Of a stretch of DNA of 22,014 bases, positions 1-22,014 are shown piece after piece; within the stretch, counting starts at the first letter, position 1; every line of letters begins with the position of its first letter. Below the pieces are notes generated by a model. That model had not been told where the DNA came from, did not search any database, and saw only the letters and a list, made by a program, of their open reading frames with translations. The position numbers and the translations under genes were made by a program. The stretch lies in IMG/VR virus record IMGVR_UViG_3300038427_000053; one strand, 5' to 3'. This DNA is from a virus.

Positions 1-2
1 CA

Positions 3-1283
3 GTCGCCAGTGGGGGCACCGCTCCTATCGGAACACAGCCTCCGGGGACGGTCCCGCCACCTTCTACGGTCTATGTCTACGGACCACAAGGGGCGTTTGG
101 ACCGGCTGGACCTACGGGGCCTACTGGACCTACCGGAGCATCATACGGGGCTACGCCGCCGACGATTGTGCAAGTGGCAGAGATCATCTATCAGACTGAC
201 CCGGCCTATCCGACAGCCGTGGGATGGACTGCACACTTTGCGGCTACTCCTACTCTAGGCAATCTGCTTATTATGGGGATTATTTCTTCGGGCGGAACTC
301 CTCCGTCTTCCCCTTCGGGATTTTCTCAATATTACCTATCAGCGGAGATTACTGGTGGAGCGTTGTCAGGCTACGCACAATCTTGTGGACGCCTTGTGCA
401 GGCCGGAGACGGCCCTACGTGGACCGGCACAGCGCCTTCCACGGCCTTCACTGTGTTTATGGTGGAAATGCACGATGCGGTTTTGTCGAGCGATGTGGCT
501 GGCGGGCTGTCAGTGGCAGGTTCCGTGGCAACACTGGCGTCGCCGGACTTCCAATATGCGGCTGTGGTGTTTGTGCAGACTCTAGCCGACAAGACTGGCG
601 GGACGCAGTATTTGACGGCAATGTCGCCTGCGTCGTATGACTACGTTTACGCTTATGAGACGGTGACGAACGCTGGTTATGGGAGTTTTGGAGACGACAC
701 GAACGGACATGATGCTTATGTGTTCTGGTCTTCGTTCTATGAAGTGCCCGGTGATGTAATTAGAGAGACGTACACGCAGATCACCGATGGACTTTATCAC
801 ATCGTTGTTATACCTTCTTCGTTGGGACCCGGCGGGTCGTCCGGCGCACAGGGCGCTCCGGGAGAAGGTGGGATGGTCTGGAAAACTGAGAAACTCTTTC
901 TAGGCTATTTTAAGACTGGCGGTAGTGTTGCGGTTGCAGACATTCCAGCGAATTATACCAGCCCGATTGATGGCACGGTGTACACGGACCAGTCTCGTGT
1001 GTTGTATTACATTTGTGAGTTCGTTTGTCCGCGTAATCCTGCGCCGCCTTTCATCAATGGGCAGGGAGCAACTCCGAGTATTTCTTCAAGTTCTCCGTTA
1101 AATTTTCGAGGTAGGTTGTGGTACTACCACGCGAATGTCCAGTACGATGATCCGTCTGCGGATGATTATCTGACGGTGCAAATCTTCTCTGGCTACTGGA
1201 ACGGGGAGAATGAACAAGATTCGACTGCTGGTTTTTGCAAGGTTTACGTGGTCATGAACGCAGACGGTATGCCGCGCACGTAA
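3..1283 (+). CDS. Collagen-containing tail/fibre structural protein, 5'-truncated
   Basis: The frame of ORF 168..1283 is open back to base 3 (VASGGTAPIGTQPPGTVPPPSTVYVYGPQGAFGPAGPTGPTGPTGAS...), so the true start lies upstream of the window. It has a Gly-X-Y tract, G/S/T-rich beta-type domains, and a second short Gly tract (GSSGAQGAPGEG). Confidence 0.75.
   Translation, partial: VASGGTAPIGTQPPGTVPPPSTVYVYGPQGAFGPAGPTGPTGPTGASYGATPPTIVQVAEIIYQTDPAYPTAVGWTAHFAATPTLGNLLIMGIISSGGTPPSSPSGFSQYYLSAEITGGALSGYAQSCGRLVQAGDGPTWTGTAPSTAFTVFMVEMHDAVLSSDVAGGLSVAGSVATLASPDFQYAAVVFVQTLADKTGGTQYLTAMSPASYDYVYAYETVTNAGYGSFGDDTNGHDAYVFWSSFYEVPGDVIRETYTQITDGLYHIVVIPSSLGPGGSSGAQGAPGEGGMVWKTEKLFLGYFKTGGSVAVADIPANYTSPIDGTVYTDQSRVLYYICEFVCPRNPAPPFINGQGATPSISSSSPLNFRGRLWYYHANVQYDDPSADDYLTVQIFSGYWNGENEQDSTAGFCKVYVVMNADGMPRT
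81..143 (+). repeat. Collagen-like (Gly-X-Y)7 coding repeat
   Basis: GPQ GAF GPA GPT GPT GPT GAS, read directly in frame 3. Confidence 0.85.
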
Positions 1284-1293
1284 TGGTGAATCT

Positions 1294-2016
1294 ATGGCAA
1301 CTCTTTTGAAGATTGTTGAGTGGGCACGGCCCTTCATCTCGAATTTGTTTTTGTTTGTGGATGGAAGCATTGAGCCTGCAATCACAAACGCCAATACTAT
1401 TTTGGGAACGATGCTTGGCCCTCCTTTCGTGTGGCCGTGGAATCGGAACACGCTCACCTTCACTTGCACAGTTGGAGAAACGGACACCGAAAAAACAGGC
1501 GTTAACGATTGGGGGTTTGCTGAGTCGGGGTATTTGAGCGTACCAGCGTCGGCTGCTTCCGATGCGAAAAATATCTACCAGCTTCAACCTCAGCGACAGA
1601 TCGAGATGTCATATCAGCCCGGTCGCCCGAGTTTGGTGAGTGAATTTTTGGATGACCAAGCTGGCACGATTACTTTCCGGCTTGGGTCTTCATGCCCTGA
1701 TCTTGCGTACCCGGTTGTGATTACGTACCAGAAGGGCGTGGAGTTGTTGACTGCTGTAGGAACCGATTTGCCGTTGCCGGATAAGGTATTGCACATTTTT
1801 CGATATGGATTTTTGGCACTGGCAATGTTGTACGATCAAGATTCGCGGTTTGCCGAGATCAATCAGAAGTTCATCGCTACTTTGCTTGGCTCGCAGCAAG
1901 GTCTTGACGAGATCACACGCAACATTTTCTTGAATGATTGGATGGGCTTGCTTGCTACGCAAGCATCGCTTGGTCCACATACACAGCAAGGGCACTCAGC
2001 ACGAGGTTCAATGTAA
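1294..2016 (+). CDS. Putative head-tail adaptor (tail tubular protein A-like)
   Basis: 240 aa, directly upstream of and TAATG-coupled to the hub/nozzle gene. WPWNR and YGFLALA motifs and a helical C-terminus are typical of podovirus adaptor proteins; the call rests mainly on synteny. Confidence 0.6.
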   Translation: MATLLKIVEWARPFISNLFLFVDGSIEPAITNANTILGTMLGPPFVWPWNRNTLTFTCTVGETDTEKTGVNDWGFAESGYLSVPASAASDAKNIYQLQPQRQIEMSYQPGRPSLVSEFLDDQAGTITFRLGSSCPDLAYPVVITYQKGVELLTAVGTDLPLPDKVLHIFRYGFLALAMLYDQDSRFAEINQKFIATLLGSQQGLDEITRNIFLNDWMGLLATQASLGPHTQQGHSARGSM

Positions 2017-5000
2017 TGGCAAATGCTCTTCTAGCAGCGGGTGCTGTCCCGAAGGGGCAGACCCATTGGGCACCTATCTTTTCCAATGAGTTCTTTTCCG
2101 GCCTTTGGACAAACCGAAATCCTCTTCGTGACCCTGCTACACCTTTCATCTACGGCAAGTTTTATTCGGCGTCTCGGTATGAGGCTTTGTGGGACGGCTT
2201 GAACACTGAAGTTTCGCCTCGTTTGACGTTGATTCGCGCCCCCGGACATTCTGTTTTCAATGCCAATACTTTTCCTTTCCTAAATGACTTCTACAGCTAC
2301 CAAGTCGATGGCGTTAACCGTCCGAACTTCGTGCGCCTTGTGGCGGACTCCGCAGACTACGTGTACGATCTGTACGACGCAACGACAGAGACGGATTCTG
2401 TAGCAGGGACTAACACTGGTCAAACGATACTTTTTACTAAGTCAGCAGGCGCAGGCCAGACGCGGTTTTTGAGCGTAGGCAACACCTTGTACATAGGGAA
2501 CGGTGTCGATAAATACCAGTATTTGACCTCCGGTTTTAAGTGGAAGGCTGGTTATGCGATGCCTTCCGGAGCATTCATTGTTGACGGAAATGGAAACATC
2601 CAGTTGGCGCTTGGCGTCACTGTGCCCTGCACAAACATCGTCATCAATGGTGGAACGCTGACAGCGACCGTCAACTATTTGGAAGACGGCCTCGGGAACA
2701 CCTTGCTTCAAGCGGGAACGCAGATTGTTTTGGAAAACATGAACTCGGCGTTTTTGAATGGTATGAGTTTGGTAGTGACCTCTGTATCGGCGACCGGCCC
2801 TACTATTACAGCGACTATCGCGTCCAGTGCAATTCCGAGTGGTGAAAATGAGAATCCCGGAGCGGATGGTGTCAATACTGGGTTTGTTGTTATCCAATCT
2901 TTGAATGGGATGCTAGGTTCTACTGCGCCTACCTTCAATACGAATTTCAACGGGCTGACGCTGGACAACAATGGTGCGACTCCGGGAACAAATCTGTGGC
3001 AGATGAAAGGCCCGGCGCTGCGCCGGTGGGGGATTGACTCTCCGACAACGATCATTACGCCGACAAATGCCATCAACACTTCGGTAGCTTCGACATGGGC
3101 AGCCAACACGTATTACATGCCGTCCGTTTTGCCTCAGACCGGACCCATGATCGTAGTGGGAAACTACATCTGGCAGTTGATTGCAGGCGGAACCACAGGA
3201 GGAACTCCGTCTTTTCCGGGCAGTCCGACAGTTGGAAGTACGACTTACACAGATGGTGGGGCTACTTGGAAGTGTGTGGCGGCGAAGACTCGGTTGCTTT
3301 CTCATGCTTATGCGCTTGGTGCTCTCATTGCGGTGACGTGGACTGTCACCAACTTAGTGACGGTGCAAGTTCCAAACCCTCCAAGTTATGGTCCTTATGG
3401 TCCTTATGGAGGTTCAGGAACAACTACTACTTATACTTATACTTATACGTACACAGCAGTTTTTCAATGCACTACTGCTGGCACTACGTCAAACGTGGCT
3501 GACAGCGGCGTTACTGGAAACAACCCTTCTCCGGCGTGGAACTCCGCACTAAAGGCGTATGTATCAGATGGGTCCGTGGTGTGGCAGAACATCGGGCTAG
3601 GCATCACACGGACAGATTCGGCGACAACCGGACCTGTGATGACAAGTAGCGATGACTATACTAATGTTATGACTGTTGGTAATATTGGAAATAGTATAGC
3701 GGTGTCGTTGCTCGGGCAGGTTCTTGACTCGAACGGCGCAATTGAGATTGTAAACATTGGTGGGCTGTCAGGCCCCGGACCTACAGCACCTTCTAGTGGG
3801 TGGAGTCAAATAGAGGGTGGTTCTACAACCGATAATCAGATTACATGGATTAATGGTGGGTCTAGCGCTGCCGTTGGGGGCATTGCAGCAGGAACGGCTA
3901 GCTGGTACTATACCTATGCCTATGTAGACGACATTACCGGATCGGTAGGGCAAGCAGCGCCCTTGTCTCCGGCGATTGTGCTTGCGCAGAACAGCTATGT
4001 CCAAGTTCAAGGTGCGTACTACATTCCTCCGTCTGGCCCTTATAATCGAATCGGAACCATTAATATCTATCGGACTCCGCAAGGTGGGCCAATCGCATAT
4101 TTGATCGCGCAAATTCCAAACGTGCCTACTGCGCAAGGGCCATGGACGTACAACGATTACTCGCCGGACCAAGGATCACCGGGTTCGACGATGAATAATC
4201 TTTTGAGCGCCGATCTGATTGGCTACAACTCTCCTCCGCCGGATGGTTTCATTCCGATCTGTTTGCACTTGAGCAGTATTTGGGGGTTTGTTGACAATGT
4301 GCTTTACTTCTCCGCAGGCGGAGATGTGACGAACATGAAAGGCGGATGGGAGGCGTTTCCAGCAGGAAACAATCTGTCTTTCCAGAGTACGGGCCATGTG
4401 GGTTGGGGAACAAATAGCGGTTTGTATGTTATCTTGGAAGATAGCATTCAATTGATTGCTGGAACCGCACCTCCATTCAGTCCGTCTCGCGTTGTGGGAA
4501 TTGGTATTCGTAGCCCGAACTGCTTTACGTTGAATGGGCAGAGTCCTTTCTTGTTCACATCCGACCGGCAAGTAATTGGCATCGACCCTAGCGCCGGTTG
4601 CACGGTTGACGGCTTCCCGATTGCGAACTTGCTTGCAGTAGCTCCATTTGATCCTTCGACTTCATACTTGACATGGCACGTTGATGGTACAGACCAGCGG
4701 CTCTTCATTGGAGACGGTGCCAAAGCTGCATCCGGTTCACAGGGCTATTACAACATGATTAACAGCATTACACCCGAGCCTCCAGCGGCGGTATGGTCGC
4801 CTAAGCGTGTAATCGCGGCAGGTTGTGGCTGCATCAAGTCCGTGGAAACATATGCCGGGAAATATCAGATGCTTGTAGCCCCAGCTACCAGTGGGCCTAT
4901 TTTGTACCGCGATATTACAAAGGCTACGGACAATGGTGCAAAGTATGCAGCATGGGCGATTGTAGGCTCGAACGTTTTGGCGCATCCGGGGCAGATTGCT

Positions 5001-5318
5001 GAGATAGGTTTTATTCATCTTGAAGCAGTTCGTACTGGAGGAGTTCCGAAGGTTGCGGTCTTGGTGGGTGAGGTAAGTGGTTGGCCGGGGTGTCCGCCGT
5101 TCGACGATTTGGGGAAGGTAGTGCATGATCCTCCACGGCTGCCTGAGAGTAAAAGTTTGCACTCTAATCGTTATTACATGACGCAAACTGGCAAGCCTGC
5201 GTGGTGTAGGCATCTCCAGATCAAAATTGCATTTGCTATAGAAGATGCTATGAATGAAGTATTATCCTTCACAGCATATGGTGCAATACATTTAGAGCGG
5301 TCGGAGAGTGGAAGATGA
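2016..5318 (+). CDS. Tail hub/nozzle protein (P22 gp10 / T7 gp12-like) with a large inserted repeat region
   Basis: Start moved from 1938 to ATG 2016 (TAATG overlap with the adaptor stop), giving 1100 aa. Beta-propeller-like blades (FLSVGNTLYIGNG; IWGFVDNVLYFS; GLYVILEDSI; LFTSDRQVIG) and an Ig/FN3-like YYTYAY...INIYRT...YND segment. Stop overlaps the next ATG (ATGA). Confidence 0.7.
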   Translation: MANALLAAGAVPKGQTHWAPIFSNEFFSGLWTNRNPLRDPATPFIYGKFYSASRYEALWDGLNTEVSPRLTLIRAPGHSVFNANTFPFLNDFYSYQVDGVNRPNFVRLVADSADYVYDLYDATTETDSVAGTNTGQTILFTKSAGAGQTRFLSVGNTLYIGNGVDKYQYLTSGFKWKAGYAMPSGAFIVDGNGNIQLALGVTVPCTNIVINGGTLTATVNYLEDGLGNTLLQAGTQIVLENMNSAFLNGMSLVVTSVSATGPTITATIASSAIPSGENENPGADGVNTGFVVIQSLNGMLGSTAPTFNTNFNGLTLDNNGATPGTNLWQMKGPALRRWGIDSPTTIITPTNAINTSVASTWAANTYYMPSVLPQTGPMIVVGNYIWQLIAGGTTGGTPSFPGSPTVGSTTYTDGGATWKCVAAKTRLLSHAYALGALIAVTWTVTNLVTVQVPNPPSYGPYGPYGGSGTTTTYTYTYTYTAVFQCTTAGTTSNVADSGVTGNNPSPAWNSALKAYVSDGSVVWQNIGLGITRTDSATTGPVMTSSDDYTNVMTVGNIGNSIAVSLLGQVLDSNGAIEIVNIGGLSGPGPTAPSSGWSQIEGGSTTDNQITWINGGSSAAVGGIAAGTASWYYTYAYVDDITGSVGQAAPLSPAIVLAQNSYVQVQGAYYIPPSGPYNRIGTINIYRTPQGGPIAYLIAQIPNVPTAQGPWTYNDYSPDQGSPGSTMNNLLSADLIGYNSPPPDGFIPICLHLSSIWGFVDNVLYFSAGGDVTNMKGGWEAFPAGNNLSFQSTGHVGWGTNSGLYVILEDSIQLIAGTAPPFSPSRVVGIGIRSPNCFTLNGQSPFLFTSDRQVIGIDPSAGCTVDGFPIANLLAVAPFDPSTSYLTWHVDGTDQRLFIGDGAKAASGSQGYYNMINSITPEPPAAVWSPKRVIAAGCGCIKSVETYAGKYQMLVAPATSGPILYRDITKATDNGAKYAAWAIVGSNVLAHPGQIAEIGFIHLEAVRTGGVPKVAVLVGEVSGWPGCPPFDDLGKVVHDPPRLPESKSLHSNRYYMTQTGKPAWCRHLQIKIAFAIEDAMNEVLSFTAYGAIHLERSESGR
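3386..3455 (+). repeat. Micro-repeats TTATGGTCC x2.8 and TATACT-type repeats encoding YGPYGPYG and TYTYTYTYT
   Basis: Seen directly: ttatggtcc ttatggtcc ttatgga (3386-3410) and tatact tatact tatacg tacaca (3432-3455). Confidence 0.85.
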
Positions 5319-5788
5319 TTGTTTATCTTATTACTAACCTAATCAATGGTAAACAATATGTAGGAAAAACAACAAGATCATTAAAGGTAAGATGGGCACG
5401 CCATCAGTATGAGGCTATTAGGGGTCGTAAACAGGCTCTTTATTATGCAATTAGGAAATATGGAGCCGTATGTTTTAGTATAGAGGTTTTAGAAGAGGCA
5501 GACCTTAAAACAGAACAAGATATGAATCTTTGTGAGATTCTATATATCAAATTTCTGAATACTAAAGCGCCTAATGGTTATAATTTAACAGATGGTGGTG
5601 AAGGAACTATTGGAAGAGAGGTAAGTCTTGAAACTAGAAATAAACTTAGTAAAGCACTTACAGGAAAACGTGCTTCTCAAGAAACTAAAGATAAAATGAG
5701 AAAAATTTCTTTAGAACGTGGCGCACGTCCTCCGTCTAGAAAAGGAATTGCTCCTTGGAATAAGGGTAGAAATGCCGACACTAGATAA
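5315..5788 (+). CDS. Free-standing GIY-YIG homing endonuclease with NUMOD3-like DNA-binding tail
   Basis: IVYLITNLINGKQYVGKT...RWARH...E...GYNLTDGGEG catalytic domain followed by SLETRNKLS / SQETKDKMR / PWNKG motifs. AT-rich (about 33% GC in line 5341-5400). Confidence 0.93.
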   Translation: MIVYLITNLINGKQYVGKTTRSLKVRWARHQYEAIRGRKQALYYAIRKYGAVCFSIEVLEEADLKTEQDMNLCEILYIKFLNTKAPNGYNLTDGGEGTIGREVSLETRNKLSKALTGKRASQETKDKMRKISLERGARPPSRKGIAPWNKGRNADTR

Positions 5789-6893
5789 GTCAACTCAGAA
5801 GCCGAAGGGAGTAGGCCCAGCAATTACACCTGTGGCACCTACTGCGTTGCCTCCACCAAGTGATGCTAGTACGGTGACGCGCACTACCTTCCCTACTTCT
5901 ACGCCTGTTAGCCCGGACACTTTGAATTTGTGGAATGATCGAAGCGCCGGGCTTCCTACACGAGGGCGGCTGATCCCAGTTACGGCGGCTGGCGCTGGCG
6001 GATCGGGGTCCGGCTCGCAAGGTAGCCAAGGCAACCAAGGTAGTGCTGGAACATCGGGTAGCTCTGTTACAGGGTCGCAAGGCAATCAGGGCAACCAAGG
6101 CAATCAAGGGAACCAATCCTCTGTCGCTGGGCCTCAAGGGAACCAAGGCAATCAAGGTAACCAAGGACCCTTTGCGGGAACATCACTGGTTCAAACTACT
6201 AATCAGAACTCCCATGGGCTAGGGTCTCCCGGAGCGTGGGTCGCAGTCTACTTCGACGAAGGTTCTTCGCTTTGGAAGAAAGCCAAGGCAGACAACGCCA
6301 ACACTCTTGGCTTCGCAATTGCTGTCATCATCGACAGTAATAACTTTTCTCTGTATACCGAAGGACAAATTACTGGCGGCTCTGGTTTGACAGCCGGTGA
6401 GTATTACTTCGTTAGCGACTCTGTTGCAGGCCAATTGACGACCACAGAGCCTACCGCCTCGACGAGCTATTCAAATCCGTTGATGCAAGCAACGTCATCG
6501 ACGACCGCCGTGATGGGGCAGTTTCGGCCAAGTCAGATCGCGCCCTTGACTCCTCAGCCTGTGCCGGTGTTGGTTCAAGCCGGTGCTGGCCCAGTGGCCG
6601 ACCCCGGCGGGAATGATTATTATCTCGCCAACAATTATGGAGTTTTGACATTCAATGTTCCAGCGGGCAGCGTGGTCGGTATGCAGCGTTGCTACTACAA
6701 CTACGTTGGAATTTCCGGCGCGATTACGTTGCAGATGGCAGCTAGCAACAAATGTTCTTTATACGGCGTAGACAGTGGAAGCGCAGGCACAGTTTTTGCA
6801 AGTGGTGTCGCGGGAGATTCGGTTGTTCTGGTCTGTGATGCAACAAATCACTGGACTGCTTTTGTTGTGGCCGGGACGTGGAGTAAAACGTAA
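5772..6893 (+). CDS. Collagen-like modular tail fibre / virion decoration protein
   Basis: Start moved from 5718 to ATG 5772 (after AAGGGT). Pro/Thr/Ser-rich N-terminus, interrupted GSQ/GNQ collagen, a WKKAKAD...GLTAGEYYFVS...GQLTTTEP beta-module common in phage fibres, and a C-terminal GDSVVLV...W...GTW module. Confidence 0.7.
   Translation: MPTLDKSTQKPKGVGPAITPVAPTALPPPSDASTVTRTTFPTSTPVSPDTLNLWNDRSAGLPTRGRLIPVTAAGAGGSGSGSQGSQGNQGSAGTSGSSVTGSQGNQGNQGNQGNQSSVAGPQGNQGNQGNQGPFAGTSLVQTTNQNSHGLGSPGAWVAVYFDEGSSLWKKAKADNANTLGFAIAVIIDSNNFSLYTEGQITGGSGLTAGEYYFVSDSVAGQLTTTEPTASTSYSNPLMQATSSTTAVMGQFRPSQIAPLTPQPVPVLVQAGAGPVADPGGNDYYLANNYGVLTFNVPAGSVVGMQRCYYNYVGISGAITLQMAASNKCSLYGVDSGSAGTVFASGVAGDSVVLVCDATNHWTAFVVAGTWSKT
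6012..6173 (+). repeat. Interrupted Gly-Ser/Asn-Gln collagen repeat
   Basis: GSQ GSQ GNQ GSA GTS GSS VT GSQ (GNQ)4 SSVA GPQ (GNQ)3 GPF; the DNA is built from degenerate 9-mers (ggNaaYcaR). Confidence 0.85.
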
Positions 6894-7531
6894 TGGAGCC
6901 AAGGTCAAGAATTTTGAATGCGCTCAAACACAAGAAGAAGTCAGTAACGGTCATTAGTAATGGCCTTTTCATGGGAAACATTGCTTGGGCTATAGACCTT
7001 GGAGCCGTACCAACTTCTGGCAATCTGTGTATTGCTATGTTTTCTGTTGATGACTCGGTTTTTCCTTGGGATGTGTTTAACGGATGGACACAGCAGGCTT
7101 CATTGAATAGCGGATCGACGGGCGACAATTATTCAGCTTCTAAAGTTGCCGTGCCGGGCGACCCTAGATACCCAGAGTTTCAGGCAGGCTCAAACATTGG
7201 CTCTGCGGATGGTGCGATGGGTGGTTGGCAGTTCCTTGGAGCGCCTACTGTTACATGGGGATCAGGAATTTGCACGGGTGGTGGTGGTACATTTTACACG
7301 CCGACGATTGTATCTGATGCGCTGAGCTATGTGATTATATTCACATCTTGTGAGGGGGCTGCTGTAACAGGCTGGTCGCCCGCAGGCTTTTCTCAGTGGG
7401 GGTATTACCGGGGAAGTTGGGTAGGAGTCATGACAGGAGCTATGAATCAGCCGTTTTCTATGACTTACACCGGCACGCCAACGAATGGGAACATGGTTTA
7501 TTTGTACGCAGTGGTAAATTGGGGAATGTAA
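6893..7531 (+). CDS. Tail accessory beta-sandwich protein (hypothetical)
   Basis: TAATG-coupled, 212 aa, G/S/T/W-rich. Shares a PTxGNLxI...G(W/F)xQ...GD motif with ORF 3..1283. Confidence 0.6.
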   Translation: MEPRSRILNALKHKKKSVTVISNGLFMGNIAWAIDLGAVPTSGNLCIAMFSVDDSVFPWDVFNGWTQQASLNSGSTGDNYSASKVAVPGDPRYPEFQAGSNIGSADGAMGGWQFLGAPTVTWGSGICTGGGGTFYTPTIVSDALSYVIIFTSCEGAAVTGWSPAGFSQWGYYRGSWVGVMTGAMNQPFSMTYTGTPTNGNMVYLYAVVNWGM

Positions 7532-7536
7532 AGACG

Positions 7537-8466
7537 ATGGCACAGACAGCTATAATTCGCGCTCTTGGAGGCTCGCAGGGCTTTCAGGGTAATCAGGGAA
7601 ATCAAGGTAATCAAGGCGCAGCGGGCAGCCAAGGTAACCAAGGCAATCAAGGGACGGCCGGCGCGGCAGGCTCACAAGGTAATCAAGGCGCAGCGGGCAG
7701 CCAAGGTAACCAAGGCAATCAAGGGACGGCCGGCGCGGCAGGCTCACAAGGTAATCAAGGCGCAGCGGGCAGCCAAGGTAACCAAGGCAACCAAGGCAAT
7801 CAGGGTAACACGGGAAGTAGTGGCGGAGTTTATCCTTTTACAGGATTTACCGCTCCTTCTAGTTCGGGATTTGGTTGGGTAAATCAGGGGTCTGCGTCTG
7901 TAACAATACAAAATGGTGTTTTGGTAATGCGCGCCCCCGGAACAGGTGGTGACAGTCTTCGTTTTTACGAAAAAACGTTGCCTACTACGCCGTGGACTAT
8001 AATTGGGGCGTTTGTGAAACGACCAAACTTTTTCATGTATCCGACAACACCGGCGGCGGAACCCGGTGGTTGGTATGACGGAATTGGGCTGTCTGACGGA
8101 ACCAAGTTCTTATTTTTTGGTGTAGCGGATAATAACAGTTATAACACACTTACCAATTTACCAACGCTTAACCTTGATGAATATAGCAATACGACTACTT
8201 TTTCAGGCACTCGTCTTTTTAGTATGAATATCTACATCTGGCCTCCAATTTGGTGGTTCAAAATCTATGATGACGGCACTAATCGAACCTATTGGATAAG
8301 CGTCGATCCAACTAATGCGGGTTGGCAAGAGATTTATACACACGCTCATACTGCATATTTAACTCCTAGTCAGGGGGGCTACATTATGGATGCATGGGAT
8401 GCTCATCTTAATGGTGTTACTGTGACCAGCAATGTTTGGGTTTCGTTTCAGATATTAAGCTCGTAG
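7537..8466 (+). CDS. Collagen-like tail fibre with a C-terminal ConA/L-lectin-like (probable receptor-binding) domain
   Basis: Start moved from 7396 to ATG 7537, just after the upstream stop. 28 uninterrupted Gly-X-Y triplets, then an aromatic-rich beta domain (WFKIYDDGTNRTYWISVD...WQEI) resembling ConA-like lectin folds. Confidence 0.75.
   Translation: MAQTAIIRALGGSQGFQGNQGNQGNQGAAGSQGNQGNQGTAGAAGSQGNQGAAGSQGNQGNQGTAGAAGSQGNQGAAGSQGNQGNQGNQGNTGSSGGVYPFTGFTAPSSSGFGWVNQGSASVTIQNGVLVMRAPGTGGDSLRFYEKTLPTTPWTIIGAFVKRPNFFMYPTTPAAEPGGWYDGIGLSDGTKFLFFGVADNNSYNTLTNLPTLNLDEYSNTTTFSGTRLFSMNIYIWPPIWWFKIYDDGTNRTYWISVDPTNAGWQEIYTHAHTAYLTPSQGGYIMDAWDAHLNGVTVTSNVWVSFQILSS
7603..7790 (+). repeat. Exact 72-bp tandem repeat, about 2.6 copies, within the collagen tract
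   Basis: Unit caaggtaatcaaggcgcagcgggcagccaaggtaaccaaggcaatcaagggacggccggcgcggcaggctca starts at 7603, 7675 and 7747 (third copy 44 bp); the copies are identical. Confidence 0.95.
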
Positions 8467-8469
8467 AAC

Positions 8470-8498
8470 TTGCTTTTAGACTTGACTTGTGCTAAACT
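8470..8498 (+). promoter_or_regulatory. Putative sigma70-type promoter for the glycosylation cassette
   Basis: TTGCTT (8470-8475), 17-bp spacer, TAAACT (8493-8498) with an extended -10 TGn. Lies in the largest intergenic gap of the tail region, 35 nt before ATG 8534. Confidence 0.6.
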
Positions 8499-8533
8499 GT
8501 TGGCATGAGTCAAATTCGGTTTTTGGAGAGTGT

Positions 8534-11062
8534 ATGCGCACGTGGGATTTGTTCGACACGCTCGCAGCGGGCAGGGTAATCGGTCCTCCGGCGGGAGAGC
8601 AAGAGCATCATTTCAAGCTAGCAGAGAACGTGGCACGGGTCGAAAAAGGTGATTTGGTTGTGTCTGACTATTACGATCCGAAGAAGGCCATGGGCGTCTT
8701 GAGAAAGGTTTGTGGCCTACAAAACGAGCTTCTCGTGACGGCTAGTGGGAAGCGTACCGGCGCAGTATGGCATAACTTGCAAGGCCAAGTCGAGGCGCAT
8801 GTCGGTGACGATGAAATATCCGATGTGCAAGTTCCCCGGCAGTTCGATATTCCAGCGGAGCGTACAAATCTATCCGCTCCTACGGACGTGGAAGGGTTTC
8901 TTTTTCGGTCGGGATTTCCTGGCTTGTCTACGTGCTGCCGAGAGGCACGTCTGACTTCGTATGACAAAGAGTTTCGTGGGTACGAACTCTTGCAAGCACA
9001 GGTCAATTTTCCGTTCCTGTTTCTCTGCGGCATTCTGCTTCATGCGAAATTGGACGGCGTAACGAGCGTTTTGATGTCGAGCCGTGATTGCTGCCTTTGG
9101 TTTTCCTTGATGCGAAAGGTGTGTAAGCTGCTTGGAGGCAAATACCACCTTCATTATTATCTGAGCAGCCGGCTGTCGCGCTTGAAGGCGTCCCCGGAGC
9201 ATCTAGCCTATACAAATTCTTTGCTTGGAGGACCTCTGCGGCCTTCTCCGGCAGTGGTAGATTTTGTATGGTACGGAGGAACGCTAGCGAAGTTACTCGC
9301 TAAGACATCCGCTCCGAACGTGCCGATCTTCGTTTTGGGAAAGTACACTTCGGCGAATACGCGCTCTGAGGCGCTGTTGCCCGAGACTAGAATGCTGTCG
9401 CACATCGAAGGTGCGAATCGGGCGCGTCATGCGATGGTTGCGGACACCGACGAGAAAGGCCATCCGACATACTACAACCCCTCAGGATTCCAGTGGGAGA
9501 AGTCAAAAGAGATTCAGGCCGGGCATGAGACTTTTCGGCTTGCCGAAGAAGCGATGTCTAATTATGATTTTTCTAAGGACATCGCACAGCCTCTTGAGCA
9601 TATACGGGCGACGGCTTTTACTTTGGCGGAACGTTTCGAGCAGTTCGGTACTGAGATTGACTATCTGGACCGGCGCTTGATGAACATCGAAGAGGGGGCT
9701 ATAAAGGCTGCGGTTAATGCGCTGGACCCGAAGTATTATGACACGCCGTGGTCTCCCATGTGGGGCGGGTCTGCTCCTGTGCCAGAACCTCCGCCTCTGC
9801 ATACTTTGCAGGTGAAGGATGGAGTGCGGGTTTCGATTTTCACGCCGACGCACAACCCGGTGTGGTTGCGCGAGGCTTACAACTCAATCAAGAACCAGCC
9901 GTTTTACGAATGGGTGATCGTGTACAACTCAGGTTCACCCCGGATTGGGTTTGACAAGGACCCGCGAGTTAAAGAGTTTGATCTTCTGGACAAAGGAAGG
10001 GGATTTACAGAGCCGTTCAAGATTGGGTTCCTGAAGAACGATGCGTGCTTACGCTGTACTGGCGACGTAATGCTGGAACTGGACCACGACGACATGTTGC
10101 TGCCCGGCGCTATCGAGGAAGTCCAGAGAGCCTTCGAGGACCCGGCGGTCGGGTTTGTCTATTCCAACGATGTGCTGTTTACGCCGACCTTTGAGCGCCC
10201 GACCCGATTTAATCCTGCGTGTGGATGGCAGTGGCGGGAGTACGATTACAACGGCCATTCTTTGGACGAGGTAGTTCAATGGGAACCACATCCGGCTAAT
10301 GTGGGCCGCATCTGGTTTGCGCCGGATCATCTACGATCATGGCGCAGTGATTTGTATAGGTCGATTGGCGGGCATGATAAGAATCGAGGCTGGCTTGACG
10401 ATTTGGACTTGATGTGCCGACTGTATCCATTAACTACTTTCAAACATATCGACAAGCCCCTGTACATGTACCGCATTCATGGCGGGAATACGTGGCTACG
10501 GCCTGAGATTAATAAGGCAATTCAGGAAGATGTATGGCCGACGTGGGATATGTATATTCAAGGAATGGCGGAGGTGTGGGCTAAAAGGAAAGGATTAAAG
10601 CTGCTAGAACTAGGTGGTAGGATGGCAGCAAAGCTTGGCTATATTACAGTTGATTTGAAAGATGCAGATGTGATTACAGACCTTAACAAACCATGGCCGT
10701 GGGAAGATTCAACGGTTGGTGTAGTAAGAGCTTATGATGTGTTTGAGCATCTTACTGATTCATTGCACACTTTCAAAGAATTGTATCGAGTGCTTTCACC
10801 GGGAGGTATGGCTTTCATTCAAGTTCCTTCAACAGATGGTAGAGGGGCGTGGGCCGATCCTACACATAAAACGTTCTACAACGTAAATTCTTTTTATTAC
10901 TTTATGGATCGTAATTTTGCAAAGTATATTGACACGCCTGTACGATTTTACATGCCCCGATTGTTTACGACTACGAAAGATGGGAGCGGGACTTGCTGGG
11001 TCAGGGCCGATGCAATTTCTTTGAAAAATGGATTTCGCCCCGGCGGAGAGATTACAATTTAG
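8534..11062 (+). CDS. Multidomain glycan-synthesis enzyme: HAD phosphatase, PRT-like domain, GT2 glycosyltransferase, SAM-dependent methyltransferase
   Basis: Start ATG 8534 after GGAG. HAD motifs WDLFDTL / VVSD / GKRTG / HVGDDEISD; then SSRD (9077) and VVDFVWYGGT (9254). GT-A fold VSIFTPTHN...ELDHDD (10082). Methyltransferase LLELGG...DLNKPWPWEDSTV...DVFEHL...ELYRVLSPGG...ADPTH. Confidence 0.85.
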   Translation: MRTWDLFDTLAAGRVIGPPAGEQEHHFKLAENVARVEKGDLVVSDYYDPKKAMGVLRKVCGLQNELLVTASGKRTGAVWHNLQGQVEAHVGDDEISDVQVPRQFDIPAERTNLSAPTDVEGFLFRSGFPGLSTCCREARLTSYDKEFRGYELLQAQVNFPFLFLCGILLHAKLDGVTSVLMSSRDCCLWFSLMRKVCKLLGGKYHLHYYLSSRLSRLKASPEHLAYTNSLLGGPLRPSPAVVDFVWYGGTLAKLLAKTSAPNVPIFVLGKYTSANTRSEALLPETRMLSHIEGANRARHAMVADTDEKGHPTYYNPSGFQWEKSKEIQAGHETFRLAEEAMSNYDFSKDIAQPLEHIRATAFTLAERFEQFGTEIDYLDRRLMNIEEGAIKAAVNALDPKYYDTPWSPMWGGSAPVPEPPPLHTLQVKDGVRVSIFTPTHNPVWLREAYNSIKNQPFYEWVIVYNSGSPRIGFDKDPRVKEFDLLDKGRGFTEPFKIGFLKNDACLRCTGDVMLELDHDDMLLPGAIEEVQRAFEDPAVGFVYSNDVLFTPTFERPTRFNPACGWQWREYDYNGHSLDEVVQWEPHPANVGRIWFAPDHLRSWRSDLYRSIGGHDKNRGWLDDLDLMCRLYPLTTFKHIDKPLYMYRIHGGNTWLRPEINKAIQEDVWPTWDMYIQGMAEVWAKRKGLKLLELGGRMAAKLGYITVDLKDADVITDLNKPWPWEDSTVGVVRAYDVFEHLTDSLHTFKELYRVLSPGGMAFIQVPSTDGRGAWADPTHKTFYNVNSFYYFMDRNFAKYIDTPVRFYMPRLFTTTKDGSGTCWVRADAISLKNGFRPGGEITI

Positions 11063-11072
11063 AGGCGTATAA

Positions 11073-11465
11073 ATGGCTTTCAAAAACATCGAAGAAAGAC
11101 GTGCATATCGTAGAAAGTGGTATAAATTACATCCAGAAAAGTGGAAAATTTATTATGAAAATAAGAAGAAAAAGGGCTTGAAAAAACTTAGAAAACAAGA
11201 AAGAAACCAATATTTACGGCGTGAATATGGTATAACAACAATTAAGTGGGGTATGCTTTTTGAAAAACAAGGTAGACGTTGTGCTAATCCGGGATGCCGT
11301 GCTAGCATTCCCGGCTATCGTAATTGGCATACCGATCACAAGCCCGGAAGCAACCCTCCTATTGTACGTGGTATTCTGTGCCACGGTTGTAATACCGCTC
11401 TTGGACTGGCCAAAGATAACCCTGTTGTATTACGTGGTCTAGCTGATTATTTGGAGACTCATTAG
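11073..11465 (+). CDS. Endonuclease VII-family HNH endonuclease (probably a free-standing homing endonuclease)
   Basis: YLRREYGIT...QGRRCANPGC...HTDH...VRGILCHGCNTALG...YL is the recombination endonuclease VII Zn/HNH signature. Lys-rich N-terminus; AT-rich. Confidence 0.9.
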   Translation: MAFKNIEERRAYRRKWYKLHPEKWKIYYENKKKKGLKKLRKQERNQYLRREYGITTIKWGMLFEKQGRRCANPGCRASIPGYRNWHTDHKPGSNPPIVRGILCHGCNTALGLAKDNPVVLRGLADYLETH

Positions 11466-11466
11466 A

Positions 11467-12591
11467 ATGCAAAAAGTCTGGCTAAACATGATTGTCAAAG
11501 ATGGTGCTTCTACGATTAAACGCTGTCTTGATTCTGTAAAGCCGATTCTTAAGGGCTATGCGATTGTTGACACGGGTTCTACAGACGGAACGCAAGACAT
11601 TATTCGGATGGAGTTGGCTGATTTACCCGGCAAATTGATTGAGATTCCGTTCCAAGATTTTTCTCAGGCTCGCAATGAAGCTCTGAAACTAGTTAAGGAA
11701 TTGTGCGAGAAAAACGATTACATTCTTTTACTCGATGCTGACGAAGAGCTTTGTTACCATGCAGAGCACAGCATTCCAGACTTGAAGGCTGATTGCTATG
11801 ACTCGCTTATTCGTCTTCGGAATTTGGAATATTGGCGGATGCTTATCGTGCGGGCAGGGTTGCCTTGGTGTTGGCGGGGTGCGTGCCATGAGTATTTAGA
11901 TTGCGCCGGATTATTTCGCAGAGAGAGACTAGATTGCTGGCGTCAAGCTTACGAGCATCCCGAGAGAAGCGGCAAGGAAGTTTCGCTTGCCCACGCCGCC
12001 TTGCTGGAAAAGAGCCTAAAGGAAAACCCCGGAGATTCGCGGTCGGTGTTCTACTACGCGCAGTGTTTGCGAGACGCGGGCAGCCTCATGCAGGCCGAGG
12101 CGCAGTATCAGCGGCGCGTACAGATGGGCGGGTTTCAGGAAGAAGTCTACGTCTCGCTGTTGGAGATTGGCCGCATCTGTGAACGCGGTGCCAAACAGCC
12201 GGGCGTAGTGATCGACGCTTACCTTCGTGCATACGCATTTCGACCGGGGCGTGCTGAGGCTTTGGGAAGTCTGTTGCAGTTTCTTCGTAAGCAGCGCCGG
12301 TATTACGAAGCGACGATGTTTGCTTCTGAGGCTCTGTCGTTGAGGCTGTCTCACGATGTTCTCTTCGTCGAAGGGGACTGGTTGAAGTGGAGGTTGTTAG
12401 ACGAGATCACGTTCTGTGCGTATTGGGCTAACCGGCTTGATCTGGCAAAGATGTGTTCCGAAAAATTGCTCTTGTGCGATGTTCCGTCTACGGAGAGGAC
12501 TCGCATTGACTGTAACCATAAAGTGATTTTGGATGCTTCGCTTGGCATTACAAATCCTCACGCAAAACAAATCTTCAAAGCATCTGCATAG
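11467..12591 (+). CDS. GT2 glycosyltransferase with C-terminal TPR repeats
   Basis: WLNMIVKD...RCLDSV...IVDTGSTDGT...FQDFSQARNEAL...YILLLDADE (DxD at 11734)...HEYL, then TPR-like RSVFYYAQCLRDAG...YLRAYAFRPGRAEAL...LFVE. Confidence 0.9.
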   Translation: MQKVWLNMIVKDGASTIKRCLDSVKPILKGYAIVDTGSTDGTQDIIRMELADLPGKLIEIPFQDFSQARNEALKLVKELCEKNDYILLLDADEELCYHAEHSIPDLKADCYDSLIRLRNLEYWRMLIVRAGLPWCWRGACHEYLDCAGLFRRERLDCWRQAYEHPERSGKEVSLAHAALLEKSLKENPGDSRSVFYYAQCLRDAGSLMQAEAQYQRRVQMGGFQEEVYVSLLEIGRICERGAKQPGVVIDAYLRAYAFRPGRAEALGSLLQFLRKQRRYYEATMFASEALSLRLSHDVLFVEGDWLKWRLLDEITFCAYWANRLDLAKMCSEKLLLCDVPSTERTRIDCNHKVILDASLGITNPHAKQIFKASA

Positions 12592-12612
12592 TTTGCGGTA
12601 GGAGACAACGGC

Positions 12613-12993
12613 ATGTACCGAAAACTGACGGCAGAGGACTATGCTTTGCTTAAAGCGGAAATCCTCAAGGACGAAGTGCATAGCAAGGATTCTGCGTTTT
12701 CTTTGGATATTTTTACAAATCCTGATACTCGAAGTATTGTATTTGAGGATTCCAAAGGTGTGGTGTTTTATGCCAATCTTTGTAAAGAGATGCGTATTAC
12801 CATTCAATTTTGTAATGGCGTTGAGAAAGAACGCATCCGAAGAATATTTGAACAGCACATTCCAGAATTTGCGACTGCTTTCAAAAAAGCAGGCTACATA
12901 GCATTTGTATATGAAACCAAAAGTAAAGTGCTTTCTTGGTTTCTACGTCGTTTTGGATTTAGATCAACGGAAATTCAGCGAAAAGAGTTGTAA
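12613..12993 (+). CDS. GNAT-fold virion assembly protein (P22 gp14 / T7 gp13 positional analogue)
   Basis: 126 aa with a GGAGA RBS. C-terminal ...SWFLRRFGF resembles the GNAT acetyl-CoA-binding end motif; sits just before the ejection genes. Confidence 0.5.
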   Translation: MYRKLTAEDYALLKAEILKDEVHSKDSAFSLDIFTNPDTRSIVFEDSKGVVFYANLCKEMRITIQFCNGVEKERIRRIFEQHIPEFATAFKKAGYIAFVYETKSKVLSWFLRRFGFRSTEIQRKEL

Positions 12994-13020
12994 TAAGTTA
13001 GGCTCGTGAGAGGCATAAAA

Positions 13021-13710
13021 ATGAAAATTCACATTAAGACTACATGGGACTGGCAAGGCAATGTTCTTGAAGACGTTTGGTATGAATGGAGTGGCCCTGT
13101 TGAAAGATGTTGTGGTGCCCCGTCTGGCCAAACTGCACTAGCCTCTGCTCAATCTAGCTACTATGGTACTTTGACCTCTCAGGCAGAACAAGAGTTTGGA
13201 CAGGCCAGTGCTCTTGCTGCTGAGTTTAAGAGCGAGTTCGAGCCTATCTTCGCTGCCGGGCCAAGTCAAAAAGGCTGGTCGCCAGAAGAAGCAACTGCTG
13301 TTAATACCAACACTCTTACTACTGAGGGACAAGCCACGGCGAATGCTTTGCAAGCCTCGAATTTGAAGACTAACGCGCTTGGTGGTGGAAATGAGTATGT
13401 ACCACAAGGTACGGTAAAAGAATTACAAACCGGAATAAACGTCTCTGGCGCAGAAGCTACTGCGACTGCACAACAAAATAACTTGATTCAGAATTACGAA
13501 CAAGGCTTCCAGAACTTCGAGATGGCGGCGCAAGGACTTGAAAGTATTCCATCGTTGTATTCAGGATCGACTGGCGCAGCAGGCGCAGCAACTCAAAGTG
13601 GCGCAGCAGCGGGGCAAACGTACAATGAAATTGCTCAAGAATCATTTGCGCCATGGGGTGCGGCGCTTGGTGCGGTTAGCTCTGTAGCCGCAGGCTCGAA
13701 GTATGTGTAA
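13021..13710 (+). CDS. Small ejection/pilot protein (P22 gp7-like position)
   Basis: Start moved to ATG 13021 (GAGAGG 7 nt upstream). Leader ending YEWSGPVERCCG, then an Ala/Gln/Ser/Thr-rich helical body and a hydrophobic Gly/Ala C-terminus (WGAALGAVSSVAAG). Confidence 0.6.
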   Translation: MKIHIKTTWDWQGNVLEDVWYEWSGPVERCCGAPSGQTALASAQSSYYGTLTSQAEQEFGQASALAAEFKSEFEPIFAAGPSQKGWSPEEATAVNTNTLTTEGQATANALQASNLKTNALGGGNEYVPQGTVKELQTGINVSGAEATATAQQNNLIQNYEQGFQNFEMAAQGLESIPSLYSGSTGAAGAATQSGAAAGQTYNEIAQESFAPWGAALGAVSSVAAGSKYV

Positions 13711-13736
13711 AATTCTTTGAAGGACGGTAAGAAAGT

Positions 13737-14081
13737 ATGACAGCGCAAACGCTAGAGCTAGTGGCCTTGGCCGTGGCCGAAATGAACGGTGCTTTCATTC
13801 CAAGGAGTGAGGCATTTTTGTATCGTAATCCGGGGAAGTTGCGCGAGGCGAATGGAAACCTTCGCATGTTCTCCACATGGGCTGGTGGTTTGAAGAGCCT
13901 GATTAGTGATCTCTCGCGTTGGCCTGAGTACACCCCTGTATTGACGGTGTTCGAGAAATACGGTTGTGACTCCATCGAGAAAGAGTTCGTTGTTCTGGAT
14001 TATCTTGGCCGGGCGGCTGATCGAGAGTTGAGCCAAGAGTCTACGTTGTCTGACGTAGAAGCGCCGAAGGAAGGAAACTAA
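13737..14081 (+). CDS. Small hypothetical protein, weak similarity to NNPGN-type lysozyme-like virion proteins
   Basis: 114 aa; LALAVAEMNG...YRNPGKLR...FSTWAGGLKSL...L echoes the E-G...NNPGNL...F-T...G-xAL pattern, with substitutions. Confidence 0.4.
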   Translation: MTAQTLELVALAVAEMNGAFIPRSEAFLYRNPGKLREANGNLRMFSTWAGGLKSLISDLSRWPEYTPVLTVFEKYGCDSIEKEFVVLDYLGRAADRELSQESTLSDVEAPKEGN

Positions 14082-14082
14082 A

Positions 14083-16464
14083 ATGTCATTGGAATCAATG
14101 CAAGACCCTATCATAAAAACTCCTACGCCGGTTACCACGGCTACGCCGCCTCCCGCGCCTGCTGAGCCAGCGCCGGGGCAAGGGCAAGACCCTGCGGCTT
14201 TGCTTGGAGGAAACACGGCTGGTCCAGTTGTGCCTGCAAATCTGGCTCCCAAAGCCACGCCGCAACCTTCTTTGGCAAAGCAACAGCAGATAAGGTCTGC
14301 GGCTGAGGCTGCGGCTGCTCCAAATGCTCAAACACAGGTGAAAAGTCACCTATCAGGAATCTTGCACGCGATTGGTGATGCACTTGGCGGACCTAAGACT
14401 GTAGAGACCGGCGGTGTGGCGTTTGACAAACAGGGCAACCCTGTCCCTGAGACTCGGACTCGTGGTACAGGCGAGCGTGTGATGGGAGTTATCGGGCGTG
14501 CTTTGACTGGCGCAGCAGCAGGAGCGGGAGCAGCGCAAGGTCCGGGTGGACTAGGAAAAGCTGCGGCGGCTGGCGCTCGTGTTGGAACGGAAATGAACGA
14601 GGCTGACCAAAAGCGGCGCATGGCGAATTTTGAAATGTTTCGTACTCATGCTGGTATGATCTCCGCATATCGGCATGAAGGAATGGAAGAGACCAGTGCT
14701 CTACAGTCAATTGCTGACCATGCGCTTCCTACACGGGATGCCATGTTGAACATGGGAACGATTAAGAGTGTCTTTGGTGAAGTTCCTGTAGATAGTGCTA
14801 CAATGCAGGAAGAGTTGAACAAAGGAATCAAAGCAGGTTATGGAGCAGCCAAGCAATTTGCTTCACCCGGCCCGCCTATCCCTGACCCAACTCGTCCGGG
14901 CAAGATGCAGCAAAGCTGGTTTATTCTGCGAGCAACGTCGCCTGACATGGATTTGGCTTCGCAAACCGTCACGGTCAATTCGGAAGACTTGCGCCAGCAA
15001 TTGAGCAAGCAGCTTGGTGTCGAAGTCAAGATGGGAGCCGAAGTCCCTGCCATCACTTTGTACAACTTGAATGGGCAGGCTCTTAACGCGATCTCTTCAA
15101 TGGAGACTGCGCAAAAGGAACTTAAAGACGCGGGCATCGAGAACAAGACTCCGTTTACGGTCAAGGATTTCTACAACCTAAAAGGCTCCGAATTGTTCGT
15201 CGCGCAGCGCGCTTTGAACCAGTGGTCCACGAAGTACAAGGGAAGCACCGGTGACGTGGTAACCGATCTGCAAAAGATGGATAAGGACAACCCGTGGGGA
15301 GCCACGTGGATTGCCAAGAATCTGTACCAAAGCAAGCAAAAAGAGTTGGCCGATTTCCGCGAAGAAAAGAAAGCAGCAGAGCGTTCCGAATTGGAAGAAA
15401 AGCAAAAATTGCAAGTGGGTGCTCTTACTGAAGACGGGGCTAACAACATCCTTGCAACGAATGCTGCGGAAATTAAAGCCGGTATAAAAACACACACCTT
15501 TACTACTCAGCGTGTGGATGCGGCTGAAGATTTCATCAAAAAGAAACATGATCCTTTAGTAAAAATCGAATCAGATGACAATGCGTTTACTGGGGATAAA
15601 GCCGCAGGAACTTTGGCGATGTTAGGTGAACTGCGCCAGACTGAGACTGACCCCGCTCGCCTTGTTCGTATCAACCACGGCATCGCTGCGGCTAAGGCCG
15701 GGCACTCGGCATGGATGAATGACAAGTACACTCAGGCGAAGTTTGAACAAGACATCAAAGTAGGAGACCCTAAATCAGCGGCAGAATTTCTTGCAAATCG
15801 TACTATGACTATTGCGGATTTTAAGAACCGGGGCATGACCACAGACTGGATTACTCAAGCATTACATGCTACTCAGCAATATTGCAAAGATCACGGACTT
15901 CCTCCGTATGACGCTGTGGCCGAAGACGTGGCAGAGCGTCAGTCGCAAGGCGTCCAAAACGTTCAATTCTTTACTAATGCTAATTCTCTTGTTAGCGAAC
16001 ATGGAACTTTAGCACAGTTGCGAACGGCATCAGAAGGACTAGCTGGTCAGACACAACTTCCCATGCTTAATAAGTGGGAAGACATTGTGCAAATGGCAAC
16101 GGGTGGTGGAGCGCCAGCGAAGGTTGCTGCGTTGGCCATCGGTGCGGCGGACGATCTTTCACAAGTCATGGGCGGTGGCGGAACGGATACGGCCCGCGCT
16201 CAGGTGTTGAAGGTAGTGGACGCAAAGTTGTCGCCGGAGCAACGTAAGCAAGCCTTTGACGGCATCATCAACATGGTTAATTCAAAACGTGTTGCACGGT
16301 TTGGACGCAATATGTATCTGCGTCGGTTATATGGTTTGAATGAACAAGAAACTGGCGGATTTGGTGAGATGGAAGGACAGCACCCAAGATTTCAACAAGG
16401 CGAACAACAAAACATTCTAGACAAAGTAAAACAAGCCGCTCCGGGGCTTGTAATCAGTCAGTAA
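14083..16464 (+). CDS. Medium ejection/internal virion protein
   Basis: 793 aa after an AAGGA RBS. Pro-rich N-terminus, glycine-zipper hydrophobic stretch (GVIGRALTGAAAGAGAAQGPGGLG) and a long helical body; synteny supports the call. Confidence 0.6.
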   Translation: MSLESMQDPIIKTPTPVTTATPPPAPAEPAPGQGQDPAALLGGNTAGPVVPANLAPKATPQPSLAKQQQIRSAAEAAAAPNAQTQVKSHLSGILHAIGDALGGPKTVETGGVAFDKQGNPVPETRTRGTGERVMGVIGRALTGAAAGAGAAQGPGGLGKAAAAGARVGTEMNEADQKRRMANFEMFRTHAGMISAYRHEGMEETSALQSIADHALPTRDAMLNMGTIKSVFGEVPVDSATMQEELNKGIKAGYGAAKQFASPGPPIPDPTRPGKMQQSWFILRATSPDMDLASQTVTVNSEDLRQQLSKQLGVEVKMGAEVPAITLYNLNGQALNAISSMETAQKELKDAGIENKTPFTVKDFYNLKGSELFVAQRALNQWSTKYKGSTGDVVTDLQKMDKDNPWGATWIAKNLYQSKQKELADFREEKKAAERSELEEKQKLQVGALTEDGANNILATNAAEIKAGIKTHTFTTQRVDAAEDFIKKKHDPLVKIESDDNAFTGDKAAGTLAMLGELRQTETDPARLVRINHGIAAAKAGHSAWMNDKYTQAKFEQDIKVGDPKSAAEFLANRTMTIADFKNRGMTTDWITQALHATQQYCKDHGLPPYDAVAEDVAERQSQGVQNVQFFTNANSLVSEHGTLAQLRTASEGLAGQTQLPMLNKWEDIVQMATGGGAPAKVAALAIGAADDLSQVMGGGGTDTARAQVLKVVDAKLSPEQRKQAFDGIINMVNSKRVARFGRNMYLRRLYGLNEQETGGFGEMEGQHPRFQQGEQQNILDKVKQAAPGLVISQ

Positions 16465-16474
16465 GTGAGGGACT

Positions 16475-19400
16475 ATGGCAGATCAAGAACAAGGCATTCA
16501 AACTCCGGCAACACCAAACTTGGAAGAGCCGGTAGCAGTTAATGTGCCGTCTGAGGCCGCTCCTGCGCCTCCGACGCAATCTTTGATTCCAGCGGCCCCG
16601 GTGACTATTCCTACCGTTGACGAACTTGCGAAGGCCGGGGAACAGGTGTCGCATATTCCAGACAACCGTGTTATCCGCCTGAGCACTGGGCACATCGCAG
16701 TCGGGAATAGTGAGGACATCGAAAAGGCTCTGAAGGTCGATCCCGGAGCCACGGAGATTCCTAATGCGCCCGGCTACGTTACTGTCCGGTTGTCCAGTGG
16801 ACACATCGGAAGAATGCCTAAAGAGCAAGTCATCGACGCAATGAAGGCAGACCCTAAGATGCGTGTGCTCGCCGGAGACACGAAGGGAATGCTTGACCCG
16901 AACGCAAAACAAGATCAGGCGTTGAAGGAACTTGCTAAGCCGCCGGATGCGCATCAAATGGGCATGGGTCCAGAGGCCGAGTTTGTGACCGGCATGGGAA
17001 AAGGTGCGGTCGAGACGCTGCGTGGTTTAAAGGGCGTGATTGCGCATGTTGTTGGAGAAAAAGTTGCCGACGACTGGACTACAAACAACATGCCGAAGAT
17101 CATGACTGTGGATACCGAAGGCAAGACGGCGTATGAAAGCGCCGGTAAGTTTGCCGAAGGTATTGCGGAGTGGATTTCTGGTGACGCAGCATTGAAAGGT
17201 TTGAGCGTTGCTGCGAAGCTCGGGCTGGCCGGGAAGATTGCTGACTTGGCAAAAACAAGTCCATACGCCGCTCGCTTTATCAGTCTTGGTTTGGACGCCG
17301 TGCGTGGTGCCACGGTTGGTGGTGCTATCGGCGGAGTCAAGGGCGCTGCGGGTAGTGAAGGTTTGAAGGGAGCCGCCGAGGGAGCCGTTGGAGGAGCCTT
17401 GATGATCGGCACAGCCGGTTTGACGGGCATGGGCCTTGAGGCCGTGGACAAAGCTGCGGGAATTTGGCTTGCAAAGTATGCAGCCGCTCCGCCTAAAGAA
17501 GGTGCGCCGTCGCTTGGACAACTCGCTGTGAAATACGGGACCCGTGCTACGGCAGGGGCTATCCTATGGAAAGTGCGAGACTCCGCGCCTGCGCCAGTGA
17601 AGGGTCTCGTGACTATGATGTTGTACGGCCTTGGCTTCGAGTCTATGGGAGCCTTGGCGAGAGACATTCCTAAAGAGCTTTCAGAAAATCCGACTGTGGT
17701 TAGCGGCGCACAAAAGGCCGCGCACAACCTAGCTCCTATCTTCAATCGCGCCGCTGGGGAGAGGGGTTTTGAAGAGGTTCCGGGAGAAGAGGCTGCTGCG
17801 CCGACTGAGAAGGCTGCGCCCGAGGCTACGCCGAAGGCCATGGTTGCGCCTGCCGCGCCTGCCCCTGCTCCAACTGAAGGAACTGCCTTTAAGACCCCTC
17901 CGGTAGGCCAGCCTACGGCGGCAGGAAACGTTGATTTTGGAAAGATTACGCCAGAGCCTACCCTGGGCGAGCATCCGGCTACGCCTATTCTGCGGGCAGA
18001 GCAAGAAGCGAAGGCGCGTGAGGCCAACGGCCAGCCAGCGCCGGGCACGCCTGCGAAGGCTACAGGTGAGGAAGTAAGGGATGTGGAAGAGGCTAAGCCA
18101 GCAGAGCCAGCCAAGGCACCGGCCAAACCCGGAACACAGAAACAGACGCCTCCAAATCACGTTGAGGCCCATGCAAAAGCAGCAGAGGCTACAGCCGTAG
18201 ACGGTGCAAAGCCCATGGTGTACAACGGGACCGTGGAAGGAACTGCGTACTTTACGGACCCCGAACGTGGTAACACAACGTACACGCTTTCTGAGAAGGA
18301 AGTCACGCCTGAGAACTTGATGATGCGCCGCGACCTGACTCCTCCGCCAGAGATCGCTCCGGCGGTAAGAGCATTTCAGGAAGTAGCTGCGCCGTCTCAC
18401 GCCGAAGGCGAAGTGCCCAAAGTTAAGACTCCTAAAATTGAGGCCCCGCCGCCTCAAGAATCTAGTACTCGTGTTATAGAAAGTTACTTGAACACCAGAA
18501 ATAATCAACGTGTTAATGTGATAGAAACTACTGAAGGAAGGCGTTACATTGAATATCCAGACAATATATCAGAACTATCGGGAGCAGGAACTGGAATTTA
18601 CAGCAAAAGTTTCATAGATGACGCTGTGTCAAGAGGCATATTGAAAAAAATAACAATAGTTCCACTAGGCTCAGCCGAAGGTGTTGGAGAACCACCTCTT
18701 CCTAAGAGCAAGATTACGGCAGGAACACCTGAAGCAGACAATTACATCAAACAGTTCAAAGAATCTCACCCCGAAGCTGTCGCGCCTAAAGCAAAGGGCG
18801 TCGCTCCGATGACAGACGAGGAAATTCTTGCCACACAGCAGGCCAACAAAGGCACCATGGATTTCCGTGGGAAGTTTGACAGCGAGGCCGAGGCGCAGAA
18901 AAAGATCGACACCAGCGGCGAAAAATATAAGGGCTGGAAGCCGTTCCAGATCAAGTACGGAAACAGGGCTGGTGAATGGCGTATTGCACGACCGATTATT
19001 ACTAATGAAAATCTTAATTCATTTGATATTAGTAAAGAGGAAGTAATTTTCGGCCATGAAGCCGCAGGCCATTGTTTAATGGCAGATATTACTGATACAC
19101 CCACGAAAGAAGGGATTGAATTTACTCCGACAGGGGCACGCACACGTATTGATTTTGATAAAATAGTCCAAGCAGAGGCAGACCATCCTGAAGAAATAAG
19201 CAATCTGTTGGCGACGTTTGCGGGAACTCGTGCTATTGAAATTGGGAAAAATAATCCTATACAAAGCAAACTTCTTACATTTGCAGCCGGGCCTCGTATA
19301 GACGAGATCATGGGTTATACTAGTCGTAATGCAGACATGAATGTAATTGGAAGCGACGGCTACAGATTTAAGAAAGTTTTAGAGGCGTTAGGAATACCGA

Positions 19401-19876
19401 AAGAACTTCACCAGCAAGCGTGGGACACATATTCACAGCACGCTAAGGAATTGTTGCGTCATTATCCAAACGCCGTCAGTCAGGCTATTAACTTCTTTAG
19501 AGACCCTGAGAATGTTGGTCGGAGGAAATTTTCTCAGGAGGAAGTGCAAAAACTCGTTAATGATATTCGTGGTAAAGAAGCTATTCCTGACAGAGTTAAT
19601 GATGCTCTTAAAACTACTGACCTCGAAGCTCGGAGACAAAAGTTTTGGGACCTAATGAAAGATCAGCCTGTTGAGGACGAGTCAAAGCTCGCTTACCAGA
19701 GGAAGTATGGTCCGACCGGCGGAGAAGCGATTTGGCTGGCTAAACAAGCTATGAAAGGCGCGGACGAGCATGCCGCTGCTCCAATAAAAGGAGCAAGCAC
19801 GTTCGCCAGCAACACGTCTCAGGCTCAAAGAATGAAGCGCCTTGAGGCCATTGGCAAAGCTGGAAGAGGGTATTGA
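16475..19876 (+). CDS. Large ejection/internal virion protein with a Zn-metallopeptidase-like module
   Basis: 1133 aa after a GAGGGA RBS. Duplicated N-terminal motif, GxxxG-rich hydrophobic region, Ala/Pro/Glu linker, and HEAAGH (19055-19072) followed by FAAGPRIDEIMG. Confidence 0.65.
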   Translation: MADQEQGIQTPATPNLEEPVAVNVPSEAAPAPPTQSLIPAAPVTIPTVDELAKAGEQVSHIPDNRVIRLSTGHIAVGNSEDIEKALKVDPGATEIPNAPGYVTVRLSSGHIGRMPKEQVIDAMKADPKMRVLAGDTKGMLDPNAKQDQALKELAKPPDAHQMGMGPEAEFVTGMGKGAVETLRGLKGVIAHVVGEKVADDWTTNNMPKIMTVDTEGKTAYESAGKFAEGIAEWISGDAALKGLSVAAKLGLAGKIADLAKTSPYAARFISLGLDAVRGATVGGAIGGVKGAAGSEGLKGAAEGAVGGALMIGTAGLTGMGLEAVDKAAGIWLAKYAAAPPKEGAPSLGQLAVKYGTRATAGAILWKVRDSAPAPVKGLVTMMLYGLGFESMGALARDIPKELSENPTVVSGAQKAAHNLAPIFNRAAGERGFEEVPGEEAAAPTEKAAPEATPKAMVAPAAPAPAPTEGTAFKTPPVGQPTAAGNVDFGKITPEPTLGEHPATPILRAEQEAKAREANGQPAPGTPAKATGEEVRDVEEAKPAEPAKAPAKPGTQKQTPPNHVEAHAKAAEATAVDGAKPMVYNGTVEGTAYFTDPERGNTTYTLSEKEVTPENLMMRRDLTPPPEIAPAVRAFQEVAAPSHAEGEVPKVKTPKIEAPPPQESSTRVIESYLNTRNNQRVNVIETTEGRRYIEYPDNISELSGAGTGIYSKSFIDDAVSRGILKKITIVPLGSAEGVGEPPLPKSKITAGTPEADNYIKQFKESHPEAVAPKAKGVAPMTDEEILATQQANKGTMDFRGKFDSEAEAQKKIDTSGEKYKGWKPFQIKYGNRAGEWRIARPIITNENLNSFDISKEEVIFGHEAAGHCLMADITDTPTKEGIEFTPTGARTRIDFDKIVQAEADHPEEISNLLATFAGTRAIEIGKNNPIQSKLLTFAAGPRIDEIMGYTSRNADMNVIGSDGYRFKKVLEALGIPKELHQQAWDTYSQHAKELLRHYPNAVSQAINFFRDPENVGRRKFSQEEVQKLVNDIRGKEAIPDRVNDALKTTDLEARRQKFWDLMKDQPVEDESKLAYQRKYGPTGGEAIWLAKQAMKGADEHAAAPIKGASTFASNTSQAQRMKRLEAIGKAGRGY

Positions 19877-19901
19877 CATCCGCTTTTAGTTTTGCTATAC
19901 T
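19873..19901 (+). promoter_or_regulatory. Near-consensus sigma70 promoter
   Basis: TTGACA (19873-19878, overlapping the upstream TGA stop), 17-bp spacer, TATACT (19896-19901) with an extended -10 TGn. Confidence 0.85.
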
Positions 19902-19903
19902 GT

Positions 19904-19958
19904 AAGGAGGTGAGTTATGAAGGAAAGAAGAGGTGATATATGCGCCCAGATGAGTTAG
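19904..19958 (+). promoter_or_regulatory. Perfect Shine-Dalgarno sequence and 13-codon mini-ORF (MKERRGDICAQMS)
   Basis: AAGGAGGTGA at 19904-19913, ATG 19917, TAG 19956-19958; overlaps the second RBS and the start at 19940. Confidence 0.4.
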
Positions 19959-20086
19959 AATTTCAAAAGCTGTTGGGCAGGCTACGGATGTTGCCTGAGT
20001 CTGAGAAGGCAAAGATTCGGGAACGCATCTACAAAGACATTCGCATAAAGCCGAAGACTACAAACTCCCCTAAAGAGAAAAAGTAA
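19940..20086 (+). CDS. Small basic hypothetical protein (48 aa), below the ORF-track cutoff
   Basis: GAGGTGA RBS at 19930-19936, ATG 19940, MRPDELEFQKLLGRLRMLPESEKAKIRERIYKDIRIKPKTTNSPKEKK, TAA 20084-20086; fills the gap up to the next ATG at 20092. Confidence 0.65.
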   Translation: MRPDELEFQKLLGRLRMLPESEKAKIRERIYKDIRIKPKTTNSPKEKK

Positions 20087-20091
20087 CCTAT

Positions 20092-20592
20092 ATGGTTATT
20101 TATCTAATTCGCAACAAAATCAACGGAAAAGAATACGTCGGACAGACTGTGCAAAGTTTAGAACGACGTTGGCAAATCCATTTGTGTGGAAAACAACAAG
20201 CTATTGATCTGGCTATTAAGAAGTATGGTGCTGAAAATTTTGAATTATCAACATTAGCATGGCCACGAACTTTAGAAGAAATGAATGTTGGAGAAGAGGC
20301 CCATATATTTTCACGCCATACGATAGCTCCGAAGGGATACAACCTACTTCCCGGAGGCAACAATCATCGCCCTACCTCCGAAACTAGAGCCAAACTTCGA
20401 GCATCTCGTGCTGGCCAAATACGCCCTTCTTGTACTGAAGAAACAAAATTAAAAATGAGACTAGCACATTTGGGAAAACCCGGAACCATGTTGGGAAAGA
20501 AGTTTACACAGGAACACAGAAAAAAATTAAGCATTGCGGCGTTTAAGCGCGAAGCAGTAAGGAGACAAATTCGTGCCTCTTCCAATATATGA
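20092..20592 (+). CDS. Free-standing GIY-YIG homing endonuclease with NUMOD3-like motifs (second copy)
   Basis: VIYLIRNKINGKEYVGQT...RWQIH...GYNLLPGG; SETRAKLR / EETKLKMR / GKKFTQEHRKKLS. Confidence 0.93.
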   Translation: MVIYLIRNKINGKEYVGQTVQSLERRWQIHLCGKQQAIDLAIKKYGAENFELSTLAWPRTLEEMNVGEEAHIFSRHTIAPKGYNLLPGGNNHRPTSETRAKLRASRAGQIRPSCTEETKLKMRLAHLGKPGTMLGKKFTQEHRKKLSIAAFKREAVRRQIRASSNI

Positions 20593-21241
20593 AGGAGGGT
20601 CTTTAGCTAGAAAGATAGACGCCTACCAGCCCGACATCGAAACGCAGATTCGCATCGAGCATGAGATTTTGCAAGCGCAAGAGGCTGCCCCAAGCATTTA
20701 TTCTAGCCATGTCTCAAAAAGAGCCAAAGATGCTTGGGAAGAAAAATTTTTTTTGAACTGTGAGCGCCATCGTCATTTCCGGGTTCGAGACCAAGATGAG
20801 ATTACTTCGGAGCGCCCCGGGCGCCGTCTGCACATTCAGCAGTTCGTACAGATGTTGAATACGCTGCCACGCAGACGCTTCATTCTCAATTCTTGGGGAG
20901 TGAGGGGCATGAGGGGCCTGAATGCCAGCGTAGGAGGCGGCAAACCGCGCTATGTACTGGCTCTGGATGACGGTGTGATGCCGGAATGGTCCTACATTAC
21001 CCTTGACGAGCATGGCCTGCCGAAGAAGCTCGCGGCGCGAGGCTGGCGGGCGGTGTTGCTCGTCTTGCTCAGGTCCGGCCTGATTACGGAGTCTGAAATG
21101 CAAAAGCTGTTCGGCTTCGCCACAGGGACGCCCGGCGCATTGTTTCGGAAGTATCTTTTTGAGCAGCGCAACCATCGGTTTGCCGATGGAGAGGAGTGGG
21201 TCGAACGTGCCCGCATTCGACCGAATGAGAGGTATGAATGA
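20573..21241 (+). CDS. Phage hypothetical protein
   Basis: GTG start with AAGGAG 8 nt upstream (inside the GIY-YIG 3' end), 222 aa, ATGA-coupled to the next gene. Motif PEWS...D...P...RGWRAVLLVL...GLITE...FG; function not recognised. Confidence 0.7.
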   Translation: MPLPIYEGGSLARKIDAYQPDIETQIRIEHEILQAQEAAPSIYSSHVSKRAKDAWEEKFFLNCERHRHFRVRDQDEITSERPGRRLHIQQFVQMLNTLPRRRFILNSWGVRGMRGLNASVGGGKPRYVLALDDGVMPEWSYITLDEHGLPKKLAARGWRAVLLVLLRSGLITESEMQKLFGFATGTPGALFRKYLFEQRNHRFADGEEWVERARIRPNERYE

Positions 21242-21714
21242 CGAAGGAAAATTTCGAGAAAGCACAATTGTTTATGAAAGTCTGGCAGGAAGCGGGCCAT
21301 CTTGGTGAGCAGGCAATGATGGCAGTGGCCTTTGCTATTAGAAATAGACAAAGGGCTGGGTGGGAAGGCGGGTTCTGGCTGAAGGTGATCGAATATGCTG
21401 GCAGACTGCGGTATAACGATGCCCCACTTAATTTGGACTGGCCGGACCTGAGAGACCCAATTGTGCATCGGGTCTTGGCGAGGATTGACGGCGTATATGA
21501 TGGGTCTGCGTCCGACAACCTTACGAGCGTCACAGCGCCGATGCCCATCGAGCGGTATGCTTGGCAGGGCGGAGATTCCGCGCAGGTTCGTACTGGAAAG
21601 TATTGGGCGGAACTCTCGGGCATAACAAACAAAGAATTTTTGGAAAGAATTGTTCGGGACCCGGCAAGTCACCCCAAGACTTCTACAGTCGGAAGTCTGA
21701 CGTTCTTTGCATAG
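21238..21714 (+). CDS. SleB/Hydrolase_2-like cell-wall hydrolase (candidate endolysin)
   Basis: LFMKVWQEAG...AMMAVAFAIRNR matches the SleB-family catalytic Glu helix (xxxEAxGE...AVAxVIxNR). C-terminal VGSLTFF resembles the IGxHxF end motif. Confidence 0.7.
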   Translation: MTKENFEKAQLFMKVWQEAGHLGEQAMMAVAFAIRNRQRAGWEGGFWLKVIEYAGRLRYNDAPLNLDWPDLRDPIVHRVLARIDGVYDGSASDNLTSVTAPMPIERYAWQGGDSAQVRTGKYWAELSGITNKEFLERIVRDPASHPKTSTVGSLTFFA

Positions 21715-21736
21715 GAGCGATACGATTGCCGCTGTT

Positions 21737-21913
21737 TTAAGAAGTTTTCTGGTCTGAGGGAAAATTCTTTTGCCATGCTTCGTTGACTCCAGCCGCCGTT
21801 GTAATAGTTTGAATCGCTATACGTCCTACCCATTCTATCAAAGCAGGCACAAACCAAGCAACAACCAGAATCAATCCCAAAAATACTCAAATAGCCCCAT
21901 CTAAGTTGTTCAT
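21737..21913 (-). pseudogene. Small single-pass membrane protein interrupted by an in-frame TGA at codon 9
   Basis: GGAGG RBS 5 nt upstream of ATG (21913). Reads MNNLDGAI*VFLGLILVVAWFVPALIEWVGRIAIQTITTAAGVNEAWQKNFPSDQKTS, then TAA (21737-21739). Confidence 0.55.
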
Positions 21914-21924
21914 TTTTTCCTCCG

Positions 21925-22014
21925 TTAGCCTTGGTCTATTGTTCTTCCTTTTGGAAGTACTTTTACTACTTTTCCTGTTTCATCTAGCTCCGTCACATGG
22001 CCATCTCGCATTAC
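21925..22014 (-). CDS. Probable 3' end of a minus-strand gene running off the window
   Basis: Open frame ...VMRDGHVTELDETGKVVKVLPKGRTIDQG* ends just before the RBS of the 21913 ORF; only 30 codons are visible. Confidence 0.35.
   Translation of the reverse strand, partial: VMRDGHVTELDETGKVVKVLPKGRTIDQG

Follow-up and report, generated by a model that had tools for sequence, protein, structure and literature searches.

A candidate glycosylation module among collagen-like fibre genes of a soil podovirus

Introduction

Chlorovirus PBCV-1, a eukaryotic giant virus, builds its N-linked capsid glycan with A064R, a protein that carries two glycosyltransferase domains (rhamnosyltransferases) and a methyltransferase; it decorates a virion protein without host machinery, and its substrate is not a collagen. 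Mimivirus encodes collagen-like proteins together with the enzymes glycosylating them, and the chemistry of its hydroxylase-glucosyltransferase, L230, needs hydroxylysine.

SgtA of Clostridioides difficile (358 aa, a GT-A domain plus a second domain) transfers beta-O-GlcNAc in vitro onto Thr in the GPT repeats of BclA3 (PMC7157674). For mycobacteriophages, which are siphoviruses of actinobacteria in this case, virion glycosylation is reported at the C-termini of the subunits that form the capsid and the tail tube (Freeman et al. 2023, as cited in PMC12619734). Asp386 and Asp680 are the catalytic residues of Bcs3 (PMC10299916).

Here, we describe a locus in a stretch of 22,014 nucleotides (IMG/VR record IMGVR_UViG_3300038427_000053), hereafter the window, in which glycosyltransferase genes are located among collagen-like fibre genes. 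The initial annotation of this DNA knew of no description of such a combination; nevertheless, SgtA–BclA3 and mycobacteriophage virion glycosylation are precedents in kind.

Results

Segment 5772–12591 encodes two collagen-like fibres, an 842-aa enzyme and a GT2-TPR glycosyltransferase, all on the + strand, and the initial annotation had placed every one of these genes correctly; the two glycosyltransferase genes that it saw between the fibre genes and the GNAT/ejection genes were also recovered by Pfam, with GT2 domains at 8534–11062 and 11467–12591. Two homing endonuclease genes are interleaved with this cassette, namely, GIY-YIG/NUMOD3 at 5315–5788 (+; PF01541 6.8e-7, PF07460 3.1e-5) and Endonuclease VII/HNH at 11073–11465 (+; PF02945 3e-16, PHROG 2914 4.7e-25), the latter between the two enzyme genes; both were absent from the earlier account.

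The phage is related to Tunturi_3, a podovirus of 97.6 kb, and synteny with that phage, which has podovirus morphotype, bears out the podovirus context assumed previously. Upstream of the cassette are an adaptor/tail protein homologous to Tunturi_3 gp13 (1294–2016, +; weak Pfam SU10_adaptor match, 1.4e-3; tblastn 41% identity) and a 1101-aa large tail/virion protein homologous to gp19 (2013–5318, +; tblastn 36.5% identity, E 2e-68; synteny), which bounds the fibre slot on its upstream side. The downstream edge is a 126-aa homologue of gp22 (12613–12993, +; tblastn 24% identity, E 7e-5; synteny). This protein had been labeled GNAT; it has no Pfam match, but the label is plausible because gp22, which it resembles and which holds the same position, is annotated as an acetyltransferase. 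Between these conserved flanks, the cassette stands in place of gp20/gp21, the ordinary fibre and assembly genes of Tunturi_3, whose complete genome lacks both enzyme families and any G-X-Y run of at least five triplets. In G002 (93 kb, CheckV 100% complete), Gln-type collagens occur together with a GT2-GT2-methyltransferase, and the phage of the window has both enzyme families and collagen fibres. The podovirus without collagen fibres is thus also without both enzymes, in agreement with a link between the two.

Fibre 2 (7537–8466, +) is a clear collagen-like protein by its sequence, with 28 uninterrupted G-X-Y triplets, mostly GNQ/GSQ, followed by a C-terminal globular domain (Pfam Collagen 1.1e-14, 54 bits against a cut-off of 27 bits; PHROG tail fibre 4.5e-26). 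Fibre 1 (5772–6893, +; PHROG tail fibre 6e-9), which consists of a Ser/Thr/Pro-rich N-terminus, an interrupted GNQ/GSQ stretch and a globular C-terminus, is only weakly collagen-like, its Pfam Collagen score of 16 bits being below the cut-off. The repeats in both fibres are mostly Gly-X-Gln, and Gly-X-Thr triplets are scarce. The start codon of a 212-aa protein (6893–7531, +) overlaps the fibre 1 stop (ATGA), and this protein has no match in Pfam, PHROG or NCBIfam. A short Thr-type collagen stretch, GPQGAFGPAGPTGPTGPTGAS, is carried by a 5′-truncated fibre-like structural ORF (3–1283, +), which was recognized by its translation and a weak PHROG tail-fibre match and is a possible substrate of the GT2-TPR enzyme.

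The 374-aa GT2-TPR glycosyltransferase (11467–12591, +; Pfam GT2 5.4e-8, TPR_17 4.8e-6) has a DXD motif at D90-A-D92, and its best PDB matches by sequence are SunS, GmaR and ThuS. In a Foldseek search with its AF2 model (pLDDT 91), the peptide glycosyltransferases SunS (1.2e-15, TM 0.61) and ThuS (6e-14) were the only full-length structural matches. Sequence and fold thus agree with its earlier assignment to the GT-A plus TPR enzymes that glycosylate polypeptides. Orthology to SunS is ruled out by a score of 31.5 bits against the 350-bit equivalog cut-off and by an identity of ~17%.

The other enzyme gene (8534–11062, +) encodes an 842-aa fusion of four modules. Residues 1–115 (8534–8878, +) form a CrpP-like HAD phosphatase core, supported by Bcs3 alignment, AF2 model and invariant columns, with motif I WDLFDTL (Asp5) aligned to FD386IFDTL of Bcs3, Ser44/Asp45, Lys73 and GD92. 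Residues 116–400 (8879–9733, +) form a CriT-like ribofuranosyl-5-phosphate transferase, in which Arg184-Asp185 is invariant (SSRDC). The N-terminal 400 aa matched Bcs3 (5e-7) and the Thermobacillus composti ribofuranosyl transferase 7SHG (2e-4) in a profile search of the PDB, and their AF2 model (pLDDT 90) matched the same proteins in Foldseek (1e-10 and 1e-9, respectively); the conserved Asp5 and Asp185 align with the catalytic Asp386 and Asp680 of Bcs3. Residues 434–690 (9833–10603, +; PF00535 7.7e-7, invariant columns) constitute a GT2 (GT-A) glycosyltransferase with a DXD motif in ELDHDD and profile matches to K4CP (7e-17), GalT1 (1e-10), TarS and SpsA. Residues 700–842 (10631–11062, +) are a small class I SAM methyltransferase (Methyltransf_11, PF08241, 3.6e-6, 28 bits against a cut-off of 21.2; PHROG 6636 methyltransferase, 1.7e-10) with the conserved motif PSTDGRGA...DPTH. 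The multidomain enzyme postulated before, with GT2 and methyltransferase domains, is therefore present, and the guess that it ribosylates gained backing from sequence, catalytic motifs and fold. A CriT-like gene also occurs at four further viral loci, none of them with a collagen ORF nearby.

In neither enzyme does any 19-mer exceed a Kyte-Doolittle hydropathy of 1.6, in line with the earlier reading that no transmembrane segment is present, so both are soluble. The promoter that the initial annotation had assigned to the enzyme genes found no support: sigma-70-like sites in 5000–13200 occurred at shuffle frequency (10 against 9.1 ± 3.0), and none was located upstream of 8534. The gap between fibre 2 and the 842-aa enzyme gene contains a terminator-like hairpin of 14 pairs followed by a T-run (8482–8513, +) and a GGAGA ribosome-binding site. 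At the far end of the window, the 3′ end of a GT2 gene (21925–22014, − strand) belongs to the first gene of a second glycan cluster that extends past the window (G001/L164:5574-10656) and comprises GT2, an NAD epimerase/dehydratase, two methyltransferases and GT4.

The gene neighbourhoods of both enzyme families were surveyed, with the viral collagen counts referring to dereplicated loci (58 for GT2-methyltransferase and 34 for GT2-TPR). A Gly-X-Gln collagen ORF accompanied the viral GT2-methyltransferase in 32/58 loci, in 26 of them on the same strand within 1.5 kb, and Thr-type collagens were found in 0/58. For GT2-TPR, Thr-type collagens were present in 8 of the 34 viral loci (adjacent in six) and Gln-type collagens in none. 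Fisher tests on the viral neighbourhoods gave p = 7e-9 and 2e-4, and collagen density dropped approximately tenfold between 0–2 kb and 8–10 kb from the enzyme gene; the neighbours of GT2-TPR were heterogeneous across viral loci. Among bacteria (Planctomycetota, Actinomycetota, Deltaproteobacteria, Bacteroidales and others), 65/80 GT2-methyltransferase loci had a collagen ORF, mostly Gly-X-Gln and within 1.5 kb in 55/80. The GT2-TPR family, whose relatives track Gly-X-Thr collagens, occurred in 15 of 61 sampled Streptomyces genomes, with a collagen ORF nearby in 11 of the 15 loci; in the Streptomyces branch nearest to the window, the GT2-methyltransferase is present as well, which completes the trio. 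The neighbourhood survey suggested earlier for GT2-TPR thus revealed the association with collagen, and the enzyme–collagen link is strongly supported in phages and bacteria alike.

Lys is essentially absent from the partner collagens (median 0 per triplet), and Pro is low. The repeat regions of some GT2-methyltransferase partners are devoid of Ser, Thr and Lys, so the general chemistry of this family cannot be simple O-glycosylation of the triple helix. No GT2-TPR gene was found near the GT2-methyltransferase in 69/80 bacterial and 73/80 viral loci, and the proposed order in which GT2-TPR primes and the large enzyme extends is not supported. Since the pair accompanies Gly-X-Gln collagens even without GT2-TPR, the GT2-methyltransferase probably recognizes collagen itself and may act directly on it instead of extending a GT2-TPR primer.

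Discussion

Sequence, fold and neighbourhood together make it fairly probable that the cassette glycosylates the phage's own fibres, and a self-contained fibre-decoration module is the best explanation of the locus: because members of these enzyme families adjoin collagen-like genes in numerous phages and bacteria, a sugar coat on the phage's own fibres is probable. Late in infection, before virions are assembled or while this happens, the two cytoplasmic enzymes would synthesize a short glycan on the fibre polypeptides. GT2-TPR, a GT-A enzyme of the SunS/GmaR/SgtA type with a TPR arm to hold the polypeptide, would likely be the Ser/Thr-site transferase, with candidate sites in the few Gly-X-Thr/Ser triplets, in the Ser/Thr/Pro-rich N-terminus of fibre 1 and in GPTGPTGPT of ORF 3–1283. 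The 842-aa enzyme may work as a four-step assembly line, in which the GT2 domain would add a sugar with a nucleotide sugar as its donor, the CriT-like domain would attach ribofuranose 5-phosphate from PRPP, the CrpP-like HAD domain would strip the 5-phosphate, and the methyltransferase would O-methylate the product; the second cluster just past the window may supply or extend the glycan. If this is true, the likely benefit would be changed adsorption, shielding from proteases or immunity, or fibre stability. It should also be noted, against the fibre reading, that GT2-TPR is linked elsewhere to Thr at Y, of which the fibres of the window have few. Further points against it are the lack of collagen ORFs at the other viral CriT-like loci and the mixed viral neighbourhoods of GT2-TPR.

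The enzymes could instead modify a cytoplasmic lipid-linked precursor of capsule, O-antigen, exopolysaccharide or teichoic acid, thereby blocking superinfection or aiding release, and would then be located among fibre genes only because the region is a gene-exchange hot spot. We regard such remodelling of the host surface as unlikely, although polysaccharides or teichoic acids, and not proteins, are the substrates of the characterized CrpP/CriT enzymes and of the closest GT2 structures (K4CP, TarS and SpsA), PHROG 13126 belongs to the “moron/host takeover” category, and published interpretations favour modification of the O-chain where glycosyltransferases are encoded in phage fibre regions (PMC7029224). 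It leaves unexplained the collagen adjacency of both families in several bacterial phyla and unrelated phages, and GT2-TPR resembles peptide glycosyltransferases in fold over its full length; moreover, no flippase, polyprenol-phosphate transferase or membrane protein, Gtr-like or other, was found within the window, as the initial annotation had remarked for a GtrA/GtrB-type flippase and a bactoprenol transferase. The same bacterial adjacency speaks against a DNA target. Hypermodification, with the glycosyltransferases, ribosyl module and methyltransferase decorating modified phage bases to evade restriction, is a common role of phage glycosyltransferases (reviewed in PMC12619734), and a Mom-family gene and a MazZ-like dATP/dGTP diphosphohydrolase are located ~10 kb downstream of the window; however, the enzyme genes are part of the late structural block and share its strand, and no hydroxymethylase or other base-activating enzyme was found in the window and the 20 kb scanned downstream, which makes this explanation highly improbable.

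A target elsewhere in the virion, whether a capsid, tail or ejection protein or the fibres outside their collagen part, with shared regulation accounting for the collagen link, would accord with the mycobacteriophages, which reportedly glycosylate capsid and tail tube and not fibres (Freeman et al. 2023, as cited in PMC12619734). Ser/Thr-rich stretches do occur outside the collagen repeats in fibre 1 and the 1101-aa protein, and some partner collagens have Ser/Thr in the C-terminal domain and none in the repeats. Nevertheless, the adjacency is specific to collagen-like ORFs, and the collagen type (Gln or Thr at Y) follows the enzyme type, so we consider this target doubtful and favour decoration of the collagen-like fibres.

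Among the described systems, SgtA/BclA3 of the C. difficile exosporium resembles the GT2-TPR part of the cassette: SgtA is likewise a soluble protein of ~360 aa with an N-terminal GT-A domain, its gene adjoins that of a collagen-like surface protein, and, as described, the collagen repeats are its direct substrate for glycosylation in the cytoplasm (PMC7157674). However, its acceptor is Thr of GPT repeats, whereas the fibres of the window are mostly Gly-X-Gln, and SgtA is not accompanied by a fused ribosyl, GT2 or methyl enzyme. The same GT-A domain with a helical/TPR arm is found in the glycocin S-glycosyltransferases SunS and ThuS (7MSN, 7MSP, 7MSK) and in Listeria GmaR, all of which use polypeptide acceptors. 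In mycobacteriophages, too, glycosyltransferases near structural genes modify virion proteins; collagen fibres, a ribosyl module or a methyltransferase fusion are not described there (PMC12619734). In contrast to Mimivirus, the partner collagens here offer essentially no Lys and little Pro. In its domain make-up, the 842-aa enzyme is similar to PBCV-1 A064R in joining glycosyltransferase modules and a terminal methyltransferase in one polypeptide, and it shares with Haemophilus influenzae Bcs3 (CrpP + CriT) and T. composti 7SHG the phosphatase-then-transferase order, the folds, the HAD nucleophile Asp and the CriT loop 1 Asp. Bcs3 polymerises capsule and carries TagF-like CroT and SH3b domains, whereas the CrpP/CriT pair of the window, whose HAD cap is minimal, shares its polypeptide with a GT2 domain and a methyltransferase and is encoded in a phage fibre cassette.

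Organization of the collagen-like fibre and enzyme cassette

On the + strand, a 5′-truncated fibre-like ORF (3–1283) is followed by the genes of an adaptor-like protein (1294–2016), a 1101-aa tail protein (2013–5318) and a GIY-YIG homing endonuclease (5315–5788), and then by the weakly collagen-like fibre 1 (5772–6893), a 212-aa protein of unassigned function (6893–7531), the collagen-like tail fibre 2 (7537–8466), an 842-aa enzyme (8534–11062), an Endonuclease VII/HNH gene (11073–11465), the GT2-TPR enzyme (11467–12591) and a 126-aa protein (12613–12993), after which large, presumed internal/ejection proteins are encoded. The presence of two collagen-like fibres together with two soluble glycosyltransferase genes in a podovirus tail module, as described in the initial annotation, was confirmed. 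Fibre 2 contains 28 consecutive G-X-Y triplets, GNQ/GSQ predominating, and matched Pfam Collagen at 1.1e-14 (54.3 bits vs a cut-off of 27.2) and the PHROG tail fibre family at 4.5e-26; the repeats of fibre 1 are interrupted, and its Pfam Collagen score of 16.3 bits lies under the cut-off. No Lys occurs in the collagen repeats of the window.

Additionally, Pro/Thr/Ser-rich segments and a brief collagen stretch of the Thr type, GPTGPTGPT, occur in the truncated ORF at 3–1283. This ORF is a possible third substrate, and GT2-TPR relatives elsewhere accompany such Thr-type collagen. The 1101-aa tail protein has a TTTTYTYTYTYT run at residues ~470–500 and several Ser/Thr/Gly-rich stretches. Three homing-endonuclease genes (5315–5788, 11073–11465 and 20092–20592; two GIY-YIG/NUMOD3 and one Endonuclease VII/HNH) lie within the structural block, one of them coming between the genes of the two enzymes, which in Streptomyces stand side by side.

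The separate promoter proposed for the enzymes was not borne out: a sigma-70 scan returned promoter-like sites at no more than the chance level, and a ribosome-binding site lies in the gap between fibre 2 and the 842-aa enzyme gene, together with a hairpin resembling a terminator. This hairpin, of 14 pairs with a T-run at 8482–8513, could lower expression of the enzymes relative to fibre 2. At the same time, the absence of membrane components held up, since neither enzyme shows a membrane segment, no GtrA/GtrB/GtrC Pfam matches were obtained, and no protein of the window has a hydrophobic segment >1.6. None of the parts of a Gtr-type seroconversion system, whether the flippase, the bactoprenol glucosyltransferase or the membrane-bound GT-C, was thus found in the window. 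No oxygenase was found among the Pfam matches of the window.

The phage, its relatives and the sequence downstream

The whole window had no megablast match among GenBank phages. Its 1101-aa protein shares 36.5% identity with gp19 of Tunturiibacter phage Tunturi_3, a 97.6-kb podovirus of a tundra-soil acidobacterium (PMC11924767), and the synteny of gp13, gp19, gp22 and gp23 is kept; the 126-aa window protein corresponds to gp22, which is annotated as an acetyltransferase. The earlier assignment to a podovirus tail module bounded by a GNAT gene is therefore reasonable. The gp19–gp22 interval of Tunturi_3 contains only one small fibre gene and one assembly gene, and it is here that the window carries its entire collagen and enzyme cassette. 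The closest homologues of the 842-aa protein are 99% identical (P0121, on a 91.9-kb contig) and 89% identical (P0001), and they also include the CriT fusions P0147–P0149. Neither enzyme family and no run of at least five G-X-Y triplets occurs in the complete Tunturi_3 genome, whereas a 93-kb relative (G002, CheckV 100% complete) encodes Gln-type collagen fibres and a GT2-GT2-methyltransferase, with no GT2-TPR found, and the window phage possesses both enzyme families. Across these three genomes, enzyme presence follows collagen presence.

An identical IMG/VR fragment (G001, locus L164) extends the sequence downstream. At the downstream edge of the window and just beyond it, on the opposite strand, lies a second glycan gene cluster (window 21925–22014 onward; L164:5574–10656, minus), encoding a GT2 of 243 aa, an NAD-dependent sugar epimerase/dehydratase of 340 aa, methyltransferases of 235 and 209 aa and a GT4-type glycosyltransferase of 668 aa. 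Cassette and second cluster taken together, the window phage thus devotes at least four glycosyltransferase domains, a ribosyl module, three methyltransferases and one sugar-nucleotide enzyme to glycan synthesis. The replication block that follows (L164:11176–19424) encodes a family A DNA polymerase, a ClpX-like AAA ATPase, RecA, a MazZ-like dATP/dGTP diphosphohydrolase (PF18909, 1e-27) and a Mom-family protein (PF25680, 6e-40); within this stretch, no gene of PurZ size was noted. The DNA of the window phage may carry base modifications.

Predicted activities of the two enzymes

The N-terminal domain of GT2-TPR matched PF00535 over the cut-off (5.4e-8), and its DXD aspartates, D90 and D92, are invariant in an alignment of 14 sequences, as are the nucleotide-binding motifs; the C-terminal arm matched TPR_17 (4.8e-6) and forms helices at 169–371 in the AlphaFold2 model, which was built from 14 homologues with a pLDDT of 91. 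By sequence, the closest solved relatives are SunS, GmaR and ThuS. In Foldseek, the sole full-length matches were the peptide S-glycosyltransferases SunS (1.2e-15, TM 0.61) and ThuS (6e-14), the remaining matches being to GmaR (7x9r) and to TPR arms, among them the one of O-GlcNAc transferase. Orthology to SunS itself was rejected (TIGR04195 equivalog, 31.5 bits vs a cut-off of 350). By its architecture, the enzyme belongs among the GT-A plus TPR enzymes that glycosylate polypeptides (SunS/ThuS/GmaR/SgtA type), and its possible acceptor peptides would include GPTGPTGPT and the N-terminus of fibre 1. Collagen-like ORFs adjacent to its family at 6/34 viral loci and close to it at 11/15 Streptomyces loci speak indirectly for a polypeptide acceptor.

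Common homologues of the 842-aa enzyme cover only its C-terminal half, composed of GT2 and methyltransferase domains (the GT2-methyltransferase family). An exhaustive search with residues 1–430 yielded 571 cluster representatives, many of them fused to GT2, GT4, methyltransferase or TPR domains, and a profile built from 30 such homologues matched Haemophilus influenzae Bcs3 (5e-7) and 7SHG, a ribofuranosyl transferase of Thermobacillus composti that acts on polysaccharide; the same two proteins were the top Foldseek matches (1e-10 and 1e-9) of the modelled module (pLDDT 90). The matched part of Bcs3 consists of the HAD phosphatase CrpP followed by CriT, a ribofuranose 5-phosphate transferase using PRPP, and its activity requires both aspartates, D386 and D680 (PMC10299916). 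In the window protein, TWDLFDTL aligned to HAD motif I of Bcs3 (TFD386IFDTL), with Asp5, Thr9, Ser44, Lys73 and Asp92 conserved in the HAD core, and SSRD185C aligned to CriT loop 1 (ISRD680G), with Arg184 and Asp185 invariant, the alignment to Bcs3 reaching residue 712, short of E818 and E874. The middle domain matched PF00535 (29.6 bits vs 23.3), has an invariant ELDHDD (DXD) motif and matched K4CP by profile at 7e-17; the C-terminal domain matched PF08241 (28 bits vs 21.2) in the C-terminal half of the profile only, its motif I being an atypical LELGGR.

From the matches of its four parts, the enzyme is read as a predicted phosphatase, ribofuranosyl transferase, GT2 and methyltransferase, in this order, with putative donor substrates. 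The proposal that it extends, ribosylates and methyl-caps a chain thus stands as a description of its modules, the donors being conjectural. No CriT-like domain was present in any of 240 enzyme-anchored loci (0/160 viral, 0/80 bacterial), and four other viral CriT loci had no collagen ORF nearby; the ribosyl module is thus a lineage-specific add-on of the window phage, outside the conserved collagen–enzyme module.

Collagen genes beside the enzyme families in viruses and bacteria

With a single sequence of either enzyme as query, scans of viral contigs gave no matches; alignment-based IMG/VR scans yielded more than 580 loci per enzyme family. The best 80 per family were examined, after dereplication at 80% anchor-enzyme identity. 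Collagens were called Gln-type or Thr-type when the residue occupied at least 40% of Y positions, and adjacent when within 1.5 kb on the same strand. The 58 GT2-methyltransferase loci so retained comprised 32 with Gln-type and none with Thr-type collagen (26 adjacent), as against none and eight, respectively, at the 34 GT2-TPR loci (six adjacent); the Fisher p values were 7e-9 and 2e-4, with the two anchor sets as mutual controls and with loci, not independent evolutionary events, as units. The density of collagen ORFs per 10 kb of flank fell from 1.47 at 0–2 kb to 0.15 at 8–10 kb.

Among the immediate neighbours of the viral GT2-methyltransferase (L082–L161), Collagen was the most frequent Pfam family and DUF6445 the second; the neighbours of viral GT2-TPR were heterogeneous, with no single conserved partner. 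DUF6445, which we take to be oxygenase-like, accounted for 7/104 and 2OG-Fe(II) oxygenases for 2/104 of the GT2-methyltransferase neighbours, a hint that hydroxylation may be involved in some lineages; neither occurs in the window. An exception to collagen adjacency is gene g90 of the cultured cyanomyovirus Synechococcus phage S-CRM01 (L163), a 41%-identical GT2-methyltransferase located amid early/auxiliary genes, with no collagen gene within 7 kb on either side.

Species-representative bacterial genomes gave 569 GT2-methyltransferase matches. Counted as loci and not as independent evolutionary events, 65 of the best 80 had a collagen-like ORF, located within 1.5 kb in 55 and nearly always of the Gly-X-Gln kind, and 11 of the 80 also had a GT2-TPR gene; the taxa represented were Planctomycetota, several actinobacterial orders, Deltaproteobacteria, Bacteroidales and others. 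Of 61 evenly sampled Streptomyces genomes, 15 encoded GT2-TPR, and at 11 of these 15 loci a collagen-like ORF lay close by, in most cases directly adjacent. The Streptomyces branch nearest the window enzyme co-occurs with GT2-methyltransferase and Gln-rich collagens; a second branch, without GT2-methyltransferase, accompanies Thr-type collagens. At six chromosomal loci of Streptomyces (L218, L210, L239, L242, L265 and L266), a trio inside ~4 kb was observed. In it, GT2-TPR and GT2-methyltransferase are joined by a collagen-like protein of the Gly-X-Gln kind that is secreted, and the C-terminal domain of these collagens is conserved (…CDxGDxATGGG…). The trio of the window therefore recurs as a module and is not a chance juxtaposition.

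Discussion

Modification of the phage's own collagen-like fibres by the cassette enzymes is the best-supported reading, and we regard it as reasonably probable that these fibres would be the substrate. Remodelling of host glycans is the usual published interpretation of such phage genes (PMC7029224) and would agree with the polysaccharide-acting relatives of three of the modules, but it leaves the bacterial collagen adjacency unexplained and finds no membrane components in the window, and we therefore consider it rather unlikely. That the enzymes act on other virion proteins also seems quite unlikely to us. Glycosylation of DNA by this cassette, in favour of which the Mom-family and MazZ-like genes downstream in the window phage can be cited, was graded unlikely, and very much so.

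Within the fibre-modification reading, the suggested division of labour, in which GT2-TPR primes and the 842-aa enzyme extends, finds no support: most GT2-methyltransferase loci are without any GT2-TPR, so that GT2-methyltransferase probably addresses collagen on its own. The hydroxylysine route of animal and mimivirus collagens was excluded, because the window repeats have no Lys and the partner collagens (n = 112) have a median of 0 Lys per triplet and little Pro. The repeats of several partner collagens, such as GAQGVQGAQGADG... in Micromonospora and Streptomyces, are without Ser, Thr and Lys, and their one constant feature is a Y-position Gln. The acceptor may thus be located beyond the helix, or the conserved Gln may be the target. 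It is conceivable on these grounds that GT2-methyltransferase glycosylates or methylates the Gln side chain, or recognizes the Gln ladder of the triple helix and modifies a flanking site. A family dedicated to Gly-X-Gln collagen in this manner, with no need of Ser/Thr, hydroxylysine or hydroxyproline, is a tentative and rather unlikely proposition.

Glycosylation of the fibres, if real, would widen autonomous virion glycosylation, beyond mycobacterial siphoviruses and giant viruses, to soil-bacterial podoviruses. It would also take in receptor-binding fibres, on which a coat of glycan could alter host range, stability and antibody recognition. Were the Gln reading true, it would represent a previously undescribed post-translational chemistry of collagen, common to phages and many bacterial phyla, and the CrpP/CriT fusion, if its assignment is true, would be the first PRPP-dependent ribofuranose addition outside polysaccharide synthesis. 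Moreover, a collagen-like protein with GT2-methyltransferase, with or without GT2-TPR, is an uncharacterised and very widespread module (about 570–580 matches each in the viral and bacterial collections), and its presence in genetically tractable Streptomyces makes the question directly testable.

An experimentally proven precedent is provided by Clostridioides difficile, in which SgtA, a GT-A enzyme with a second domain whose gene lies beside that of the collagen-like BclA3, transfers beta-O-GlcNAc onto Thr of GPT repeats in vitro (PMC7157674). By analogy, the window cassette would follow the same logic. Surface glycoprotein modules composed of an enzyme and a collagen, as well as phage virion glycosylation, are known already; what is distinctive here is the location of such a cassette in the fibre slot of a podovirus and the ribofuranosyl module fused to its enzyme.

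Follow-up and report, generated by a model that had tools for sequence, protein, structure and literature searches.

The window analysed here, a stretch of 22,014 nt, belongs to a phage known from metagenomes of peat. Surrounded by genes for fibres and ejection proteins, all on one strand, lies a single open reading frame for a protein of 842 aa (8534..11062; plus strand, as are all features described below). The ATG start codon at 8534 has GGAGAG 8 nt upstream. Domain matches divide the product into a capless HAD phosphatase core (PRP; aa 1-116, 8534..8881), a CriT-like glycan phosphoribosyltransferase domain (gPRT; aa 117-397, 8882..9724), a Pro-rich disordered linker (aa 398-432, 9725..9829; pLDDT <60 from aa ~400), a GT-A (GT2) glycosyltransferase domain (aa 433-655, 9830..10498) and a class I SAM-dependent methyltransferase domain (aa 687-842, 10592..11062). 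The sequence-only reading had assigned 8534-9740 to a ribose-transferring module. All the motifs it named lie there, in the frame of this one open reading frame, and its limit at 9740 (aa 402) agrees with the predicted end of the folded module, as in the model the last helix stops at aa 397 and disorder follows over aa 398-430. The linker ends where another type of protein begins: stand-alone GT2-methyltransferase (GT2-MT) homologues start at the position of aa ~433, with the consensus M.ISIFTPTH. No membrane segment is predicted in the 842-aa protein, where the highest 19-residue Kyte-Doolittle window (1.57) falls in a buried helix.

Directly upstream lies a collagen-like tail-fibre gene (7396..8466; Pfam Collagen, E 1e-14; PHROG tail fibre, E 1e-26) with 28 Gly-X-Y triplets, mainly GNQ and GSQ; translation may in fact begin at the ATG at 7537. 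Another fibre gene, in which the collagen-like part is shorter, occupies 5718..6893 (PHROG tail fibre, E 1e-8), and a gene for a GT2 glycosyltransferase with TPR repeats (GT2-TPR; Pfam GT2 and TPR; phrog_13126, E 8.5e-28) is found at 11467..12591. When the whole window was compared with 50,697 phage records by megablast, no match appeared, and the nearest virus record is a 20-kb fragment without the fused gene. An assembly artefact was rejected as the origin of the fusion, since the fused protein (838-853 aa) recurs in many independent samples recorded in JGI, ENA, Logan and NCBI.

The PRP domain is a compact HAD domain with all four motifs, as had been claimed: DLFDT (aa 5-9, 8546-8560; nucleophile D5), VVSD (aa 42-45, with S44-D45), GKRTG (K73) and GDDEISD (aa 91-97, with D92 and D97). 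By HMM alignment and by fold it matches the CrpP phosphatase of Bcs3, the capsule polymerase of Haemophilus influenzae type b (PDB 8A0C/8A0M; PMC10299916). In this alignment D5 falls on D386 and K73 on K548, and the signature residues D5, S44, K73 and D92/D97 align with D386, K548 and loop 4 of Bcs3. Motif I reads D-x-x-D-T, with Phe at +2, where the canonical form is DxDxT; this variant is shared by CrpP (FDIFDT), in which, again, the first Asp alone is conserved. The earlier description of a domain with almost no cap is also correct. About 23 residues separate motif I from the next core strand, compared with ~82 at this position in capped family members and ~100 in CrpP.

The second domain consists, in the model, of a helical bundle (aa 118-172 and 325-397) and a five-strand alpha/beta core. 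The five parallel strands are of the type I PRTase kind and follow the phosphatase in the same chain; type I purine PRTases align with the domain in VIA-align at Z ~6-6.5 over aa ~150-380, so that the region does model as a PRT fold. Moreover, its strand-loop-helix order matches CriT beta20-beta25 one for one. The residues expected of a PRPP site are found along this order: an SRD loop 1 in LMSSRD (aa 180-185, 9071-9088; SRD at 183-185), an SR loop 2 in YYLSSR (aa 208-213; SSRxxR at 211-216), an acid at the end of strand 3 with a Gly-rich loop and Thr in VVDFVWYGGT (aa 241-250, 9254-9283; D243 and G248-G249-T250), and a helix Glu, E292, with N295. By HMM, S183-R184-D185 and S212-R213 align directly with S678-R679-D680 and S707-R708 of Bcs3, and R216 lies one position away from R712. 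The sequence-only reading took VDxxWxGxT for the PRPP-binding loop. This fits, as the loop aligns with VDVGWKGT of the Thermobacillus composti ribofuranosyltransferase (PDB 7SHG), in which ERYN aligns with E292-N295. By strand-loop-helix order it is loop 3 of Bcs3 (E818...T825), which holds the ribose and 5-phosphate of PRPP (PMC10299916). HMMER left the Bcs3 stretch of E818, T825 and E874 unaligned; topology and the 7SHG alignment suggest that D243, T250 and E292 are their equivalents. Together with S678, R679, D680, S707, R708, R712, D386 and K548, these three complete the Bcs3 residues named in the original paper (PMC10299916). Bcs3 and the phage protein have the two loops SRD and S-R in common, as well as a PRPP loop of the form G-x-T together with an acid. 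They differ in the acid itself, D243 in place of E818, and 7SHG has SRE in loop 1 where the phage protein has SRD.

Across 60 homologues (25-42% identity), K73, H89, D92, R184, D185, Y208, D243, G248 and E292 are invariant, and conservation reaches 90% or more at D5, T9, S44, D45, D97, S212, R213 and N295. The counterparts of the Bcs3 catalytic residues are also invariant, or nearly so, in the 7 viral copies. Because the HAD and gPRT motifs are conserved throughout this 60-sequence alignment, we judge that their presence is not due to chance.

Database scans give little guidance to the identity of this module. Pfam, NCBIfam and PHROGs hold no family for aa 1-430, and single-sequence phmmer against the PDB returned only chance matches to ribosomal protein L28 (E 0.6), so a family profile was needed. 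Searched against the PDB, this profile found Bcs3 at E 1.3e-26 and 5.6e-17, in a single alignment running from the HAD motifs through to the SRD and SR loops of CriT, and 7SHG at E 4e-6. The AlphaFold model of the ribose module (pLDDT 91.5, pTM 0.90) led to the same proteins. In Foldseek the top eight matches are Bcs3 and 7SHG (E 1e-11 to 1e-9), the next one following at 7e-4. VIA-align gave Z 19.4 and 18.2 to Bcs3 and 16.8 to 7SHG, and the later matches are to single domains. As a scale for these values, STM0726 of Salmonella T1, an accepted member of the family, gives Z 21.4 against 7SHG at 16% identity. The phage module is 18% identical to 7SHG and ~15% identical to Bcs3, where Z 18-19 covers 370 aligned residues (Bcs3 residues 382-968).

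It could be argued that the N-terminal part is a generic HAD hydrolase joined to a Rossmann-like domain of structural or regulatory function, or a salvage nucleobase PRTase, with no part in glycan ribosylation. The lack of a database family would be compatible with this, the viral homologue in Rctr41k is annotated merely as 'HAD superfamily hydrolase-like', and Z values of ~6 to purine PRTases are in the range of common folds. Yet in a search of all 48,161 representative chains, both domains were spanned by the two solved ribofuranosyltransferases alone, at Z 17-18. The profile E-value of 1e-26, the invariance of the CriT-specific PRPP-binding residues, and the constant company of glycosyltransferase and methyltransferase genes or domains likewise oppose such a generic function, which we regard as very improbable. 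The pairing of a HAD phosphoribose phosphatase with a glycan phosphoribosyltransferase proposed from sequence is therefore supported by profile, model fold and structure search, and we are confident that the N-terminal 400 residues form a minimal PRPP-dependent ribofuranosyltransferase of the PRP-gPRT, or CrpP-CriT, kind. The order of domains, phosphatase first and PRT-like transferase second, is that of Bcs3, and the enzymes of Klebsiella O4/O7, Salmonella T1 and T. composti likewise carry an N-terminal PRP and a C-terminal gPRT in one chain.

The accessory elements of these enzymes are largely missing from the phage protein. Besides the reduced cap, the HB-2 bundle, 80 aa in Bcs3, is represented by 24-28 aa (28 residues at the HB-2 position), HB-3 is absent, and the modelled fold closes with a single long helix that stops at aa 397. 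The module thus measures ~400 aa, compared with ~650 aa in 7SHG. Bcs3 and 7SHG already differ from each other in the HAD cap, HB-2 and HB-3, and HB-1 is in part dispensable (PMC10299916); for this reason we treat them as variable elements whose loss does not exclude membership. Nonetheless, the cap and the HB-2 and HB-3 bundles form a ring around the active site of Bcs3, and substrate handling may therefore differ. Without this ring, bulky acceptors should find access to both active sites, and one could imagine that the gPRT places ribose-5-phosphate directly on a fibre side chain (Ser, Thr or other), which the phosphatase then trims, making the enzyme itself the glycan initiator. Such an activity would fit the closest single-domain folds to the PRP domain, T4 Pnkp (Z 13.5; 113 residues at rmsd 2.4 A) and mammalian PNKP (Z 9.7), both of them capless HAD phosphatases with macromolecular substrates. 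However, a protein acceptor is known for no family member, capless members occur in bacteria too, and the GT2-TPR protein is available as a separate candidate initiator. Direct modification of the fibre protein is, in our opinion, improbable.

In the C-terminal half, the GT-A domain scores above the PF00535 cut-off (E 7e-7), has a GT-A fold (model pLDDT 90.5) and carries the DxD motif DHDD (aa 517-520, 10082-10093), which is invariant in 31 homologues. By sequence, this half alone found no match in the PDB. By structure, Foldseek retrieved K4CP (E 4e-13), SpsA (1.5e-10), WrtF and RmlT, a likeness to polysaccharide glycosyltransferases in general and not to protein glycosyltransferases in particular; the fold is generic, and thus gives no verdict between protein and polysaccharide acceptors. 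A long helix (aa ~657-685) connects it to the methyltransferase domain, which exceeds the PF08241 cut-off (E 3.6e-6; phrog_6636, E 1.7e-10) and has its Gly-rich SAM loop, LELGG, at aa 691-695. A role in DNA modification was rejected, given that the methyltransferase is of the small-molecule/O-methyl type, its partners are GT2 enzymes and the gene context is structural. Without the ribose module, the GT2-MT pair is a very common phage protein, present in at least 582 viral contigs. Around GT2-MT genes, the 80 best viral loci have no ribose module within 10 kb. The fusion therefore appears peculiar to the present lineage, and we rejected the idea of the two as general partners.

Bcs3 has other fusion partners, a TagF-like ribitol-phosphate transferase and an SH3b domain, and is bacterial where the present protein is phage-encoded. 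Parallels to the present fusion come from two systems in which a ribose module works with a Leloir glycosyltransferase. Cj1432 of Campylobacter jejuni performs three consecutive steps with a glycosyltransferase, a phosphatase and a gPRT in one chain, its glycosyltransferase adding the next sugar onto the ribose (PMC12096443), and STM0726 complexes with the GT-A protein STM0725. As precedents, both support the coupling seen in the phage protein. Compared by domain order, not by sequence, Cj1432 reads GT-PRP-gPRT and the phage protein PRP-gPRT-GT-MT; Cj1432 lacks a methyltransferase.

Altogether, the 842-aa protein very probably adds a PRPP-derived ribofuranose to a glycan, strips the phosphate, adds a second sugar and methylates. 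Homology and domain families make this identity, and the order of reactions given here, likely. Made during phage infection, the protein would be a soluble, four-domain glycan-building enzyme. The gPRT would bind PRPP-Mg, with the pyrophosphate held by S183, R184 and S212, the 5-phosphate by R213, R216 and the G248-G249-T250 loop, and the ribose by D185 and D243. With E292 as the probable base on the acceptor hydroxyl, beta-ribofuranose-5-phosphate would be transferred to that hydroxyl and PPi released. The capless HAD domain, with D5 as nucleophile assisted by K73, S44, D92 and D97, would then remove the 5-phosphate. Judging from their families, the GT-A domain (DHDD) would draw on a host nucleotide-sugar to attach a further sugar, possibly to the ribose, as Cj1432 does, and the SAM methyltransferase would O-methylate the product.

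The gene neighbourhood bears on the acceptor. GT2-MT homologues occur in the virion modules, head or tail, of unrelated phages, and collagen-like (Gly-X-Gln) fibre genes adjoin GT2-MT in 35 of 64 dereplicated clusters (~55%), as they do here; collagen-like repeats are in roughly 10-fold excess close to the GT2-MT gene. Speaking against the fibres as acceptor, two relatives have the upstream fibre gene largely replaced and the enzyme gene kept. The ribose module stands alone in six other viral contigs, most of them with both GT2 or other glycosyltransferase genes and O-methyltransferase-type genes in the flanks (methyltransferase-annotated genes in Rctr41k). Collagen-like genes were not found beside these stand-alone cassettes, which likewise speaks against a fibre acceptor. 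In sequence, GT2-TPR has its best solved relatives in two peptide/protein glycosyltransferases, SunS (E 1.7e-5) and GmaR (E 7.9e-5), and it is possibly an initiating protein glycosyltransferase; elsewhere, only weak GT2-level matches lie beside GT2-MT genes, which marks the GT2-TPR gene as lineage-specific. Virion glycosylation has reportedly been studied by experiment in mycobacteriophages, with glycosyltransferase genes near capsid and tail genes. Such phage cassettes likewise place glycosyltransferase genes within the structural module, a likeness of gene context. Hosts and virion types differ, and a PRPP-dependent ribose module is not known from these cassettes. Capsid glycosylation has also been inferred from phage glycosyltransferase genes (PMC11256854).

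The same chemistry could instead serve a host envelope glycan, that is, a cytoplasmic-face intermediate of O-antigen, capsule, teichoic acid or exopolysaccharide, with a changed cell surface as the outcome, for instance a block to superinfection or easier release. All characterised PRP-gPRT enzymes act on polysaccharide chains, homologues also occur in bacterial contexts (under Terriglobales and Acetobacteraceae names), polysaccharide enzymes such as K4CP, WrtF and RmlT are the nearest to the GT-A domain, and a phage-borne pentofuranose system of another type is a proposed mediator of seroconversion. However, the gene sits inside a same-strand module of fibre and ejection-protein genes and not beside lysogeny genes, the family of its GT2-MT half is found in head and tail modules in tight linkage to collagen-like structural genes, and no membrane anchor, flippase or polyprenol-linked enzyme was found in the window. 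We therefore consider modification of a host glycan unlikely. The neighbourhood points, tentatively, to a virion-protein glycan as the acceptor, probably on the collagen-like tail fibres encoded upstream and possibly initiated by GT2-TPR. The most likely role of the enzyme is building a methylated, ribofuranose-containing glycan, probably on these fibres. With lower confidence still, we can conceive that phages decorate Gly-X-Gln tail fibres by means of a dedicated and very widespread enzyme, the GT2-MT, and that the present lineage added a ribofuranosyltransferase, giving a methylated ribofuranose glycan on its fibres.

Ribofuranose in bacterial glycans was explained by PRP-gPRT enzymes only in 2022-2023, and this type of ribose-adding enzyme is so far described solely in bacterial capsule and O-antigen synthesis. 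The family is missing from Pfam, NCBIfam and PHROGs, and public records label the viral copies 'HAD hydrolase' or 'glycosyltransferase'. Phages with a minimal 400-residue version would bring ribofuranosyl chemistry to viruses; since PRPP is present in every host, a phage could add this sugar without a nucleotide-sugar pathway of its own. The compact, cap-free module is also a candidate for chemo-enzymatic glycan synthesis. In addition, the link between GT2-MT and collagen-like fibres offers a testable hypothesis on the function of many 'auxiliary' phage glycosyltransferases, and bears on the tuning of fibre surfaces and hence on host recognition or stability. Should the fibres indeed be decorated in this way, they would constitute the first viral glycoprotein with ribofuranose, and a general connection of phage collagens with glycosylation, so far overlooked, would come to light.

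We found that a single open frame spans positions 8489-11062 of the window. Its probable start is the ATG at 8534, which follows a GGAGAG and yields an 842-aa protein. The only Pfam matches in this protein are a GT2 glycosyltransferase over aa ~440-660 and, over aa ~690-800, a class I SAM methyltransferase; aa 1-430 have no matches in Pfam, NCBIfam or PHROGs. The sequence-only reading had proposed for this N-terminal region a HAD phosphatase joined to a glycan phosphoribosyltransferase, and the motifs that it listed were all found in the translated frame where it had placed them. By sequence comparison, the region is a member of a genuine protein family. A word-indexed search gave 19 relatives with varied extra domains, and an exhaustive phmmer search retrieved 571 cluster representatives with E<=1e-3, including 72 with E<=1e-30. 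The window protein shares 25-42% identity with the members of a 60-sequence family alignment, in which no variation is seen at K73, H89, D92, R184, D185, Y208, D243, G248 and E292, and conservation is 90% or more at D5, T9, S44, D45, D97, S212, R213 and N295. Motif I is followed by ~23 residues in 40 of the 60 sequences, including the window protein (capless form), and by ~82 residues in 19 (capped form). Stand-alone members measure ~390-410 aa when capless and ~480-520 aa when capped, and both forms are present in viruses and bacteria. Five separate stretches of one database protein, P0042 (1884 aa), match the module, and this protein may be a chain of several such units.

It has been reported that enzymes pairing a phosphoribose phosphatase (PRP) with a glycan phosphoribosyltransferase (gPRT) use PRPP as donor and form beta-linked Ribf (PMC11127046). 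STM0725/0726 is an example in which the enzyme is complexed with a GT-A protein, Bcs3 and Cj1432 are fusions to other transferases, and members without a partner are also known. A PDB search with the single window sequence found nothing, whereas family profiles matched Bcs3, the capsule polymerase of H. influenzae type b (8A0C/9H50; E 1.3e-26 and 5.6e-17), and 7SHG, a T. composti 'ribofuranosyl transferase' (E 0.0044 and 4.2e-6). The Bcs3 alignment runs continuously from HAD motif I to the transferase loops. In CrpP, the phosphatase part of Bcs3, the nucleophile is D386, the motif III lysine is K548, and the DXD motif keeps just its first Asp (PMC10299916). In CriT, the transferase part, S678, R679, S707 and S884 contact the beta-phosphate of PRPP; R708, R712, T825 and main chain 821-825 the 5-phosphate; and D680 and E818 the ribose, E874 being the proposed base (PMC10299916). 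HMM alignments, once SEQRES indices had been converted to residue numbers, pair window D5 with Bcs3 D386, K73 with K548, S183-R184-D185 with S678-R679-D680, and S212-R213 with S707-R708; R216 falls one position off R712. In the 7SHG profile alignment, VDVGWKGT falls on window VDFVWYGGT and ERYN on EGAN. Because of these pairings, and of an identical order of strand, loop and helix, D243, T250 and E292 probably sit at the places of Bcs3 E818, T825 and E874.

This finding correlates well with the predicted fold. With the 60-sequence alignment as input, the AlphaFold2 model (pLDDT 91.5, pTM 0.90) is folded up to aa 397 and disordered beyond. The top eight Foldseek matches in the PDB are Bcs3 and 7SHG chains (E 1.9e-11 to 3.2e-9), and the ninth is an unrelated protein (E 7e-4). 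VIA-align superposes model residues 1-387 on residues 382-968 of Bcs3 (Z 19.4/18.2) and gives Z 16.8 for 7SHG. Only single-domain matches come after these, such as the capless PNKP phosphatase (Z 9.7). For scale, STM0726, an accepted family member, scores Z 21.4 against 7SHG at 16% identity. A Foldseek-independent search of 48,161 representative chains was again led by Bcs3 and 7SHG, followed by HAD phosphatases over aa 1-116; the best of these is T4 Pnkp, itself capless, which superposes 113 residues with an rmsd of 2.4 A (Z 13.5). Moreover, aa ~150-380 of the predicted model align with some two dozen purine PRTases of type I (Z 6-6.5), in keeping with a PRT fold and not with the non-PRT fold that would have refuted the earlier reading. 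Profile matches, fold and residue equivalences thus support the earlier reading of a HAD phosphatase and gPRT like CrpP-CriT.

Unlike Bcs3 and 7SHG, the window module is minimal and lacks the HAD cap. In addition, it has 28 residues in place of the 80-residue HB-2 bundle of Bcs3, and HB-3 is missing. Since HB-2 and HB-3 ring the active site in Bcs3 (PMC10299916), both the phosphatase and the transferase active sites should be more open in the window module. The module is a new and minimal form, borne by a phage, of an enzyme kind that is already known. No paper in the literature searched links PRP-gPRT enzymes to phages; the sole phage mention there concerns a different pentofuranose system, which is membrane-bound and three-component (PMC11127046).

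Six other viral loci code for a homologue of the module as a protein of its own, 390-466 aa long and with no catalytic residue lost: four IMG/VR contigs, one further metagenome contig and Virus Rctr41k. All of these homologues are capless except the capped Rctr41k protein. Their cassettes lie at L005 3022-9197, L006 8001-11464, L007 2388-5920, L008 4516-9940, L009 6750-9946 and L013 (Rctr41k) 5368-8927, two of them directly upstream of terminase genes. In L005-L009, the module is accompanied by glycosyltransferases of the GT2, GT11, galactosyltransferase-like or TOD1-like type and by methyltransferases that score as Methyltransf_24, RMNT_CmcI, Methyltransf_23 or Methyltransf_11; this recurrent cassette sets the module among glycosyltransferase genes and Methyltransf_24/CmcI-like O-methyltransferase genes. 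In Rctr41k, two upstream genes are labelled 'methyltransferase-like protein' by record annotation, no glycosyltransferase is annotated among the neighbours, and a flanking 272-aa hypothetical protein is known by annotation only. The recurrence of the same three activities as separate genes supports a shared pathway for the ribose module, the glycosyltransferase and the methyltransferase.

In the window protein, a Pro-rich linker (aa 398-432) joins the module to the glycosyltransferase-methyltransferase half (GT2-MT), a fusion conserved across many samples. In the model of aa 433-842 (pLDDT 90.5), a long helix connects a GT-A domain to the methyltransferase; the GT-A domain resembles K4CP, WrtF, SpsA and RmlT in structure searches, and its DHDD is invariant among homologues. 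As a stand-alone protein of ~403 aa, GT2-MT (window 9830-11062; loci L015-L098) is very common, with 1,916 database matches (of which the best 120 are 52-59% identical along their entire length) and presence in at least 582 IMG/VR viral contigs. Its genes are located in virion modules of unrelated phages, including a podovirus locus (nozzle, collagen fibre, GT2-MT, gp14-like gene) and a Mu-like head module; others lie on 300-360 kb contigs, and the copy of cyanophage S-CRM01 shows 40% identity. Given that GT2-MT is common alone and that the ribose module is absent within 10 kb in all of the 80 best viral loci, the fusion represents the addition of PRP-gPRT onto an older GT2-MT unit.

As to the acceptor, the studied gene directly follows two collagen-like tail-fibre genes on the same strand and precedes large ejection-type proteins, and its product has no membrane segment. 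A collagen-like ORF was found in 43 of 81 GT2-MT loci; once the loci had been dereplicated to 64 clusters, 35 showed at least eight Gly-X-Y triplets in a row on the same strand within 3 kb. Close to the GT2-MT gene (0-2 kb) such runs have a density of 3.6 per 10 kb, vs 0.3-0.4 at a distance of 6-10 kb, a roughly 10-fold excess that marks a tight linkage. Nearly all of the repeats in the collagen-like ORFs of L020-L097 read Gly-X-Gln or Gly-X-Thr, with 61% of Y positions taken by Gln and 17% by Thr, and the window fibre has repeats of the same type (GNQ/GSQ, 7570-7821). Among solved structures, the product of the neighbouring GT2-TPR gene (11467-12591) is nearest in sequence to SunS and GmaR, which glycosylate peptides or proteins (modest E of about 1e-5); the gene is retained in the window's close relatives, but GT2-MT genes elsewhere do not generally have it as a partner. 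An endonuclease VII gene is inserted between the two glycosyltransferase genes and, with two GIY-YIG/NUMOD3 homing-endonuclease-like genes, accounts for the intervals 5315-5788, 11073-11465 and 20092-20592. On the basis of gene neighbourhood (fibre-gene position, collagen linkage, repeat type and GT2-TPR relatives) and of the missing membrane segment, we tentatively favour fibre or virion glycosylation. Against a fibre acceptor, stand-alone ribose cassettes are not adjacent to collagen-like genes, and the characterised family members all act on polysaccharides. Likewise, two close relatives have most of the upstream fibre gene swapped: He_PIG-domain proteins (L002 1-1461, L003 1-1345) replace the collagen-like fibre genes of window 5718-8466, leaving about the last 53 residues, with the recombination boundary just upstream of the enzyme gene. 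Beyond the ribose module, its fusion partner GT2-MT suggests that glycosyltransferases of phages are linked to collagen-like fibres, a connection that had gone unrecognised.
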